A stretch of 64,000 bases of DNA from Oscillospiraceae bacterium (GCA_021199795.1 JAJQHJ010000034.1:27270-91269); one strand, 5' to 3'; positions 1 to 64,000 are shown, counted from the first letter of the stretch. Notes: a model not told the origin generated them from the letters alone. Translations and numbers: made by a program.

Positions 1-2368
1 GAACCTGCAATATTAGTCTTGCGTCGAGATTTTCAGCCTTAAGGCGGTGGTAAACTTTTACCATCGCTATTTTTATTATGTCGGCGGCTGTTCCCTGAAT
101 CGGAGCGTTCATCGCAGCGCGCTTGCCGAAAGCCTGGACGTTCTTGTTAGCGTTCTTCAACTCGGGGATATATCTACGGCGATTGAACATAGTCACCGCA
201 TACCCGTTCTCTTTAGCAAACTCCACCGTCTCATTCATGAACCGGTCGACCTCGGAGAAGTTCGCGAGATAGGATTCAATATACTTCTTAGCCTCGGCAA
301 CAGAAACCCCGATGTCCTGCGAGAGGGAATAGGCACCGATTCCGTAGATTATTCCGAAATTGACCGCCTTTGCGGCTCTTCTCATGTCGCCGTCAACCAT
401 GTCCTCCGGGATTCCGAAGACCTGTGAAGCCGTCCGGGTGTGGATGTCAACTCCCGACAGGAACGTATCAATCATGTTCTTGTCCCCACACATTGCGGCA
501 AGGACTCTTAGCTCGATCTGCGAGTAGTCGGCGTCGAGGAGGGTGTAGCCGTCGCTTGCAATAAAGAATTTCCGCATGTTCCTGCCGATTTCCTTTCGGA
601 CAGGAATGTTTTGTATATTCGGATTCGCGGAGGAAATTCGCCCCGTTCTCGTTTCAGTCTGCTTGAATTCGCTCCTGACCCTGCCGTCCGGATAGATGAC
701 CGAGAGGAGCCCGTCGACATAGGTCGACTTGAGTTTAGTAAGCGTCCGATATTCCAGAATCAGGTTTATAATCGGGTGATAGTTCCGGAGCCCCTCCAGG
801 ACATCCGCACTCGTTGAGTAGCTCTTGGATGCGGATTTCTTCTTGCCGGTGGGGAGCCCTAGCTCCTCAAACAGAACGACTCCAAGCTGTCTGGGCGAGG
901 AGATATTGAATTCGTGCCCTGAGAGCATGTAAATGGTGGATTCGAGTTCCGAAATCTGTCCTGAAAGATTCTCACCGAATTCCTTGATTCCGTTTTCGTC
1001 GACCCTGACTCCCAGAACCTCCATGGAAGCCAGAACTTCACATAAAGGCAGCTCGATATCGTAATAAAGGCTCTTCATTTCGGTCTTCTCAAGTTCCCCA
1101 AGGAGCACTTTTTCAAGCCGCTCAAGCGAGAGAATGTCGCCGAACTTCTCGTCATCACTGTATGGAACTGAATATGCCGCACAGAGATTCTGAACGCTGT
1201 AGTCGCTTGACTGCGAATTGAGAAGATACCCCGCCAGGTCGGCTGAGAAAGTGAGATTTTTTAGCTCACTCCTATGCTCAAAGCAGTATTTATAGGCAGA
1301 TTTCGCTTCAAAGGTTATCTTCTCGCCCTGAGATTCAAAGTATTTTAAGATGAGTTTTTCGTCATCGGTGACGTAAATATCGCCGCCATGCTTTATGGTC
1401 AGGCTGTTGCCTGAGAGGATGAAAGCCGACTTCTCGAAAGCTTCATTGCCTGTAAGTTCAGCTTCGGTATAGTCATCCGAAATTATTTCAGCCTCTTTAG
1501 TAACTTCAATATTCCCGAGCCCAAGCTTATCAATCATTTTGAACATTTCAAGCTGGTTGAGGAGATTTGCGGCGGCGGGGAGGTCGGTTTCTTTTCTATT
1601 ATAATCTGAAAGATTTTGTGGAACAGGAGCATCGCGGACAATTGTCGCAAGCCACTTGCTGGTTTCTGCGGACTCCTTGCCATCAGCAAGCTTGCGCTTC
1701 ACGGACGGCGTTGCTGTGATTGTGTCGATATTCTCATAAATCTCTTCTATAGACGGATACTGCGCCAGTAGAGCCATCGCCGTTTTCTCGCCGATGCCGG
1801 GAACGCCGGGGATGTTGTCCGAGCTGTCGCCCATAAGTGCTTTCAGATCTATTAAGTGTATAGGCTCAAAGCCGTAGACTTCCCTGAACTTTTCCGGAGT
1901 GTAGGGGGTGGTTTCCCTGGTTGTGACCAGCCGGACGGTCACATTCTCACCGACAAGCTGCAAGGTATCCCGGTCTCCCGAGAGAATCACGCACTCACTC
2001 GAATTGTCCGACATGAGCTTTGAGACCGAACCCAAAATATCGTCCGCCTCGAAGCCGGGAATCTCTATGATAGGCACGCCAAGGTCGGTCAAAAGCTCCT
2101 TGACTTTCGGCAGCTGCATTGCCAGCTCCTCCGGCATACCATGGCGGTTAGCCTTATAGAAAGCGCATTTCTGGTGCCGGAAAGTGGGAGCCTTGAGATC
2201 GAATGCGACCACGACAGCATCCGGCTTCACTTCATTGTATTCCCTTAAAAGCGTATTCATAAACCCGGTCACAGCGTTCGTATAGAACCCGTCCTTGGTG
2301 GTGAGCACCTTTATCCCGTAAAAAGCCCTATTGAGAATCGAGTTCCCGTCAATAGCAAGCAGTAGCAT
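1..2368 (-). CDS. polA: DNA polymerase I, first ~789 codons (C-terminus lies beyond the left window edge)
   Basis: Absent from the ORF track because no stop codon lies inside the window. My reverse-strand translation from the ATG (rc of 2366-2368) reads MLLLAIDGNSILNRAFYGIK...SDNIPGVPGIGEKTA (5'-nuclease). Near the edge it reads RRAAKAVNFGIIYG...NAPIQGTAADIIK (polymerase motifs). GGAGGG RBS is the rc of 2373-2378. Confidence 0.9.
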   Translation of the reverse strand, partial: MLLLAIDGNSILNRAFYGIKVLTTKDGFYTNAVTGFMNTLLREYNEVKPDAVVVAFDLKAPTFRHQKCAFYKANRHGMPEELAMQLPKVKELLTDLGVPIIEIPGFEADDILGSVSKLMSDNSSECVILSGDRDTLQLVGENVTVRLVTTRETTPYTPEKFREVYGFEPIHLIDLKALMGDSSDNIPGVPGIGEKTAMALLAQYPSIEEIYENIDTITATPSVKRKLADGKESAETSKWLATIVRDAPVPQNLSDYNRKETDLPAAANLLNQLEMFKMIDKLGLGNIEVTKEAEIISDDYTEAELTGNEAFEKSAFILSGNSLTIKHGGDIYVTDDEKLILKYFESQGEKITFEAKSAYKYCFEHRSELKNLTFSADLAGYLLNSQSSDYSVQNLCAAYSVPYSDDEKFGDILSLERLEKVLLGELEKTEMKSLYYDIELPLCEVLASMEVLGVRVDENGIKEFGENLSGQISELESTIYMLSGHEFNISSPRQLGVVLFEELGLPTGKKKSASKSYSTSADVLEGLRNYHPIINLILEYRTLTKLKSTYVDGLLSVIYPDGRVRSEFKQTETRTGRISSANPNIQNIPVRKEIGRNMRKFFIASDGYTLLDADYSQIELRVLAAMCGDKNMIDTFLSGVDIHTRTASQVFGIPEDMVDGDMRRAAKAVNFGIIYGIGAYSLSQDIGVSVAEAKKYIESYLANFSEVDRFMNETVEFAKENGYAVTMFNRRRYIPELKNANKNVQAFGKRAAMNAPIQGTAADIIKIAMVKVYHRLKAENLDARLILQV

Positions 2369-2497
2369 AGTTCCCTCCGAAAGAATTGTTACCTATAGTA
2401 TACCACTGAAACGGAGAAAGAGCAAGAAAAAACTCTTTTCAAACGTCGCAAAGTGTGATATACTATCTGTGTACGACTATTTGCAACATGAGGGCTT

Positions 2498-3487
2498 ATG
2501 ATGGAGACTATAAAAATCGGGAATGTGGAGATTGAGAGGAGCTGCGCACTGTCGCCGATGGCGTCGGTGGCGGACAGAGCTTACCGGACTATCTGCAAGG
2601 AGTATGGCGCATGTTTACTCACAAGTGAAATGGTTTCGGCAAAGGGGCTTTGCTACTCATCCACCAAGACCGAGGAGCTCTGCTCTATCACGGATATTGA
2701 GCGACCATATGCTATCCAGCTTTTCGGCGAGGAGCCCTACTTCATGGCGAAAGCGGTCGGCATCATAAAAAAGTACAAGCCAGACCTCATAGATATTAAC
2801 ATGGGCTGCCCGGTTCCGAAAGTTGTGAACCCGGGCGGGGGAAGTGCATTGATGAAGACTCCCGAGCTTGCTTCGGACATAGTGAAAGCCATGTGCGACG
2901 AGTCTGACTGTCCGGTGACGGTCAAAATCCGTGCCGGCTGGGACGATGAGCACATCAACGCTGTCGAGTTTGCCGTCAAGATGGAGGAAGCCGGAGCCGC
3001 GGCAATTGCTGTCCATCCGAGAACCCGGCGGCAGATGTACACCGGTTTATCAGATTGGAGCATCATAAGAGACGTCAAGCAGGCTGTCAGCGTTCCTGTA
3101 ATCGGAAACGGCGACATATGCGACTGTTTTGATGCTGAGAGGATGTATCAGGAAACCGGCTGCGACCTTGTTTCATTAGCCAGAGCCAGCAACGGCAGAC
3201 CGTGGATTTTCAAAGAGATCAGAGATTATCTTAACGACGGCACTATCTATTATGAGCCGTCAGTAGAAGAGAGAATGGCTATAATGCTCCGCCATGTCGG
3301 GCTTTTGATCCAGTTCAAAGGCGAGGACACCGGCATCAGAGAAGCCAGAAAGAACGTCGGCTGGTACTTCAAAGGGCTCCGCGGTGCCTCCACATTCAGG
3401 CAAAGAGCGGGCTCGCTCAGGTCATTTGATGAGCTAAAGATGATGGCGGATGAATTTATCACGCTGTCAAAAGAGAGTGAAGATTGA
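2498..3487 (+). CDS. dus: tRNA-dihydrouridine synthase (DusB family)
   Basis: 329 aa. Contains [23 protein letters not shown] and TVKIRAGWD, typical of the Dus TIM-barrel flavoenzyme. Confidence 0.9.
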
Positions 3488-4227
3488 TGTTTTCATATGA
3501 GAGCCTGGGAGCAGGCTATAATGTCTGTATTTCGCAAGTGCACAGATTCGGAACTGACGCTTTCCTCTTAGCCAACTTTGCCGGTGCGCGGCACAAGGAC
3601 AAAGTAGCCGATTTGTGCTCGGGTAACGGAATCATAGCACTTTTACTTTCGAGAGACTATCAGCCGGCGGGGATTTATGCTGTCGAGATACAGGAGACGG
3701 CTTACACTCAGCTTGAGAAGTCGATTGAGGCTTCTCCTGATGAGGCTAAGAAGATTATTCCTATAAGATCTGACCTGAAAGAGTGGACTGCGCCTGAGAA
3801 GTTAGATCTCATCACCTGCAATCCGCCATATAAAGCGGACGGTGCAGGAATCAGAAACGACTCCGAAGCTTCTGTAATCGCCCGGCATGAGACAGCTTGC
3901 ACCATCTACGATGTCTGCGAGTGCGCAGCACGTTCACTTAAGTATGGCGGTCGGCTTTGCATCTGCAACCGTCCTGAAAGGCTTGCGGACGTCATCGAAG
4001 CGATGAGAAAGAATAAAATAGAGCCGAAAAGGCTCAGAACCGTTCATAAAGATAAGTCGAGCGAGCCTTGGCTTATCTTAGTTGAGGGTAGACTCGGAGG
4101 GTCGCCTTTCATGAGAATCGAAAAGCCCCTGCTCATCAAGGGCGAGAACGGCGAAAGCTATTCGGAAGAAATGAAGAGAATCTATAGACTATACGAATTC
4201 GAGCGGCAGGATTTGGAGGAAAAGTAA
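3484..4227 (+). CDS. SAM-dependent N6-adenine methyltransferase, tRNA1(Val) m6A37 MTase-like (YfiC/TrmN6, B. subtilis YabB-like)
   Basis: 247 aa with a [11 protein letters not shown] loop and the NPPY catalytic motif (ITCNPPYK). Sits upstream of rsmI, as yabB-yabC do in Bacillus. Start could be TTG 3484 or ATG 3487. Confidence 0.75.
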
Positions 4228-5069
4228 TGTCAGAGCTTTTTGTGGTGGGAACGCCAATCGGAAATTTAGGCGACATAACATACCGGGCTGTTGAAGTCCT
4301 CCGGAGCGTTGATTTCATAGCCGCTGAGGACACAAGGGTCTCGGCAAAGCTGCTAAGCTACCTCGACATAAAAAAGCCGATGGTCAGCTATCACGAGCAC
4401 AACCACAAGTACTCGGGCGAGAGCATCATCAGACGTATTCTTGATGGCGAAAGCTGCGCCGTCGTTACCGATGCCGGAATGCCCTGCATTTCCGACCCGG
4501 GAGAGGATCTGGTCAGGCTCTGCATCGAAAACAACGTCCCTGTAACTGTGGTTCCAGGACCTACTGCTCTTATCTCGGCACTGGCTGTGAGCGGGCTTGA
4601 CACGTCAAGATTTGCATTCGAGGGCTTCCCGTCGGTCGCGAAGCGTTCGAGAAACGAGCTTTTCGCGGCATGTGCTCACGAAACCAGGACTCTTATCTTC
4701 TATGAAGCTCCCCACAAGCTGGTTGAAACGCTCGGAGATCTATATAAGTTTTTCGGAGACCGCAGGATAACCCTCTGCCGTGAGCTGACAAAAATTCACG
4801 AGGAAATCATCCGGACAACCCTTTCGGAAGCCGTGAATCTCTATAACGACGATGACAGAAAGCCGAGGGGTGAATATGTACTGATAGTTGAGGGGCTAAA
4901 AGAGGTTCCCGAGACGGTCACAAAAGAGGACGCCTTGGAAAAAGTCAAGGAGCTTGTCAGAAACGGCATGAGAGGTGCAGACGCCTGCCGGGAAATCGCA
5001 AAGACCACTCCATTCTCGAAAGCCGAGCTCTACACCATGCTCTTAAACGAAAAGGGCGAGGAAAAATGA
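4227..5069 (+). CDS. rsmI: 16S rRNA (cytidine1402-2'-O)-methyltransferase
   Basis: 280 aa. N-terminus LFVVGTPIGNLGDITYRAVEVL...IAAEDTR is the RsmI tetrapyrrole-methylase-fold signature. Start overlaps the upstream stop. Confidence 0.9.
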   Translation: MSELFVVGTPIGNLGDITYRAVEVLRSVDFIAAEDTRVSAKLLSYLDIKKPMVSYHEHNHKYSGESIIRRILDGESCAVVTDAGMPCISDPGEDLVRLCIENNVPVTVVPGPTALISALAVSGLDTSRFAFEGFPSVAKRSRNELFAACAHETRTLIFYEAPHKLVETLGDLYKFFGDRRITLCRELTKIHEEIIRTTLSEAVNLYNDDDRKPRGEYVLIVEGLKEVPETVTKEDALEKVKELVRNGMRGADACREIAKTTPFSKAELYTMLLNEKGEEK

Positions 5070-5494
5070 CCGTCCGTGAAATGGTTGAGAATGATATTCC
5101 GGCTGTCGTAAAGATTGAGCAGGAGTGCTTCACAGCGGAAGCCTGGAGCGAAGAAAGTTTCCGGTACCGCCTTGGCAAGCCCGGCTTTATCTCGCTTGTG
5201 GCTGTGGATAATGGAGAAGTTGTCGGCTATATTGCCGCATCTGAAATTTTAGATGAGCAGTACCTTGACAGTCTGGCTGTCAGGGCTGATTACCGGGGAC
5301 AGGGCATCGCAACCTCACTTATGAAAGAAGCCTTTGATGAGGAAAAAACGGTTTACCTCGAGGTGAGAAAGTCGAACCTGCCGGCGATAGGTCTCTACAA
5401 AAAGCTTGGCTTCACCCAGTACGCCGAGAGGCGGGACTATTATGACAATCCAACCGAAAATGCAATATTAATGAGGAATGAGAACTTACGATGA
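5066..5494 (+). CDS. rimI: ribosomal-protein-alanine N-acetyltransferase (GNAT)
   Basis: 142 aa GNAT with an acetyl-CoA motif (RGQGIATSLM). Overlaps both neighbours by 4 nt and lies directly upstream of tsaD. Confidence 0.85.
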   Translation: MTVREMVENDIPAVVKIEQECFTAEAWSEESFRYRLGKPGFISLVAVDNGEVVGYIAASEILDEQYLDSLAVRADYRGQGIATSLMKEAFDEEKTVYLEVRKSNLPAIGLYKKLGFTQYAERRDYYDNPTENAILMRNENLR

Positions 5495-6522
5495 AGATTT
5501 TAGGAATTGAAAGCTCCTGCGACGAAACTGCCGCGGCAGTAGTTGAGGACGGCGTCAATGTTCTTTCAAACGTCGTGGCTTCGCAGATTGATGAGCACAA
5601 GCTCTATGGCGGAGTTGTCCCGGAGATAGCCTCCCGCAGACATGCTGAAAACATCTGCGGAGTTGTGAGCGAGGCTCTTGAGTCGGCAAACGTTACGATG
5701 GACGACATCGACGCAGTAGCCGTGACCTATGCTCCCGGACTTATCGGGGCACTGTTGGTCGGCGTGAGCTATGCTAAGGGACTGTCATTTGCGACAGGAA
5801 AGCCGCTTGTGCCGGTTCACCACCTGGCAGGACACATTGCCGCAAACTATATTTCCCACCCGGAGCTTGAGCCGCCGTATTTATGCCTTGTAATCAGCGG
5901 CGGGCATTCGCACATAATCGAGGTCAAGGTCCACACCGAGTTCCATGTCATCGGGCGAACCCGTGACGATGCGGCAGGGGAGTGCTTCGATAAAGTGGCG
6001 AGAACTCTCGGCTTCCCATATCCCGGAGGAAAAGAGATCGACCATGCGGCACAGCTCGGAAACAGAAATGCTTTCAAGCTCCCGCACCCGAAGCTGACAG
6101 GCTGCGAGTATGACTACTCGTTCTCGGGACTGAAAACGGCAGTAATAAACCTCTGGCATAATGCCAGTCAGCGCGGCGAAACGCTCGACGTAAACGACCT
6201 TGCGGCTTCATTCCAGAAGACCGTTTCGGACATCCTGGCGGAAAAGCTTATGCTTGCGGCTGAAAACTTAGGATATAAGAAGATAGCCGTTGCCGGAGGG
6301 GTTTCTGCGAACACAGGTGTACGGGACAAGATCGCCCGGGAATGTAAGAAGCGTGGATATGAGCTCTACATGCCGAAATTCACCTACTGCGGCGACAACG
6401 GCGCGATGATAGGCTCGCAGGGATATTATGATTTCATTGCCGGAAAAACCGCCGGGACTGACCTGAACGCATATGCAACCATGCCGATTGACTACGCACC
6501 CTCTCAGTCAGCCTGCGGCTGA
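5491..6522 (+). CDS. tsaD: tRNA N6-adenosine threonylcarbamoyltransferase
   Basis: 343 aa. MKILGIESSCDETAAAV...HHLAGH...GGVSAN is the Kae1/TsaD family signature. The last ~8 codons and the stop lie inside a repeat element (see findings). Confidence 0.95.
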   Translation: MKILGIESSCDETAAAVVEDGVNVLSNVVASQIDEHKLYGGVVPEIASRRHAENICGVVSEALESANVTMDDIDAVAVTYAPGLIGALLVGVSYAKGLSFATGKPLVPVHHLAGHIAANYISHPELEPPYLCLVISGGHSHIIEVKVHTEFHVIGRTRDDAAGECFDKVARTLGFPYPGGKEIDHAAQLGNRNAFKLPHPKLTGCEYDYSFSGLKTAVINLWHNASQRGETLDVNDLAASFQKTVSDILAEKLMLAAENLGYKKIAVAGGVSANTGVRDKIARECKKRGYELYMPKFTYCGDNGAMIGSQGYYDFIAGKTAGTDLNAYATMPIDYAPSQSACG

Positions 6523-6546
6523 CAGCTCCCCCAAAACGGGGGAGCC
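6498..6546 (+). repeat. double-hairpin post-gene element, copy A (CCCTCTCAGTCA + hairpin GTCAGCC-TGC-GGCTGAC + hairpin CTCCCCC-AAAAC-GGGGGAG)
   Basis: Shares its 5' box, a variable first hairpin and the conserved CTCCCC/GGGGAG second hairpin with the copies at 46143-46188 (+) and 46229-46281 (-). Confidence 0.6.
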
Positions 6547-6570
6547 AGGATTTTGCGGTGGAGGAACACT

Positions 6571-7461
6571 ATGAATTTTATACGCATACTTTCACTAATT
6601 CTATCTATGGCTCTGTTGCTCAGCCTCACCGCCTGCAGTGACATCACTCCGGAAGCGGTTGTGACGGAGGATGTCGTTATCGATGAGGCTCCGGTGAAGT
6701 CGGCTTACCCTGTGAGCTTCGGGACGGAGACATTTGAAGCGGCTCCAGAGACTGTTATATCTCTTTCTCCTGCTCTGACTGAAATCATGTATGAGCTGGG
6801 GCTAAGTGACAAGCTAATAGCAGTCAGCGACTATTGCAACAACTATAGTTCTCTTCCGACCGTCGGAAGCCCTGCAAACCCGGACATCGACCTGATAATT
6901 GAGCTTGCACCTGAGCTTCTCATAACCCAGTCGCCGCTTGCTTCCACAGATGAAGTGAAGCTCGACCAGGCAGGGGTCAGGGTTCTATATCTTGAACTCC
7001 CGACCGGGTTCTCTTATCTCTGTGAAGAGTATATTGAGCTTGCGATGATTTTCTATGGCTCGATAGATTCCGAGGCAGTGGCACTTGAAGCTCTCAGCGA
7101 GATTGACGACACCATGCTCCAAGCCCAGAATTCGGGAATAGATGTAAGCTTCATAATCATCTACTATTCGCTTGATGAGAGCTATGTGGCGTCATCTGGC
7201 GCGGATATAGCTTCGGACATGCTTTCCGTTTTCGGGACGAATGCACTTGAGCCTGAAGATGAAGAAAGCGAGATTATAACCGTCACCTATGATGAACTTG
7301 CGGAGCTTGATGTGGATGTAATATTCGCTGATGAATCGCTTTCAGGTGGGGATCTGGATGAGCTGGAGGCCGAAATAGTCTATCTTGACCTGAGCGAGTT
7401 TTCCAAGCCCACGGCGCAGCTTTCAAGCCTGATTTCAGACTGCATCTCAGCAATCAGCTGA
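6571..7461 (+). CDS. lipoprotein, periplasmic-binding-protein type 2 (BtuF/FecB-like ABC substrate-binding protein)
   Basis: Start moved from the track's TTG 6553 to ATG 6571, behind GGTGGAGG. Signal peptide plus lipobox LSLTAC. VISLSPALTEIMYELGLSDKLIAVSDYC resembles the BtuF-type N-lobe. No permease or ATPase gene is adjacent. Confidence 0.55.
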   Translation: MNFIRILSLILSMALLLSLTACSDITPEAVVTEDVVIDEAPVKSAYPVSFGTETFEAAPETVISLSPALTEIMYELGLSDKLIAVSDYCNNYSSLPTVGSPANPDIDLIIELAPELLITQSPLASTDEVKLDQAGVRVLYLELPTGFSYLCEEYIELAMIFYGSIDSEAVALEALSEIDDTMLQAQNSGIDVSFIIIYYSLDESYVASSGADIASDMLSVFGTNALEPEDEESEIITVTYDELAELDVDVIFADESLSGGDLDELEAEIVYLDLSEFSKPTAQLSSLISDCISAIS

Positions 7462-7518
7462 GTAGCACTCAGCTGACAGGCGCAAAAAGTGAATAAATTG
7501 TAAAGATTCCGATTTAGG

Positions 7519-7547
7519 TTGACATACGGCAAAATAAACGTTATTAT
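7519..7547 (+). promoter_or_regulatory. sigma-A-type promoter (TTGACA-17-TATTAT)
   Basis: TTGACA at 7519-7524, a 17-nt spacer, then TATTAT at 7542-7547, about 45 nt upstream of the 7592 start. Confidence 0.5.
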
Positions 7548-7591
7548 AATAGGAGCAACTTTCGCTGTTTCAAAGAAAAAGGAGATTACAA

Positions 7592-8866
7592 ATGAGTAAA
7601 AGAATTCTATGCTTGATTTTAGCTTTCTGCATGTTGATGACTGTATTTTCAGGATGCGGAAAAGCCATTGACGATGAGCCGGTAACCACTACTGCTTCAA
7701 CCGACTCTTCAGACACAACCGATGCAGATGTTACAGCTTCAACCGACAGTTCATCTGACGCGTCAGCTGTGACATCCGACTGGACTTACGACTTCGATTC
7801 GTCGTTCATCACAGAGAATGCACTTGAGTACATCTGGGAAAGAATCGACGAGGACACGAGAATCAATCTTGGCGAAATCATGAATGCCATCAGAAATGGC
7901 GAGGTTTACTGCTCACTTTCTGTCGGCTTCCCGGACGCTGAAAAGCAGGAGTTCCTGGAGTTCGTCTCCAACTGCTGCACATTCTACTGCTGGGTTGGAA
8001 CATCGTTCACCGCCGCAGTTGACCAGAACACAGGAATGGTCAAGGGCGTCACCCTTAGCTACAGAGGAATCGACTATGAGACGGATATCCAGCCGCTCAT
8101 GGATGAACTCGAATCGAGGCTTCAGGAAATAGTCGCGAGCATTCCGTCAGGTCTTTCCGAGTTTGAGACCCTCAAGTACCTCCACGACTATCTGATACTT
8201 AACTGCGACTACAGCGACACTGCCGGAACAAGCCCGTTCTCAGCCTATGGCGCACTTGTTGAGGGATACGCCACCTGCCAGGGCTATGCGGATGCTATGC
8301 ATCTTCTTCTCGACAGAGCAGGCTTTGAGACCATGTTCGTAACCGGTATCGGAAGCGATGAGAGCGTCACCCACAAGTGGAACTACGTCATGTGCGAGGA
8401 CGGTCACTGGTATATCATCGACCCGACCTGGGACGACCCGTCCGATATAACCGACCTCAACTTCGTCGGCTACTGCTACTTCTTAATCAGCGACGAGGAA
8501 ATCTTAAAGGATCACGTCGCAAAGCATGAGAGCAACTACTACGAGACCCCATATGCAGACTCTATGGACTTAAACTTCTTCAATGTTATGGGTTACTATG
8601 TCACCTCTGCCGATGAGGCTTATGAGGTTCTCATGGAGCAGGCGGAGAGCACAATAGATTCGACAAGAAGATGTTTCTATCTTAAATTTGAGAGCTCAGA
8701 AGCGATGAGGGAGATTTACGAGACCCTAAGAAGCGAATCCAAGCTGTCAACAGTTATTCAGGCTGCAAATTCAGCCGCCGGAACAACCTATCAGACCACT
8801 TCATGGTCGAGAACGTTCAACGATGAAATGGGAATCCTGACCCTTACCTTAAAAGAGTCAGAATAA
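7592..8866 (+). CDS. secreted lipoprotein with transglutaminase-like cysteine-protease core
   Basis: Lipobox FSGC. Cys-His-Asp core GYATCQGYADAMHLLL...THKWNYV...IIDPTWDD. Confidence 0.7.
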   Translation: MSKRILCLILAFCMLMTVFSGCGKAIDDEPVTTTASTDSSDTTDADVTASTDSSSDASAVTSDWTYDFDSSFITENALEYIWERIDEDTRINLGEIMNAIRNGEVYCSLSVGFPDAEKQEFLEFVSNCCTFYCWVGTSFTAAVDQNTGMVKGVTLSYRGIDYETDIQPLMDELESRLQEIVASIPSGLSEFETLKYLHDYLILNCDYSDTAGTSPFSAYGALVEGYATCQGYADAMHLLLDRAGFETMFVTGIGSDESVTHKWNYVMCEDGHWYIIDPTWDDPSDITDLNFVGYCYFLISDEEILKDHVAKHESNYYETPYADSMDLNFFNVMGYYVTSADEAYEVLMEQAESTIDSTRRCFYLKFESSEAMREIYETLRSESKLSTVIQAANSAAGTTYQTTSWSRTFNDEMGILTLTLKESE

Positions 8867-8941
8867 TAAGTAAAGATTGAGGCGGCAGGGGCTTCCCAAA
8901 CCGCCAATCCAGATAAACAAACCAATTACGGAGGAAAGAAC

Positions 8942-10588
8942 ATGAGTAAGTTTAAGAGATTTCTGTCGCTCATAATGGCAATGGTTCTCACGGTCACCAT
9001 GCTTTCGGGCTGTGGCAGTGAGATTACTGAGACATTGACATCGGGCGATCCTGAGGTCACCGAGGTGCCTGAGGTAACCACTGAGGCTACAACAACGACC
9101 GAAGCAACCACAACCACAGCGGCTACAACCACCGAAGCCACAACAGTTGCCACAACCGAAGCCACCACTGAAGCGACAACAGCCGTAACAACTGCGTCCA
9201 CCTCTTCAAGCGACTACACCGTCGAAGCCATGAGCGCGACCATGTATGCCACCTATTCGGTAAACGTAAGAAGCGGTCCATCGGTTGACTATGACAGAAT
9301 AGGCGGCTATGCCCAGGGCGCAGAGGTCACAGTTACAGGACGTGCCTCCACCGGCTGGTATCAGGTTGACTATAAGGGCAAGACAGGATATGTTTCAAGC
9401 TCATATCTTTCCAGCGATCCGGTTGCTACAACCGCAACAACCACTGCGAATGATGACTCTGTAGACCTTGATGACGATTCCGCAACAACTACCAGCACAA
9501 CAAGCTCATCCAGCTCAAGCTCCTCCTCTGTAATATCCGTTTCCGCAGGCGACTGGGCTGAGGATAACGGCTGGGAGACCATCATAAGCTACATGAAAGA
9601 AGACAGATTTGTATCTGTCCTCAATGAAATCATGACAGGCGTTCAGAACTTTGAGTCGGTCATCTACCTTGGCGACTATGTCACCGAGAGCGAGGCATAT
9701 AACTTTGCAAACCTCATTCTTCCGATGGTATGCGTCGAATATTGCTATGTTTCCTCCATCGAAGCCTACACTGGCGGCGGATACATGAGCCGTTTCGTCA
9801 TCAACTACAATGTCGATTCCGACACCGAGGGAACACAGATGGTCAGCGAGCTGAGAACAGTTGCAAACAAGGTTATTGCTAACCTTAAGAGCTCAATGTC
9901 CGATTACGAAAAGGTCAAGTACCTCACCGACTGGCTTGTCAAGAACTGCGCATATAACGGCGACACCTCCACCTGCAACACGGCATACGGTTCAGTGGTT
10001 GAGGGAGCTGCAAACTGCCAGGGCTATGCCAAGGGTCTCTTCTATCTTCTTGCAAAAGCCGGATTTGACGTCGTATTCTGCGAGGGTGTAGGCGATTCAG
10101 CCAAGCACCTCTGGGTCAAGGTAAAGGTAAATGGCACATGGACAAACATCGACCCGACGTGGTGTGACCCGAGAACTCCTACAACCGTCGACCCGACCTA
10201 TGTTGACTATTCGTTCCTCTGTGTAAACGACGACTTCATGGCTGCTACCCATGCTGAAGTTTACGATATGGAATTCTATAGCGTTCCGTCAGCTACAAGC
10301 ACCAAGTATGACTGGTATGTCCTCAACGGCTGCTATGCAACAAGCCTGAGCGAAGCTGTAAGCATCCTCGAGTCTGCAACCAAGACTGCAATAGCCGAGG
10401 GATCTGAGTATGTATATGTCAGAATCAAGGTTTCGTCCTCGAGCATATATGACGACCTCGCTTCCTCCTACAAGCAGTCGGGCTACAACAAGAAGATTCT
10501 TGCCAACATAACCTCGAAGTACACCTGCGACGGCGTTCTTCCGAGAGAGGCAGGTCTGTACAGAGTATACCGTCTTAAACTGAATTAA
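8942..10588 (+). CDS. secreted lipoprotein: Thr/Glu/Ala linker + SH3b-like domain + transglutaminase-like core
   Basis: Lipobox LSGC. TTEATTTT-type repeats. SH3b-like segment YATYSVNVRSGPSVDYDRIGGYAQGAEVTVTG...GWYQVDYKGKTGYVSSSYL. Core AANCQGYAKGLFYLL...KHLWVKV...NIDPTWCD. Paralogue of 7592-8866. Confidence 0.7.
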   Translation: MSKFKRFLSLIMAMVLTVTMLSGCGSEITETLTSGDPEVTEVPEVTTEATTTTEATTTTAATTTEATTVATTEATTEATTAVTTASTSSSDYTVEAMSATMYATYSVNVRSGPSVDYDRIGGYAQGAEVTVTGRASTGWYQVDYKGKTGYVSSSYLSSDPVATTATTTANDDSVDLDDDSATTTSTTSSSSSSSSSVISVSAGDWAEDNGWETIISYMKEDRFVSVLNEIMTGVQNFESVIYLGDYVTESEAYNFANLILPMVCVEYCYVSSIEAYTGGGYMSRFVINYNVDSDTEGTQMVSELRTVANKVIANLKSSMSDYEKVKYLTDWLVKNCAYNGDTSTCNTAYGSVVEGAANCQGYAKGLFYLLAKAGFDVVFCEGVGDSAKHLWVKVKVNGTWTNIDPTWCDPRTPTTVDPTYVDYSFLCVNDDFMAATHAEVYDMEFYSVPSATSTKYDWYVLNGCYATSLSEAVSILESATKTAIAEGSEYVYVRIKVSSSSIYDDLASSYKQSGYNKKILANITSKYTCDGVLPREAGLYRVYRLKLN

Positions 10589-10821
10589 CGGTCTATAATC
10601 TGACTTGTCAGTTTGAATAGATGTCCAAGAAAATATGTTTGATTGTGCAGGTTGTACAAAACTAACATTGGAATTTCGGCGAAATGCACATTTCATTTTC
10701 CGACGATATGTGTTATAATGTTTAGGTACTTGTAATCCGTGTGAAGCTGTTGTCACGCTTTCCATCGTTTACATAAGAAATCCCGTTGTGAAAATCACAC
10801 TATTGAAAGGAAACATTTACT

Positions 10822-12255
10822 ATGGCTAAAAGACTAATTGCGATCGCTATGGTTGCGCTGATGATAGTCGCTCTGGTTGGATGCGGAAGCTCCAAGCGTG
10901 AAATTGTCCAGCTCACCCTTTCGACCGAGGACTCCACTGCAATTCTTGCAGCGGCGGGCATCATGCTTCCCGACGCTGAGACAGCGGCCGGAGCCAACAC
11001 CACCATCAAGTTCCACAAGTGGACTGACGACTTCCACAACTATTCCGAGGACGAAGTCATCAATACCGGTTACTGGACCTTCGTCAACAAGTACGGCGGA
11101 GAGGTAGATTGGATTGAGTGTACATACGAGAATCGTTTCGACGATCTTGCTAACCTCGTTCTTTCGAGTCAGTCGCCTGACTTCACCACCTGTTCTGTAA
11201 CCACATTCCCTTACTACTGCCTGAAGGGCATCTTCGTACCTGTTGATGACTACATCGACTACACTGACGCTCTCTGGGAGGGAACAGCTGATTTCGCGGC
11301 CAACTACTTCTCAATCGGCGGACAGAACTATGCTATAGTCACCGATATCAAGGCTACCACTGTTATCGCTTATAACAGAAGAGTCATTGAGGAATGGGGC
11401 TATGACGATCCTGCAGAACTCTACTACAATGATGAGTGGACATGGGATGTATTCTATGAAATGTGCGTAGACTTCTCCGACCCCGACGAGGACAGATACG
11501 CTCTCGACGGCTGGTACTGGGAGCAGGCTATCATTGACTCAACCGGTGTAACAGTCATTGCTCTTGAAGATGGCGTATTCGTTTCCGACATCGACAATCC
11601 TCTTCTTGAAGAGGCTGAGGCTCTTATCTACGACCTCAACAAGAATGACTGCATCTACCCGAGATGGAACAATTCCTATCAGTGCCGTAACTCCAACACT
11701 GTTGGTGCTGGCGTCAAGGAAGGTCTGACACTCTTCTATCCTGTAGAGAAGTGGGGCTTCACCGATACAGTTGAGAATATCAGCGCAATCTGGGGCGACA
11801 TCACCGAGGGCGAAGTCATGTTCTGCCCGATGCCTCGTGACGAAGACGGCGACGGCAACTACTACCTGGCTGCTCAGCCTGTAGGATATCACATCATTCA
11901 GGGTGCTGCAAATCCTGAAGCGGTTGTACTTCTCTCCGCTTGCGAGAGATTCAAGGTTCTTGACCCGACCGTTATCGACATCGACACCAAGCAGCTCAAG
12001 GAAACCTACTTGTGGACCGACGAAATGCTTGATATGCTCGATGAGACCTACACCCTCGTCAACAACTATCAGATCGTTAACTTCACCTCCGGATGCCAGT
12101 CGGCTCTTTCCGATGCTGTTGGAAACCTTATCGGCGGAACCCTTGGCAACAATCCTTCGACATGGGCACAGCTCAAGGAGACCTACTCTGAGAGAATTGC
12201 GTACTACGTTGAAGAGCTCAATGCGATGTTTGCCGGCGAAATTGAAGTAGACTAA
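10822..12255 (+). CDS. lipoprotein, probable extracellular solute-binding protein (ABC family-1 type)
   Basis: 477 aa. Lipobox LVGCGSS. Trp/Tyr/Asp-rich composition and size typical of Clostridia sugar-binding lipoproteins. No transporter partner is adjacent. The family call is tentative. Confidence 0.45.
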   Translation: MAKRLIAIAMVALMIVALVGCGSSKREIVQLTLSTEDSTAILAAAGIMLPDAETAAGANTTIKFHKWTDDFHNYSEDEVINTGYWTFVNKYGGEVDWIECTYENRFDDLANLVLSSQSPDFTTCSVTTFPYYCLKGIFVPVDDYIDYTDALWEGTADFAANYFSIGGQNYAIVTDIKATTVIAYNRRVIEEWGYDDPAELYYNDEWTWDVFYEMCVDFSDPDEDRYALDGWYWEQAIIDSTGVTVIALEDGVFVSDIDNPLLEEAEALIYDLNKNDCIYPRWNNSYQCRNSNTVGAGVKEGLTLFYPVEKWGFTDTVENISAIWGDITEGEVMFCPMPRDEDGDGNYYLAAQPVGYHIIQGAANPEAVVLLSACERFKVLDPTVIDIDTKQLKETYLWTDEMLDMLDETYTLVNNYQIVNFTSGCQSALSDAVGNLIGGTLGNNPSTWAQLKETYSERIAYYVEELNAMFAGEIEVD

Positions 12256-12289
12256 TCAAAGCAATCCTTATAAATTAGATTTCAAGAGT

Positions 12290-12315
12290 CCGCTCTCATA
12301 TGAGGGCGGGCTTTT
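12290..12315 (+). terminator. intrinsic terminator
   Basis: CCGCTCTCA-TA-TGAGGGCGG stem followed by GCTTTT. Confidence 0.6.
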
Positions 12316-12354
12316 GCATATTCTGTACAAAAAAGAACTTTTGGAGGAATAGAT

Positions 12355-12636
12355 ATGAATACTAGTGACGCACCACTTAAAAAGCACAATCTGATTCTTG
12401 AGGACAGAGAGAAGCTTTCGCTTTCTGGGGTGACGGATGTTGAGAGCTTTGATGACACCGAGGTTTCGCTCTACACTTCTCAGGGCGAGCTGGTGATAAG
12501 GGGGAAGAATCTCCACGTGGACGAGATAAGCCTTGAAACCGGAGACCTGGAAATGTCGGGAGAAGTGAAGTCGCTTATCTATGGCGACAGGGACAGGACG
12601 AAAAAGCCGACACTGTGGAAGAAGATTACGAGGTGA
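12355..12636 (+). CDS. yabP: sporulation protein YabP
   Basis: 93 aa. LILEDREKLSLSGVTDVESFDDTEVSLYTSQGELVIRGKNLHV is the YabP family pattern. Followed by yabQ and divIC, as in Bacillus. Confidence 0.85.
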   Translation: MNTSDAPLKKHNLILEDREKLSLSGVTDVESFDDTEVSLYTSQGELVIRGKNLHVDEISLETGDLEMSGEVKSLIYGDRDRTKKPTLWKKITR

Positions 12637-12641
12637 ATAGT

Positions 12642-13058
12642 ATGACTTTCAACCCCGGTTCATTCACCGGAGTATCGGAAGAGCTGAAAATGCTTGGGCT
12701 GGCGGCGATTGTCGGGGCAGTCCTGGGTGCCGGGTATGATATCTTAAGAGTGTTCAGGATCACATTTCCGCACCGTGCCTGGATGGTGTTTATGGAGGAT
12801 TTTCTGTTCACCGTCTTTTCGGGAATGGTCTTTTTCCTGTTCTCGGTGGAAATGCTTGAGGGGAAGCTAAGGCTCTACGTGCTTGCAGGAATGCTGGCGG
12901 GATTCACAGCGTATCTTCTGACCATCGGCAGAATTATCTCGGGATTCTTCAGACTTATGGCAAATATTCTCAGAAAAGCCACCCAATTTGCAGCCGAAAA
13001 GCTCAGAAAAGCGATTCCGGCAAAAAAATTTCCCGGAAAAATAAAAAAATCCTCCTAA
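12642..13058 (+). CDS. yabQ: spore cortex biosynthesis protein YabQ
   Basis: Start moved to ATG 12642, behind GAGGTGA. Small multi-TM protein in the conserved position after yabP. Confidence 0.7.
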   Translation: MTFNPGSFTGVSEELKMLGLAAIVGAVLGAGYDILRVFRITFPHRAWMVFMEDFLFTVFSGMVFFLFSVEMLEGKLRLYVLAGMLAGFTAYLLTIGRIISGFFRLMANILRKATQFAAEKLRKAIPAKKFPGKIKKSS

Positions 13059-13130
13059 ATGACTTGCAAGATGCGCTCCGAATGTTGTATAATATACCTT
13101 GCATAACTATCTCAGATTGGAGGGTTGAAA

Positions 13131-13481
13131 ATGTCTGCAAGAACGCAGGATGTCAGAAGCGACAGACCGCAGTCCAGAACACAGATGAAATCTGCACGTA
13201 AGCAGCCCCATAAAGCAGGACGCTTTGTTCAGCTTATCTTTTTCTCAACCCTTCTCGTCTATGCGGCGTCGGTAATCATCAACACGCAGGCGGAAATCGC
13301 TGAGCAGAAAGCTACCATCGAGAAGCTCGAAGCCGAAATCGTCGAGGCACAACAGGAAAACGATGAATACACAAGGCTTCTAAGCGACGACGATGAGTAC
13401 GAATACATGCTCTCTGCCGCCATCGAGCGCGGGTATGCCTATCCGCGTGAAACCAGATACTACGCAAAGTCGGTTGAATGA
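13131..13481 (+). CDS. divIC: septum formation initiator (DivIC/FtsB family)
   Basis: Start moved to ATG 13131, behind GGAGGG. One TM helix then a coiled coil (AEIAEQKATIEKLEAEIVEAQQENDEY). Conserved position. Confidence 0.7.
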   Translation: MSARTQDVRSDRPQSRTQMKSARKQPHKAGRFVQLIFFSTLLVYAASVIINTQAEIAEQKATIEKLEAEIVEAQQENDEYTRLLSDDDEYEYMLSAAIERGYAYPRETRYYAKSVE

Positions 13482-13592
13482 TCCTTGAGGACGGACTTTG
13501 TCTGCATAAACGAAAAATGTGGGGGGTTATGATAACGCAGCATTGGGCTTCCAACGCTGCAAATAAGTCATGAAAGAGGAAAAAGTAAATTT

Positions 13593-14222
13593 ATGCAGCT
13601 TGAAGAGGGTAGCATTATCGAGGGCAGAGTCACCGGTATTCAGAAATTCGGCGCATTTATCGACATCGGCGGAGGCAAAAACGGAATGGTTCACATTTCG
13701 GAGGTCTCTCCTACATACGTTGCCGACATCAACGACTTCCTGAAAGTCGGGCAGATTGTTAAAGTCAAGGTCATTTCAATTGATGAGAGGGGCAAGGTCG
13801 CACTTTCCATAAAGAGGGCACTCCCTCCCAGGGAACCGGCTCCGCATCATCCGAGAAACGGGCAGCCTGGCGGGCACCCAGGAGGGCGTCAGGGTCATCC
13901 CGGAGGTAATCAGGGCGGACAGCCTGGCGGCAGAGACAATCGCGGCGGCTACAACCAGGGTCGCGACAATGGCATGTACGACAAAGACAAGGACAAGGAT
14001 TCCCAGCCGGCAAGGCACTATTCGCAGAAAAAGCCTGTGAAAAAGGAGGAACCGAGCCTCGAATCACTCGAAAACGCCGAGTATGCCTATGAGCCGAGAA
14101 GCACCACTACCGATGCCAACTTTGAAGACATGCTCTCAAAGTTTAAGTCTTCAAGCGAAGACAGAATGTCCGACCTCAAACGCTCAATGGACGTCAAGAA
14201 GCGCGGGACGAGGAGAAGATAA
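13593..14222 (+). CDS. S1 RNA-binding domain protein (YabR-like) with Gly/Pro/Gln-rich tail
   Basis: N-terminal S1 fold GSIIEGRVTGIQKFGAFIDIGGGKNGMVHISEV...VKVKVISID. The remainder is low-complexity (HPGG/QPGG repeats). Confidence 0.8.
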   Translation: MQLEEGSIIEGRVTGIQKFGAFIDIGGGKNGMVHISEVSPTYVADINDFLKVGQIVKVKVISIDERGKVALSIKRALPPREPAPHHPRNGQPGGHPGGRQGHPGGNQGGQPGGRDNRGGYNQGRDNGMYDKDKDKDSQPARHYSQKKPVKKEEPSLESLENAEYAYEPRSTTTDANFEDMLSKFKSSSEDRMSDLKRSMDVKKRGTRRR

Positions 14223-14283
14223 GGGCAGACTGTTGGTCTTAGGATCAGAGTTCTGGCATATCACTGGCAATACATAGAGACGA

Positions 14284-14314
14284 AACCGTGCCGTTTCGCG
14301 CACGGTTCTCTTTT
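14284..14314 (+). terminator. intrinsic terminator
   Basis: AACCGTGC-loop-GCACGGTT stem followed by CTCTTTT. It lies inside the 5' end of the track ORF 14288, which argues for the later start of the next gene. Confidence 0.6.
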
Positions 14315-14332
14315 ATGGGATTTGGAGGAACC

Positions 14333-15061
14333 ATGGTGAAGTTGAAATCATTCGGTAAGAGGTTTATGGCTGTCATGACCGCGGCGGTTATCCTTATGAG
14401 CCTCAGTGCCTGCGGGGAGAGCGAGCCGGTAGCAGGCGAGGACTATATCCTGGCGGCTCGGGCTGAGTATGTTGAACTCGATTCCGCACGGGTTGACATC
14501 GTCAACGACGACACCGGAGAGTCGGAGCAGATATTCATCTATAAGTATGACGAGGTGGGTCTTATGACTTACTCCTACTATGCCGTTTCCGGCGACACGG
14601 TTATCGCCCAGTTCAACAACGGCTATGAACAGTACACCGAGGAAAACGGGGCAGTGACCTATCTTGACACCGGTGACGCCAGCTTTACCTCCTACACAAA
14701 GGACGTTCCCTACCCGATGGCGGATGAGGGCTTGATCCTCTTCTACAAGAAAGCTGTCAACACCGAGACCTCCTACATCGCGACAAACGAGCTTGCAATC
14801 GAGGTCTGCCACTACTACGACATTTCAAAGCTTGGCTCTGTCGACACTATCGACAACATGACCGGCTTCAAGGTGCTCTACTACTTCGACGGCGAAGGCA
14901 ACTTCCTCTTCCTGAGAGAGGTCACCGAGGTCACGAACGATGACGGCAGCATCACCGAATATTCCTACTCTATTTATATAACCGAAAAGAATGAGGTCGG
15001 AACCGTTCCGAACTATATTGATATTTCGAAAGTTGATGAAGAGGTTGGGAAAGAAGTATGA
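14333..15061 (+). CDS. lipoprotein of unknown function
   Basis: Start moved to ATG 14333, behind GGAGGA. Signal peptide plus lipobox LSACGES. I recognise no family. Confidence 0.6.
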   Translation: MVKLKSFGKRFMAVMTAAVILMSLSACGESEPVAGEDYILAARAEYVELDSARVDIVNDDTGESEQIFIYKYDEVGLMTYSYYAVSGDTVIAQFNNGYEQYTEENGAVTYLDTGDASFTSYTKDVPYPMADEGLILFYKKAVNTETSYIATNELAIEVCHYYDISKLGSVDTIDNMTGFKVLYYFDGEGNFLFLREVTEVTNDDGSITEYSYSIYITEKNEVGTVPNYIDISKVDEEVGKEV

Positions 15062-15143
15062 TTTGTGCACTCTGCACAAATCGCTGCCCCAAAATCCGCC
15101 AAATTTTCTACGTCAAAAAATCCACACAAATCGTGAAAAGTGC

Positions 15144-15172
15144 TTGCAATTGTATTTCAAAAGTGATATTAT
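15144..15172 (+). promoter_or_regulatory. strong sigma-A promoter with extended -10 (TTGCAA-17-TGaTATTAT)
   Basis: TTGCAA at 15144-15149, TG at 15164-15165, TATTAT at 15167-15172. This is the only good promoter I can find upstream of rpsJ. Confidence 0.6.
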
Positions 15173-15179
15173 AATCACT

Positions 15180-15456
15180 GCGTGACTGCAAAAGATATGC
15201 GATGAAGCTGGAGGTTGCCGGCGGTATGCCGGGTAATTTCAGCCGAGTATGTCCGATTTTAAACCGGGCGACTGTAATAGCAACACGGTACTGTGGTACT
15301 TAGTGCTTGCCGGAAGCGAGCGCGAGGGTGTGCAAACTCCCAAGTGCAACTGCGAAAGGCGAAGCAGATTAAGGGCGATTTTGCGCTCTTGAGTCAGAAA
15401 CCAAGCTCCGATGCGATTTATGTGTCCCGCCGAAAACAAGATTTTTCGGCTTTTTT
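15180..15456 (+). ncRNA. unclassified ~275-nt structured RNA: either the leader/attenuator of the S10 operon or an independent sRNA
   Basis: Bounded by the promoter above and an intrinsic terminator. Contains several GC-rich hairpins, e.g. CCGGC-GGUAU-GCCGG at 15218-15232 enclosed by GCUGGA/UUCAGC. Has no SD-preceded ORF. Confidence 0.45.
15429..15456 (+). terminator. intrinsic terminator / attenuator upstream of rpsJ
   Basis: GCCGAAAA-CAAGAT-TTTTCGGC stem followed by TTTTTT (15451-15456). Confidence 0.75.
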
Positions 15457-15549
15457 CATGGGGATGCAGGAAACACACGGATTCGTGTTAAAAAACAGAT
15501 GGGATAATCCCAGCCCCCAATAATCGTTAGCTTTAAGGAGGCGTTTTTA

Positions 15550-15864
15550 ATGGCAGTCAATGAAAAAATCAGAATCAAGATCAAGGGCTACGAGCACACC
15601 AACGTCGATGCAGCAGCGGCTAAGATAGTCGAGGCAGCAAAGCGTTCCGGCGCACAGGTATCAGGTCCCATTCCTCTTCCCACTGAGAGAGAAATCGTAA
15701 CCGTACTTCGCTCCGTATTCGTCAACAAGGACAGCCGTGAGCAGTTTGAGATGAGAATCCACAAGAGACTCATCGACGTGCTTCACCCCACCAACGACAC
15801 AACTGCAGCTCTGCAGAATCTTGAGCTTCCCGCCGGTGTGGATATCGTAATGGAGATCAAGTAA
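15550..15864 (+). CDS. rpsJ: 30S ribosomal protein S10
   Basis: 104 aa, [10 protein letters not shown]...[15 protein letters not shown] at 15535-15541. Confidence 0.97.
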
Positions 15865-15955
15865 TCTCCCAAGGAAATCGAGAACGATTTCTCAGCGAGA
15901 TCCCGCGACAGGTCAAGTCGGTAGAACCGACCAATAACCATTAGGAGGAAACAAA

Positions 15956-16591
15956 ATGAAGAAAGGCATCATCGGAAAGAAGATCGGTATGACCCAGGTC
16001 TTCGACGATAAGGGAAGAGTTATTCCCGTATCGGTCATCGAGGCAGGTCCTTGCGTGGTAGTCCAGAAGAAGACTGCCGAGAACGACGGCTATGAAGCCG
16101 TGCAGCTCGGGTTCGGCGACACCACCGCAAAGAGCTTAAAGAAGCCTCTCACAGGTCATTTCAAGAAGGCTGACGTTGCCCTCAAGAAGACTCTCAAGGA
16201 ATTCAGACTTGAGGATATCTCGGGAATGAACGTAGGCGACATCGTAAAGGCTGACATCTTCGCTGAGGGCGAGATCGTCGACGTTTGCGGCACCAGCAAG
16301 GGTAAAGGATTTTCCGGCACAATCAAGCGTTGGAACACCCACAGACTCAAGGAAACCCACGGTACAGGACCTGTTCACCGTGAGGCAGGTTCCATGAACG
16401 CTTGCTCCAGCCCGTCAAGAATCTACAAAGGAAAGAAAATGCCGGGTCACCTCGGTGCTGAGAGAGTTACAATCCAGAACCTCGAAGTCATCAAGGTTGA
16501 CGCCGAGAACAACCTTATCGCTGTAAAGGGAGCTATCCCTGGTCCTAAGAACGGCATCGTAACCGTTTGCAACAGCGTTAAGAAAGCTTAG
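15956..16591 (+). CDS. rplC: 50S ribosomal protein L3
   Basis: 211 aa, [16 protein letters not shown]...[12 protein letters not shown]. Confidence 0.97.
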
Positions 16592-16608
16592 TGGAAGGAG
16601 GAAGTACA

Positions 16609-17232
16609 ATGTCAAAGGTTTCCGTATACGATATTAAAGGCAATGTAGTTGCCGACACTGAGCTTAACGACAGCATCTGGGGAATCGAACCCAACACCGC
16701 TGTTATGCACACAATGGTTGTCAATTATCTCGCAAATCAGAGACTGGGCACTCAGTCCACACTCACTAGAACAGAGGTATCCGGCGGCGGTAAGAAGCCC
16801 TGGAGACAGAAAGGAACCGGTCATGCAAGACAGGGCTCCATCCGTTCTCCCCAGTGGACACACGGCGGAATCGCTCTTGGACCGAAGCCCCGCAGCTACA
16901 GATTCACAGTCAACAAGAAGACAAGAAGACTCGCTATGAAGTCAGCTCTCTCTTCAAAGCTCGCTGAGAACGAGGTAGTCGTAGTTGACAGCATCAGCTT
17001 CGACGAAATCAAGACAAAGAACGTCGTTTCGATGCTTTCCGCACTCGGAGCAGAGGGCAAGACCCTTATCGTTATGCCTGCATCCGACGAGAAAGTCATC
17101 AAGAGTGCAAGAAACATTCCTGGTGTCAAGACCACTCTTGTGAACACTCTGAATGTTTACGACATCCTTAACTGCAACAAGTTTGTAGTTGCCAAGGACG
17201 CCGTCACCAAGATCGAGGAGGTTTACTGCTGA
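16609..17232 (+). CDS. rplD: 50S ribosomal protein L4
   Basis: Start moved from GTG 16591 to ATG 16609 (MSKVSVYDIKG), behind GGAAGGAGG. Contains GGGKKPWRQKGTGHARQGS. Confidence 0.95.
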   Translation: MSKVSVYDIKGNVVADTELNDSIWGIEPNTAVMHTMVVNYLANQRLGTQSTLTRTEVSGGGKKPWRQKGTGHARQGSIRSPQWTHGGIALGPKPRSYRFTVNKKTRRLAMKSALSSKLAENEVVVVDSISFDEIKTKNVVSMLSALGAEGKTLIVMPASDEKVIKSARNIPGVKTTLVNTLNVYDILNCNKFVVAKDAVTKIEEVYC

Positions 17233-17528
17233 TGGAAAAGGTTGCTCAGGACATCATTCTGAAGCCGGTTATCACCGAAGCTTCTATGGAGGATCTTCAG
17301 GCTGGCAAGTACACTTTCAGAGTTGCAAAGACCGCCAATAAGATCGAAATAAAGGACGCCGTTGAGGAAATCTTCGGTGTCAAGGTTGCCAAGGTTCACA
17401 CGATCAATGTTCGTGGACGCCATCGCAGGATGGGCAGAACTGAGGGCAAGACCTCAGACTGGAAAAAGGCAATCGTTACGCTTGCCGAGGGCTCAAAGAC
17501 CATCGCTTTCTTTGATGGCATGATCTGA
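17232..17528 (+). CDS. rplW: 50S ribosomal protein L23
   Basis: 98 aa, ILKPVITEASM...YTFRVAKTANKIEIKDAVEEIFGVKV. Confidence 0.96.
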   Translation: MEKVAQDIILKPVITEASMEDLQAGKYTFRVAKTANKIEIKDAVEEIFGVKVAKVHTINVRGRHRRMGRTEGKTSDWKKAIVTLAEGSKTIAFFDGMI

Positions 17529-17706
17529 TGCGACTGAAGTCGCACGGAGCCTGAGAGTGATTGAGACCACACGGGTCTGACAAGCTCTCACATTCCGGCA
17601 AGTAGAACGCCCGCAAGCGAGCGTTCTTGACACGCTCAAGCGTGGTAAGTATGGGAGCTAAGTTGACACGGCTCTCGCAAAACACTAATAAGGAGTGAAA
17701 AATTAC
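17529..17706 (+). promoter_or_regulatory. 178-nt structured spacer inside the S10 operon (rplW-rplB)
   Basis: Hairpins GCGAC-TGAA-GTCGC, AGACC-ACACG-GGTCT, AGAACGC-N10-GCGTTCT and CACGC-TCAA-GCGTG, plus two TTGACA boxes. These genes normally abut. Confidence 0.35.
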
Positions 17707-18540
17707 ATGGCTATAAAGAGCTACAAGCCGACTACCAACGGTCGCAGAGGTATGACCGTTACCGACTACAGCGGCTTGTCCAAGGTTAAGCCGGAGAGAA
17801 GTCTTCTCGAACCCAAGAAGAAGACCGCCGGCAGAAACAGCTATGGCAGAATCACCGTTCGTCATCACGGCGGCGGAGAAAGAAAAAAGTATCGTGTAAT
17901 CGACTTCAAGAGAGACAAGACCGGCATGGATGCCACTGTTCTCACCCTTGAGCACGATCCTAACCGTTCCGCTCATATTGCTTTGGTTCAGTATGGGGAC
18001 GGCGAGAAGAGATACATCATCGCACCGAACGGACTTAACGTCGGTGACACCGTAAGAGCAGGCGCAGACGCCGACATCAAGCCGGGCAACGCACTTCCTC
18101 TTATGAACATCCCCGTTGGTACGTTCATCCACAATATTGAGCTTTATCCCGGCAAGGGCGCACAGCTTGTCCGTTCCGCCGGAAACATGGCTCAGCTTAT
18201 GGGACGTGAGAACGAAAAGGTTCTTATAAGACTTCCCTCCGGTGAAATGAGATATGTTCCTGCAAACTGCATGGCAACAATCGGTCAGGTCGGCAACATC
18301 GACCATGAGAACGTTCACCTCGGCAAGGCTGGTAGAAAGCGTCACATGGGCGTAAGACCCACAGTCCGTGGTTCTGTTATGAACCCGAATGACCACCCTC
18401 ACGGCGGTGGCGAGGGCAAGTCTCCTGTTGGACGTCCCTCACCTGTTACACCTTGGGGCAAGCCTACTATGGGTTATAAGACTCGTAAGAAGAAGAACCG
18501 CACAGACAAGTTTATAGTCAAGCGTCGTAACGCCAAGTAA
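17707..18540 (+). CDS. rplB: 50S ribosomal protein L2
   Basis: Start moved to ATG 17707 ([14 protein letters not shown]), behind AAGGAG. Contains HPHGGGEGK. Confidence 0.96.
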
Positions 18541-18562
18541 TGCGAAGGGAGGCAGATGAATA

Positions 18563-18844
18563 ATGGGCAGAAGCATTAAGAAGGGACCATTCGTACAGGA
18601 ATCCCTCTATAAGAAAGTAGTTGCCATGAACGAGACCGGCGAGAAGAAAGCCATCAAGACATGGTCGAGAGCATCCGTTATCTTCCCCGAATTCGTGGGA
18701 CACACATTTGCCGTCCACGATGGACGCAAGCATGTTCCGGTATATGTCACTGAGGACATGGTCGGACACAGACTTGGTGAGTTCGCACCGACGAGAACTT
18801 TCAAGGGTCACGCCGGTTCAAAGACTTCCAACAACGGCAAGTAA
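18563..18844 (+). CDS. rpsS: 30S ribosomal protein S19
   Basis: 93 aa, [11 protein letters not shown]...[28 protein letters not shown]. Confidence 0.97.
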
Positions 18845-18858
18845 AGGAGGAGATTTAG

Positions 18859-19194
18859 ATGGAAGCAAGAGCAGTATTAAAGACTGCACGCATTGCTCCT
18901 CGTAAGGTCGAAATTGTCCTCAACCTGATAAGAGGCAAGGACCTCGAGACAGCATTGGCAATCGTAAAGCATACTCCTAAGGCTGCCTGTGAGTATCTGG
19001 AGAAGCTCCTGAACTCGGCTGCGGCTAACGCAGAGAATAACTTCGGACTTGACAAGAAGTCTCTTTACGTCAAAGAGTGCTATGTCAATCCGGGACCGAC
19101 CATGAAGAGAATGCAGCCTGTATCAAAGGGCAGAGGACACAAGATTCTCAAGAGAACCTCAAACATCACTGTGGTTCTCGGCGAAGCGGAATAA
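18859..19194 (+). CDS. rplV: 50S ribosomal protein L22
   Basis: 111 aa, ARIAPRKVEIVLNLIRGK. Confidence 0.96.
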   Translation: MEARAVLKTARIAPRKVEIVLNLIRGKDLETALAIVKHTPKAACEYLEKLLNSAAANAENNFGLDKKSLYVKECYVNPGPTMKRMQPVSKGRGHKILKRTSNITVVLGEAE

Positions 19195-19212
19195 GGCGGC
19201 AGGAGGTAGACT

Positions 19213-20028
19213 ATGGGACAAAAAGTAAACCCACACGGAATGCGTGTTGGAATAATCAAGGACTGGGATTCCCGCTGGTTTGCAGATAAGAGCACTTTCG
19301 GTGATACTCTTGTAGAGGACTACAACATCCGTAAGTACGTCAAGAAGACTCTGTATTCCGCCGGTGTTCCGAAGATTGAAATCGAAAGATTCGCCGACAA
19401 GGTGAAGATCAACATCTGGTGCGCTAAGCCCGGTATTGTTATCGGAAGAGGCGGCGAAGCTGTTGAAAAACTCAGACATGATATCGAGGCTAAGATCGGC
19501 AAGACCGTATCCCTCAATATCATCGAAGTCAAGTCTCCCGACCTCAACGCTCAGCTGGTAGCTGAAAAGATAGCTCTCGACCTTGAGAACAGAATCTCAT
19601 TCAGAAGAGCTATGAAAGGTGCTATAAGCAGAGCAATGAAGCTCGGAGCTAAGGGTATCAAGGTCAAGGCAGGCGGCAGACTCGGCGGTGCTGAAATCGC
19701 TAGAAGTGAGAGCTACCACGAGGGTACCATCCCGCTTCAGACCATCAGAGCTGACATTGACTACGGCTTTGCTGAGGCTGCAACAACCTACGGCAAGATC
19801 GGTATCAAGGTCTGGATCTACAAGGGAGAAGTCCTCAAGGGCGAAATCTCCAAGACCGAGGAAAAGGCTCCTGATAACCGTAGAAACCGTAAGCCTAGGT
19901 CTGGCGACGACAGACGCCGTGGCGACAGAAACGGCAACTCAAGACCGAGACAGAATAGGGACGGCAATCGTAACTATGAAAATCGCGGCGAGAGATACAA
20001 TCAGAACAAAGAAGGAGGTAATAAGTAA
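19213..20028 (+). CDS. rpsC: 30S ribosomal protein S3 with Arg/Asn/Gly-rich C-terminal extension
   Basis: [18 protein letters not shown]... KH and S3-C domains, then a ~55-aa tail [58 protein letters not shown]. Confidence 0.96.
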
Positions 20029-20465
20029 TGTTACTTCCAAAGAGAGTCAAATATCGTAAGCAGCAGCGCGGACGCATGAAAGGCAAGGCTACAAGAGGCA
20101 ACAAGGTTTCATACGGTGAGTATGGACTTCAGGCACTCGAGCCGGCATGGATCACCTCAGCTCAGATTGAGGCAGCCCGTATCGCAATGACACGTTACAT
20201 CAAGCGTGGTGGACAGGTATGGATCAAGATTTTCCCTGACAAGCCTGTAACAACCAAGGCTTTGGGACTCCGAATGGGTTCCGGTAAAGGTACTCCTGAG
20301 TACTGGGTAGCAGTTGTCAAGCCGGGCAGAGTCATGTTTGAAATCGCAGGCGTGTCCGAAGATGTTGCAAGAGAGGCTATGCGTCTTGCAATGCACAAGC
20401 TGCCGATCAAGTGCAAGTTTGTTAAACGTGAAGAAGAAGCTTCAGAAACGGGTGGTGAGCAATAA
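20028..20465 (+). CDS. rplP: 50S ribosomal protein L16
   Basis: 145 aa, [19 protein letters not shown]. Confidence 0.97.
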
Positions 20466-20656
20466 TGAAGGTCAGTGAGATAAGAGAAATGACTCCCGTC
20501 GAGATGGACAAGAAGCTCGACGATTTGAGAAAAGAGCTTTTCAACCTTCGCTTCCAGCACGCTGTAAATCAGCTCGACAACCCCATGAGAATCAAGGCTG
20601 TTAAGAAGGATATTGCTCGTATCAAGACTGTTATTCGCGAGCAAGAGCCCAAGTAA
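20465..20656 (+). CDS. rpmC: 50S ribosomal protein L29
   Basis: 63 aa, [17 protein letters not shown]. Confidence 0.95.
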
Positions 20657-20679
20657 GCCGCGAAGAAGGAGGATTTACT

Positions 20680-20937
20680 GTGAGCGAAAGAAAGCTTAGA
20701 AAGACAAGGGTCGGCAAGGTTGTTTCCGACAAGATGGACAAGACAATTGTAGTCGCTATCGAGGACAACGTAAGACACCCTTTGTATGGCAAGATTATCA
20801 AGAGAACGGTCAAGTTCAAGGCTCATGACGAAGAGAACGTCGCACACACCGGCGACAAGGTCGAGATTATGGAAACAAGACCTTTGTCCAAGGACAAGAG
20901 ATGGAGACTCGTCAGGGTTGTTGAGCAGGCTAAGTAA
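20680..20937 (+). CDS. rpsQ: 30S ribosomal protein S17
   Basis: 85 aa, GTG start, [22 protein letters not shown]...HPLYGK. Confidence 0.95.
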
Positions 20938-21059
20938 TTGAGGGTTCCGGTGCGGCACGGTGAGCAACCGCCCGCAGGGTAATCCGAAGAGTAAACGAGG
21001 GTCGGTGAATAACGGATCCGGCACTCAGATTTCTTTAATACTGAAAGGAGGAACTTGCT

Positions 21060-21428
21060 GTGATACAAATGCAGACAAGACTCAAAGCCGCTGACAACAC
21101 CGGAGCCAAGGAACTCCAGTGCATCAGAGTTTTGGGTGGCACCCGCAGAAGATATGCAAACATCGGCGACGTAGTCGTTGCTTCAGTCAAGAAAGCTGCA
21201 CCCGGTGGCATGGTCAAGAAGGGTGACGTTGTAAAAGCAGTAATTGTTCGTTCAGCATCCGGTCTTCGTCGCGAGGACGGAACCTATATCCGTTTCGACG
21301 AGAACGCAGCTGTAATAATCAAGGAAGATAAGACACCAAGAGGTACGAGAATCTTCGGGCCAGTAGCCCGTGAGCTCAGAGATAATGACTATGTCAAGAT
21401 CCTGTCTCTCGCACCCGAGGTACTGTAA
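21060..21428 (+). CDS. rplN: 50S ribosomal protein L14
   Basis: 122 aa, GTG start, [27 protein letters not shown] upstream. Confidence 0.96.
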
Positions 21429-21445
21429 GGAGGAGCCGACTAGAT

Positions 21446-21766
21446 ATGAATAAGATTCACGTTAAAACCGGTGACTCAGTAGTTGTTCTCTCTGGCAAGG
21501 ACAAGGGCAAGAAAGGTAAAGTCTTGGCTGTATCCCCCAAGGAGGGCAAGGTAATAGTTGAGGGCATCAACATGGCTACAAAGTCAGTCAAGCCCCGTAG
21601 ACAGGGTGAAGCTGGCGGCATCGTCAAGGCAGAAGCAGCTATGTACTCAAGCAAGGTTCAGCTCGTTTGCCCGAAGTGTGGCAGAGGAGTCAGAACCGGA
21701 GTCAAGTTTGGTTCTGATGGCGAAAAGCTCAGAGTTTGCAAGCGTTGCGGCGCAGAAATCAAGTAG
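21446..21766 (+). CDS. rplX: 50S ribosomal protein L24
   Basis: 106 aa, KOW motif VKTGDSVVVLSGKDKGKKGKV. Confidence 0.95.
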   Translation: MNKIHVKTGDSVVVLSGKDKGKKGKVLAVSPKEGKVIVEGINMATKSVKPRRQGEAGGIVKAEAAMYSSKVQLVCPKCGRGVRTGVKFGSDGEKLRVCKRCGAEIK

Positions 21767-21777
21767 GAGGTTAGATT

Positions 21778-22317
21778 ATGGCAAGATTAAAAGATCAGTA
21801 TGTCAATGAAATAGCTCCTGCACTTATGAAGAAGTTCGGCTACAAGAACGTTATGCAGATTCCTGAGCTCGACAAGGTTGTCATCAACGTAGCTTGCGGC
21901 GAGGCTAAGGAGAATTCCAAGGTCGTTGACGCAGTTATGAATGACCTTTCTCTCATCACCGGTCAGAAGCCCGTTGTTTGCAAGGCTAAGAAGAGTGTTG
22001 CAAACTTCAAGCTCCGTGAGGGTATGCCCATCGGAGTTAAGGTTACCTTGAGAAGTGATAAGATGTATGAGTTCATCGACAGACTTTTCAACGTCGCGTT
22101 CCCCAGAGTTCGTGACTTCAAGGGCATCAACCCGAATTCATTCGACGGCAGAGGAAACTACTCCACCGGTATCAAGGAGCAGCTCATCTTCCCCGAAATC
22201 GAATTCGACAAGGTTGACAAGGTTCGCGGTATGGATATCAACTTCATCACAACCGCTAAGACCGATGAAGAGGCAAAGGAGCTTCTGAGTATGCTCGGTG
22301 CTCCGTTTGCAAAGTAA
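21778..22317 (+). CDS. rplE: 50S ribosomal protein L5
   Basis: 179 aa, MARLKDQY...[17 protein letters not shown]. Confidence 0.97.
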
Positions 22318-22332
22318 GAGTGGAGGTAGATT

Positions 22333-22518
22333 ATGGCTAAAAAAGCAATGGTTTTAAAGCAGCAGGCAAAGCCTAAGTATTCGACCCGCGCTTACAACAG
22401 ATGCAAGATTTGCGGAAGACCTCACGGTTATCTGAGAAAGTACGGCATCTGCCGTATCTGCTTCAGAAAGCTTGCGCTTGAGGGACAGATCCCCGGCGTC
22501 AAGAAGTCGAGCTGGTAA
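22333..22518 (+). CDS. rpsN: 30S ribosomal protein S14, zinc-binding type Z
   Basis: 61 aa, [22 protein letters not shown] (CxxC...CxxC). Confidence 0.95.
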
Positions 22519-22538
22519 TTAGCGAAGGAGGCAAAAGT

Positions 22539-22937
22539 ATGCAGATTACTGATACAATAGCTGATTTGCTGACCAGAATTCGCAATGCAAGCTCAGCAAA
22601 GCACGCTACAGTTGATATTCCCGCGTCGAATATGAAGAAGTCGATCGTTCAGATTTTGCAGGATGAGGGCTACATCAAGTCCTATCAGGTAATTGAAGAC
22701 GGCAAGCAGGGAATCATCAGAGTTACACTTAAATATGACGAGAACAGAACACCGGTTATCTCCGGCATCAGAAGAGTTTCCAAGCCCGGTCTTAGAATCT
22801 ATTCTAGCTGTGAGGATATGCCTAAGGTACTCAAGGGCTTGGGTATCGCTATCGTTTCCACTTCCAAGGGAATCGTTACCGATAAGAAAGCAAGAGAGCT
22901 TGGCGTAGGCGGCGAGATTCTCGCATTCGTCTGGTAA
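22539..22937 (+). CDS. rpsH: 30S ribosomal protein S8
   Basis: 132 aa, [13 protein letters not shown]...GGEILAFVW. Confidence 0.97.
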
Positions 22938-22950
22938 GGAGGGCTGAATT

Positions 22951-23502
22951 ATGTCAAGAATAGGCTTAAAGCCAATCAGCGTTCCTGCCGGAGTTGAAGT
23001 ATCCGTTGCAGATGGCAACGTGGTTACTGTAAAGGGTCCTAAGGGAACACTTACTCAGAAGTTCAATCCCACTCTTTCCATCACCGTTGAGGATGGAACC
23101 TTAAAGGTTGCACGTCCCGATGACGAGGACAGATCCAAGGCTCTTCACGGTCTTACAAGAACCTTAGTCAACAATATGGTTGAGGGCGTTGTAAATGGCT
23201 ACTCTAAGACTCTCATCATCGAGGGTGTTGGTTACAGAGCTCAGAAGCAGGGCAAGGATGTTATCCTTAACCTTGGCTACTCACATCAGGTCACGATTTC
23301 CGAGACTGACGACATCAAGCTTGATGTTCCGCAGCCTAACCAGATTGTGGTCAAGGGAATCGACAAGCAGAAGGTAGGTCAGTTTGCCTGTGAAGTGCGC
23401 GCCAAGCGTCCTCCTGAGCCTTATAAGGGCAAGGGAATCCGCTACGACGGTGAAGTCATCCGCCGCAAGGAAGGCAAGGCCGGCAAGGGCGCAAAGAAGT
23501 AA
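22951..23502 (+). CDS. rplF: 50S ribosomal protein L6
   Basis: 183 aa, MSRIGLKPI...VKGPKGTL...EGVGYRA. Confidence 0.97.
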   Translation: MSRIGLKPISVPAGVEVSVADGNVVTVKGPKGTLTQKFNPTLSITVEDGTLKVARPDDEDRSKALHGLTRTLVNNMVEGVVNGYSKTLIIEGVGYRAQKQGKDVILNLGYSHQVTISETDDIKLDVPQPNQIVVKGIDKQKVGQFACEVRAKRPPEPYKGKGIRYDGEVIRRKEGKAGKGAKK

Positions 23503-23520
23503 ATAAGGGAGTAAGAATCT

Positions 23521-23880
23521 ATGGTAAAGACAATAGACAGAGCTAAGTCAAGAGCCAAGAGACATGCAAGAGTACGCGCTAAGGTCAGCGGTACCGCTTC
23601 GTGCCCGAGACTCAATGTCTTCCGCTCAGCGAAGCACATTTACGCTCAGGTGATTGATGACGTCACCGGAACAACTCTCTGCGCCGCTTCAAGTATGGAT
23701 AAGGACTTTGGAGCAAACGGCGGCAACGTCGATGGTGCTAAGAAAGTCGGCGAGGCAATTGCCGAGAAATGCAAGGCAAACGGCATAGAGGAAGTTGTTT
23801 TCGACAGAGGCGGCTATCTCTATCACGGACGTGTCGCGGCTTTGGCAGAGGGTGCCCGTGAGGGCGGACTCAAATTCTGA
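23521..23880 (+). CDS. rplR: 50S ribosomal protein L18
   Basis: 119 aa, [18 protein letters not shown]...[12 protein letters not shown]. Confidence 0.96.
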
Positions 23881-23896
23881 GAGGAGGTAACGTATT

Positions 23897-24394
23897 TTGG
23901 CTATTATAGACGCTTCTCAAATGGAGCTTACCGAAAAGGTTGTAGCAATCAACCGTGTATCCAAGACGGTAAAGGGCGGACGTATCATGAAGTTCTCCGC
24001 ATTAATCGTTGTAGGTGACGGCAATGGCACAGTCGGCTACGGTATCGGAAAGTCGGGAGAAGTTACCGACGCTATCAGAAAAGGAATCGCTGATGCGAAG
24101 AAGAATCTGATAAAAGTATCACTTAAGGGAACAACAATTCCTCACGAGGTTGTCGGTGTCTACGGCGCAGGCAGAGTTCTTATGAGACCTGCTGCAGAGG
24201 GTACCGGAGTTATCGCCGGAGGTCCTGTTCGTTCCGTAATCGAGGCTGCAGGCATCAAGGATATAAGAACCAAGTCCTTAAAGTCCAATAACCCCTGCAA
24301 CGTCGTCAGAGCAACATTTGCAGGACTTGCTGAACTCAAGTCTGCCGAGGAAATGGCAGCCAAGAGAGGCAAGACCATCAAGGAAATAATCTGA
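23897..24394 (+). CDS. rpsE: 30S ribosomal protein S5
   Basis: 165 aa, TTG start, [30 protein letters not shown]. Confidence 0.96.
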
Positions 24395-24401
24395 GGAGGA
24401 A

Positions 24402-24584
24402 ATGATCATGTCAGTAAAAATTGAGCTTGTAAAAAGTCTCAACGGCAGACTCAAGGATCAGATCGCAACTGCAAACTCCTTAGGTCTTAGAAAAATCGGT
24501 GACGTTACGGTTCAGCCCGATAACGCACAGACGCAAGGTAAAATAAATAAGATCGTTCACCTTATCAAAGTTACCGAAGCATAA
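24402..24584 (+). CDS. rpmD: 50S ribosomal protein L30
   Basis: 60 aa, IELVKSLNGRLKDQIATANSLGLRKIGD. ATG 24408 is an equally plausible start. Confidence 0.92.
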   Translation: MIMSVKIELVKSLNGRLKDQIATANSLGLRKIGDVTVQPDNAQTQGKINKIVHLIKVTEA

Positions 24585-24606
24585 GAATTAAGGAGGTGCG
24601 AATAAA

Positions 24607-25047
24607 TTGAAATTGCACGATTTAGCACCTGCTGAGGGTTCCGTCAAGGACGTCAAGAGAATCGGAAGAGGACATGGCTCCGGACAGGGAAAAACAGCAG
24701 GAAAGGGACACAAGGGTCAGAATGCTCGTTCGGGCGGCGGTGTAAGACCGGGCTTTGAGGGCGGTCAGACCAGACTCGCGAGAAGAATCCCTAAGAGAGG
24801 CTTCAACAACAAATTTGCAGCTAAGTTAACGGCAATCAACGTCTCCGATCTCGAAAAGTTTGTCGACGGAACTGTCGTCGACACTGAGCTTCTTATCGCT
24901 GCCGGTATTGTCAAGAATGAGGGCAACGGAATCAAGGTACTCGGAAACGGCGAGCTCACCAAGAAGCTCACTGTCAAGGCAGCCGCTTACTCCGCTTCAG
25001 CTAAGGAGAAGATTGAGAAGGCAGGCGGAGAGGCAGAGGTGATCTAA
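24607..25047 (+). CDS. rplO: 50S ribosomal protein L15
   Basis: 146 aa, TTG start, [12 protein letters not shown]...[19 protein letters not shown]. Confidence 0.96.
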
Positions 25048-26343
25048 GTGTTTGAGACTCTCAGAAACGCTTGGAAAGTGCCTGAGATAAGAAAGAAAGT
25101 TTTATACACATTTCTTATCTTCATCATCTACAGACTCGGCGGATATATCCCCGTCCCGTTCCTCGATTCAACCGCTATTGCAGAGATGATTGAGGGCTCG
25201 AACAATCTGTTCAGCTATCTGAACACTCTCTCCGGCGGCACTTTCTCAAGAGCAACACTTCTGTGTTTGTCGGTTTCACCGTACATCAACGCACAGATCA
25301 TTATGCAGCTTTTAACATTCGCTATTCCCGCACTCGAAAGACTCGCCAAGGAGGGCGAAGAGGGCAGAAAGAAGATTGGCACCATAACCAAGATCTTGGC
25401 TCTCGTTATCGCACTCTTCCAGTCATGGGCTTACTATCTCACCCTTAAGAACGCAGGTGCTTTAACCTACACCACCGGCTTCTCAAAGGTTCTTTCAGAG
25501 ATCATCATCATAGCCTGCTTCACAGCTGGTGCTATGCTCGTTATCTGGCTCGGTTCGCTCATCGACAAGAACGGAATCGGCAACGGCATGTCAATGCTCA
25601 TCTTCGCCGGTATCGTGGCAGAGCTTCCGCAGTCGTTCGGAAACATCTTCGCAACACTCGCAAACACAGGCTCTGCAGGATATATCATCCTCATACCTAT
25701 TATCATCATCATCTTCATCGCCATGATCATGTTCATCGTCTTCATGGACAACGCTGAAAGAAGAGTTCCTATCCAGTACGCAAAGCGCGTAGTTGGCAGA
25801 AAGATCTACGGCGGTCAGTCAACATATCTTCCGATCAAGGTTTCGATGGCAGGCGTTTTGCCGATAATCTTTGCGATGAGCTTCATGTCCATCCCGCAGA
25901 CTATTGCAATGTTTACAGGTGAGCCGACACAGGGCACTGTATGGTATACCATCTACAACTGCTTCACAACGACTCATCCCGTTTACGCAACACTCTACTT
26001 CATCCTCATCATAGCATTCAGCTATTTCTACATTTCGATGCAGTATGATCCGGTCGAGATTGCAAATAATCTCCGCCAGAACAACGGCGGCATCCCGGGC
26101 ATCCGTCCCGGCAAGCCCACCAGCGACTACATCACGAGAATTGTTCACAAACTCACTCTCGTCGGTGCACTGTTCCTTGGCGTTGTAGCTATCTTCCCGA
26201 TCATCTTTGCTCAGATTACAGGCATTTCAAACCTGGCTCTCGGCGGTACTTCGATCCTCATCGTAGTAAGTGTTGCACTTGAGACAGTTCGTCAGCTTGA
26301 ATCTCAGCTCATGATGCGTCACTACAAGGGATTTTTGGACTAA
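25048..26343 (+). CDS. secY: preprotein translocase subunit SecY
   Basis: 431 aa, GTG start, 10-TM pattern, IPVPF...GGIPGIRPGKPT. Conserved position after rplO. Confidence 0.96.
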   Translation: MFETLRNAWKVPEIRKKVLYTFLIFIIYRLGGYIPVPFLDSTAIAEMIEGSNNLFSYLNTLSGGTFSRATLLCLSVSPYINAQIIMQLLTFAIPALERLAKEGEEGRKKIGTITKILALVIALFQSWAYYLTLKNAGALTYTTGFSKVLSEIIIIACFTAGAMLVIWLGSLIDKNGIGNGMSMLIFAGIVAELPQSFGNIFATLANTGSAGYIILIPIIIIIFIAMIMFIVFMDNAERRVPIQYAKRVVGRKIYGGQSTYLPIKVSMAGVLPIIFAMSFMSIPQTIAMFTGEPTQGTVWYTIYNCFTTTHPVYATLYFILIIAFSYFYISMQYDPVEIANNLRQNNGGIPGIRPGKPTSDYITRIVHKLTLVGALFLGVVAIFPIIFAQITGISNLALGGTSILIVVSVALETVRQLESQLMMRHYKGFLD

Positions 26344-26406
26344 AATGATCGCAGGCGTTGTGCGTTTTTGCACAACGTCGGCATCAGCGTAGAAAGGAGA
26401 TACCAC

Positions 26407-27039
26407 ATGAATATTATTTTGCTCGGCGCACCCGGTGCCGGAAAGGGCACCCAGGCGGAGGTAATCTGCAAGGCTAAGAGCATCCCTGCAATCTCGACTG
26501 GCAACATGTTGAGAGAGGCAGTAGCTCAGGGCACAGAGGCAGGACTTTCAGCCAAGACCTATATGGACAGAGGCGACCTCGTTCCTGATGAGGCAATAAT
26601 TGCAATTCTCAAGGACAGAATCACACAGGACGACTGCAAGAATGGCTTCATTCTTGATGGCTTCCCGAGAACTGTTCCTCAGGCAGAGGCTCTTGAGACC
26701 ATGGGCGTTAACATCGACAAGGTTATCGAGATTCACGTTCCTGACGAGAAGATAGTTGCAAGAATGTCTGGCAGGCGTGTCTGCGAAAAATGCGGCAACT
26801 CCTATCATGTAGACTATAAGCCGACCAAGGTGGAGGGCATATGCGATGCCTGCGGCGGCAGGGTGGTCATCCGCAAGGACGATGAGCCCGCTACCGTTCT
26901 TGACAGACTTAAAGTCTATCATGAGAAAACGGCACCTCTCAAGGACTTCTACGAGGCTAAGGGAAAACTCGTAACCGTAGAGGGTCAGGAAGAGGTTGCC
27001 GACACAACAAAGCTTACTCTTAAAGCTTTAGAGGCTTAA
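26407..27039 (+). CDS. adk: adenylate kinase (Zn-lid type)
   Basis: Start moved to ATG 26407 ([16 protein letters not shown]), behind GAAAGGAG. Lid CEKCG...CDACGG. Confidence 0.96.
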
Positions 27040-27043
27040 GATC

Positions 27044-27796
27044 GTGATAAACATAAAGTCATCTAAAGACTTACTCAAAATGCGCAAAGCGGGAGAGATA
27101 ACAGGCGGTGCTTTGGTTGCCGCCGGAAAAGCTCTTCATGCAGGTATGACCACAAAAGAGCTTGACAAGGTTGTTCACTCATACATCACCTCCCGTGGCG
27201 CAAAACCCTCGTTTTTAGGGTATGGCGGATTTCCCGCCTCGGCGTGCATATCGGTCAATGACACCGTTATCCACGGAATACCCTCGTCGAAAGAGGTTAT
27301 CAAAAACGGAGACATAGTTTCCGTTGATGTTGGTGCATATATCGACGGATTTCACGGCGACAGTGCGTATACTTTTAAGGTAGGAGAGATTGATCCCGCC
27401 GTTCAGGGCTTGCTAGATGCCACCGAGGAGAGCCTTATGCTTGCCATTTCGATGGCTAAGCCGGGCGTGAGAATCGGTGACCTGTCAGCTGCCATCCAGG
27501 AGTATACAGAGTCCCGTGGCTACGGAGTAGTCAGAGAATACGTCGGTCATGGAGTGGGGAGCAATCTTCATGAGGAGCCGGAGGTTCCGAATTTCGGGCG
27601 TGCCGGTCATGGACCAAGGCTTATGAGCGGAATGGTCATCGCAATTGAGCCGATGATAACGCTTGGAAGCCCGGCAGTAAAGGTCTTAGACGATGGCTGG
27701 ACAGTCAAAACCAGAGACGGTAAAGCCGCTGCCCACTTTGAACACACAATAGCGATAACTCCCGACGGTGCCGTAATCTTAACGGCGCGCGAATAG
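27044..27796 (+). CDS. map: type I methionine aminopeptidase
   Basis: 250 aa, GTG start, FHGDSAYTF...YVGHGVG...IEPM. Confidence 0.95.
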   Translation: MINIKSSKDLLKMRKAGEITGGALVAAGKALHAGMTTKELDKVVHSYITSRGAKPSFLGYGGFPASACISVNDTVIHGIPSSKEVIKNGDIVSVDVGAYIDGFHGDSAYTFKVGEIDPAVQGLLDATEESLMLAISMAKPGVRIGDLSAAIQEYTESRGYGVVREYVGHGVGSNLHEEPEVPNFGRAGHGPRLMSGMVIAIEPMITLGSPAVKVLDDGWTVKTRDGKAAAHFEHTIAITPDGAVILTARE

Positions 27797-27806
27797 GAGG
27801 GAACCC

Positions 27807-28079
27807 GTGAACGTCGTCAAGGGCTCGGTTGTGAGATCCACGGCTGGCCGAGATCGGGGCGGCTACTTCGTTGCTGTAGACGTTACCGACCGCTTCGTTA
27901 CAATCGCTGACGGCAAGGAGCGAAAGCTCTCTAGTCCCAAGCGAAAGAACGTAAGACACATTTCACCGACAAGCCATGTGATTGAGCTATCCGGCATGAC
28001 AGATAAAAAGCTTAAAAGGCTGCTTCGGGAATTTGAACCCGAAATTCGTGAAGAAGCCGTTACGACCGGACGAGAATAA
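27807..28079 (+). CDS. small KOW-domain RNA-binding protein
   Basis: 90 aa, GTG start, KGSVVRSTAGRDRGGYFVAV. Occupies the map-infA slot, as is typical in Clostridia. Confidence 0.7.
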   Translation: MNVVKGSVVRSTAGRDRGGYFVAVDVTDRFVTIADGKERKLSSPKRKNVRHISPTSHVIELSGMTDKKLKRLLREFEPEIREEAVTTGRE

Positions 28080-28095
28080 GAAATGAGGAATTTTA

Positions 28096-28314
28096 TTGTC
28101 CAAGGAAAATGTAATTGAACTTGAAGGCACCGTTCTGGAAGCACTGCCGGGAGCTAAGTTCCAGGTTGAGCTCGCAAACGGGCACAAGATTCTCGCCTAT
28201 GTCTCCGGTAAGCTGGGGCTTAACCACATAAGAATAGTCCCGGGTGACCGCGTGACGGTCGAGATGTCGCCGTATGATTTGACTAAGGGAAGAATCACAT
28301 GGCGGTCAAAATAA
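28096..28314 (+). CDS. infA: translation initiation factor IF-1
   Basis: 72 aa, TTG start, [34 protein letters not shown]...[14 protein letters not shown]. Confidence 0.96.
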
Positions 28315-28331
28315 GGATCAGGAACCAGTAA

Positions 28332-28538
<207 letters not shown>

Positions 28539-28566
28539 AGAAAGTTAATGGAGGTGCCACTAAAAT

Positions 28567-28935
28567 ATGGCTCGTATAGCAAGTATAGACCTTCCGAGAG
28601 ATAAAAGAATTGAGGTTGCACTCACCTATATCTACGGAATCGGTCAGCCCACGGCGACAAAAATCTGCAAGGAAACCGGTGTAGATCCCGATGTTCGTGT
28701 CAAGGATATGAGTGAAGACGATGTAGCAAAGATCCGTGAATACATCGACCATAATCTCATTGTTGAGGGCGACAAGCGCAGAGAAGTCCAGCTCAACATC
28801 AAGAGACTTATCGAAGTCGGCTGCTACAGAGGAACCCGTCACCGCAAGGGTCTTCCCGTAAGAGGTCAGAGAACCAAGACCAATGCAAGAACTCGCAAGG
28901 GTCCTGTTAAGACAGTCGCTAACAAGAAGAAGTAA
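28567..28935 (+). CDS. rpsM: 30S ribosomal protein S13
   Basis: 122 aa, [26 protein letters not shown]. Confidence 0.97.
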
Positions 28936-28948
28936 GGAGGGATAGAAC

Positions 28949-29356
28949 ATGGCTCAGAAACAGGCAAGCGGCAAGAAGACAGTCGTCCGTCGCCGCAGAG
29001 AAAGAAAGAATATAGAACAGGGACAGGTTCATATCCAGTCCACATTCAACAATACAATCGTAACCATCACCGATATGCAGGGCAATGCGATTTCATGGGC
29101 TTCCGCCGGAGGACTCGGCTTCAGAGGCTCAAAGAAGTCTACACCGTTCGCTGCTCAGACTGCTGCTGAAACAGCTGCCAGAGCTGCAAAGGAGCATGGA
29201 CTAAAGACCGTTGAGGTTTACGTAAAGGGCCCCGGACAGGGAAGAGAAGCAGCAATCAGAGCACTCCAGGCTGAGGATTTGGAAGTAAGACTCATCAAGG
29301 ATGTCACTCCTATTCCCCACAACGGATGCCGTCCTTCCAAACGTAGAAGAGTTTAG
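28949..29356 (+). CDS. rpsK: 30S ribosomal protein S11
   Basis: 135 aa, [16 protein letters not shown]...[18 protein letters not shown]. Confidence 0.97.
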
Positions 29357-29474
29357 AATTTTTTGCAAGCAAAAAATTCGCAACTCTTCGCAAGAAGCTT
29401 CGCTTCTTGCAGTTAGCACGAGTACTTCACTTTGTGCGTTTAGTTGGGAGCCGAGTTTACCAAAGTTGACTCGG
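29356..29474 (+). promoter_or_regulatory. three perfect hairpins in the rpsK-rpsD spacer (candidate rpsD leader / processing or pause sites)
   Basis: GAATTTTTTGC-AA-GCAAAAAATTC at 29356-29379, GCAAGAAGC-TTC-GCTTCTTGC at 29390-29410, and CCGAGT-N12-ACTCGG at 29451-29474. None has a clean T-tract. Confidence 0.4.
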
Positions 29475-29520
29475 AGTCGGGATTCAGTCTCGATATTATT
29501 TAAAAACGGAGGATATAATT

Positions 29521-30117
29521 ATGGCAGTAAATAAGGAGCCTATACTCAAAAAGTGTGCAGCTCTCGGAATCAGCCCGATGGTTATGGGTGTTGGCAAGGA
29601 AACCAAGCGCAACCCCAAGGCCAATGTAAGAAAGAAAGAATCAGAATACGCTAAGCAGCTCAAGGAAAAGCAGAAGCTCAAGTTTATCTATGGCGTTCTT
29701 GAAAAGCAGTTCAGACATATCTATGAAAGAGCTGAGAAGATGGAAGGTCAGGCAGGTGCTAACCTTATAACACTTCTCGAAGAGAGACTTGACAATGTCG
29801 TCTTCAGAATGGGTCTTGCAACCACCAGACGTGAAGCAAGACAGCTCGTTTCCCACGGTCATTTCAGTGTAAATGGCTCAAGAGTCGACATTCCTTCATA
29901 CAGAGTTAAGGTCGGCGACGTTATTTCCCTGAGAGAGAACTCCAAGAAGAGCGAAAAGTTCAAGGAAATTGTCGAGGATACCGACAAGAGACTTGTTCCC
30001 TCATGGCTTGACAAGGACAAGGAAAACCTCACCGCAACTGTAGTCAGAGTTCCCGTCAAGGAAGATCTCGACTATGAGGTTGAGGAGCATATGATTGTCG
30101 AGTTGTACTCCAAATAA
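29521..30117 (+). CDS. rpsD: 30S ribosomal protein S4
   Basis: 198 aa, LEERLDNVVFRMGLATTRREARQLVSHGHFSVNG. Confidence 0.96.
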   Translation: MAVNKEPILKKCAALGISPMVMGVGKETKRNPKANVRKKESEYAKQLKEKQKLKFIYGVLEKQFRHIYERAEKMEGQAGANLITLLEERLDNVVFRMGLATTRREARQLVSHGHFSVNGSRVDIPSYRVKVGDVISLRENSKKSEKFKEIVEDTDKRLVPSWLDKDKENLTATVVRVPVKEDLDYEVEEHMIVELYSK

Positions 30118-30296
30118 TCGGTTCGAGATTATACATTGGATACCCTGTTCTGCTTGTGCGAATGTGTTGCGTATTATGCAACAGTTCGCATGATGGCAGT
30201 ATCAGCGGGAGGGCAATAGATTTCGGTTGCGCTTCATGGGAGGACTTCTCTCAGAATCCACGCAGGCGGAATCACCGATAGTAAATGGAGGCTATA

Positions 30297-31259
30297 ATGC
30301 TAGAAAAAATCGAGAAGCCGGATATAAATATAGTCGATCTCAAGAGCAACGGCACCTACGGCAAGTTTGTCCTTGAACCGTTGGAGCGTGGCTATGGTAC
30401 GACTATCGGCAACAGTCTTAGACGTGTATTGCTTTCATCGCTTCCCGGCGTCGCCGTCACCTCAGTCAAGATAGACGGTGTACAGCACGAATTTTCCACA
30501 GTTCCTGGAGTCAAGGAGGATGTCGCAGAGATTATCCTTAACTTAAAGGGACTAACAGCCAAGCTTTACTGCGACGGTCCGAAGACCGTTTATGTTGAAG
30601 CCGAGGGCGAGCGCGAGGTAACAGCGGGCGACATCAAGACCGATTCTGAGGTTGAGATTTTGGTTCCCGACATGCACATCGCAACTCTTGGCGAGGGCGC
30701 AAAGCTGTATATGGAGATAACTCTCGACAGAGGCAGAGGCTACGTTTCAGCCGAAAAGAACAAGACCTATATGGTCAACGCCCCCATCGGCGTAATCGCA
30801 GTAGACAGTATTTACACACCGGTTCTCAAGGTCAACTACAGCGTTGAGAACACCCGTGTAGGACAGATAACCGACTTTGATAAGCTCACATTAGAGGTGT
30901 GGACCGACGGCGTCATTTCCGCAAAGGAAGCCGTTTCTATGGCAGCCAAACTCCTCAACGAGCATCTTAATCTGTTCGTCAACCTCTCGGAGGAGACAAT
31001 AGTTGACGAGATCATGACAGAGAAAGAAAACAAGACAAAGGACAAGGTTCTTGAGATGACCATTGAGGAACTTGACTTGTCGGTACGTTCATTCAACTGC
31101 CTGAAGAGAGCAGGAATCAACACTGTCAGCGATCTGGCTGAGAAGACTGAGGAAGAAATGATGAAGGTCAGAAACCTCGGTAAGAAGTCGTTTGAGGAAG
31201 TCAAGACAAGGCTCGCTTCACTCGGCGTCGAAATGAACTCAAGCAACAACGAGGAATAA
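30297..31259 (+). CDS. rpoA: DNA-directed RNA polymerase subunit alpha
   Basis: Start moved to ATG 30297 (MLEKIEKP), behind [23 protein letters not shown]...[17 protein letters not shown]. Confidence 0.96.
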
Positions 31260-31280
31260 CAAAGTAAGGAGTGAAATTCA

Positions 31281-31619
31281 ATGCCGGCAAGAAAATTGGG
31301 CAGAACCACTGACCAGAGACGGGCAATGCTCAGAGCTATGGTAACATTTCTGCTTGAAAACGGTAAGATAGAGACCACAGTAACCAGAGCCAAGGAAGTT
31401 CAGAGCGTAGCTGAGAAGATGATTACTCTCGGCAAGGCTGGAGACCTCCACTCGAAGAGACAGATCTATGCATACATCACAAAAGAGGATGTTGCAAGAA
31501 AGCTGATTAACGAGATAGCTCCGAAGTATGCCGACCGCAACGGCGGCTACACCAGAATTATCAAGACCGGTCCCAGACGCGGCGACGCTGCTGAGATGGC
31601 TATAATTCAGTTGGTCTGA
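31281..31619 (+). CDS. rplQ: 50S ribosomal protein L17
   Basis: 112 aa, [18 protein letters not shown]...GGYTRI. Confidence 0.96.
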
Positions 31620-31651
31620 TTCAGAGAATACACATACACGCATAACCAACA

Positions 31652-31687
31652 CCCCGTCCGGACGAGAGTCCAGGCGGGGTTGTTTTG
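31652..31687 (+). terminator. intrinsic terminator ending the ribosomal cluster
   Basis: CCCCGTCCGG-loop-CCAGGCGGGG stem followed by TTGTTTTG. Confidence 0.7.
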
Positions 31688-31721
31688 TCAGTTCTTGTTC
31701 TGTTTCTGTCGAGATGGGGAG

Positions 31722-32309
31722 TTACTGCGAAAGGCTTTCTGCCGGGGGCAGATTTCCAAGAGCTTTCATATACTCCATGACACCCCCAGACACCAATCTC
31801 TGCATCAGCTCGCTGATTTCTTCGGGGCTGATGTCTTTATTATTTTCATGCCAACGCTCCAGGAGTCCGAACATGGCAGAGTTGACGAATGCGATAAGGT
31901 AGTCGAAATTCTCAGAGTCCGGACGGACGGGGATGTACTTCGAAGCGAGAGGAATCAGCTCGGCTCTTACCCTCGACAGGAAGCTCGAGTCGCCATTCGG
32001 ACCCAATAGAATATAAATTTCCTCGTTCATCGCGGAAAAGACCATCCGGAAGAATTCCGTTGGTGGTTTTTCATCCGATATGGATGTCTGAGCCACTTTT
32101 TTGACGTCCTCTATCAGCTTATTCTCGACATAGGACAATAAATCGTCGGTGTCCAAAAAGTATTCATAGAATGTGCTGCGGTTATATCCGGCAAGCCTGG
32201 TGAGCTCGCTAACAGCAATCTTTGAGACCGGCTTTTCCTTTGCCAGAGCCCAAAAGGCATCGACAAACTTTTGCCTTGTTCTATCAGTGATTTCCGGTTG
32301 TTTTTTCAT
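31722..32309 (-). CDS. TetR/AcrR-family transcriptional repressor
   Basis: 195 aa. N-terminal HTH RQKFVDAFWALAKEKPVSKIAVSELTRLAGYNRSTFYEYF. Divergent from the operon at 32463. Confidence 0.85.
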   Translation of the reverse strand: MKKQPEITDRTRQKFVDAFWALAKEKPVSKIAVSELTRLAGYNRSTFYEYFLDTDDLLSYVENKLIEDVKKVAQTSISDEKPPTEFFRMVFSAMNEEIYILLGPNGDSSFLSRVRAELIPLASKYIPVRPDSENFDYLIAFVNSAMFGLLERWHENNKDISPEEISELMQRLVSGGVMEYMKALGNLPPAESLSQ

Positions 32310-32327
32310 CTAAAATCGCCTCTTTTA

Positions 32328-32420
32328 AATTATCCGACAGTTTCAAAGAAATTGGGGGTTGATAATGTCTCCGAACTGAGTATAATATATATTATACAAC
32401 AGGCTGTTGGATAAAGTCAA
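32328..32420. promoter_or_regulatory. divergent promoter/operator module, copy A
   Basis: Plus strand: half-site AATTATCCGACA (32328-32339), -35 TTGATA (32359-32364), a 16-nt spacer, -10 TATAAT (32381-32386), and palindrome TACAACA-GGC-TGTTGGA (32395-32411). Minus strand: TTGACT (rc of 32415-32420), an 18-nt spacer containing the palindrome, then TATAAT (rc of 32391-32396), facing tetR. Confidence 0.6.
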
Positions 32421-32462
32421 GACAATTCTTCCGTATTTTTTTCAGAGAGGAGGGCGAGTGTG

Positions 32463-32783
32463 ATGAGCGTTCGTATCCTGAAAGAATGGTTCAAGTGGCG
32501 TAATGACTGGGATTCCCTGTGTAATCGCTGCGGAAAGTGCTGTTACACCCGCTCTGTCGGCTCTGATGGCAAGGTTATTATTCACTATAACAACCCCTGC
32601 GAATATCTTGACACAAAGACAAACCTGTGCCGTGTATATGATGAGCGATTCAAGAAGTGCAACCACTGTGGGAAACTGACTTTATATACGGCACTGTTCA
32701 ATACCACGCTGCCGGAGGATTGCCCGTATGTGACAACTTTCCGGCTGTGGGAATGTGGTCACGACCACAACGAAAACGATTAG
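32463..32783 (+). CDS. small Cys-rich CxxCxxCC (YkgJ/UPF0153-type) putative Fe-S or Zn protein
   Basis: CNRCGKCC motif plus further Cys pairs (CEYL...CRVY...CNHCG). GGAGGG sits 9 nt upstream of ATG 32463. Confidence 0.65.
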   Translation: MSVRILKEWFKWRNDWDSLCNRCGKCCYTRSVGSDGKVIIHYNNPCEYLDTKTNLCRVYDERFKKCNHCGKLTLYTALFNTTLPEDCPYVTTFRLWECGHDHNEND

Positions 32784-32794
32784 GAGGCACAATT

Positions 32795-33487
32795 ATGGCA
32801 ACTTACGAACCAACACAGGAAGCAATGAAAAAGGCAATGTATGAAAGGCACACCGTCCGCAAGTACACGGGCGACAAGCTCCCGCAGGACATTGTTGAAA
32901 AGCTCAACGAAAGAATAGAGGAGAACAACAAAAAATATGCTCTGAACATCCAGCTTGTTACCGACAACAAGGAGGCTATGCCCGGAATCATGGCTGCAAC
33001 CATGTCTAAAAACGTCCTGAACTACATGATTCTTGCCGGTTCCGACAAGATGTCGACCGACGAAACGCTTGGATATGTCAGTGCCGACCTCATGCTTTAT
33101 GCTCAGACGTTGGGCTTAAACACCTGGTGGATAGGCGGAATGTACAGCAAGAAGAACGCAAGGAAGAATTCCAGCTCTCCCGAGGGCTCGAAGATTATAG
33201 GTGTTGTTGCCGTCGGCTACGGTATGGAGCAGGGCGTTCCGCATAAGTCGAAGCCCATGGATGAGGTTTCCTCCTATGATGGCGAAGCTCCCGATTGGTT
33301 CAAGGCTGGAGTTGAAGCAGCACTCTTAGCTCCCACAGGTATGAACCGTCAGGAATTCACCGTAAAGGGCTCCGGCAACGAGGTTACTATGACCGTTCCC
33401 GATGCATCTTTCGCAAAAGCCGACCTTGGAATCTGCAAGTACCACTTTGAACTCGGAGCGGGAAAGGAAAACTTCACCTGGAAGTAA
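32795..33487 (+). CDS. nitroreductase-family flavoprotein
   Basis: Track ORF 32657 trimmed to ATG 32795, behind TAGGAGG. ERHTVRKYTGDKLPQDIVEKL... matches the nitroreductase N-terminus. Confidence 0.75.
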   Translation: MATYEPTQEAMKKAMYERHTVRKYTGDKLPQDIVEKLNERIEENNKKYALNIQLVTDNKEAMPGIMAATMSKNVLNYMILAGSDKMSTDETLGYVSADLMLYAQTLGLNTWWIGGMYSKKNARKNSSSPEGSKIIGVVAVGYGMEQGVPHKSKPMDEVSSYDGEAPDWFKAGVEAALLAPTGMNRQEFTVKGSGNEVTMTVPDASFAKADLGICKYHFELGAGKENFTWK

Positions 33488-33598
33488 TTCAGTCATCAGT
33501 ACCTCCACAGTCATATAGATAGCGCACCGCCCACCGAAGAAGCAACGATTTGGTGGGCTGGTGCTTGTAACCACGCCTGAAGATATGGAGATGATTTT

Positions 33599-34348
33599 AT
33601 GAGATATGAGTCAAGTCAGTTGAGAGAAAACATGGACAAGAGCAGTAGGACAGTCGCGGTGACAGGTGCCGGAATTTCATATCTGTATGGTATGAGGCGG
33701 CTTAAGCAGAGTGTAGGACTGATGAATTCAAGGCAGGTTCTTTCACCCTCCTTTGTGAGAAGCAATCCGGATGAATTCTATAGAATTGTCAAAACCTCGT
33801 TTTTGGATGCGACATTCGTGAAGGGTCCAAGCAAGGTTCACAAGCAGCTAGCGACTCTTGAGAAATGTGGCTTGCTTTATGGGATAGTAACCCAGAACAT
33901 GGACTGTCTGCACACTGTAGCCGGTTCAAAGAATGTTGTCGAGTTCCAGGGAAGCTTTGGAGACAATATCTGCCTGAACTGCGGCACAAGATATACTGAT
34001 TATAAAATCTGGAATCAGGGACATGCGCCGGTCTGCGAAAAGTGCGGCTCACCCATTATGCCGACCACTTTCTGCCGGGACAACAAACTCAGCGAACAGA
34101 TTTCAAAAGAGAGCATGAAAAAAGCACAAGAAATGATTTCCGAAGCGGACTTAGTGATAATTATCGGCACAACCGGGTTCAGGAGCGACGAATATCTCAA
34201 AAAGATGCGCAAGGGAACCACGCTTGTCCAGATAAATCCGTCGGAAACTCCTCTTGACTCGGTTGCCGACTGGAATATCCGTGCAGATGCAGGAGAGGTT
34301 CTGGATGAAGTAATGAATGGATGGGAGAAGTGCGAAGATGTTCTCTAA
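33599..34348 (+). CDS. SIR2-family protein A, catalytic His replaced by Gln
   Basis: VTGAGIS, TQNMDCLHTVAGS, VVEFQGSF (Gln where the canonical motif has ELHG), and zinc ribbon CLNCG...CEKCG. Lacks GIPDFR and FGE. Confidence 0.85.
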   Translation: MRYESSQLRENMDKSSRTVAVTGAGISYLYGMRRLKQSVGLMNSRQVLSPSFVRSNPDEFYRIVKTSFLDATFVKGPSKVHKQLATLEKCGLLYGIVTQNMDCLHTVAGSKNVVEFQGSFGDNICLNCGTRYTDYKIWNQGHAPVCEKCGSPIMPTTFCRDNKLSEQISKESMKKAQEMISEADLVIIIGTTGFRSDEYLKKMRKGTTLVQINPSETPLDSVADWNIRADAGEVLDEVMNGWEKCEDVL

Positions 34349-35051
34349 ATCGGGCTTCGACGACAAGATACAGAGATTTTCAGAATATGTTGACAACAGC
34401 AACCACATAGTTGCAATCACCGGCGCAGGGATTTCTATTTCCGGCGGAGGAGTGAGCTACAGTCAGCTTTCCCGCACCATCAGACCGGGCGGCAGCTTTG
34501 AGAGCGAATCATTCCTTAAGTCCTATGTCAAAGCCATGCATCACTACAAGCCGAGCCTGAGCCATTATGCCTTGGCGGATCTGGAACGTGAGGGCAAGCT
34601 CATAGGGATTATCACGACGAACGAGGACTGTATGCACACCATTGCGGGTTCGCAAAACGTTGCCGAAATTCAGGGAAGCTTCCAGATCAACCGCTGTAAG
34701 GATTGCGGCAGGCACTATGACGGCTACGAGATATGGAACCAGGATGAGCTTCCGAAGTGCGATTCCTGCGGAGGGACAATTCTCCCGTGGGAGCTCTACA
34801 GCCACATCGGACTCTGGAACGACGGCGTCCGGGATGCACAGAAGTGGATTTCGGATGCAGACCTTATAATTGTAATCGGCACCAACGGCTACTATGGTGG
34901 TGCCTATTGGAGCTACCGGAGAAGCGATGCCGTGATTGTTCAGATAAATCCGGGTCACACAGCCTTTGACCGGGTTGCGGATCTGAATATTCGCGAAGAA
35001 TGCGACGAGGTGTTCAAAGAACTGAAAGAAAGGCGGAGTAGAAATGCCTGA
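34338..35051 (+). CDS. SIR2-family protein B (paralogue of A), catalytic His replaced by Gln
   Basis: Start moved to ATG 34338, overlapping the stop of A by 11 nt. ITGAGIS, TTNEDCMHTIAGS, VAEIQGSF, CKDCG...CDSCG. Confidence 0.85.
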   Translation: MFSKSGFDDKIQRFSEYVDNSNHIVAITGAGISISGGGVSYSQLSRTIRPGGSFESESFLKSYVKAMHHYKPSLSHYALADLEREGKLIGIITTNEDCMHTIAGSQNVAEIQGSFQINRCKDCGRHYDGYEIWNQDELPKCDSCGGTILPWELYSHIGLWNDGVRDAQKWISDADLIIVIGTNGYYGGAYWSYRRSDAVIVQINPGHTAFDRVADLNIREECDEVFKELKERRSRNA

Positions 35052-36021
35052 TGAGAAGATGCAAGAGCTTGCCGAGAAGATGCGTGAAGCCGAAAACAAG
35101 GGCTTGACTGAAGAAGAGATCAAGGCTCGCGACGAAGAAAGAGAGAAGCGCAGGCTCGAAAACATCCGTATTCTTGAGGATACACTTGATATTCTTGAAA
35201 AAGGATGCTATCAAAAGGGCAGCTCTGAAATTAGTCTCGGATTCTCAATGGATGAGATGAAAGAGGCGAGAGTTTATCTCCCGGAAGATATCAGGGCTAT
35301 CGAGAAGTCAGCACCTGTTGAAAGGTATTCTACAGACCGGGATATAAGCTGGATTTTCAGCTGCGAAAATGAGGACGCACTCGTTCTTGCAAGCAGAAGA
35401 TACATCGAAATGAAAAATGCCGGGGACTTCTCGCCGAAAGTCATGGTTCTGAACCTTGCCAGTGCCACCGAGCCGGGAGGTCACACCCGCAAAGGCGCAG
35501 GTGCACAGGAGGAAGACTTGTGTAGGAGGTCGTCTTTGCTTATGTCTCTTGAGAGCGATAACGCAAAGAAGTATTACGACTATAACAACTCATCCAAGAC
35601 ACATATGGGCTCTGATGGAATCGTCATGTCACACAACGTCGAGGTTATAAAAAACCGAAGCTGCGAAACCCTTGTGAAGCCGTTTGAGATAACCGTTATG
35701 ACCTGCTCGGCACCTATGATACGGATGGGGCTTGAGGGAATGTCGCAGGACGAGTATGAAGAAATGCTCGGAACACGTATTCGTGGAATGCTGACGGTCG
35801 CTGCAACTGAAAAATATCGCCATTTAATCTTAGGCGCATTCGGTTGCGGAGTGTATGGAAATGACGCTAAAACCGTTGCAAAGCTGTTCCATGAAGCGAT
35901 TACCGCCTTTTCCTATGCCGGAAAGCCAGCAGAAGCACTCTTTGATTCGATTGACTTCGCCGTCATGTGCAAGCCAGAAAAGGATTATAATTACAATGAA
36001 TTTTGCAAGTATTTTTCGTGA
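35044..36021 (+). CDS. bacterial-type poly/mono(ADP-ribose) glycohydrolase-like protein (DUF2263 / TIGR02452 family)
   Basis: ATG 35044 overlaps the stop of SIR2-B (ATGCCTGA). PARG-type signature LNLASATEPGGHTRKGAGAQEEDLCRRSSL (GG-X8-QEE). Charged coiled N-terminus. Confidence 0.75.
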   Translation: MPDEKMQELAEKMREAENKGLTEEEIKARDEEREKRRLENIRILEDTLDILEKGCYQKGSSEISLGFSMDEMKEARVYLPEDIRAIEKSAPVERYSTDRDISWIFSCENEDALVLASRRYIEMKNAGDFSPKVMVLNLASATEPGGHTRKGAGAQEEDLCRRSSLLMSLESDNAKKYYDYNNSSKTHMGSDGIVMSHNVEVIKNRSCETLVKPFEITVMTCSAPMIRMGLEGMSQDEYEEMLGTRIRGMLTVAATEKYRHLILGAFGCGVYGNDAKTVAKLFHEAITAFSYAGKPAEALFDSIDFAVMCKPEKDYNYNEFCKYFS

Positions 36022-36035
36022 TTAAACCGTAGCCG

Positions 36036-36122
36036 AATTATCCGACACTCCCCAAAAAATTGAGGGTTGACACCCGATTTTTGCTGAGTATAATACTAAT
36101 CATACAACAGGTTGTTGGATAA
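36036..36122. promoter_or_regulatory. promoter/operator module, copy B (duplicate of 32328-32420)
   Basis: AATTATCCGACA (36036-36047), TTGACA (36067-36072), a 16-nt spacer, TATAAT (36089-36094), and TACAACA-GGT-TGTTGGA (36103-36119). All boxes keep the same spacing as copy A. Confidence 0.6.
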
Positions 36123-36139
36123 TGACAAGGAGGAATTTT

Positions 36140-37054
36140 ATGCCGGTAATTTCTGTGGACCATTTGACAAAAGACTACGGTCATGGGCGTGGTGTGTTTG
36201 ATGTGTCTATTCAAGTTGAAAAAGGCGAATGCTACGGCTTCCTAGGACCTAACGGTGCCGGGAAGACGACTACAATAAGGCATCTGATGGGCTTTTCAAA
36301 GCCCAAAAAAGGCAAAACTTCTATTTCTGATATGGACAGCTGGGAGCACTCGGCAGAATTAAAGAACACCGTCGGCTATCTTCCCGGAGAAGTAACCCTC
36401 CCGCAGGGGCTTTCCGGAACAGGCTTCCTTAAGATGATGGAGGGTATGCGCAATACCAAAAACGACGATTACTTAAAGATGCTTCTTGACAAGTTCGATC
36501 TCGACCCGAACATCAGCATCAAGCGAATGAGCCTTGGGGTCAAGCGTAAGCTCGCGGTTGTGACAGCTTTCATGCACGACCCGGATATTCTGATTTTAGA
36601 CGAACCCACCTCCGGCTTGGATCCCGTAATGCAGGAGACGTTTATAGACTTTGTGAAAGAGGAAAAAGCCAGAGGCAAGACAATCTTTCTTTCGTCCCAC
36701 ATCTTCCACGAGGTCGATGCTTCCTGCGACAGGATCGCAATAATCCGTGACGGCAGCATCGTTTCGGAATTCAAGTCTAATGAGCTCAAGGCTAGCCATG
36801 ACAGAATATATCGTGTTTCGTTCAAGGATGAAAGCTCATACCAGCGATTTATCGAGAAGCCGCTGCGGTTCACTTCAAAGAACCATGACAAATTAAGAGC
36901 AAGAGTCCAGATTGAGGCGGAAAGAGTCGGTGAGTTGATACAGTGCTTAGGAGATTATGAAATCGCCGACTTTGTTGAGATTCCGTTCACGCTTGAGGAC
37001 TACTTCATGAGCTTCTACGACACAGGTCATCATTTCGAGGGGGTGAGCAGATGA
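36140..37054 (+). CDS. ABC transporter ATP-binding protein 1 (ABC-2 exporter type)
   Basis: Start moved to ATG 36140, behind AAGGAGG. Walker A GPNGAGKTT, signature MSLGVKRK, Walker B ILILDEPTSGLD. Confidence 0.9.
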   Translation: MPVISVDHLTKDYGHGRGVFDVSIQVEKGECYGFLGPNGAGKTTTIRHLMGFSKPKKGKTSISDMDSWEHSAELKNTVGYLPGEVTLPQGLSGTGFLKMMEGMRNTKNDDYLKMLLDKFDLDPNISIKRMSLGVKRKLAVVTAFMHDPDILILDEPTSGLDPVMQETFIDFVKEEKARGKTIFLSSHIFHEVDASCDRIAIIRDGSIVSEFKSNELKASHDRIYRVSFKDESSYQRFIEKPLRFTSKNHDKLRARVQIEAERVGELIQCLGDYEIADFVEIPFTLEDYFMSFYDTGHHFEGVSR

Positions 37055-37947
37055 GCGAATCGGTTATCTCAGTACAGCACCTGACAAAAGATTATGGGTA
37101 TAATCGTGGTCTGTTCGATATCTCCCTCGACATAAAAAAGGGCGAGGTTTTCGGATACCTAGGAACCAACGGCTCCGGCAAAACCACGACCATCCGCCAC
37201 ATGATGGGCTTTATCAAGCCTGATTCAGGCGAGGTGGACGTCAACGGCATCAACCCTTGGAAGAATGCCCCCGAGGTCATGCGAAACGTAAGCTATATTC
37301 CGGGCGAAATTGCTTTCCCGGACGTCAAGACAGGCACCGACTTCTTCAGAGTACAGGCAGAGTTCTTAGGTGTCAAGGACTTTTCATACATGAATTATCT
37401 TATCGATAAGCTCGGGCTTGATCCATCTGCAAACTTGAAGCGGATGAGCAAGGGCATGAAGCAGAAGACCGCTATAGTTGCAGCCCTCATGGGCGACAAG
37501 GAAATCCTCATTATGGATGAGCCGACAACAGGTCTCGACCCGCTGATGCGTGAGACATTTCTTGAGCTTGTCCGCGAGGAGAAGAAAAAGGGCAGAACGA
37601 TATTCATGTCCAGCCACATTTTCGAGGAAATTGAGGACGTCTGCGACCGTGTCGCAATCATCGGCAACGGCAAGATAGAAAGCGTTCTGAGCCTTTCAGA
37701 GCTGAGGCACGGCACCAAGCGAAACTACCGGATAGTTTTCGGAAATCCGCCATCAGCAAATAAATTTGCAGAGAGAATGCCTGAAGCGACTATGAACGGC
37801 AACGAGGCGAAAATAAGTCTTCTTGCAAACGAAACAGACAGAATGTTTAAAGCTCTCAGGAATCTGGAAGTGGTTTCGATTGATGAAAACCATGAGAACT
37901 TAGAGCAGTACTTCATGAATGTATATAGAGAGGAAACGAGAGAATGA
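37051..37947 (+). CDS. ABC transporter ATP-binding protein 2 (ABC-2 exporter type)
   Basis: GTNGSGKTT, MSKGMKQK, ILIMDEPTTGLD. Overlaps both neighbours by 4 nt. Confidence 0.9.
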   Translation: MSESVISVQHLTKDYGYNRGLFDISLDIKKGEVFGYLGTNGSGKTTTIRHMMGFIKPDSGEVDVNGINPWKNAPEVMRNVSYIPGEIAFPDVKTGTDFFRVQAEFLGVKDFSYMNYLIDKLGLDPSANLKRMSKGMKQKTAIVAALMGDKEILIMDEPTTGLDPLMRETFLELVREEKKKGRTIFMSSHIFEEIEDVCDRVAIIGNGKIESVLSLSELRHGTKRNYRIVFGNPPSANKFAERMPEATMNGNEAKISLLANETDRMFKALRNLEVVSIDENHENLEQYFMNVYREETRE

Positions 37948-39125
37948 AAGTAACAAAAGTATTTTCCGTACCGTTGTTCAAGCAGAGCCTCCGGGCAAAC
38001 AGGGTTCTTCTGATAGCCTGCACGGTGGTTCTGTGCCTGATGACAGTGGTCACGACCTATGCCGGAAACCTCATCGCTGGAACGGAATCGACTGATTATA
38101 CCGACGCCCAGACCGATTTCTACAGCCATCTGTACGTCCTGGCGGCATATAACGAAATGATTGGAACTGACTTAAGCTATGACGATTTCGCATCGACAGA
38201 TGACACCACCATGTATGAGACTGTGTTCGAGATGATGTCAGCTCAGTCGGATGAGCTCGACTTGTCGGTTGAGAAGTTCGCTGAGTCGGCTGATCTTCTC
38301 AAGGAATCGGACGTGGGACTGGATGTCTATATCACAAACTTCGAGTATGTCTACGCCTTGGGTGCCACCGAGGGTGTATTCACAGGCAATACCCTGGACG
38401 TAAGTACCATGATGACAAACATGTTTGAAATGATGGGAATGTCTTCTGACATGCTCAACACGATGACTGAAATGGACCCCTCGGCTATGCTCAACCAGAT
38501 GTACTTCACAATCATGTGTCTCTTACCAATTATACTATTCATCATCTTTGCCGGAAACGAACTTTTCGTCGACCAGGTCGACAAGGGCTCGATGGCTTAT
38601 GTTTTATCCACCCCGACAAAGAGAAGTGCTGTGGTCATCACTCAGCTTATATACATGATAGTCACGCCTCTCATAATGGTCGGTTGCGGGCTTATAGTAA
38701 GGCTTTTGACGACAAGAGCATTCACCGGTGAGGTGGACGTAGTGAAATACCTGGCTCTCTATGGCGGAATATATCTGCTGGCTGAGGCTATGGCAAGCAT
38801 CTGCTACCTTGCAAGCTGTGTATTCAACCTCAGCAGGAACGCACTTGGCTTGGGCGGTGGACTCAATGTATGGTTCTTCCTCTGCTCACTCTTAGGAATG
38901 TTCGGTTCCGAAACGATGGTCAGCATGGGAATTGGAGCAGAAATGCTCGGAGTCTTCAACAATCTGACTATTGTAGGGCTCTTTGATGCTGAAGCACTGG
39001 GAACCGTTGGTTCAGGTGCTGTTGATTATGCTTTCGTTCCGAAGCTTATAGCTTTGGCTGTTATAGCTGTGGTCTGCTACGCTATTGGCGCAGTCAGATT
39101 CCAGAAGAAAGATTTACCGTTATAA
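37944..39125 (+). CDS. ABC-2 family permease
   Basis: 393 aa. N-terminal TM helix, a large extracytoplasmic acidic loop, then multiple C-terminal TM helices. Translationally coupled to the ATPases. Confidence 0.7.
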   Translation: MKVTKVFSVPLFKQSLRANRVLLIACTVVLCLMTVVTTYAGNLIAGTESTDYTDAQTDFYSHLYVLAAYNEMIGTDLSYDDFASTDDTTMYETVFEMMSAQSDELDLSVEKFAESADLLKESDVGLDVYITNFEYVYALGATEGVFTGNTLDVSTMMTNMFEMMGMSSDMLNTMTEMDPSAMLNQMYFTIMCLLPIILFIIFAGNELFVDQVDKGSMAYVLSTPTKRSAVVITQLIYMIVTPLIMVGCGLIVRLLTTRAFTGEVDVVKYLALYGGIYLLAEAMASICYLASCVFNLSRNALGLGGGLNVWFFLCSLLGMFGSETMVSMGIGAEMLGVFNNLTIVGLFDAEALGTVGSGAVDYAFVPKLIALAVIAVVCYAIGAVRFQKKDLPL

Positions 39126-39166
39126 AAACATTTTGAAGCAAAAATTTTAAGGAGGAACGCCCATAT

Positions 39167-40963
39167 ATGCTTCATATTTTTGGGAATATGAAGACCAAGG
39201 ACAGGTGGCTCGCACTTCTGTGCGTGCTGCTTGTTTGCGGTCAGGTTTATTTTGACTTGCGTCTGCCCGATTACACCGCTGAAATCACGGTTTTAATCAG
39301 CAGTGAGGTGACCGAGCTGTCGCAATATTTCGTTGCCGGAGGAAAGATGCTTGCCTGTGCATTGTGCAGTGCTTTGCTGACGGTCATAGTCGGATATCTG
39401 TCTGCAATGATCGCAGCTGACTTCTCTTACGACGTAAGAGCAAAGCTCTTTGACAAGGTCACTTCTTTCGGACCCGGTGAGATAAAGAAGTTCTCGACCG
39501 CAAGTTTAATCACCCGTACCACCAACGATATAACCCAGATTCAGATGATAATCTCGATGGGACTTCAGATGCTCATCCGTGCACCCATCATGGCTGTCTG
39601 GGCGATAATCAAGATAGTCGGCAAGAGCTGGGAGCTCTCGGTTGTAGTTGCCTCGGCAGTTGTTATAGTTGTCGGTGCACTGATAGTTCTCTTGGCGATT
39701 ATGATTCCGAAATTCAGAATTGTCCAGAAGCAGATTGATGATGTCAACAGAATTACCGAAGAAAATCTTAATGGCATAAGAGTTGTCCGTGCTTTCAACG
39801 CCGAAGATTATCAGGAATCGAAATTCGACAAGGCGAATACAAACCTCATGAAAACCCAGCTGTTCACAGGCAGAGGAATGGCGGTTCTTTCGCCTATCAT
39901 GATGTTCGTGCAGAGCGGCGTCAGCGTTGCAATCTACTATGTAGGCGCGATTCTCATCAACAATATTGAGGTTCCGCTGAGTGGAACTGCCGCTGAGATA
40001 GCGACTGCAATTTCGGAGAGGTCAACAATGCTCGGCGAGGTCGTTTCGTTCAGCTCGTATGCACTCTATGTCATCATGTCGTTCGTAATGTTACTCATGA
40101 TATTCATGCTCCTTCCACGTGCACAGGTTTCCGCCCAGAGAATTAATGAGGTTCTGGATTCGGATATCGCCGTCAAAGAGGGCAACGAAACAGATTCAAC
40201 CGAAACCGGAACTATCGAATTCAAGGATGTTTCATTCCGCTATCCTGATGCCTCTGAGGATTGCCTCAAGCACATCACATTCTCGGCTAAGAAAGGCGAG
40301 ACGGTCGCATTCATAGGTGCCACCGGTTCAGGAAAATCGACACTCGGTGGGCTTGCCGCAAGGCTTTATGATGCCACTTCGGGAACGGTTCTTCTCGATG
40401 GCAAGGAAATCTCGAAATATGACTTTGAGACGCTCTATAAGAAAGTCGGATATATACCCCAGAAAGCAACTCTCTTTGCAGACACCGTTGAGGGCAACCT
40501 TAAGTTCGGCTCTACGAGAAACAACATAACCTATGAGGAAATGGAAAACGCCATGGATATCGCCCAGGCTTCCAACTTCGTCCACGCAATGGATGACGAC
40601 GTGAATAGCAGAATTGCCGCAGGCGGCTCGAATGTATCAGGCGGTCAGAAGCAGCGTCTTTCCATCGCCAGAGCAGTTGCCGGAAAGCCGGAAATTCTCA
40701 TCTTCGACGATTCATTCTCGGCTCTTGACTATAAGACCGATCGTGCACTCCGTCAGAGAATCAAGACCGACCTTAAAGACACAACCTGCCTCATCGTCGC
40801 CCAGAGAATCGGAACCATCCGCCATGCCGACAGGATTGTCGTCCTCGATGATGGCAAAATTGCAGGCATCGGCACTCATGACGAACTCATGAATAATTGT
40901 CCGGTTTATCAGCAGATAGCTTTGTCCCAGCTCTCGGAAGACGAGCTTGCGGCAAATGAATAA
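39167..40963 (+). CDS. ABC exporter half-transporter (TMD-NBD), degenerate-site subunit
   Basis: 598 aa. GATGSGKST, VSGGQKQRLSIAR. Walker B is ILIFDDSFSALD, with Asp in place of the catalytic Glu. Confidence 0.9.
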   Translation: MLHIFGNMKTKDRWLALLCVLLVCGQVYFDLRLPDYTAEITVLISSEVTELSQYFVAGGKMLACALCSALLTVIVGYLSAMIAADFSYDVRAKLFDKVTSFGPGEIKKFSTASLITRTTNDITQIQMIISMGLQMLIRAPIMAVWAIIKIVGKSWELSVVVASAVVIVVGALIVLLAIMIPKFRIVQKQIDDVNRITEENLNGIRVVRAFNAEDYQESKFDKANTNLMKTQLFTGRGMAVLSPIMMFVQSGVSVAIYYVGAILINNIEVPLSGTAAEIATAISERSTMLGEVVSFSSYALYVIMSFVMLLMIFMLLPRAQVSAQRINEVLDSDIAVKEGNETDSTETGTIEFKDVSFRYPDASEDCLKHITFSAKKGETVAFIGATGSGKSTLGGLAARLYDATSGTVLLDGKEISKYDFETLYKKVGYIPQKATLFADTVEGNLKFGSTRNNITYEEMENAMDIAQASNFVHAMDDDVNSRIAAGGSNVSGGQKQRLSIARAVAGKPEILIFDDSFSALDYKTDRALRQRIKTDLKDTTCLIVAQRIGTIRHADRIVVLDDGKIAGIGTHDELMNNCPVYQQIALSQLSEDELAANE

Positions 40964-40977
40964 GGAGGTGACTGATT

Positions 40978-42798
40978 ATGCCACAAAGTAATTCAAGACC
41001 TATGCGTGGACCCGGAGGCAGAGGTGCCCGTGACACAAGACGCGCCAAGGATACAAAAGGAGCACTTTTGGGGCTTCTCAAATACATCAGCAACAAGACG
41101 GGAATCATAGTTTTCGCACTCGTTCTTGCCACCGCAGGTGCGGTATTGACGATTATAGGACCCAACCAGATAAGCAGGCTGACGGACTATATCTATGACG
41201 GCTTGACGACTTCGATAGATATGGACGGAGTTTTAGGTGTTGCACTCCTGCTTTTGGGAATCTATCTTGCAAGTGCACTATTCAGCTTTTTGCAGCACTA
41301 TATCATGCAGACTGTCACACAGAGAACTTCAAAGAGGCTCCGTGGGGATATCAGCACGAAGATTAACAGACTTCCGCTCAAGTACTTCTCGGGAAATGCC
41401 GCAGGCGACGTTCTCTCAAGGATGACAAACGACGTCGACATGATAGGTCAGGCTATGTCCAACAGCCTTTCAAATCTTGTCACAGCAATCGCCCAGTTCA
41501 TCGGCTGCCTCATCATGATGTACTACACCAACTGGATTATGGCGACCACGACGGTTTTAGCGACTATCGTCGGACTTATCTGCATGGTTGTTGTCATGAG
41601 CCGGTCTCAGAAATACTTCACTGCAAGGCAGGAGAACCTCGGCATCCTCAACGGCTACATTGAAGAAATGTATACCGGTCACGATGTCATCAGAATCCTG
41701 AACGCCGAGGGCGAGGTCAAGGACACGTTCACTTCGATGAACAAGGCTGTCAAGAACGCCAACTTCCGCTCGCAGTTCCTCTCCGGACTCATGCAGCCCA
41801 TCATGACGTTCATCGGCAACTTCAGCTATGTCGCTGTATGCGTTGTCGGTGCGGCTCAGATTATCAACGGCAACATCACTTTTGGCGTTATCACCGCTTT
41901 CCTCATCTACACAAGGCTCTTTGAGTCTCCTCTCCGCCAGATTTCTCAGGCTATGACTCAGGTTCAGTCCTGCGCCGCGGCTTCGGAAAGAGTATTTGAA
42001 TTCCTGGCAGAGGACGAAATGGAGGACGAATCCTCGAAGACTGAGAAGATTGAGAACGTCAGGGGCGAAGTCGAGTTTAAGAATGTTAAGTTCGCTTACC
42101 CGAATGCTCCCGAAAAGGAGATTATCCATGATTTCAGTGTGAAAGTCGAGCCAGGGCAAAAGGTTGCAATCGTCGGACCCACGGGTGCCGGCAAGACGAC
42201 TATGGTCAACCTGCTGATGCGCTTCTTCGAGCCCACCGGCGGCGAGATTCTAATAGATGGAGTTCCGACTCAGAATGTCCCGAGATCCAACGTCCACAGC
42301 CAGTTCGGAATGGTTTTGCAGGACACATGGCTGTTTGAGGGAACCGTAAGAGAGAACCTTCTCTACAACACCGAGGGCGCGTCTGATGAGCAGATGAAAG
42401 CGGCTTGCAAGGCTTGCGGAATCCACAGCTTTATCAAGGCACTTCCGAACGGCTACGATTCAGTTCTAAGTGATAACACGGCGATTTCCGCCGGTCAGAA
42501 GCAGCTTCTGACTATCGCCAGGGCAATGATCCAGAACAGCCCTATGCTCATCCTGGATGAAGCGACTTCGAGCGTTGACACCAAGACGGAAATGATCACC
42601 CAGGAAACGATGGATAAGCTGACCGACAAGAGAACGAGCTTCGTCATCGCCCACCGTCTGTCTACTATCAAGAATGCCGACATAATCCTCGTCATGCGTG
42701 ACGGCGACATTGTCGAGCAAGGAACGCACGAGGAGCTTCTTAAGCAAGGCGGCTTTTATGCCGAGCTGTATAACAGCCAGTTTGAAGAGGTGGCATGA
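40978..42798 (+). CDS. ABC exporter half-transporter (TMD-NBD), consensus-site subunit
   Basis: 606 aa. GPTGAGKTT, Walker B MLILDEATSSVD, non-canonical signature ISAGQKQLLTIAR. This asymmetry is that of heterodimeric exporters of the BmrCD/LmrCD/TM287-288 type. Confidence 0.9.
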   Translation: MPQSNSRPMRGPGGRGARDTRRAKDTKGALLGLLKYISNKTGIIVFALVLATAGAVLTIIGPNQISRLTDYIYDGLTTSIDMDGVLGVALLLLGIYLASALFSFLQHYIMQTVTQRTSKRLRGDISTKINRLPLKYFSGNAAGDVLSRMTNDVDMIGQAMSNSLSNLVTAIAQFIGCLIMMYYTNWIMATTTVLATIVGLICMVVVMSRSQKYFTARQENLGILNGYIEEMYTGHDVIRILNAEGEVKDTFTSMNKAVKNANFRSQFLSGLMQPIMTFIGNFSYVAVCVVGAAQIINGNITFGVITAFLIYTRLFESPLRQISQAMTQVQSCAAASERVFEFLAEDEMEDESSKTEKIENVRGEVEFKNVKFAYPNAPEKEIIHDFSVKVEPGQKVAIVGPTGAGKTTMVNLLMRFFEPTGGEILIDGVPTQNVPRSNVHSQFGMVLQDTWLFEGTVRENLLYNTEGASDEQMKAACKACGIHSFIKALPNGYDSVLSDNTAISAGQKQLLTIARAMIQNSPMLILDEATSSVDTKTEMITQETMDKLTDKRTSFVIAHRLSTIKNADIILVMRDGDIVEQGTHEELLKQGGFYAELYNSQFEEVA

Positions 42799-42835
42799 GA
42801 CGGTAACAGAACTGTCACATACACACAACAAAAAA

Positions 42836-42860
42836 GAAGCACCCGAAAGGGTGCTTCTTT
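42836..42860. terminator. bidirectional intrinsic terminator (ABC operon / tRNA-Leu)
   Basis: GAAGCACCC-GAAA-GGGTGCTTC stem, flanked by AAAAAA on the left and TTTGG on the right. Confidence 0.7.
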
Positions 42861-42888
42861 GGTAGCTCGCTTCGCGAGCTACTGCTAC

Positions 42889-42975
42889 TGGTGCAGGTAA
42901 CAGGACTTGAACCTGCATGAAATTGCTCTCACATGGACCTGAACCATGCGCGTCTGCCAATTCCGCCATACCTGC
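42889..42975 (-). tRNA. tRNA-Leu (anticodon CAG), CCA encoded
   Basis: The rc reads GCAGGTA-TG-GCGGAATTGGCAGACGC-G-CATGG-TTCAGGT-CCATG-long variable arm-GCAGG-TTCAAGT-CCTGT-TACCTGC-A-CCA. 87 nt, class II cloverleaf. Confidence 0.93.
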
Positions 42976-43120
42976 ATATTTTGTGCGAAGCTCTCGCCTC
43001 AGCTCAACTATTTTACCACAACTGCGCCGATTTGTAAAGAGGTTTATGGACGAAATTTTTGTATAATGCACCTCTCGGACGGGTGTTTGTGAATTTTGCA
43101 AAAATATTTTGAACTGGTAC

Positions 43121-43149
43121 TTGATTTGTTGTGAGGTTTATGATATAAT
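43121..43149 (+). promoter_or_regulatory. sigma-A promoter with extended -10 (TTGATT-17-TGaTATAAT)
   Basis: TTGATT at 43121-43126, TG at 43141-43142, TATAAT at 43144-43149. No CDS follows before the terminator-like hairpin at 43256-43306. Confidence 0.45.
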
Positions 43150-43155
43150 AAAAAA

Positions 43156-43306
43156 TGTGGCTTTAAAAGCTCCACATTTGGCAATGACGATTTCCATATC
43201 TGCCTTTGTCAGGAAAATTATTTTTGATAGTTTCGCACTTATTTTATTCTCTTAGGACTCCCTGATCTTTTTAGTCGTTTTGTCAGTCGGGGAGTCTGCC
43301 TTTTTT
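43156..43306 (+). ncRNA. candidate ~150-nt sRNA (unclassified)
   Basis: Lies between the promoter above and the hairpin GACTCCC...GGGAGTC (43256-43296) followed by TGCCTTTTTT. A 5' hairpin ATGTGGCTTT-A-AAAGCTCCACAT is present. The only ORF (23 codons from 43184) has no SD. Confidence 0.3.
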
Positions 43307-43309
43307 ATG

Positions 43310-43338
43310 TTGCATTTTTGTGCAATTTGTGGTATAAT
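43310..43338 (+). promoter_or_regulatory. sigma-A promoter with extended -10 (TTGCAT-17-TGgTATAAT)
   Basis: TTGCAT at 43310-43315, TATAAT at 43333-43338, preceded by TGg. Upstream of the HAD gene. Confidence 0.55.
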
Positions 43339-43361
43339 GGTCTCGCACAAAACCGAAAGGC

Positions 43362-44006
43362 TTGATAAAAATGATAAAAGCTGTTCTTTTTGACCTTGAT
43401 GGCACGCTTTGGGACGCTTCTGCGAGTGTCGCCGAAAGCTTTAATATAGCCCTTTCCCGGCTGGATTTGCCGAGAAGAATCACCCAGGACGAAATGATGC
43501 ACGAAATGGGGAAGACTCTTGAAGAGATTGCGCACGTCTATTTTGACTGCATCGACCCCGAACGGGCTGTCGGCATCATGCGCTACTGCACAGCTTACGA
43601 GAATTCCTATATCGAGACCCACGGCGGCAACACTTATGACGGTCTTCGGGAGACCTTGGAGAAGCTTCGTGAAATGGGGCTGATGATTGCCTGCGTCTCA
43701 AACTGCCAGTCGGGATATATCGAGGCGTTCATGAAGTACCACGAGCTAGGCGACCTCTTCGATGACAAAGAATGTTGGGGCGACACAGGTCTTATGAAAG
43801 CCGATAATATTTCCCTCGTTGTAAAAAGAAACGGGCTCAAGCCCGAAGAATGCATATATGTTGGCGACACTATGGGCGACTATAACTCCGCCAAAGCCGC
43901 CGGAACGAACTTCATCCATAGTGCATATGGCTATGGCAATGTCCCTGACGGGACGGAGAGTATAGCCGCCATAACTGAGCTGCCGGAAAAGATAAAAAAT
44001 TTTTGA
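43362..44006 (+). CDS. HAD-superfamily hydrolase (phosphoglycolate phosphatase-like)
   Basis: KAVLFDLDGTLWD (DxDGT motif I) and YVGDTMGDYNSAKAAG (motif IV). The start may be ATG 43371. Confidence 0.85.
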   Translation: MIKMIKAVLFDLDGTLWDASASVAESFNIALSRLDLPRRITQDEMMHEMGKTLEEIAHVYFDCIDPERAVGIMRYCTAYENSYIETHGGNTYDGLRETLEKLREMGLMIACVSNCQSGYIEAFMKYHELGDLFDDKECWGDTGLMKADNISLVVKRNGLKPEECIYVGDTMGDYNSAKAAGTNFIHSAYGYGNVPDGTESIAAITELPEKIKNF

Positions 44007-44072
44007 ATTTCCGCAATAATTTCTCCCTCAGATTTGTATTACTGATAGAATACTCTAAAAGGAGAGATTATC

Positions 44073-45449
44073 ATGAAAAGACTTACAGCTTTACTTACGG
44101 CATTTGTTATGGGAGCAATGATGCTCTGCGGATGCGGAAACACTGCGGAGGAGGATCCAATTGTGAGCAACGATTCAGCGGTGACTTCTGCACCGGTTAC
44201 GGAGCTGGAAGCAGAAACTACCGAAGCTACAACATCTGTTGCCGTGGACACAGCACCGGTTGACACAGAAGCAACGACAGAAGCCACCACAACGGCAGCG
44301 GAGGCTTCAACCACGCTTCCTGCCGACAGCGCAATCAATTACTCGTCTCATACCGACGATGAAGTCGTGCAGAAATTTGCTTTCAACATCTTCTCGGAAG
44401 TAGTGGAGGGCGGCGAAAACAGCGTATTCTCGCCCTTGTCGGCTTATTACGCCTTGGGAATGCTCTCTTTGGGAGCTACCGACGAATCGGCTGAGGAACT
44501 GCAGGGACTTTTTGGCATGACAGCTGAGGAAGCGGCAGCATGGTGCTCAGAAATCATGCAGGAGTATGCAGCACTTTCTGATGACTCGACAACAGTTTTG
44601 AGCGTATCGAACGGCGTATTTATCGACGACAGGATGGAACTTGTTGACGGCAGTGACTTCACTTTCTCGAATCTTGAGAAATATTATGAAGCCGAGTGCA
44701 AGACGATGCGCCTTTCGACCGATGCAACTCGCGAATACATCAACAGCTGGATTTCTTCGAGCACCGACGGCTTGATTCCGAGCCTTTTAAGCGAAAACTT
44801 GGACGACCAGACGGTGATGGTGCTTATCAATGCACTTCTCTTGGATGCTGAGTGGGCGAATCCGTTTGACTTCTTCGGAAGCTACTACACAACCGACTTC
44901 ACCACTTCTTCGGGCGAGATTGTCCAGGCTGAGTACTTCGGAGACGAGAGAAACTTTGACTACATCAAGTACGACGGCGTGACCGGCATTATCATGGACT
45001 ATGCCGATGGCAGGCTCAAATATGTGGCTCTCATGCCAGATGACGGCGATATTGACGGCTTTATTGATAGTTTGACCGCAGAGAGGTTCAACGAGCTTCT
45101 CAGTAACGTTCAGAACGGCTTGTGCAATATGCACATTCCGAGATATAAGATTGAAGCGGAAATGGAGCTCGACGAAGCATTGACGGCTCTTGGTCTGGGC
45201 GCAGTTTATTCCGGTGGCTTCGACAATTTCGGGGAGGGAATATTCTTAAGCAAGACCATCCAGAAAGCGGCTATTGAAGTTGATGTCTGGGGAACCAAGG
45301 CGGCGGCTGTCACGGCGGAGGTAATGTTCGGTGCGGCGTTAACCTATCCCGAGGTTATCGAGTTTAACCAAAGCTTCTTCTATGCCGTCTATGACAGCGA
45401 GACGGGAGTGCCGCTCTTTATGGGAGTGGTGGATAATCCCACAGAATAA
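44073..45449 (+). CDS. lipoprotein serpin (serine protease inhibitor family)
   Basis: Lipobox LCGCGN. Thr/Glu/Ala linker. FSPLSAYYALGMLSLGA. Hinge/RCL GTKAAAVTAEVMFGAAL. C-terminus FNQSFFYAVYD...PLFMGVVDNP. Confidence 0.85.
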   Translation: MKRLTALLTAFVMGAMMLCGCGNTAEEDPIVSNDSAVTSAPVTELEAETTEATTSVAVDTAPVDTEATTEATTTAAEASTTLPADSAINYSSHTDDEVVQKFAFNIFSEVVEGGENSVFSPLSAYYALGMLSLGATDESAEELQGLFGMTAEEAAAWCSEIMQEYAALSDDSTTVLSVSNGVFIDDRMELVDGSDFTFSNLEKYYEAECKTMRLSTDATREYINSWISSSTDGLIPSLLSENLDDQTVMVLINALLLDAEWANPFDFFGSYYTTDFTTSSGEIVQAEYFGDERNFDYIKYDGVTGIIMDYADGRLKYVALMPDDGDIDGFIDSLTAERFNELLSNVQNGLCNMHIPRYKIEAEMELDEALTALGLGAVYSGGFDNFGEGIFLSKTIQKAAIEVDVWGTKAAAVTAEVMFGAALTYPEVIEFNQSFFYAVYDSETGVPLFMGVVDNPTE

Positions 45450-45524
45450 GAGAAAATCGGAGGTACAATTTTTGGGAAGTTGGAACGCCGTTTTCATAAA
45501 ATCCAAACAGAAAGGATGACGATT

Positions 45525-46142
45525 ATGAAGATAATAACCGTTAGCAGAGAATTCGGCAGCGGCGGAAGAGAGGTCGGCAAGCGTCTTGCAGACGAGCTGG
45601 GCTTTGCCTACTATGACAGAGAGATTATAACGGCGATTGCCGAGAAGAGCTCTTTTGACGAGGAGTATGTCGAGAGAGCCGTTGAGGGCGGGATGAGGTT
45701 CAACTATCCCATGACCATTTCGCACACATTTTCCTATATTCCGTCTATCAGCACTGTAACTCCGAACCTTATCTCCCATCAGCATGAAGTGATTGAGGAG
45801 CTAGCCGCCAAGGGCAACTGCGTAATAGTCGGACGCGGTGCGGACGTTATCCTTGAGGATAAGAATCCGTTTAAGCTGTTTGTCTATGCCGAAATGAGCG
45901 AGAAGCTGGCTCGTTGCCGCTCCCGTGCCCACGCTGGTGAAGACATGAGCGACAAGGCACTTGAGCGTTCCATCAAGAAGATTGATAAGGATAGAGCTTC
46001 CAGCCACGGCGTCCTGGCGAAATACCCCTGGGGCGACAGAAGAGGCTACAACCTCTGCCTTAACACAACAGGCATAGATGTAGCCACAGCAATCCCGCAT
46101 ATCGCGGCGTATATTGAGAATTGGTTTGGGCATCAGGCGTAA
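45525..46142 (+). CDS. cytidylate-kinase-like family P-loop protein
   Basis: Start moved to ATG 45525 (MKIITVSREFGSGGREVGKRLADELGFAYYDREI). Confidence 0.7.
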   Translation: MKIITVSREFGSGGREVGKRLADELGFAYYDREIITAIAEKSSFDEEYVERAVEGGMRFNYPMTISHTFSYIPSISTVTPNLISHQHEVIEELAAKGNCVIVGRGADVILEDKNPFKLFVYAEMSEKLARCRSRAHAGEDMSDKALERSIKKIDKDRASSHGVLAKYPWGDRRGYNLCLNTTGIDVATAIPHIAAYIENWFGHQA

Positions 46143-46188
46143 ACCCCTCAGTCACGCTTCGCGTGCCAGCTCCCCTTTCAGGGGAGCC
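46143..46188 (+). repeat. double-hairpin post-gene element, copy B (also an intrinsic terminator)
   Basis: ACCCCTCAGTCA, then CACGC-TTC-GCGTG, then CAGCTCCCC-TTTCA-GGGGAGC, followed by CTTTTT. Starts directly after the stop codon. Confidence 0.65.
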
Positions 46189-46228
46189 TTTTTCTGCTCC
46201 TTTACAAGCTTTTGAGAGAACAAAAATA

Positions 46229-46281
46229 GCCTCCCCTGAAAGGGGAGGGGGACCGCCGACGAAGTCGGTGGTGGAGGGGTT
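46229..46281 (-). repeat. double-hairpin post-gene element, copy C (inverted, terminator of the YitT gene)
   Basis: The rc reads AAACCCCTCC, then CCGAC-TTC-GTCGG, then CTCCCC-TTTCA-GGGGAG, followed by GCTATTTTT. Starts directly after the stop codon of the minus-strand gene. Confidence 0.65.
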
Positions 46282-47157
46282 TTAATTCCAGTTGTCACCA
46301 CCGTGTAACTTATATCCCTCACCGAATACCTCGTTCGCAGTCGTCACGATCGTGAACGAGCTGTCGTCTTCTGCCTTTACAATCTTGAGAGCTTTCGACA
46401 TTACTGACTTCTTGACTACGCAGATTATAACCCGCTTTGCGTTCTGGGAGTAGGCACCGCTACCCTCGAGGAGGGTGACGCCGACATCTAATTCCTGCAT
46501 GAGGCGGGAGGTGATCTTCTCCGAAAAGTCGCTTATGACGATCAGGAGCTTCGCCTCGTTGGTGCCATTTAATATAAGATTCGTGACGACAGAGGAGATT
46601 ATGATGCAGAGTGCCGCATATAGACCCTTGTCGATATTGCCGGTGGTGATGATTGCTAGGAGAACAACGGCACCATCAACCATCAGAAACAGTGAACCGC
46701 CGGAAAGGGCGGTGAATTTTTTGCTTAAAAGCTTCACGATGATGTCGGTTCCGCCGGTGGTCGCCCCCTGCATCATGACAAGCTGGAGTCCTATTGCCAT
46801 CAGGCAGCCGCCTGCAACGCAGCATAAAAGAGGGTCTTCTGTCAGCGGTCCCAGGGGCTCTAAAATGTTCATCGCAACAGAGGAAAGTACGACCGAGAAG
46901 ACTGTTGAGCCGAGGAACTTGACCCCGAACTTCCATATGCCTATTGCTAGTATCGGGATGTTGAGGATGAGCACAACAGTACCCGTCTGCACCGAGGGAA
47001 TAAAGTGCCCGATAATCATGGCGATACCGGTGAATCCTCCCGGCACAATTTCGTTCGGATCTAAGAACAAGCTGACCGATACGGCATAAATAACAGATCC
47101 AATGGCAATCAGGACGTATTGATAGATGTAAGTTGATATTTTCTTCGGTTGATTCAT
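46282..47157 (-). CDS. YitT-family membrane protein (DUF2179 C-terminal domain)
   Basis: Start moved to the ATG at 47157 (MNQPKKISTYIYQYVLIAIGSVIYAVSVSLFLDPNEIVPGGFTGIAMI). Confidence 0.8.
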   Translation of the reverse strand: MNQPKKISTYIYQYVLIAIGSVIYAVSVSLFLDPNEIVPGGFTGIAMIIGHFIPSVQTGTVVLILNIPILAIGIWKFGVKFLGSTVFSVVLSSVAMNILEPLGPLTEDPLLCCVAGGCLMAIGLQLVMMQGATTGGTDIIVKLLSKKFTALSGGSLFLMVDGAVVLLAIITTGNIDKGLYAALCIIISSVVTNLILNGTNEAKLLIVISDFSEKITSRLMQELDVGVTLLEGSGAYSQNAKRVIICVVKKSVMSKALKIVKAEDDSSFTIVTTANEVFGEGYKLHGGDNWN

Positions 47158-47273
47158 GGGGATGACCTTTCTATCGAAATTAGGAGTTGCAAAAACTTGC
47201 ATTATACTGTATAATAGAACTTTAACGTAGGTTTGTTCTGCGTTAAGTAAAACCGCCGCGGAGGTACCTTATT

Positions 47274-49688
47274 ATGAAAAAGCACCTTATACGACCCTTA
47301 AAAACTCTACTTATTATGATACTCATTTTTTCGCTTTCTGTCAACACTTTCACGCTCGAAAGTTTCGCGGCTAAAAGCGGGGTCTATGCCCTTGTCATAA
47401 ATGAGGTGTGCTCTGATAATGATGAAAGTTTAACTGACTCTGACGGCGACAATCCCGACTGGATAGAAATCTATAATCCGACCTCCAAGGCTGTGAGCCT
47501 CAAGGGCGTCGGCATTTCCGACAGTTCAAAGAAGCCTTTCAAGTGGACTCTGCCTGACGTCACCATAAAAGCCGGCGGATATCTCATCATCTACTGCTCC
47601 GGCAAGGACAGTACTGATAATAACGAGCTCCACACCAGCTTCAAGCTTTCTGGCGGAAGCGAAACGGTCTATCTGACAGCTTCCGACGGTACGCTTATCG
47701 ACAGCGTTGAGCTTCCTGACGTCAAAACAGACTTGACATATGGCAGATACCCGAACGGAACGGGCGATTTCACTGTACTCACCGCCACTCCAGGGAAGTC
47801 GAATGCAAGTGCCACGAAGATAGTCTCCTCCCCGACCTTCTCCCAGGACAGCGGATTCTATGACGAGAGCTTCAAGCTTAAGATAACCGCCGAGTCGGGC
47901 ACTACAATATATTATACCACCGACGGAAGCGTTCCCACGACTTCCTCAACGAAATACACAAGCTCAATCACGATAAAAGACCGCTCAAACGAAAAAGCCG
48001 TCTACATGTTTGAAAAGGGCACGACGGTTGACGAATCGAGCGAATTCTTCCCGAATAAAAAGTTTGAACAGGGAACAGTAGTCCGGGCTATTGCCGTCGA
48101 TTCAAAGGGCAACCAGAGCGACGTCACGACTGCTACGTATTTCATAGGTGAGGATATTTCGGAGAAGTATGACAATGTCTCGGTTATTTCGGTTGTTATA
48201 GACCCTGATGACCTCTATGACGACGAAACGGGAATTTACGTTGCCGGAAACGTCTTCTCTGAATGGAGAAAGTCGAATCCTACCGGTTCCCTTGACGGAA
48301 GCACCCCTGCAAACTATAACCAGCGTGGAAGCGACTGGGAGAGAGACGCACATGTCGACTACTTTGAAGAGACCGCGCTATCGTTCTCGATTGACTGCGG
48401 AGTGAGAGTTCACGGCGGATGGTCTCGTGACAGCCAGCAGAAGAGCCTCAAATTCTATATGCGTTCAGAATACGGCGACTCTACTCTTGAATACGACCTC
48501 TTTGAAGATAACACCTCCGAATACGACGGCACAGAGATCATAAGCTACCGCAAATTCGTCATCCGTAACGGCGGCAACGACAGCTTTAGCCTGAAGTTCA
48601 AGGACGCCTGGACACAGTCACTTGTCACTGGCTTTAACTTCGCTACTCAGGCTGATGAACTGGTCATCTGCTTCCTGAATGGCGAATACTGGGGCGTCTA
48701 CACCTTAAATGAAATATATGACGACAACTATATCGAGTCCCACTATGGCGTTCCGTCAGACGACGTAATCATGATGAAAGCGGGCGAGCTTGAAGAGGGC
48801 GAAGACGGAGAAGAGAGCCTCCTTTCGGACGCCATCAAGTATATCACCAGCCACGATATGAGCAATGATGAGTATTATTCGGAAGCCTGTGAGCTATTCG
48901 ACATGTCGAGCTTTGCCGACTATATGGCGGTAGAGATTTACATCGGCAACCAGGACTGGCTATGGGGCAACTGGGCTTGCTGGCAGTCGAGGTCAACAGA
49001 TATGACCGATTCTTCATACCAGGACGGCAAGTGGCGTTTCATGCTATATGATACAGAATATTCGATGGATTTATATAATGCCGGTGCCGACTATAAGCAT
49101 GACAATCTTGCAAGTCTTCTGTCGGGAGACGGATATTTCGCCAAGATGCTGACTTCACTTCTTAAAAACGACGACTTCCTTGAAATGTTCGTAGTTGCGA
49201 TGGAGAAGACCGCGAATATCGCATTTGATTCTGAGACAGCATCTGAAGCTCTTGACGAATACTATGACGAATACTCGCCCTATCTTGAGCAGCACTTCCA
49301 GAGATATATCGGCTGGCAGAGTTTACGTGGAATCCAGAACAACGTAAAGGGCTGGAAGACCTGGCTTGAAAAACGCCAGAGCTACTACCTCACAATCCTT
49401 AAGGACGACCTTGGCATTTCAACCAAGACTAAGCGTGTCAGAGTTTCCGTCTGGGACGGCGAGGGCGGAACGGTGTATATCGAGGGCTTGGAGCTTAGCT
49501 TAGATGAAGACGGTGACTGGTATGGATATTTTATTCCCGGCTACTCCATAGTAATCACTGCTGTAGCGGATGAGGGATATGAATTCACCGGCTGGACTGG
49601 CTCCTACACAAGTAAATCAGCCTCAATCAGGATAACGCCAAACGCAACCTGCGGCTTCACCGCAAACTTTGAAAAAATCAGCGAATGA
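47274..49688 (+). CDS. secreted CotH-kinase-family protein with N-terminal lamin-tail (LTD) domain
   Basis: Signal peptide. LTD-like LVINEVCSDND...DWIEIYNPTSKAVSLKGVGISD. CotH-like core (QKSLKFYMRSEYGDSTLEYDLF...). The family call is from memory of these motifs. Confidence 0.6.
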   Translation: MKKHLIRPLKTLLIMILIFSLSVNTFTLESFAAKSGVYALVINEVCSDNDESLTDSDGDNPDWIEIYNPTSKAVSLKGVGISDSSKKPFKWTLPDVTIKAGGYLIIYCSGKDSTDNNELHTSFKLSGGSETVYLTASDGTLIDSVELPDVKTDLTYGRYPNGTGDFTVLTATPGKSNASATKIVSSPTFSQDSGFYDESFKLKITAESGTTIYYTTDGSVPTTSSTKYTSSITIKDRSNEKAVYMFEKGTTVDESSEFFPNKKFEQGTVVRAIAVDSKGNQSDVTTATYFIGEDISEKYDNVSVISVVIDPDDLYDDETGIYVAGNVFSEWRKSNPTGSLDGSTPANYNQRGSDWERDAHVDYFEETALSFSIDCGVRVHGGWSRDSQQKSLKFYMRSEYGDSTLEYDLFEDNTSEYDGTEIISYRKFVIRNGGNDSFSLKFKDAWTQSLVTGFNFATQADELVICFLNGEYWGVYTLNEIYDDNYIESHYGVPSDDVIMMKAGELEEGEDGEESLLSDAIKYITSHDMSNDEYYSEACELFDMSSFADYMAVEIYIGNQDWLWGNWACWQSRSTDMTDSSYQDGKWRFMLYDTEYSMDLYNAGADYKHDNLASLLSGDGYFAKMLTSLLKNDDFLEMFVVAMEKTANIAFDSETASEALDEYYDEYSPYLEQHFQRYIGWQSLRGIQNNVKGWKTWLEKRQSYYLTILKDDLGISTKTKRVRVSVWDGEGGTVYIEGLELSLDEDGDWYGYFIPGYSIVITAVADEGYEFTGWTGSYTSKSASIRITPNATCGFTANFEKISE

Positions 49689-49729
49689 TATCTAAAACGC
49701 AAAACCCTTTTTCTGGAATGGAGATTTCA

Positions 49730-51676
49730 ATGATCAGATTCAAGCAAACAAAACGACTCATCTTCGGCATAATTGTCGCACTTGTAGTCCTGACACTCGC
49801 ACTCGTAAACTATTCGTCATTTGATTTCTCCTCCTTACTGAAATTCATCTGCGTTTACCTTGTAATGCTCCTGACGCTTGTCACCGATTTCAATATCAGT
49901 GATCGCCTTAGAAGCATAATGTCGCTTATTTTCTTCCTTATAGCACCTGTTTTATGCTTTGAAACGGTGAGAGTTATCGTCGGAGCAGGGGTGTATCAGG
50001 ACTATATCTATTTTGACAACCTCATATTCTATGCTGTAGTTCAGGTGGCAGTGTTCGCGCTGACTCAGTCTGTGAGGGTGTCCGTCACCGCAATGGTGGG
50101 CGTGAGCTATGTTTTACATATCGCAAACCAGATTATCTTAGAGATAAGAGGAACTCCTCTTGTCCCGACTGACCTCTATGCCATCCAGACCGCGATGAGT
50201 GTCACCAAGCCGGACGACTGGCATTTCGACTCGAATATGCTTATAGGCACTGCGGCAAGTGTGATGCTGATAGCGGTTGCAATGAAGTGCAAAATCAAGT
50301 ACCCTAAGAAGCTTGCAAGAGCCGGAGCAGGCTTGGCTTCACTTGCCCTGACAGCTGCCGGAGTACTCTTCATCTGGGGGATCGATTACACCTCGTTCTC
50401 GACCTCCACATTTGACACTGAATCCACAAACAACGTCAACGGCATTGCTCTGAACTTCTACATAAACTGCCGGAAGATGAAGTTTGACGAGCCGGAGGGC
50501 TATTCGGAAGAAGCACTCTTGCAGTATCTCTCGCAGTATACCGATGAGGAGCTTGAGGGCTCTTTAGACGATCTTCCGAATATAATTGTCATCATGAACG
50601 AGAGCTATTCAGACCTAAGCTATGTCGGAAAGTTCAAGACGGACGAGAGCTACAATTCCTATTTCAATTCTCTTATTGAGGATTACCCGCACGGAAAAGT
50701 GCTTGTTTCCGTCCTCGGCGGAGGAACCTGCAACACGGAATTTGAGTTCTTAACAGGTCTTTCTATGATGTACATGCCGAACGGAAGCTATGTCTACTTG
50801 CAGCATATACTGGGTGACATTCCGTCGATGGCGACCTATCTTCAGGAGTATGGCTACAGTGCAATAGCGATGCACCCGTTCTATGAGATCTGCTGGAGAA
50901 GAAACTTGGTTTATGCCTGGATGGGCTTTGACGATTTCGTCAGCGGCGAGGACATGACCGACTACCAGGCGAAATACGTCAGCGTTTCCCGCTGGGAAAA
51001 GGGCTTCGGCGACGATGTCGAGTACATAAGAACTCTCATCAGCGACAGCTATTTCTATCAGCAGATTATAGATCAGTATGAGAACAAGACGACAGACAGG
51101 ATATTTATTTTCGGCGTGACTGTTCAGAACCATTCGGGCTATGAATACGACGGCGACGACTTTGAGACGACGGTTCACCTGACCAGCACCGACGGCGACT
51201 ATCCGAGAACCGAGCAGTATCTCTCATTAATAAAAGCCTCTGACGAGGCTTTGGAAGAGCTTATTACATACTTTGAAAACGTCGACGAGAAAACCATAAT
51301 AGTCTTCTTCGGAGACCACCAGCCTAATATTGAGACAGAGTTCCTTGACGAGATTTCCCCGAACCGCAACACCACTGTCAACGGCTTCTTAACGAGATAT
51401 GAAACCCCATTCGTCATCTGGGCGAACTATGACATAGGCGACGACAATCTGGGAATAGTCAGCGCGAACTACCTGAGCCTACTTACTCTTGAGTATGCCG
51501 GAATCCCACTTTCCGCCGAGTATCAGCTTATTGAGGACGCCTCCGAAATAGCCACCTCAATGAACACCTGGGGCTACTTCGACAGGTACAATATGTGGAA
51601 CAGCAGGGAAGAGACATACGATGATGAGGTCTTAAATATGTATAACTTTCTGACGTATTATACGTTGAAAGGGTAG
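49730..51676 (+). CDS. LTA-synthase / phosphoglycerol-transferase family membrane sulfatase-fold protein
   Basis: Start probably ATG 49730, behind GGAG (the track gives 49685). N-terminal polytopic TM region. NIIVIMNESYSD and IVFFGDHQP motifs. Confidence 0.75.
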   Translation: MIRFKQTKRLIFGIIVALVVLTLALVNYSSFDFSSLLKFICVYLVMLLTLVTDFNISDRLRSIMSLIFFLIAPVLCFETVRVIVGAGVYQDYIYFDNLIFYAVVQVAVFALTQSVRVSVTAMVGVSYVLHIANQIILEIRGTPLVPTDLYAIQTAMSVTKPDDWHFDSNMLIGTAASVMLIAVAMKCKIKYPKKLARAGAGLASLALTAAGVLFIWGIDYTSFSTSTFDTESTNNVNGIALNFYINCRKMKFDEPEGYSEEALLQYLSQYTDEELEGSLDDLPNIIVIMNESYSDLSYVGKFKTDESYNSYFNSLIEDYPHGKVLVSVLGGGTCNTEFEFLTGLSMMYMPNGSYVYLQHILGDIPSMATYLQEYGYSAIAMHPFYEICWRRNLVYAWMGFDDFVSGEDMTDYQAKYVSVSRWEKGFGDDVEYIRTLISDSYFYQQIIDQYENKTTDRIFIFGVTVQNHSGYEYDGDDFETTVHLTSTDGDYPRTEQYLSLIKASDEALEELITYFENVDEKTIIVFFGDHQPNIETEFLDEISPNRNTTVNGFLTRYETPFVIWANYDIGDDNLGIVSANYLSLLTLEYAGIPLSAEYQLIEDASEIATSMNTWGYFDRYNMWNSREETYDDEVLNMYNFLTYYTLKG

Positions 51677-51690
51677 AGGCATAAAACCCA

Positions 51691-51727
51691 AGCCGCACCG
51701 TGACCCCCATGTTGCGGCTAGTTTTTT
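51691..51727. terminator. bidirectional terminator between convergent genes
   Basis: AGCCGCA-N15-TGCGGCT stem followed by AGTTTTTT. The 3' arm overlaps the comEC stop codon. Confidence 0.55.
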
Positions 51728-53706
51728 ATCTCCACCTCCATCCCCTCCGTTGCTACCATGGTTTCCCCATAGATATTCGTCACGCACACTCCGTTTCCGA
51801 TGTAGATATAATACCCATCTTCCGGAATTTCCGATTCGGTTATGACAATGGTTTTGCCGCCCAGGGTGACGCTTGTGAAGCTGCTTGATAGCTCTATTTC
51901 GGCATTACCGAGGCTCAGAATTGATCCGTCGGTGAGCCTGAGAAGCTCGGTTTCAGAGCTTGTGTGCGTGGACGCGCTTGTGTCGAAGAGAATGATGTCG
52001 GGAGAGACGGAGAGATCGAGATAGCTTGGATAGTTCGCGATGCCGTTCTCTAAGATCGCGACGGCATCAATTGTAGCGATGCCCTCCTCTGAAAGAATGT
52101 AGCCGAGGTTATCCGAATAGGAGCCGTCAGAATCAATCGCAAGGCACTCTCCTCCCTGAATCACAGTTATCAGATACCCGTCGCCGTCGGAGACTATCTT
52201 CAAGTGAGTTGTTTCAACGTCCAGAAGACCGAGAGCGAATATAAACGCAACGGTCGCGCAGAAAGCGGTCAATGTGGAAAAAGCAGCCAGCCGGACATTT
52301 TTTGAGACAATCAGAATCACAACCAACGCCACCGTGAGGGACAGCACTGCTATCCTGACGGCGGCGTATTTTATTGGAATATAGGTGAAGCCGAGCCCAC
52401 TGATGAATCCGCAAATCTTTATCACCCACCGCGCAATGAAGCCTGCAATTTCGATGAGGAAAGACAACGCCGCAGGAGTTCCACATGCCGCGAATATGAG
52501 AGTCAATGCGAGTGCGACAGTGCAGAATGGTGTCAGAATTACGTTTGTAATAATCGAAACGAGGGAAATTTCGTCGAAAGTAAAGACCGAAACGGGGAGG
52601 ATGCAGACCCAAACGCAGGCGGCAGACATAGCTGTGCGCCCAAGCCTGCCCTTTATTCCGAAAGCCTTTGATACCGCCGGAGCCACGACGCATATTCCGA
52701 AAACTCCTGAAACTGACAAGAGAAAAGAGCTGTCCGCAACGCTGTAGGGCGACCAAAGAAGCATGATAAGTATCGTAACTCCAAGTGAGGACTCCACATC
52801 GTATTCGCGCCGGATTATTGTTGAGAGCAGGCAGATGGTCATCATGATGAAAGCCCTAACCGCAGAGATTCTCATCCCTGAAAAGACGACGAACAGTGTC
52901 ATGATAGCTTCCGAAACGGCGAATGTCACGAGTCTTGGAGCTTTCAGAAGTCTGAGAATAAATGCGACCAGAGCCGCCACTATGCTTACATGAAGTCCAG
53001 AAACCGCCAACAGATGCCCGATCCCGCTTCGGTTTAGGGATATTCTCACTGTATCGTCAAGGCTGTCGCTCCTGCCGCAGAGCATACTCGAAAGAAGCTG
53101 ACCCTCATCAAGACCCACATATGAGCAGAAAGTGATAGTGAGCTTTTCCCGCATGTTACGGATATTGCCGTAGATGGCATAGATGTCGCTAGCCTTGGTA
53201 ACGGTCACGCTGCCGGAAGCCGTGCACCGGATGAAAATGCCTTTCGGGTAGTAGTAGGCTTTTGCGTTGAAGCTGCCGCTGTCAGTAAGCTCCGAGATAG
53301 TCGCATCAAAGGTGGCCCTGTCACCTGAGGAGACGCTGACGCCGCTTAAATAAACGATAACCTTTCCTCTTATCCCTCCGATTTTGCCGCTTACTGTAAC
53401 CTCGGCATAATCGCTGTCATCGCAGTCGGTGACTATCCCTGAAACGGTGACCGTCTCTCCGGAAAGGGCAGTAAGCCTGTCGACCCGCAGACAGAACCAG
53501 GTGGTTCCATAGATACTGAAAATGAGCAAAAATAAAAGAGCGGTCGAAACCGCCCTGCGCAATCTTCCTGATAAAATAAACAAACCGGCGACAAAAAGCA
53601 CCGCCGCCACGGCGATAAACGCAATCCGAGCCGGAAAAGAAGCATAAAAACAAAAGAGCAGTCCCGCAATCGCGCCACCGGCAGCCAGCCCCGCCTCATG
53701 CCGCAT
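51718..53706 (-). CDS. comEC: ComEC/Rec2-family DNA internalisation channel protein
   Basis: 662 aa. N-terminal OB-like region, then a competence domain with GIGHLLAVSGLHVSIVAALV. The C-terminal domain lacks an HxHxDH metal site. Confidence 0.8.
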   Translation of the reverse strand: MRHEAGLAAGGAIAGLLFCFYASFPARIAFIAVAAVLFVAGLFILSGRLRRAVSTALLFLLIFSIYGTTWFCLRVDRLTALSGETVTVSGIVTDCDDSDYAEVTVSGKIGGIRGKVIVYLSGVSVSSGDRATFDATISELTDSGSFNAKAYYYPKGIFIRCTASGSVTVTKASDIYAIYGNIRNMREKLTITFCSYVGLDEGQLLSSMLCGRSDSLDDTVRISLNRSGIGHLLAVSGLHVSIVAALVAFILRLLKAPRLVTFAVSEAIMTLFVVFSGMRISAVRAFIMMTICLLSTIIRREYDVESSLGVTILIMLLWSPYSVADSSFLLSVSGVFGICVVAPAVSKAFGIKGRLGRTAMSAACVWVCILPVSVFTFDEISLVSIITNVILTPFCTVALALTLIFAACGTPAALSFLIEIAGFIARWVIKICGFISGLGFTYIPIKYAAVRIAVLSLTVALVVILIVSKNVRLAAFSTLTAFCATVAFIFALGLLDVETTHLKIVSDGDGYLITVIQGGECLAIDSDGSYSDNLGYILSEEGIATIDAVAILENGIANYPSYLDLSVSPDIILFDTSASTHTSSETELLRLTDGSILSLGNAEIELSSSFTSVTLGGKTIVITESEIPEDGYYIYIGNGVCVTNIYGETMVATEGMEVEIKN

Positions 53707-53873
53707 CCGACCACTCCCTTTCTTTCATGATAATACTATTATAGACGAAACGGATACAGTTGTCAAGCGGACAGAGTCAACTTTAGCTTGACATCCTCGC
53801 CATTTAGGACTATAATTACTATTTAGGAAAGTAGAAAATGGCGTAGTGTTGTATTTTAAAAGTGGGGTATAGA

Positions 53874-54365
53874 ATGAGAATACTTGGAATTGACCCGGGA
53901 TATGCGATTGTTGGCTATGGAGTCCTGGACTATGACGGAAGAGATTTTGCGGTCAAGGGCTATGGAGCTATCACAACTTCATCTGAAGCTCATTTTGATG
54001 ACCGCCTCGGAATCATTTATAACGACATGAATGAGCTTCTGGAAATGTATAAGCCGGACGCTATCTCCCTTGAAAAGCTCTACTTCAACACCAACCACAC
54101 AACTGCTATCGATGTGGCGCAGGCGAGGGGAGTCATCCTCCTTTCAGCAAACAATCACGGAATCAAAATTTTTGAGTATACCCCGCTTCAGGTGAAGAAC
54201 TCGGTTGTCGGCTATGGAAGAGCCGAGAAGAAGCAGGTTCAGGAAATGACCCGCTCAATACTTAAGCTCAAAGAAATCCCGAAGCCGGACGACGCGGCAG
54301 ACGCACTTGCTCTTGCCATCACCCACGGTCACCATGCAACTTCAAGAGTATTCGGACTGAATTAA
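53874..54365 (+). CDS. ruvC: crossover junction endodeoxyribonuclease RuvC
   Basis: Start moved to ATG 53874 (MRILGIDPGYAIVGYG). C-terminus ...PDDAADALALAITH. Confidence 0.93.
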   Translation: MRILGIDPGYAIVGYGVLDYDGRDFAVKGYGAITTSSEAHFDDRLGIIYNDMNELLEMYKPDAISLEKLYFNTNHTTAIDVAQARGVILLSANNHGIKIFEYTPLQVKNSVVGYGRAEKKQVQEMTRSILKLKEIPKPDDAADALALAITHGHHATSRVFGLN

Positions 54366-54392
54366 AGCCATCAGGCAGCAAGGAAGCATAAA

Positions 54393-54998
54393 ATGATATA
54401 CAGTCTCACCGGAAATATTATACACACCGAACCCGACCTCTGCGTTATCGAATGCGGAGGAGTCGGCTATGCCTGCAAAACCACAATGAACACGATAACA
54501 TCCGTCTCGAACATGTCCTCCTGCACACTCTATACCTACATGGCAGTGAGAGAAGACGCTATAGACCTTTTCGGATTCTTCACAAAAGATGAACTCGAAT
54601 GCTTCAAGCTTTTAACATCTGTAAGCGGCGTTGGCTCAAAGTATGCTCTTGCAATTCTTTCAAGCTTAACTCCAGCTTCTGTTGCACTGGCTATTGCTTC
54701 CGACGACACAAAGGCTTTCTCCAAAGTCAAAGGCATAGGAGCTAAAATCGCCCAGAGAATCGTTATGGAGCTTAAAGACAAGGTCGCCAAGGGCGCAGTT
54801 TTGGATGAGTCCGGCGAAGTCGGAGCGATTAAGGCGGCAGTTGGAGACAACAATAAGGCGGAAGCCATTGCGGCTCTGGTAGTCCTCGGCTACACTCAGT
54901 CTGAGGCAGCTCAGGCGGTAGCAAAGTGCCCAGGTGAACTTGAAACTGATGAAATAATCAAGAGAAGCCTAAGAACTCTTGCATCAGGCAGATTCTGA
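54393..54998 (+). CDS. ruvA: Holliday junction branch migration complex subunit RuvA
   Basis: 201 aa. MIYSLTGNI...GVGY, and HhH motifs VSGVGSKYALAILS and KGIGAKIAQRI. Confidence 0.93.
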   Translation: MIYSLTGNIIHTEPDLCVIECGGVGYACKTTMNTITSVSNMSSCTLYTYMAVREDAIDLFGFFTKDELECFKLLTSVSGVGSKYALAILSSLTPASVALAIASDDTKAFSKVKGIGAKIAQRIVMELKDKVAKGAVLDESGEVGAIKAAVGDNNKAEAIAALVVLGYTQSEAAQAVAKCPGELETDEIIKRSLRTLASGRF

Positions 54999-55012
54999 GG
55001 AGGTGAGGGTGC

Positions 55013-56050
55013 ATGATTGAATCAAAGGAATTTGACCTTGAAAAAAGGCTTGTCGGTACCGAGGTTTTAGCTGAGGATGTCGACGAGGCAGAGCTTTCTC
55101 TCCGACCGAAGAGCTTGAACGAATACATCGGTCAGGAAAAGGTCAAGGAGAACATGAAGATTTATATCGACGCCGCCAAGAAGCGTGGCGAACCACTTGA
55201 TCATGTACTCCTTTATGGACCTCCCGGACTCGGAAAGACAACCCTTTCGGCAATCATCGCCCACGAAATGGGCGTCAACATACGCATAACATCCGGTCCC
55301 GCTATCACAAAGCCGGGTGACATAGTCGCGATACTCACAAATCTTCAGGCGGGCGACGTCCTCTTTATAGATGAGATCCATAGAATCCCACGTGAAATTG
55401 AGGAGGTTTTGTACCCTGCAATGGAGGATTTCGCGGTCGATATCATCATCGGCAAGGGAGCAGGTGCAAGGACAATAAGGCTTGATGTGCCGCATTTCAC
55501 TCTTATCGGTGCCACAACGAGGGCAGGACAGCTGACTTCACCGCTTCGTGACCGTTTCGGAATCTCCCAGCGGCTTGAGCTCTACACTCATGAAGAGCTC
55601 TGCGAGATTATCGTCCGCTCTGCAAATATTTTGGGAGTCATCTGCGATCGTGAGGGTGCGATGGAGATTGCAAAGCGTTCAAGAGGAACGCCGAGAATTG
55701 CAAACAGGCTTCTTAAACGTGTTCGTGACTTCGCCGACGTAATGGGCAACGGTTCAATAACTCTTGAAATCGCGAAAATTGCCCTTGATAGAATGGAGAT
55801 CGATTCCTTGGGTCTTGACACCATGGACAAGCGGATGCTAAATATGATCATAAAGGGCTACAACGGCGGACCTGTTGGTCTTGAAACCCTCGCCTCTGCA
55901 ATAGGCGAAGAGGCTGTGACCCTCGAAGATGTCTGTGAGCCGTACTTAATGCAGCTTGGCTTCATCGCAAGAACCCCAAGAGGCAGATGCGCCACAGATC
56001 TGGCGTACAAACATATGGGGCTTTTAAGAGACGGGCAAACTATGTTATAA
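55013..56050 (+). CDS. ruvB: Holliday junction DNA helicase RuvB
   Basis: 345 aa. [36 protein letters not shown]. Confidence 0.96.
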
Positions 56051-56078
56051 AAATTAAAAAAAGATCGGGGCTGTTAAA

Positions 56079-57461
56079 ATGGGAAGATTATTCGGTGCTG
56101 ACGGTGCTGTCAAAGGCGAGGCTTTGAGTGACCTTAGCTGTGAGCTTGCTATGGCTATAGGAAGAGCCTGTGCATATGAGCTTTCAAAGAGGAACCATCG
56201 CCGTGCGAAGATTCTTATAGGCAAGGACACCCGTTCCTCCTGCAGAATCTTGGAGTCAAGCCTGATTGCCGGAATCTGTTCTGCCGGCGGAGATGCAGAC
56301 CTGTTGGGAGTAGTCCCCGCGCCAGCGGTTGCGTATCTTACAGTCAAGTATGGTGCCGATGCGGGAATCATGGTTTCCGCTTCTCATAACAGCTTTGAAT
56401 TCAACGGTATCCGGATTTTCTCCGCCTCAGGCGACAAGCTCCAGGACAGCGTTGAAGCGGAAATTGAGCGGCTGGTGCTTGAATCTCCCGATGAAATCCC
56501 GAATGCCGACCCAGGAAATCTTGGCGACATCTTAACCGAAAAGAACGCCGAGTGGGACTATGTGAGATATCTCCTCCGGGATATTCAGGTCGATTTGGGC
56601 AGGCTGAGAATAGTTGTCGACTGCGCAAACGGAGCAGCTTATGAGACGGCTGTCAAGTTCTTCAGGGGACTCGGAATCAATGCAAAGTTTCTGAATGTCG
56701 AACCGAACGGCGTGAATATAAATGAAGACTGCGGGACTGAGGATCTTACTGCTTTATGCAAGGCGGTTCTGGATTCAAGAGCCCACTGCGGAATCGCACT
56801 CGATGGCGACGGTTCACGTTGCCTCATGGTTGACGAAAAGGGCGAGCCGGTTGACCCGGACAAGATGCTTGCTGCACTCGCATATTTCATGAAGCAGGAG
56901 AAGACGCTTTCCGCTAACACCTGCGTCGTCACAAGAGCCACAAACCTTGGCTTCTTTCGCTGGGCAAAGGAGAACGGAATCGTCACTTCTACCGCTTCCC
57001 AGGTTTCGGAGCACTCAATCCATGACCGTCTCATGGCCGACGGTTACACCTTGGGCGCGGACGCGAGCGGAAGATTCCTCTTTGGAAAGCTCCCCGACAC
57101 AGCGGATGGCGAATTAGCTTCCGCCAAAATGCTTGAAGTGATGGCGAAAACGGGGCATAAGCTCTCAGAAATCGCCGCGATATTCACTCCATATCCGACA
57201 ATCGACGTCGACGTTAAGATAAGGCACGAATGCAAGAACATGTGGGAGCAGGTTCCCGAGATAACGGAAATGCTTGACTACTGCTCCGAAAAGCTCGCCG
57301 GCGACGGAAGAATTTACATAAGAGAATCGGCTGCCGAGCCGCTCATAAGAGTCACGGCTGAGGGCAGGGACGAAGAAATCATTTATCAGTATGCCCAGGC
57401 TGCCGCACAGACGGTCATGGAGCATATAGGAGAGCAGGAACCAGGAAATGAGAACAGCTGA
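56079..57461 (+). CDS. alpha-D-phosphohexomutase family protein, divergent GlmM-like
   Basis: 460 aa, collinear with GlmM. Active-site Ser loop MVSASHNSFEFNG and metal loop LDGDGSR. Other motifs diverge from GlmM (see finding). Confidence 0.75.
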   Translation: MGRLFGADGAVKGEALSDLSCELAMAIGRACAYELSKRNHRRAKILIGKDTRSSCRILESSLIAGICSAGGDADLLGVVPAPAVAYLTVKYGADAGIMVSASHNSFEFNGIRIFSASGDKLQDSVEAEIERLVLESPDEIPNADPGNLGDILTEKNAEWDYVRYLLRDIQVDLGRLRIVVDCANGAAYETAVKFFRGLGINAKFLNVEPNGVNINEDCGTEDLTALCKAVLDSRAHCGIALDGDGSRCLMVDEKGEPVDPDKMLAALAYFMKQEKTLSANTCVVTRATNLGFFRWAKENGIVTSTASQVSEHSIHDRLMADGYTLGADASGRFLFGKLPDTADGELASAKMLEVMAKTGHKLSEIAAIFTPYPTIDVDVKIRHECKNMWEQVPEITEMLDYCSEKLAGDGRIYIRESAAEPLIRVTAEGRDEEIIYQYAQAAAQTVMEHIGEQEPGNENS

Positions 57462-58332
57462 CGGCTGGAAAGATTATAGATTACTCGATGCATCTGACGG
57501 CGAAAGGCTTGAAAGCTGGAGCGGAATCCGGCTTATAAGACCCGACCCGCAGGTCATCTGGAAAACAGATAAGAACGCCATCTGGCAGAGTGCAAACGCA
57601 GTTTATCACCGCTCTAATAAAGGCGGCGGACAGTGGGAGTATCTAAAAAAGCTTCCCGAGAGCTGGACTGTCGGGTATAGCTCAGAATATTTCGGAAGCC
57701 TTAAGTTCAAAGTCCACCCGACCGGCTTCAAGCACACGGGGCTCTTCCCGGAGCAGGCTGTGAACTGGGAGAAGACGGGCGAGCTTATAAACTTAAGAAA
57801 GAAGACCGGCAAGGTAAGAGTTCTGAATCTCTTCGCCTACACCGGCGGAGCGACTCTTGCATGTTCTGGTGCCGGAGCTGAGGTCTGCCACGTCGACGCC
57901 TCAAAAGGCATGGTTCAGTGGGCAAGGGAGAACGCCGCACTATCCGGTTTCTCCGAAAAGCCGATAAGATGGATAGTAGACGACTGCGAGAAGTTTGTCA
58001 GGCGCGAAATCAAGAGATCCAGCCGCTATGAGGGCGTCATAATGGATCCCCCGAGCTACGGAAGAGGACCATCCGGCGAAATATGGAAGCTTGAAGACAA
58101 CGTATATGACCTTGTCAAGCTGACGGCAGGAGTTCTGAGCGAAAAGCCGCTGTTCTTTGTTTTGAACAGCTATACAACCGGGCTATCAGCGTCTGTAATG
58201 GGCTACATCCTCTCAAGCGTCCTGATTCCGAAATTCGGCGGCAGGGTCGATAGTGATGAGATAGGGCTGCCAGTCGAGTCAACGGGGCTTACACTTCCGG
58301 CAGGGAGCACATCCATCTGGCATTCAATTTAA
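57448..58332 (+). CDS. class I SAM-dependent methyltransferase (RlmI/RlmK-like)
   Basis: VLNLFAYTGGATLACSGAGAEVCHVDASKGMVQWAREN...VIMDPPSYG. Overlaps the upstream gene by 14 nt. Confidence 0.75.
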   Translation: MRTADGWKDYRLLDASDGERLESWSGIRLIRPDPQVIWKTDKNAIWQSANAVYHRSNKGGGQWEYLKKLPESWTVGYSSEYFGSLKFKVHPTGFKHTGLFPEQAVNWEKTGELINLRKKTGKVRVLNLFAYTGGATLACSGAGAEVCHVDASKGMVQWARENAALSGFSEKPIRWIVDDCEKFVRREIKRSSRYEGVIMDPPSYGRGPSGEIWKLEDNVYDLVKLTAGVLSEKPLFFVLNSYTTGLSASVMGYILSSVLIPKFGGRVDSDEIGLPVESTGLTLPAGSTSIWHSI

Positions 58333-58341
58333 GGGGTTATA

Positions 58342-59190
58342 ATGAGTTTTATAGATATTGACAACGTTAAATTCACATATACAACCGAGGACGACAATGG
58401 AAATGTCGAGAAAAACGAGGTTTTGCACGGGCTTTCGCTCTCTATCGAAAAGGGCGAGTTTGTCGCAGTTCTCGGGCATAATGGCTCGGGAAAGTCGACT
58501 CTTGCAAAGCTTTTAAATGCAATCAACCTCCCTGATTCCGGTAGTGTCTTGGTTGCCGGAATGGACACCGCTGACGAAGACAAACTTTTCGATATAAGAA
58601 GCAACGTCGGAATGGTTTTCCAGAACCCAGATAACCAGATTGTCGCGACTATTGTTGAAGAGGATGTGGCTTTTGCACTCGAAAACATAGGTGTTGAGCC
58701 GACTGAGATCCGAAGACGAGTTGACGAGGCTTTGAAGACTGTCGGAATGTATGACTACAGGGAGCATTCTCCCTCAAAGCTTTCCGGCGGACAGAAGCAG
58801 AGAGTTGCAATTGCGGGAGTCTTAGCCATGAAGCCAGACTGCATAGTCCTCGACGAACCTACAGCCATGCTTGACCCTATAGGCAGGCGGGAGATAATGT
58901 CCACTATAACTGAGCTCAACAAGACCGGGGTCACTATAGTTTTAATCACCCACTATATGGACGAAGCGGCAAGGGCGAAGCGGGTTGTGGTCATGGATAG
59001 TGGCGACATCATAATGGATGACTGTCCGAAAAAGGTATTCTCGCAGGTCGAGAAGCTGAAATCATTGGGGCTTGACGTCCCGCAGGTGACTGAACTTACA
59101 CATGAACTGATAAAGTGTGGAGTGAATCTCCCTGATGACATTATTTATGAAGATGAGTGCTACGAAGCTTTATATGAGCTTCTGAAATAG
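58342..59190 (+). CDS. ecfA1: energy-coupling factor transporter ATPase EcfA1
   Basis: GHNGSGKST, LSGGQKQRVAIAG, IVLDEPTAMLDP. Conserved ecfA1-ecfA2-ecfT-truA order. Confidence 0.9.
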   Translation: MSFIDIDNVKFTYTTEDDNGNVEKNEVLHGLSLSIEKGEFVAVLGHNGSGKSTLAKLLNAINLPDSGSVLVAGMDTADEDKLFDIRSNVGMVFQNPDNQIVATIVEEDVAFALENIGVEPTEIRRRVDEALKTVGMYDYREHSPSKLSGGQKQRVAIAGVLAMKPDCIVLDEPTAMLDPIGRREIMSTITELNKTGVTIVLITHYMDEAARAKRVVVMDSGDIIMDDCPKKVFSQVEKLKSLGLDVPQVTELTHELIKCGVNLPDDIIYEDECYEALYELLK

Positions 59191-59204
59191 AAGAGGGCAG
59201 AATT

Positions 59205-60068
59205 TTGAGCATAATCAAAACTGAACACCTGAGTTACGTCTATGGCGAGGGAACGCCTTTCAGGAAAGTAGCTCTGGATGACATAAATTTAGAGATTGAT
59301 GAGGGAGAGCTTATCGGAATTATCGGTCACACCGGCTCCGGCAAGTCGACCCTTATTCAGCATTTCAACGGGCTCTTAAAAGCCACCACCGGCAAGGTCT
59401 ATGTAGACGGCGAGGAGCTTTTTGCGGACAAATCAAGGCTACGTGACATCAGATTCAAGGTGGGTCTCGTTTTCCAGTACCCCGAGTACCAGCTTTTCGA
59501 GGACACAGTCTATAAAGATATTTCCTATGGTCCGAAGAATATGGGGCTTGATGAAGCTGAAATCGATAGAAGAGTCCGTGAAACCGCTAGACTGGTAGGA
59601 CTGAAAGAAGACCTTTTGCAGAAGTCTCCCTTTGATTTGTCGGGAGGACAGAAGCGCAGGGTCGCCATTGCAGGAGTAATGGCAATGGAGCCGAAAGTGC
59701 TCATTCTCGATGAACCGACAGCCGGTCTCGACCCTCATGGGCGAGACAGAATCCTTGGCATGATAAAAGAGTATCACGAGGAGAAGAAGTCAACAGTCAT
59801 GCTAGTCTCCCACTCGATGGAGGACGTCGCGAACACTGTTTCAAAGATTCTGGTTGTAAATGACTCGAAGATATTCATGTTCGACACGCCTGAAAAAGTA
59901 TTCGCACGTGTCAGGGAGCTCGACAGCATGGGGCTTACAGTCCCTCAGATAACAAGGGTTTTCGACAGGCTGAAAGAATCGGGAATTGACTTTGATGACG
60001 AGGCCTACTCAACAGGCTATGCCAAAAAGCTTGTTATGAGGCTTCTTGAGGAGAAAAAGGAGAAATAG
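59205..60068 (+). CDS. ecfA2: energy-coupling factor transporter ATPase EcfA2
   Basis: TTG start. GHTGSGKST, LSGGQKRRVAIAG, LILDEPTAGLDP. Confidence 0.9.
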   Translation: MSIIKTEHLSYVYGEGTPFRKVALDDINLEIDEGELIGIIGHTGSGKSTLIQHFNGLLKATTGKVYVDGEELFADKSRLRDIRFKVGLVFQYPEYQLFEDTVYKDISYGPKNMGLDEAEIDRRVRETARLVGLKEDLLQKSPFDLSGGQKRRVAIAGVMAMEPKVLILDEPTAGLDPHGRDRILGMIKEYHEEKKSTVMLVSHSMEDVANTVSKILVVNDSKIFMFDTPEKVFARVRELDSMGLTVPQITRVFDRLKESGIDFDDEAYSTGYAKKLVMRLLEEKKEK

Positions 60069-60071
60069 GAC

Positions 60072-60881
60072 TTGATAAAGGATATAACCATAGGGCAGTA
60101 TTTTCCGGGGAATTCGGTTCTGCACCGTCTCGACCCGAGAATCAAGCTCTTACTGACAGTTTTATATATAGTGATGCTATTCTCGGCTAGCGGATTCACC
60201 GGGCTGGGAATTGGCATAGTGTTTCTCATATTTGCATTCGCAATTTCGGGAATACCGATAAAGATGATGGTAAAAGGTGTCAAGCCGATTTTGCCAGTAA
60301 TCATCTTCACGGGAATACTGAATCTGTTCTTCATAACAACCGGTAATGTTATATTCAGCCTTGGCTTCATTAAGATAACCGACGACGGTCTTTCTACGAT
60401 GATATTTATGGCGGTGAGAATCATCTTCCTTATCTGTGGAACTTCGCTTCTGACATATACCACCTCGCCTATAGCTCTGACTGACGCTATCGAGAGAGTG
60501 CTTTCGCCGCTGAGAGTATTCCACTTCCCGGCACACGAGATTGCAATGATGATGACAATAGCCCTCAGATTCATTCCTACGCTTATTGAGGAAACAGACA
60601 AAATAATGTCCGCCCAGAAAGCAAGAGGCGCAGACTTTGAGTCAGGCTCAATTATCAACCGTGCAAAAGCTCTTATTCCTGTTCTGATTCCGCTGTTTGT
60701 GTCTGCTTTCAGAAGAGCTGAGGAGCTTGCCTTGGCGATGGAATGCCGCTGCTACCGTGGCGGAGAGGGAAGAACCAGAATGAAGCAGCTCAAGACCACA
60801 CACCTGGACTATATCGCACTTGCGGTAACAATTCTGTTCCTGGTGCTGATTATACTTGCAAACATATTCGTACCGGTATGA
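60072..60881 (+). CDS. ecfT: energy-coupling factor transporter transmembrane subunit EcfT
   Basis: TTG start. LDPRIKLLL... and the ARGADFES motif. Polytopic. Confidence 0.88.
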   Translation: MIKDITIGQYFPGNSVLHRLDPRIKLLLTVLYIVMLFSASGFTGLGIGIVFLIFAFAISGIPIKMMVKGVKPILPVIIFTGILNLFFITTGNVIFSLGFIKITDDGLSTMIFMAVRIIFLICGTSLLTYTTSPIALTDAIERVLSPLRVFHFPAHEIAMMMTIALRFIPTLIEETDKIMSAQKARGADFESGSIINRAKALIPVLIPLFVSAFRRAEELALAMECRCYRGGEGRTRMKQLKTTHLDYIALAVTILFLVLIILANIFVPV

Positions 60882-61621
60882 CAAACTACAAAGTAACGAT
60901 GTCCTTTCGGGGAACTGCATATCACGGCTTCCAGAAGCAGGCGGACAATCTGAGACTAAGAACCATTCAGGGCACAGTCGAGCAGGGATTCTACAAGCTA
61001 TTAGGCGAAAAGGTCTCAATAGACGGCTGCTCAAGAACCGATGCTGGAGTTCATGCAAACGAGTATGTCTTCTCATGTTCGCTTGAAAACACAATCGATG
61101 AGCGGGGAATAGTATTTGGCTTGAATGGCGTCCTGCCCAAGGACATTGCCATTCTTAAGTGCGAAAAAGCCCCCATTGACTTCCACGCAAGATACTCCTG
61201 CAAGGGAAAAGAGTATAAATATATCATCCATAATTCCGAAATCCGTTCAGCTTTCCATGAAGATTTGTGGTTCAGAAGCTGGTACCCGATAGATTCCGAG
61301 AAGCTCGACAAGGCTTCAAAGGATTTCATCGGAACCCACGATTTCAAGTCTTTCTGCTCGACGGACACCGACAAGAAAGAGACCGTCAGGACTATCTATG
61401 ACTTTTCGGTCAGCCGCGGGGGAGACTTAGTCATATTCAGGGTCAGCGGCGATGGATTTCTATACAACATGGTAAGAATTATGGTCGGGACGCTACTCTT
61501 CATCAACGATGACAAGCTCCCCCGGGATTCCATCCCGAAAATAATCTCAGCCTGCGACAGAACAAGAGCAGGCAAAACAGTCCCTCCGCATGGGCTGTAC
61601 TTAAACAAAGTATTCTACTGA
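60878..61621 (+). CDS. truA: tRNA pseudouridine(38-40) synthase
   Basis: Track ORF 60743 trimmed to ATG 60878 (ATGA overlap with the ecfT stop). YKVTMSFRGTAYHGFQKQ...GCSRTDAGVHA. Confidence 0.92.
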   Translation: MTNYKVTMSFRGTAYHGFQKQADNLRLRTIQGTVEQGFYKLLGEKVSIDGCSRTDAGVHANEYVFSCSLENTIDERGIVFGLNGVLPKDIAILKCEKAPIDFHARYSCKGKEYKYIIHNSEIRSAFHEDLWFRSWYPIDSEKLDKASKDFIGTHDFKSFCSTDTDKKETVRTIYDFSVSRGGDLVIFRVSGDGFLYNMVRIMVGTLLFINDDKLPRDSIPKIISACDRTRAGKTVPPHGLYLNKVFY

Positions 61622-61635
61622 GAGGAGGCACCCGG

Positions 61636-62820
61636 GTGTCTTCGATAAATTCCTACGAAACCGACATAAAAAAGCTAAGAAGATCAAAAAGGACAAAGCG
61701 ATTTCTAAGAAGACTTTTTGCGATTCTGGCTGTACTTGTCGTTGCACTTTTAATATACCTCACTCACGACAGCTGGCTTCCTTATTTTGAGAATATACTT
61801 GAGGAGGGCTATGAGTCCGCAACCTCGACAACACTTGATGAAGAAGAAGAGGAGTCAAACTTCCCGTTCGATGTCTCCAGCCGCTCCAACGTCTCGATTG
61901 GCGCGATGAGGGACTGCTGGGTCATGTTCTCCGACACCTCCATTACGACCTACGACGCCTCCGGTGCGACCATCCAGTCGGTCTATGCGCCATATGGCAC
62001 TCCAACTGTCGAGACCTCCTCAACAAGGGCACTCGTCTATGACATGGGCGGCTATAGTCTAATGGTCATAAGCAGGCGCAACGAGATATTTGAAAAAAAG
62101 CTTGACGACCAGATTCTCTTTGCCGAGCTGGGCGAAAAGGGCAATTTAGCCGTCATCACATCGACCGACAAGTATGTCTCATACCTCACTATCTACGATA
62201 AAAACGGCAACGAGGTCTTCCACTGGGCTGACGGAAACTACATCATGGCTGTTGCACTGAACGATTCCGGAACAGGCTGTGCGGTTGCGAGCCTATACAC
62301 CTCCGGTGGAATCCTTAAGACTCTTGCCTATGTCCTCGATTTCAGCTCTACTGAGATTCAGGCGAAGTCCTCTGCGATTGAAACGATGGCTCTTGACATC
62401 GAATTCACCGATGACGGCAAAATCTGGCTCATAGGAAACGACGACCTCTATCTTTTGGAGAGTGACTGCACTGTCAGCTATACTTATAACTATACCTATG
62501 ACATAAGCGGCTTTTCCGCAGTGGATGACCTGTGCGCTCTGTCATTTGAAATGCCAGGAAGCGATGATAACATAGTAGCTATTTTTGAAGCAGGACTTGA
62601 CGAAACGGCTGAAATTACTTATAATGAAGAGGTTAAGTACATCTTAGTGAACGATGATAAGGTTTATCTAAACACCTCGTCGCAGATTGACTGCCTTGAC
62701 TCATCGGGGAACATTGAATCGGAAACGGCTCTCGGGGCGGAGTATACGTCGTTCGTTATCTATAACGGCAGTGCGATTTTATTAAACTACCGGAGCGTAG
62801 TGAAGACTTCCCTGGAGTAA
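61636..62820 (+). CDS. membrane-anchored protein of unknown function (possibly DUF5711-like)
   Basis: GTG start. Basic N-terminus, one TM helix (LFAILAVLVVALLIYL), then a ~330-aa extracytoplasmic region. The family name is recalled, not verified. Confidence 0.55.
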   Translation: MSSINSYETDIKKLRRSKRTKRFLRRLFAILAVLVVALLIYLTHDSWLPYFENILEEGYESATSTTLDEEEEESNFPFDVSSRSNVSIGAMRDCWVMFSDTSITTYDASGATIQSVYAPYGTPTVETSSTRALVYDMGGYSLMVISRRNEIFEKKLDDQILFAELGEKGNLAVITSTDKYVSYLTIYDKNGNEVFHWADGNYIMAVALNDSGTGCAVASLYTSGGILKTLAYVLDFSSTEIQAKSSAIETMALDIEFTDDGKIWLIGNDDLYLLESDCTVSYTYNYTYDISGFSAVDDLCALSFEMPGSDDNIVAIFEAGLDETAEITYNEEVKYILVNDDKVYLNTSSQIDCLDSSGNIESETALGAEYTSFVIYNGSAILLNYRSVVKTSLE

Positions 62821-62836
62821 TAATTAAGGAGACCCA

Positions 62837-63715
62837 ATGACTGATTATCTTTATATATTTTACGATGTGTGCGTGGTCGGAATAATACTGATTACGCTTC
62901 ATGAGGGCTCGAAAAGGGGCTTTCTCAAGAGTGCTGTTTATACTATTCTTTTTGTGGCGGCTTTCTTTGTGAGCTGGTTCGGAGCAGAGGTTCTGTCGCC
63001 TCTTGTGTATGACAACTTCATCCACGAGGCAGTTATTGAAACCCTGACCGAGACCGCATCCCAGAAAGACCCTGTCACGATAGTTTCCGAAGCTTTGACC
63101 GACGGAGATTATGGCACGATGGTATCCGACAGCGAAATTGGCGAGCTCATTTCGAGTGCATCTGACGTATTTAACGAGCTTGCGGAAACCTTAAGAGAAA
63201 ACGGCTCTCAGGATTCAAAGTCTTCAATCGCCTCGGGCGTTGAAAGCACCGTCACTGACGAGGTGAAGAGCTTTCTCTTCAGCGACTACATTATAAATGC
63301 ACTTGAAACCCTTGGAGCAGCCACAGGCGATATGTCGGAGGTTGTAAACGTCTTCCTGACCGGCTCAGCGGAGGAGACTGCCGTTACAGCAGAGGAGGAG
63401 ATAGTGAGACCTATCATCGAGTTCGCGCTTAAGATAGCTCTGTTCCTCATACTCCTGTTCATTCTTAGAATAGTGATAAAGCCGGTTTCAAATATGTTCA
63501 AATTCGCAAACAAGATCCCGATAATCGGAACCCTGAATGTGCTTTTAGGAGCAATTTTGGGCGCGGTTGAGGGTCTCATCACGGTATATGGATTGGCACT
63601 TCTCATTAAACTGATCGTCAACGTCAGCGGCGATTCGCTTATTTTCCTCAATACCGATACAATAGAGCTGACGTATATTTTCAGGTATTTCTATGAGCTG
63701 AACATTTTAGCATAG
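62837..63715 (+). CDS. CvpA-family membrane protein
   Basis: N-terminus DVCVVGIILITLHEGSKRGFLKSAVYTILFVAAFF resembles CvpA. TM helices at both ends, with an acidic middle. Confidence 0.5.
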   Translation: MTDYLYIFYDVCVVGIILITLHEGSKRGFLKSAVYTILFVAAFFVSWFGAEVLSPLVYDNFIHEAVIETLTETASQKDPVTIVSEALTDGDYGTMVSDSEIGELISSASDVFNELAETLRENGSQDSKSSIASGVESTVTDEVKSFLFSDYIINALETLGAATGDMSEVVNVFLTGSAEETAVTAEEEIVRPIIEFALKIALFLILLFILRIVIKPVSNMFKFANKIPIIGTLNVLLGAILGAVEGLITVYGLALLIKLIVNVSGDSLIFLNTDTIELTYIFRYFYELNILA

Positions 63716-63772
63716 AAGAAGAGTGTGGACAGCTGACACCAGTTGGCTACCAGCACCAAAGGAGAAAATAGA

Positions 63773-64000
63773 TGATTTGTTCAAGATGTAAAAAAAGACC
63801 TGCCTCGGTGTTTATCAGCACCATGAATGGCAACGAAAGAAAAAATGAGGGTATCTGCCTTGTCTGCGCAAAGGAGATGGGGCTCACCCAGATTGACGAC
63901 TACATGAAGCAGATGGGTATTTCTGAAGAAGATCTCGAAGCCATGAGCGAAATGACCGAAGAGGATATGAACCCTGATGGCGATTCGTTTGAGATGGGCG
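63773..64000 (+). CDS. N-terminus of a Clp/Hsp100-type AAA+ ATPase (partial, runs off the right edge)
   Basis: Not in the ORF track (no stop in the window). ATG 63773 lies behind AAGGAGAA. MICSRCKKRPASVFISTMNGNERKNEGICLVCAKEMG (CxxC...CxxC) resembles the N-terminal zinc module I recall from Clostridia Clp ATPases. Confidence 0.35.

Follow-up and report, generated by a model that had tools for sequence, protein, structure and literature searches.

Modules A and B of an Oscillospiraceae genome are most probably (a probability of roughly 0.78) copies of an ancient promoter-operator element of one TetR subfamily, duplicated along with an insertion of genes. Judging from sequence comparison, the TetR protein encoded beside them would repress three promoters, P_A, P_B and its own, P_tetR. 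The window, the whole stretch of DNA analyzed, is 64,000 nucleotides long, and all coordinates refer to it.

Two Copies of One Module

Module A (32328..32422) is the bidirectional promoter-operator between tetR and the CxxC operon. Module B (36036..36130), the second copy, begins 14 bp past the PARG stop codon and reaches into the ribosome-binding site (RBS) of the exporter. As the sequence-only reading had claimed, the two have like box order and spacing and lie 3708 bp apart; they align collinearly at that offset without a gap, from AATTATCCGACA to GTTGGATAA.G.CAAG. A repeat search recovers the pair as two blocks with the same offset, 32376-32421 against 36084-36129 (46 nt, 85%) and 32328-32362 against 36036-36070 (35 nt, 83%). 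The exact AATTATCCGACA occurs at 32328 and 36036 only, and ATACAACAGGYTGTTGGATAA is found on the plus strand at 32394 and 36102 only (100 shuffles gave 0 matches). When the palindrome was searched for with up to two mismatches in the 2.16-Mb genome, operators A and B were recovered together with a single 2-mismatch match; the latter lies inside a response-regulator gene, at its 3' end, has no promoter context and was rejected. No further convincing copy of the module was detected in the 2.16-Mb genome. Module A is orthologously kept in 10 congeneric species.

Promoters and Putative Operators

The three top promoter-like sites within 12 kb, as ranked by a promoter scan, are P_A, P_B and P_tetR. 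P_A (32359..32386, plus strand; TTGATA-16-TATAAT, 11/12) is predicted to serve the CxxC-nitroreductase-SIR2-SIR2-PARG genes, and P_B (36067..36094, plus strand; TTGACA-16-TATAAT, 12/12) the ABC exporter genes. P_tetR (32391..32420, minus strand; TTGACT-18-TATAAT, 11/12) is predicted to be divergent from P_A and to overlap it, the -10 boxes of the two lying at 32381-32386 (plus) and 32391-32396 (minus). Its -35 box is TTGACA in most relatives.

A 21-bp palindrome sits at the predicted +1 of both P_A and P_B. Putative operator A (32394..32414, palindrome ATACAACAGGCTGTTGGATAA) covers +1 to +21 of P_A and lies within the spacer of P_tetR; a minus-strand TTGACT-18-TATAAT promoter with the palindrome in its spacer had been proposed earlier and is indeed present at 32420-32391, where the palindrome fills the spacer. 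Putative operator B (36102..36122, palindrome ATACAACAGGTTGTTGGATAA) is followed directly on its 3' side by the RBS AAGGAGG and then by an ATG at 36140, the same layout as in loci where tetR is directly divergent from ABC genes. Each module copy has retained just the parts that it needs: the exporter RBS is gone from copy A, and the tetR-facing -35 is altered in copy B. Module A also has an auxiliary half-site box, TTATCCGACA (32330..32339, plus strand), with the palindrome about 62 bp downstream of it, and module B has the same box at 36038..36047 (plus strand). It is a lone half-site without an inverted partner, so a TetR contact there is conjecture.

The TetR Regulator

The tetR gene (31722..32309, minus strand) encodes a TetR-family regulator of 195 aa, the one member of its subfamily in its own genome. 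The Pfam model TetR_C_8 matches with 42 bits (cut-off 26), and TetR_N with 21 bits, just under its cut-off of 24. The AF2 model of the protein has nine helices and a pLDDT of 85. Nearly all of the Foldseek matches listed from the PDB either bear the name of a TetR-family regulator or are known members of the family (FasR, MtrR, EthR, FadR), with a best TM of about 0.6-0.7; PDB matches by sequence are TetR regulators as well (best E 2e-5). The gene starts divergently, 153 bp from the start of the CxxC operon, and about 45 homologous loci share this divergent layout. In the helix-turn-helix, recognition-helix residues N43, R44, T46, F47, Y48, E49, Y50, F51 and D53 are invariant across the family, which agrees with the conserved operator; the ligand domain diverges. 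To our knowledge, no member of this Clostridia TetR subfamily has been characterized. A TetR fold, a divergent adjacent gene and a palindromic operator overlapping the promoters were all found here, and the locus would be an ordinary case of TetR regulation, a known kind of system.

Genes of the Locus

All of the genes that follow module A are on the plus strand. The first encodes a YcgN-like CxxCxxCC cysteine-cluster protein (32463..32783, ATG 32463), with a weak match to Pfam CxxCxxCC and an NCBIfam YcgN match (E 1e-17) below the cut-off. Next are a TM1586-type nitroreductase (32795..33487; PF14512, E 9e-63), whose start at ATG 32795 was assigned by RBS and ATG, SIR2 paralogs a (33599..34348; PF02146, E 2e-23) and b (34317..35051; PF02146, E 8e-19), and a microbial-type PARG of the TIGR02452 family (35044..36021; PF10021, E 3e-26; TIGR02452, 160 bits, cut-off 50). 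The 111-nt spacer between the nitroreductase and SIR2a (-37 kcal/mol, z -3.5) contains a conserved stem-loop (33519..33568, plus strand) in which a G-C to A-T change between species is compensatory; it is a possible attenuator.

The DrrA-like ABC-2 exporter (36140..39125; ABC_tran, ABC2_membrane_2) consists of ATPases at 36140-37054 and 37051-37947 and a permease at 37944-39125. Its first gene begins at ATG 36140 and not, as had been read before, at 36122. Two fused permease-ATPase ABC exporter genes (39167..42798; 39167-40963 and 40978-42798; ABC_membrane and ABC_tran) complete the series. Homology to relatives stops at about 42794, the end of the conserved block.

Conservation of the Unit

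A single module copy is found at each of some 45 further loci in Clostridia whose TetR is homologous (34-66% identity). The order of the unit is an ATCC(G/A)ACA half-site, a -35 of GGTTGAT/C, a -10 of TATAAT, a palindrome with the consensus TA(T/C)ACAACA-N3-TGTTGGATA at the predicted transcription start, and an opposite-strand TTGAC(A), the predicted -35 of the regulator's own promoter. This consensus, together with the box about 62 bp upstream, makes a precise candidate operator. Phylogenetic footprints over 10 species and about 42 modules, with TetRs down to 34% identity, show conserved palindrome arms, box, -35 and -10; the spacers and the palindrome center are variable, and the contrast between conserved arms and variable center extends to about 45 loci. 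In 41 modules the ATCC(G/A)ACA core hardly changes, and the distance from box to palindrome is 61-64 bp, about six helical turns, in nearly all of them. The exceptions are L050 and L052, with a value of 178 bp that is confounded by tandem palindromes. The distance from box to tetR is variable; that of 61-64 bp to the palindrome is held even with 55 bp inserted beside tetR. The arms of operator A have one to three substitutions in G014, G028 and G004 and a 1-bp deletion in G001, so control at module A may be loosening in these genomes.

Origin of the Duplication

In the history proposed here, the ancestral arrangement would have been tetR divergent from an ABC-2 exporter with one module between them. 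In the window's genus, accessory genes would have been set between regulator and exporter and the module duplicated, so that the exporter retained a TetR-controlled promoter of its own. The sequence-only reading had suggested a search for relatives that lack the cassette and in which tetR directly diverges from the ABC-2 operon, and these do exist: in 24 loci (21 genomes and three possum metagenome contigs) tetR is back-to-back with ABC_A1-A2-permease with one module between. Two of these, L057 and L100, also run on into two fused ABC genes, and their gene order is that of the window's locus minus the inserted genes. At its right end (TTGGATAATGnCAAGGAGG-N8-ATG), module B agrees with the direct loci.

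Module B is present in 9/9 congeneric species having SIR2-SIR2-PARG; all of these have both modules, and the cassette with a single module, named earlier as the observation that would weigh against an insertion, was found in none of them. Two relatives, G014 and L049, have neither SIR2-SIR2-PARG nor module B, retain module A alone and also lack the stem-loop. In both, CxxC-nitroreductase is joined straight to the exporter, and they share the boundaries of the indel (window 33488-36117). The earlier proposal of a cassette inserted with promoter duplication is thus supported by the relatives, except in its extent: the separable piece is not the whole 3.7 kb, it is a 2.6-kb segment made up of the hairpin, which forms its left edge, SIR2a, SIR2b, PARG and promoter B. 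CxxC and the nitroreductase are a separate layer. G014 is nested in trees among cassette-bearing species, which rules it out as a surviving ancestor, and its cassette-less state is therefore due to loss or recombination. The events would have been either a single insertion and a later loss, or a sequence of two steps.

The module duplication is old, because A and B copies are each true to their own type across species: A copies share a mean identity of 84% with one another and B copies one of 75%, whereas an A and a B copy from different genomes average 66%. The B copy closest to the A type (78% identity) is that of G063, the earliest-branching species; it has a TTGATA -35 and a TATAAT-type flank.

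It is unlikely that the locus arose by operon fusion, with module B the relic of a second tetR-ABC-2 locus that was joined downstream of a tetR-CxxC-reductase-SIR2-SIR2-PARG locus and then lost its tetR. This would involve neither insertion between tetR and exporter nor duplication in place, and present regulation would be the same. Both types of unit do stand alone elsewhere, as the 24 direct loci and as L053 and L055, where tetR is divergent from CxxC-nitroreductase-flavodoxin-SIR2a-SIR2b-PARG with no ABC-2 genes adjacent. The minus strand of module B retains a promoter-like TTGTCA-18-TATGAT (10/12), TATGAT being the -10 of several functional tetR-facing modules in relatives, and the whole 11-kb block, whose flanks differ in almost every species, appears mobile or recombinogenic. 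However, the gap between PARG and module B is just 14 bp in all species compared and contains no tetR remnant, the A-like copy B of G063 fits a duplication within the lineage, and the direct junction in G014 and L049 occurs without a second module. Under insertion with duplication, the locus would be a clean natural example of a bidirectional promoter-operator that was duplicated as genes entered between repressor and exporter.

Mode of Regulation

Most likely, one TetR dimer per palindrome represses P_A, P_B and the overlapping divergent promoter of tetR itself. We infer repression of both operons by a single TetR from the position of the operators, their conservation and the occurrence of one such tetR in the genome. 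A dimer on the module A palindrome would occlude P_A and the overlapping P_tetR, leading to autoregulation, and a second dimer on module B would occlude P_B and with it the ABC-2 exporter and the two fused ABC exporters. A small-molecule ligand, probably an exporter or reductase substrate, would free TetR, and all of the genes would be induced together. Since there is no terminator between PARG and module B, the exporter would also receive read-through from P_A.

A quite improbable alternative has TetR as an activator or dual regulator that works via the -62 box in the manner of DhaS, or has another protein on the box and TetR on the palindrome only. In NCBIfam and, for the C-terminal domain, in Pfam, the regulator matches the DhaS/TetR_C_8 group best, the box is near-invariant at its near-fixed distance, and a position of about -62 is typical for activator sites. 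Yet the match to DhaS, a TetR-type activator and the closest named family model, is 36 bits, far below the cut-off of 129; P_A and P_B are already at 11-12/12 of consensus, so an activator should be needless; and a full palindrome over +1 or in the -10/-35 spacer is in the position of a repressor. The box agrees with the palindrome arm at 8/9 positions, and the exact arm ATCCAACA is found in G004, L083 and L088, which points to the same protein at both sites.

It is very improbable that the repeats are non-regulatory, even if they are direct repeats flanking a gene block in a locus that has moved between genomic contexts and the palindrome would be in the 5' end of both mRNAs: terminal repeats of a mobile element or MITE are disfavored by the presence of only two genomic copies and by the single-copy promoter role in about 45 tetR-cargo intergenic regions, and a structured, cis-regulatory leader RNA by the lack of any match to Rfam up to E 1, by leaders whose folding is no more stable than that of shuffles (z +0.8 and -0.1) and by arms that are conserved without compensatory change around a loop free to vary.

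Relation to Known Systems

In Tn10, tetR and the gene of an MFS export pump are transcribed divergently from overlapping promoters with two tandem operators between them. As in tetA-tetR of Tn10, the repressor in the direct-type layout is divergent from an export gene with promoters overlapping back-to-back, a palindromic operator between the promoters would let one repressor govern both itself and the exporter, and the inducer is expected to be related to the exporter substrate. Unlike Tn10, this locus has one full palindrome and a half-site about 62 bp away; two tandem full operators of the Tn10 type were not found between its divergent promoters, although these do overlap. The target here is an ABC-2 exporter, a second complete promoter-operator copy serves the downstream operon, and there is no sequence relationship to Tn10 TetR past the TetR fold.

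MtrR, QacR, AcrR and EthR repress drug-efflux genes via an operator that overlaps the promoter, with several operators and more than one promoter. The window's regulator has the same fold (TM about 0.6-0.7), an operator over the promoter and a predicted role at more than one promoter; its sequence identity to these proteins is only 12-24%, and the operator sequence and conserved -62 half-site are specific to the Clostridia subfamily. Binding as a dimer of dimers, as in QacR, is not indicated, since the palindrome is only 21 bp.

The SirTM-macrodomain operons of Staphylococcus and Streptococcus, reportedly described by Rack et al. in 2015, resemble the locus in that a sirtuin-type enzyme lies beside an ADP-ribose-removing hydrolase with a link to stress response. 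In contrast to those operons, this one has two SIR2 paralogs and a PARG-type (TIGR02452) hydrolase instead of a MacroD-type domain, has no GcvH-L or LplA2 genes, and is combined with predicted TetR control, ABC exporters and a nitroreductase.

Possible Role

The drug-type ABC exporters recur in interchangeable combinations with the YcgN-like protein, with nitroreductases or flavodoxin, and with the two-sirtuin and PARG set. That this recurrent, reshuffled neighborhood lies under a single conserved operator is the strongest evidence available that the sirtuins and PARG may act in the exporters' response. It is a tentative and rather doubtful suggestion that the unit represents an uncharacterized, horizontally mobile xenobiotic-response regulon of Clostridia. 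If so, and if one ligand-sensing repressor controls it, a cycle of NAD-dependent ADP-ribosylation and de-ADP-ribosylation would be placed within a detoxification or antibiotic-tolerance response, in which a toxic small molecule, or the protein that it targets, might be modified in connection with efflux; the conserved -62 half-site would then make a second contact, loop-forming or a roadblock. The predicted two-promoter regulon of an uncharacterized TetR subfamily provides a basis for binding and ligand screens, and a by-product of the comparison is an uncharacterized TetR/operator family with modular cargo. The loci with the TetR/operator unit were found here largely in marsupial-gut samples.

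The duplicated module

Two copies of a promoter-operator module are present, module A (32328-32422) between tetR and the operon that begins with a CxxCxxCC gene, and module B (36036-36130) ahead of the ABC exporter genes. The repeat, first proposed by the sequence-only reading, is real: pairwise alignment matches the copies base for base without gaps, and a repeat search finds two blocks with a common offset of 3708 bp. The 21-nt ATACAACAGGyTGTTGGATAA, whose palindrome is the candidate TetR operator, occurs solely at 32394 and 36102 (none expected from 100 shuffles), and exact AATTATCCGACA is found at 32328 and 36036 only. A search of the 2.16-Mb assembly for the palindrome, allowing up to 2 mismatches, gave the two module sites and just one other, a 2-mismatch match on contig C34. 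This third candidate operator falls within the 3' end of a gene for a response regulator and is taken as chance.

The top three sites of a promoter consensus scan over 12 kb are the predicted promoters of the locus. P_B, for the exporter genes, is TTGACA-16-TATAAT on the plus strand (12/12), and P_A, for the CxxC operon, is TTGATA-16-TATAAT on the same strand (11/12; -10 at 32381-32386). The minus-strand promoter (32420-32391), predicted for tetR, is TTGACT-18-TATAAT (11/12; -10 at 32391-32396). Its spacer is occupied by palindrome A, as had been read from the sequence earlier. With 4 bp between the -10 box of P_A and that of the minus-strand promoter, these promoters overlap divergently, and a single protein on palindrome A would block both.

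Copy B also has a promoter-like minus-strand site (36099-36128, TTGTCA-18-TATGAT, 10/12), facing back into the PARG gene. The minus-strand -35 of all B copies is TTGTC or TTGTT, as against TTGAC in tetR-facing modules. The site looks like a decaying relic, and antisense transcription from it is possible. Its TATGAT -10 was rejected as a sign of decay, since several functional tetR-facing modules also have TATGAT; the B-specific change is in the -35 only (TTGAC to TTGT), with one exception, locus L083.

Genes of the locus and proposed regulation

Gene calls with Pfam and NCBIfam place tetR on the minus strand (31722-32309). On the plus strand follow a YcgN-like CxxCxxCC protein (32463-32783), a TM1586-type nitroreductase (32795-33487), SIR2 paralogues a (33599-34348) and b (34317-35051) and a microbial PARG (TIGR02452, 35044-36021). 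Beyond module B are two DrrA-like ABC ATPases (ABC_A1, 36140-37054; ABC_A2, 37051-37947), an ABC-2 permease (37944-39125) and two fused ABC exporters (ABCf1, 39167-40963; ABCf2, 40978-42798). The TetR protein is modelled with nine helices in a TetR fold (pLDDT 85); its structural neighbours are FasR, MtrR, EthR and FadR. Its own genome encodes no other TetR of this subfamily. The recognition helix (NR.TFYEYF.D) is invariant family-wide, and the ligand domain is divergent.

The interpretation of a TetR-linked duplicated module is well supported by comparative evidence, and the regulatory logic, as judged from sequence, is that of an ordinary TetR system. Operator positions fit a classical repressor: the predicted operator covers +1 to +21 at both near-consensus promoters, and also sits between the -35 and -10 of the promoter for tetR itself. 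A TetR dimer on each palindrome would co-repress both operons and autoregulate tetR, and a ligand, probably related to the exporter or reductase substrates, would induce both. The half-site at -62 may serve as an auxiliary contact, act as a roadblock in the tetR leader or belong to another protein. No terminator-like site was seen in the interval from PARG to module B, so the exporter genes should also receive read-through from P_A.

Two other readings of the repeat fail. Ends of a mobile element would not account for a module that the genome has only twice and that serves elsewhere as a single-copy promoter, and a leader RNA is discounted since there is no Rfam match and the leader folds no better than shuffles.

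The module in distant relatives

Searching species-representative genomes with this TetR protein gave 58 loci. In about 45 of these the TetR identity is 34-66% and one copy of the module lies between tetR and the opposite gene; among them are the cultured Lachnospiraceae strain LCP25S3_G4 (L083) and Clostridium oceanicum JCM 1407 (L090). Conserved over 42 modules are ATCCGACA, ATTGatGGTTGAT, TACAACA-nn-TTGTTGGA and cAaG, which gives a defined putative operator for an uncharacterised TetR subfamily; nothing on this operator was found in the literature. The upstream box is identical to a palindrome arm at 8/9 positions, with an exact arm in G004, L083 and L088. Box and palindrome are 61-64 bp apart (exceptions are L050 and L052, with tandem palindromes), even where about 55 bp is inserted between box and tetR. 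By this measure the box belongs with the promoter-operator, not the tetR leader. TATAAT is 11-14 bp upstream of the palindrome and is exact, with one mismatch in a few loci.

The genes opposite tetR vary. Most common and widespread is the direct pairing of regulator and exporter, for which relatives had been suggested as a search: tetR is directly divergent from ABC_A1-A2-permease in 21 genomes and three possum metagenome contigs, and two such loci (L057 and L100) run on into two fused ABC genes. In other loci tetR faces the fused ABC pair (L050, L052, L060, L062), CxxC-fused ABC (L069, L082, L099), CxxC-nitroreductase-ABC-2 (L049, G014) or CxxC-nitroreductase-flavodoxin-SIR2a-SIR2b-PARG-AMP ligase-GNAT (L053, L055). 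The recurrence of the same few genes with this TetR in shuffled order argues for a joint function. It also provides neighbourhood evidence tying the two-sirtuin/PARG set to exporters; the literature yielded nothing on a link between TIGR02452 and sirtuins.

In L055 (49-1984, minus strand) an AMP-binding enzyme of the acyl/aryl-CoA ligase type and a GNAT acetyltransferase follow PARG and are candidate further partners of the sirtuin/PARG set. L050 and L052 have two palindromes 115 bp apart (5775-5990, minus strand), the second with its own weaker promoter-like boxes and a GTCAAGGAGG-ATG end; this looks like an independent, partial tandem duplication of the module. Judging from the record Ruminococcus sp. 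Zagget11 and the Common Brushtail contigs, most source organisms seem to be Clostridia of the marsupial gut. A tie to a plant-toxin diet is speculation.

Congeneric species

The locus was found in ten other species of the genus (Oscillospiraceae or Ruminococcus MAGs). The same gene order and both modules are present in nine of the ten, and the insertion model, which cassette-bearing relatives with a single module would weaken, stands up to this comparison. Conserved boxes among variable spacers form a phylogenetic footprint. Across species, A copies have a TTGATA -35 and a CxxC leader after GTCAAG, with no RBS, and B copies have a TTGACA -35 (TTGATA in the basal G063) and a palindrome followed immediately by AAGGAGG-N8-ATG. 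Since each copy retains its own signature, the duplication is older than these species. G014 is without SIR2a-SIR2b-PARG and also without module B, and about 20 nt separate its nitroreductase stop from the exporter RBS.

Most relatives have an extra classical nitroreductase (PF00881, 176 aa) between the CxxC and TM1586-type genes (L018, 2670-3200; G032, G022, G001, G004, G061 and G062). It is absent from the window, G014, G028 and apparently G063, so the accessory part of the operon is plastic. In G001 (L020) an identical left-arm C-to-T change (CAATAGG) is seen in operators A and B, and operator A also has a 1-bp deletion; the sister G061 (L036) has the change in copy A only. Gene conversion between copies or parallel drift could explain this pattern. 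G062 (L037, contig C27, 8780-16580) has two B modules 188 bp apart with an N gap between them, and a 3777-bp tandem copy, 100% identical, from ABC_A1 through the first 219 codons of ABCf1. The sequence after its first B palindrome is module A's leader. The gap, the switch from B to A context and the complete identity led us to set this duplication aside as a probable assembly error arising from the A/B repeat.

Only the 11-kb block from tetR to ABCf2 (31768-42794) is common to the congeners. Flanks differ in almost every species (compared with L016-L022 and L036-L038), which indicates that the block moves or recombines as a unit. It behaves as an island, and no mobility gene was seen for it. 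In the window it is bounded by the rplQ terminator on the left, and on the right by a terminator and tRNA-Leu(CAG) (42889-42975). An 11/12-nt repeat, CACATACAC(G/A)CA, flanks it at about 31631 and 42816; it is weak (about 0.1 such matches estimated by chance), and integration beside tRNA-Leu, for which it is the sole support, was rejected.

Proposed history of the insertion

The right end of module B is identical to the loci of direct type, and the left end of module A is the tetR side; taken jointly, the modules are a duplicated ancestral intergenic region. An insertion of a 3.7-kb cassette had been proposed. Duplication of the promoter-operator with the insertion is upheld, but the separable indel is only 2.6 kb: compared with the window, G014 and L049 are without exactly 33488-36117 (the conserved hairpin, both SIR2 genes, PARG, and promoter B as far as the palindrome's right arm). 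The locus offers a clean example of gene insertion accompanied by duplication of a promoter-operator.

Three trees (exporter genes, CxxC plus nitroreductase, and ABCf1) agree. L049 is outside the genus clade, G063, with both modules, is basal, and G014 is nested within cassette-bearing species and shares its breakpoints with the outgroup L049. Support for the clade of all 11 congeners is 100/99 (exporter tree), and for the ten excluding G063 it is 94/99 (exporter tree) and 100/99 (CxxC plus nitroreductase tree). Two histories are possible. The full insertion may have come first, the 2.6-kb part being later lost or replaced by recombination. Alternatively, CxxC-nitroreductase was acquired initially, giving the L049 state, and the block of SIR2/PARG and promoter B was added later; G014 would then have regained the older allele. 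At the G014 and L049 junctions, a filler of 13-20 nt showed no convincing alignment to the palindrome. A third route, the joining of two TetR loci that were once separate, is less likely, as no tetR remnant is present.

The stem-loop after the nitroreductase gene

A strong stem-loop (33519-33568) lies between the nitroreductase and SIR2a genes, within a 111-nt spacer (33488-33598; -37 kcal/mol, z -3.5). The left edge of the 2.6-kb indel is formed by this stem-loop, which G014 and L049 lack. At least eight cassette-bearing species keep it; among them one G-C to A-T change is compensatory, and a G-U intermediate is also seen. The stem-loop may serve for attenuation or for processing. One conjecture is that the second promoter was retained because the stem-loop could attenuate transcription from P_A.

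Follow-up and report, generated by a model that had tools for sequence, protein, structure and literature searches.

A conserved cassette of His-less sirtuin paralogues and a PARG-type hydrolase in gut Clostridia, a candidate system for reversible ADP-ribosylation

We analysed a window of Oscillospiraceae bacterium DNA, the whole stretch of 64,000 nucleotides, and found on its plus strand a trio of overlapping open reading frames whose products are two proteins of the SIR2 fold and a PARG of the microbial type (TIGR02452). The cassette recurs in dozens of gut Clostridia, and it is probably a second sirtuin-based system, evolved independently, by which ADP-ribose is added and removed. The reading that we favour, and that we judge to be evenly poised between right and wrong, is that the trio forms a convergent writer/eraser module, similar to that of the class M sirtuins (SirTM), that is tied to a redox or xenobiotic response; its enzymatic activities, targets and physiological role are all putative. 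A literature search found no published description of a two-sirtuin/PARG arrangement, in keeping with a preliminary description of this DNA that had not recognised the context.

The first gene, SIR2-A (33599..34348, plus strand), encodes a sirtuin of 249 amino acids that belongs to family A, carries Gln117 in place of His and is the putative core ADP-ribosyltransferase. It is followed on the same strand by SIR2-B (34338..35051; 237 amino acids, with an alternative ATG at 34317), a His-less (Gln112) sirtuin of subfamily B2 (TTNED, GTNGYYG), and by the PARG gene (35044..36021; 325 amino acids), which encodes a macrodomain-fold hydrolase of the TIGR02452/DUF2263 type with a conserved charged N-terminal helix. 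The ATG of SIR2-B at 34338 lies before the SIR2-A stop codon at 34346-34348, giving an overlap of 11 nt, and the ATG of the PARG gene at 35044 lies before the SIR2-B stop codon at 35049-35051, giving an overlap of 8 nt; the coupling of the three genes by overlapping stops and starts was thus correctly described at the outset. Direct reading of the sequence also reveals a GGAG-type ribosome-binding site ahead of each of the three starts. The cassette of the window is found just downstream of the rpsD-rpoA-rplQ genes, as read from translations.

Both sirtuins exceeded the Pfam SIR2 (PF02146) cut-off of 24 bits, SIR2-A with 83.7 bits (E = 2e-23) and SIR2-B with 68.8 bits (7.5e-19), and both matched Sir2Af1 by HMMER (2e-31 and 4e-25, respectively). 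The AF2 model of SIR2-A has a pLDDT of 87.7; that of SIR2-B is moderate (pLDDT 78), being weakest immediately after the QG motif and in the loop that replaces FGE. Sir2Tm and Sir2Af were the best Foldseek matches for each protein (E = 1e-18 to 1e-20; TM approximately 0.7). The motifs quoted for the sirtuins and the PARG in the preliminary description are all present, those of SIR2-A and SIR2-B being VTGAGIS and ITGAGIS, TQNMDCLHTVAGS and TTNEDCMHTIAGS, the zinc ligands CLNC...CEKC and CKDC...CDSC, and VVEFQGSF and VAEIQGSF. Families A, B and D of these sirtuins all keep GAGIS, the Asn and Asp of T(Q/T)NxD, GT, QINP and the four zinc Cys, and a surface of the Zn-ribbon (DY-x-IWNQ) is conserved between the sirtuin paralogues.

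The Gln of SIR2-A and SIR2-B aligns by HMMER to the catalytic His of Sir2Af1 (1ici, 1m2k; 'VIHLHGS'), and the posterior confidence is maximal at the anchors on either side, 'AGSxNV' and 'GS'. The alignments agree with the earlier proposal that Gln occupies the position of the catalytic His in both sirtuins, an apparent replacement that is based on high-confidence sequence alignments and fold-level agreement rather than on residue-level superposition of coordinates. Of 116 family-A homologues, 114 have Gln at this position; in families B and D its conservation is 90% or higher, and Gln112 of SIR2-B is invariant in its family alignment. The GIPDFR and FGE motifs had also been reported missing, and we find them replaced in both proteins: GIPxFR by GMRRLK in SIR2-A and GGVSYS in SIR2-B, and FGE by 'FCRDN' (with 'F....' variable across family A) and 'LYSHIGLW'. 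The GTSxxVxP loop is shortened to GTTGFRS in SIR2-A and GTNGYYG in SIR2-B, about 6 residues shorter than in Sir2Af1, so that the acyl-peptide beta-staple of canonical sirtuins is altered in each of its halves, the FGE loop and GTSxxVxP, by remodelling or shortening. The best NCBIfam equivalog, NF040867, gave 146.2 bits for SIR2-A and 117.2 bits for SIR2-B against a cut-off of 320. In general-base His, equivalog score and beta-staple elements, neither protein conforms to the CobB/Sir2Tm type of deacylase. The Class U/III deacylases (Sir2Tm, Sir2Af1, Sir2Af2, CobB) are the closest matches in sequence (E = 1e-25 to 1e-31) and fold, and share size, domain layout, GAGxS, TQNxD and the Cx2C...Cx2C zinc ribbon; the window proteins differ from them in the Gln, in the loss or remodelling of GIPxFR, FGE and GTSxxVxP, in scoring at less than half of the equivalog cut-offs and in falling within an exclusive His-less clade.

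Replacement of the His has a precedent in SirTM, which has QG instead of HG and is a robust ADP-ribosyltransferase with no deacylase activity (PMC4518038, Rack 2015), as the preliminary description had correctly stated of the lost His. Both N118 and Q137 of SirTM are essential, the Q137H mutant being dead (PMC4518038), and the SirTM gene shares its operon with genes for a macrodomain eraser and for OYE and LLM flavoenzymes (PMC4518038, PMC11490716). The proteins described here share with SirTM the sirtuin fold, QG for HG (EFQGS in SIR2-A, EIQGS in SIR2-B), the Asn and Asp of the nicotinamide-ribose loop, the structural zinc site, operon coupling to a macrodomain-fold ADP-ribose hydrolase, and a link to flavin oxidoreductases and stress response. 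The B1 and D paralogues of other genomes also have TTNVD, which fits the T[ST]N[VA]D of SirTM from S. pyogenes and S. aureus.

The differences from SirTM are nonetheless extensive. The window family is 28-30% identical to its best matches, Sir2Tm and Sir2Af, and is not class M by descent. A Cx(3)C first zinc-finger half is specific to class M, all other classes having Cx2C (published supplement), and SIR2-A and SIR2-B have Cx2C (CLNC and CKDC). GTTGFRS and GTNGYYG stand in place of the GVGx[NT]TP phosphate loop. When compared with the class-M motifs T[ST]N[VA]D and GAGxSAx(2)Gx(2)Y, neither SIR2-A (TQNMD, GAGISYLYGMRR) nor SIR2-B (TTNED, GAGISISGGGVSY, in which the Tyr is displaced by one residue) fits. 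The catalytic Arg192 of SirTM, which contacts the Gln, has no clear counterpart: R195 within GTTGFRS is invariant in family A, and the corresponding loops of family B lack a conserved Arg. The partner of SirTM is a Zn-MacroD, whereas here it is PARG-type, with neither GcvH-L nor LplA2 present, and the OYE and LLM neighbours give way to nitroreductases. Class M membership was rejected based on the nearest relatives being Sir2Tm and Sir2Af, the lack of Cx3C or GVGx[NT]TP, and the PARG partner in place of Zn-MacroD. SpySirTM (5A3A to 5A3C) was not among the best 60 HMMER matches or the best 50 Foldseek PDB matches listed, and Sir2Tm, Sir2Af and SIRT5 were among the best listed. In a neighbour-joining tree built from the nearest 127 full-length representative sirtuins, a set without a SirTM sequence, the SIR2-A/B family falls in an exclusive His-less (Gln or Trp) clade. 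SIR2-A and SIR2-B thus form a His-less lineage of their own whose nearest relatives are Sir2Tm and Sir2Af, and because this lineage is separate from class M the Gln is convergent or at least independent. The writer-plus-hydrolase logic is also that of DraT/DraG, which targets a redox enzyme, and of DarT/DarG, but those writers have unrelated ART folds, DraG is ARH-fold and DarG has an ALC1-like macrodomain.

The third protein passes the cut-offs of PF10021 (2.8e-26; 93.1 versus 23.5 bits) and of TIGR02452 (9.5e-47; 159.7 versus 50 bits, covering residues 43-320 of 325), and its sole MacroD-type match, NF001662, reached E = 0.0025 and 17.7 versus 215 bits; these scores bear out its original assignment as PARG-type rather than MacroD-type. 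Structure-sequence matches were obtained with DrPARG (5zdf, 8e-26) and TcPARG (3sig, 3e-23). The protein carries the PARG-type signature EPGGHTRKGAGAQEE; its catalytic loop PGGHTRKGAGAQEE aligns with PGGGFLGGAQAQEE of DrPARG and its diphosphate loop GAFGCGVYGND with GAWGCGVFRND. All 62 of 62 PARG family members have GG-X8-QEE, with GG rather than the GGG of GGG-X6-8-QEE, and the surrounding consensus PGG-xTRxGA[SG]AQEEDLCRR is at least 90% conserved. With a full catalytic signature and diphosphate loop, the PARG appears from its sequence to be active. It shares the two loops with the microbial-type PARGs of T. curvata (3SIG) and D. radiodurans (5ZDF), but is partnered with sirtuins rather than with a PARP and adds a conserved charged N-terminal helix of approximately 45 residues. 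PARGs that have been characterised cleave ribose-ribose bonds but are unable to take off the protein-proximal ADP-ribose (PMC7050489). For this reason a role of the PARG as eraser of mono-ADP-ribosylation is an assumption, and a mono-ADP-ribose writer/eraser pair would need either a PARG of new specificity or a product that is oligomeric or not a protein.

The preliminary description had treated the sirtuins and the PARG as one neighbourhood, and this neighbourhood is conserved. The gene order sirtuin A, sirtuin B (sometimes B1 plus B2), then PARG is kept in 50 of 57 informative genomes, the count being of loci with room in which a same-strand PARG gene follows sirtuin A at a distance of at most 3.5 kb, and with loci that are not fully independent since the genomes come largely from a few MAG accession series; the PARG is elsewhere in the locus in 3 more. 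Two to four sirtuin paralogues (families and subfamilies A, B1, B2 and D) occur at a locus, a further difference from SirTM. The existence of loci with sirtuin A and PARG alone (L021, L029), as well as of loci with three or four paralogues, weakens the case for an obligate A/B heterodimer. Mean identity is 77% within family A and 72% within family B, high values that suggest purifying selection inside each sirtuin family. Some genomes contain two or three copies of the cassette, including a tandem duplication (L068).

Genes of a redox type recur beside the cassette. In the window, a TM1586-type nitroreductase-fold protein (32792..33487, plus strand; PF14512, 4.9e-63) is encoded directly upstream of the gap before SIR2-A, preceded by the gene for a small YcgN-like protein with a Cys cluster, CxxCxxCC (32460..32783, plus strand), which matched NCBIfam YcgN models with a best E-value of 9.9e-18, under their cut-offs, and PF03692 at 2e-3 and 19.1 bits, under the 23-bit Pfam gathering score. 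A TetR-family regulator gene (31722..32309, minus strand; PF14278 TetR_C_8, 9.3e-11; TetR_N, 2.6e-4) is divergent. A nitroreductase-fold gene was found within 2.5 kb upstream in 36 of 53 loci, with Rrf2 in 18, YcgN in 13 and TetR in 12; it was of the TM1586 type in 17 of the 53 loci with room, and a YcgN-like gene cluster was present in 18 of 80 loci. Nitroreductase-fold proteins are the robust partners, in an association that is frequent although not universal, and the TM1586-type protein may be a partner or target. In L083 the gene of a distant Gln-type sirtuin overlaps a TM1586-family nitroreductase gene downstream of a MarR gene, and other distant Gln-sirtuins adjoin Flavodoxin_4 or NAD_binding_10 genes. 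Of the initially proposed combination of TetR control, nitroreductase and efflux pumps, the nitroreductase holds generally, whereas TetR and efflux hold for the closest relatives of the window (L001-L009) and give way elsewhere to Rrf2 or MarR: the TetR gene is syntenic only in L001-L009 and a few others, and the ABC efflux context is specific to the window lineage. No GcvH or LplA was found among the conserved neighbours, as had been noted for GcvH-L and LplA2.

These data suggest the following model. The Gln-sirtuins would bind NAD+ in an intact sirtuin pocket, release nicotinamide and, as SirTM does, transfer ADP-ribose to an acceptor rather than deacylate lysine, given that the general base and the loops that bind acyl-lysine peptide are missing. 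The PARG-fold hydrolase would remove or trim the modification to yield free ADP-ribose. Family A may be the core writer, as loci with A and PARG alone exist, and B1, B2 and D may be accessory writers or specificity subunits. The cassette would be expressed together with flavin nitroreductase-fold enzymes and the small Cys-cluster protein under redox/xenobiotic-type regulators (TetR in the window, Rrf2 or MarR elsewhere), and based on this company its probable role is to modulate the response to redox or xenobiotic stress. The best candidates for the target are the flavoproteins encoded nearby or the YcgN-like protein.

An unlikely alternative is that the Gln-sirtuins ADP-ribosylate hydroxyls of xenobiotics, metabolites or nucleotides, for detoxification or signalling, and that the PARG cleaves the resulting O-glycosidic (acetal) bond; we know of no precedent for small-molecule ADP-ribosylation catalysed by a sirtuin, and an eraser has no obvious use in detoxification. 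The loss of the peptide-binding loops would suit a small acceptor, as would PARG chemistry, which is cleavage of an O-glycosidic ether bond and not of a protein ester (PMC7050489). Neighbours of a detoxification type (two kinds of nitroreductase, esterase, GNAT, SDR, ABC efflux and TetR/MarR/Rrf2) are consistent with this possibility, the paralogue expansion and multiple copies per genome recall substrate-diversified detoxification families, and the MAGs include two koala 'Zagget' genomes, whose host has a diet rich in plant toxins. The conserved DY-x-IWNQ surface of the Zn-ribbon, on the other hand, may be better suited to a macromolecular partner.

The Gln could equally be that of a pseudoenzyme or of an NAD/ADP-ribose sensor. 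The sirtuins would then be non-catalytic subunits that bind NAD+ or ADP-ribose, monitor NAD status and regulate the neighbouring flavoenzymes or the PARG, a role suggested by the loss of a key catalytic residue, by multiple paralogues with strongly conserved surfaces and by a related Trp-for-His lineage in the same clade, in which the bulky Trp may suit binding or blocking over catalysis. We consider such a role rather unlikely, as the Gln, like the Asn and Asp of the nicotinamide-ribose loop, hardly varies, which is also the case in catalytically active SirTM (PMC4518038). The conserved pairing with a hydrolase predicted to be catalytically intact also implies a covalent product.

In 19 loci the cassette is followed by genes for a GNAT and an adenylate-forming enzyme, an arrangement that recalls Pat/CobB/Acs, an acetylation circuit, and that would fit sirtuins acting as deacylases or NAD consumers, with O-acyl-ADP-ribose or ADP-ribose as product and the PARG-like macrodomain serving in metabolite clean-up. 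MacroD and TARG1 macrodomains do hydrolyse O-acetyl-ADP-ribose, a linkage that was the original rationale for sirtuin-macro operons (PMC7050489, PMC4518038), but the PARG class is not listed among such hydrolases (PMC7050489). This explanation is quite improbable given that no paralogue has the general-base His, that SirTM with the same substitution has no deacylase activity and is dead as Q137H (PMC4518038), that both peptide-binding loops are remodelled and that CobB equivalog scores are less than half of the cut-offs; GNAT, ligase and esterase genes are furthermore absent from the window.

More speculatively, and with little prospect of being correct, the sirtuins might build O-glycosidic ADP-ribose linkages, either as short chains or by attaching ADP-ribose to a small molecule or nucleic acid through a hydroxyl of sugar or phenolic type. 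Sirtuin A would initiate, chain extension or diversification of the acceptors would fall to B1, B2 and D, and the PARG would be the cognate glycohydrolase of exactly that bond type. If so, bacteria would have a PARP-independent path to PARG substrates, which would account for TIGR02452 PARGs in many bacteria without PARPs.

As far as is known, defence SIR2 NADases retain the catalytic His, in contrast to the sirtuins described here. A toxin-antitoxin or anti-phage role in the manner of DarT/DarG, with the sirtuin as ADP-ribosylating or NAD-depleting toxin and the PARG as antitoxin, is very improbable: a writer with a macrodomain-fold hydrolase resembles DarTG logic (PMC8120803) and some genomes have two or three copies or the L068 duplication, but PADLOC gave no system-level match (one marginal hit of SIR2-A to AbiI, E = 0.0077, and none for SIR2-B or PARG), no close homologues were found on plasmids or phages, and the flanks hold housekeeping and detoxification genes, such as rpsD-rpoA-rplQ in the window, rather than integrases or defence islands.

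Returning to the proposed ADP-ribosylation cassette, candidate transcription signals were found on either side of it. A sigma-70-like promoter candidate before the ycgN-like gene (32359..32386, plus strand; TTGATA-16-TATAAT, 11/12 matches) is a possible start of a ycgN-nitroreductase-sirtuin-PARG transcript, and no comparable site was found in the 33488-33598 gap. A perfect sigma-70 consensus promoter-like site (36067..36094, plus strand; TTGACA-16-TATAAT, 12/12 matches) precedes the ABC transporter genes, which are probably a separate unit, the site marking the probable downstream boundary of the cassette. The 111-nt gap ahead of SIR2-A contains a long conserved hairpin (33522..33566, plus strand; MFE -28.5 kcal/mol, z = -3.2) that had no match in Rfam. 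Its stem is invariant in the window and 6 close relatives (L001, L002, L004, L006, L007, L008) while the flanks vary, and one compensatory pair is found among close relatives; the hairpin may act as terminator, attenuator or 5'-UTR element.

SIR2-A (33599-34348, 249 aa), SIR2-B (34338-35051, 237 aa) and the PARG gene (35044-36021, 325 aa) are successive plus-strand open reading frames, and a GGAG-type ribosome-binding site can be read ahead of the ATG of all three. The overlapping stop and start codons reported in the preliminary description are present, spanning 11 nt at the SIR2-A/SIR2-B junction and 8 nt at the SIR2-B/PARG junction, and every motif quoted there was found in the sequence. 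Profile searches bore out the domain assignments as well: both sirtuins matched the Pfam SIR2 family PF02146 (E = 2e-23 for SIR2-A and E = 7.5e-19 for SIR2-B), and the third protein matched the microbial PARG catalytic domain PF10021 (2.8e-26) as well as the NCBIfam model TIGR02452 (159.7 bits against a cut-off of 50). Public annotation names these genes 'hypothetical protein', 'NAD-dependent protein deacetylase' or 'TIGR02452 family protein'.

Among PDB sequences, SIR2-A and SIR2-B (hereafter A and B) are closest to Sir2Tm and to Sir2Af1 (1ici, 1m2k; A matched Sir2Af1 at E = 2e-31 and B at 4e-25). In the alignments to Sir2Af1, VVEFQGS of A and VAEIQGS of B lie opposite VIHLHGS, and the AGSxNV and GS anchors beside the Gln have full posterior support; both proteins therefore carry Gln in place of the general-base His, as had been proposed. 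Among the 120 database homologues closest to A, 116 have a recognizable catalytic motif, with Gln in 114 of the 116 and Met in the other two. All sequences in the alignment of B have the Gln, and its conservation is 90% or more in each paralogue group. Apart from this exchange the NAD pocket is kept (GAGIS, T(Q/T)NxD, GT, QINP), as are the four zinc Cys residues. Three motifs of canonical sirtuins are replaced: GIPxFR by GmrRLK or GGGvTY, FGE by a variable F... or LYSHIglW, and GTSxxVxP by the shorter GTTGFRS or GTNGYYG. Judged by these replacements, which include the loss of GIPDFR and FGE already remarked upon for both sirtuins, the elements that clamp the acyl-lysine peptide are gone. Scores against the CobB/deacylase equivalog models of NCBIfam were less than half of the cut-offs.

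The preliminary description gave the loss of the catalytic His as a shared trait of the class M sirtuins (SirTM), and QG is indeed part of the definition of that class, together with Arg192, Cx3C, GVGx[NT]TP, T[ST]N[VA]D, GAGxSAx2Gx2Y and a genetically linked Zn-MacroD macrodomain (Rack et al. 2015, PMC4518038). QG is the sole class M feature clearly common to SirTM and the window sirtuins. Arg192 has no clear counterpart: A has an invariant Arg195 in GTTGFRS, which may or may not lie near its catalytic-site Gln117, and B has no conserved Arg in the corresponding loops. The window proteins have Cx2C rather than Cx3C and a phosphate loop different from GVGx[NT]TP, and the cassette supplies a PARG where SirTM operons have a Zn-MacroD partner. 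AF2 models (pLDDT 87.7 for A and 78.1 for B) best matched Sir2Tm, Sir2Af1, Sir2Af2, PfSir2A and SIRT5, with no SirTM entry among the top 50 structure matches of either model. Membership in class M was rejected on the motif tests and on the PDB sequence and structure rankings alike.

A HMMER search with A over 1.84 billion representatives gave 5018 matches, only nine of them below 1e-30. Among the top 150, the catalytic column held His in 127, Gln in 15, Trp in five, Phe in two and Asn in one. In a neighbour-joining tree of the 127 nearest full-length representatives, A and B together with three more distant Gln-type proteins formed an exclusive clade, which the addition of five Trp-type proteins enlarged to an exclusive 13-member His-less clade; this is a simple distance tree, rooted at its midpoint, so the result is indicative only. 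Given the exclusive Gln clade, it seems likely that the Gln state arose once in this lineage and independently of class M. The clade looks like a second, independent lineage with the His-to-Gln exchange, derived from Sir2Tm/Af-like ancestors and expanded into paralogue arrays. The Trp-for-His sister sirtuins (P0248, P0262, P0333, P0373 and P0375) have motifs such as VADIWHS and VFEYWGD, and P0248 lies in a conserved arrangement of TetR, sirtuin and small GNAT genes (L087-L090).

The PARG protein aligned to the PARGs of D. radiodurans (5zdf, 8e-26) and T. curvata (3sig, 3e-23), which placed PGGHTRKGAGAQEEDLCRR over the PGGG...QEEDLCR catalytic loop and GAFGCGVYGND over the diphosphate loop of the solved enzymes. 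The GG-X8-QEE signature is present in 62 of 62 family members from related loci, within a loop whose consensus is at least 90% conserved, and a charged N-terminal helix is conserved among them. From its sequence the hydrolase looks catalytically competent.

The best-supported reading, drawn by analogy with SirTM, is that the Gln-sirtuins would act as ADP-ribosyltransferases and that the PARG-fold enzyme would remove or trim their product. Within SirTM this Gln makes contact with the ribose 3'-OH, the Q137H variant is inactive and deacylase activity is absent (PMC4518038). Characterized PARGs cut ribose-ribose O-glycosidic bonds and cannot remove the protein-proximal ADP-ribose (PMC7050489), so the pairing would call for a new PARG specificity, for a hydroxyl on a non-protein molecule as the acceptor, or for short ADP-ribose chains built by the paralogous sirtuins and acted on by PARG. 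These options underlie the main rival explanation, in which a non-protein molecule would be modified, and a more unusual, unlikely reading in which the sirtuins would build O-glycosidic ADP-ribose linkages such as short chains. Less well supported is the view that the sirtuins are still deacylases, given that the catalytic His and the peptide loops are missing. The view that they are pseudoenzymes is likewise less well supported, since catalytic-type residues are near-invariant and the hydrolase partner is intact.

We also examined whether the three genes are conserved as a neighbourhood. One genome per GTDB species was scanned, yielding 126 relatives of A. The ORFs of the best 80 loci, all 80 from Clostridia MAGs, were searched with the window proteins. 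The same-strand order A, B (sometimes with a second B) and PARG was found in almost every locus that was not cut by a contig end. PARG lay within 3.5 kb downstream of A in 50 of the 57 loci with at least 3.5 kb of downstream sequence, and elsewhere in the locus in three more of the 57, so the proposed trio does constitute a conserved neighbourhood. Counted from A up to PARG, there are two sirtuins in 32 loci, three in 20 and one in five. The sirtuins clustered into family A, family B and a rare fourth paralogue, D, positioned after PARG or downstream of the other sirtuins. Family B splits into B1 (TTNVD) and B2 (TTNED); three-sirtuin loci are always A-B1-B2, and two-sirtuin loci are A-B1 (32) or, as in the window, A-B2 (14). 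In L021 and L029 PARG directly follows A, so the smallest form of the cassette is A plus PARG. Two or three cassette copies occur in some genomes: L020, L035 and L068 come from one MAG (JAJBUL), and L068 is a tandem duplication on one contig. Split B or PARG genes in L022, L038 and L067 could be pseudogenes or assembly errors. Nearly all of the 80 loci come from the MAG accession series JAJP, JAJQ and JAJB, plus two 'Zagget' MAGs (L038, L061), a name used in a paper for koala faecal metagenome bins, and the cassette family seems restricted in habitat.

Flanking ORFs of the 80 loci were clustered and representatives scanned against Pfam. In 49 of the 80 loci the gene immediately upstream, on the same strand, encodes a classic nitroreductase (PF00881), and 27 loci have a divergent Rrf2 regulator; other recurrent neighbours are a TM1586-type nitroreductase (22), a TetR regulator (19) and a YcgN-like Cys-cluster protein (18). 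When contig ends are allowed for, 36 of 53 loci have a nitroreductase-fold gene no more than 2.5 kb upstream. In the window, YcgN-like (32460-32783) and TM1586-type (32792-33487) genes are present, and there is no classic nitroreductase, Rrf2, ligase, GNAT or esterase gene. An AMP-binding adenylate-forming enzyme (~506 aa), a GNAT acetyltransferase and a putative esterase follow PARG on the same strand in 19 of the 80 loci, including L013, L018, L024, L033, L034, L036, L042-L044, L048, L061, L073 and L080. More distant members of the His-less clade again lie beside small redox proteins: one Gln-sirtuin gene overlaps a TM1586 gene behind a MarR gene, and other members neighbour a Flavodoxin_4 gene with an ABC transporter gene, or a NAD_binding_10 gene. 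Contexts of the distant Gln-types are mostly uninformative (the contigs of P0250 and P0308 are too short to show any neighbourhood, and P0242 seems to stand alone at the edge of its contig).

These flavoenzymes and redox/xenobiotic regulators parallel the OYE and LLM genes, of still unexplained role, in SirTM operons (PMC11490716), and hint at a shared logic in which ADP-ribosylation would be coupled to flavin/redox stress. A cobamide lower-ligand role was also considered. CobB can take the place of CobT, and the fold of BluB is that of a nitroreductase. This role was rejected, as the TM1586 protein matched BluB only at E = 0.008 (15.6 against 150 bits, NCBIfam) and the route needs a pyrophosphatase, which PARG is not.

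Full-text literature searches found no paper on an operon of a sirtuin with a DUF2263/TIGR02452 PARG, or on a link between sirtuins and nitroreductases. SirTMs were described in 2024 as apparently the only sirtuins acting solely as ADP-ribosyltransferases, by way of the His-to-Gln exchange (PMC11490716). By analogy we class the cassette with systems of a sirtuin writer and a macrodomain-fold eraser, with putative enzymatic steps. If the Gln-sirtuins are ADP-ribosyltransferases, the exchange would be a convergent and general means of turning a deacylase into a transferase. The pairing with PARG suggests what physiological role bacterial TIGR02452 proteins may have in organisms without an evident PARP partner. 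Because all components are small soluble proteins, standard NAD-labelling assays are applicable. The reading of the cassette as a toxin-antitoxin or defence module is less well supported, since PADLOC gave only a marginal AbiI match in the cassette and tblastn against plasmids and phages gave, among the records listed, only canonical deacylase-like matches of at most 37.5% identity.

The TetR-plus-efflux context previously emphasized holds in the window and in its closest relatives (L001-L009), where TetR and an ABC transporter are syntenic, and is otherwise limited to a few loci; it was rejected as a defining context. A perfect consensus promoter-like site, TTGACA-16-TATAAT (36067-36094), directly precedes the ABC transporter genes (36122 onward) and suggests that these are transcribed apart from the sirtuin-PARG operon. 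Upstream of the trio there is a single good promoter-like site (32359-32386), ahead of the ycgN-like gene. The 111-nt gap before SIR2-A (33488-33598) contains, instead of a promoter, a 17-pair hairpin (33522-33566; MFE -28.5 kcal/mol, z = -3.2) that has no clear U-tract and no match in an Rfam search at E up to 1. The hairpin hardly varies across the window and six close relatives (L001, L002, L004, L006, L007, L008), with one compensatory pair in its stem, and the flanking intergenic bases vary among the same loci. Its possible roles are those of an attenuator, a processing site, a 5'-UTR element or a protein operator.

Genes at 29521-31619 that resemble rpsD, rpoA and rplQ, as judged by eye from their translations, lie directly upstream of the cassette region, which is therefore on the chromosome, beside core housekeeping genes. 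Opposite SIR2-B, on the minus strand, is an antisense ORF of 218 aa (34509-35165), and similar ORFs recur in related loci (clusters c12, c14 and c15); most likely these arise from codon composition and are not genes.
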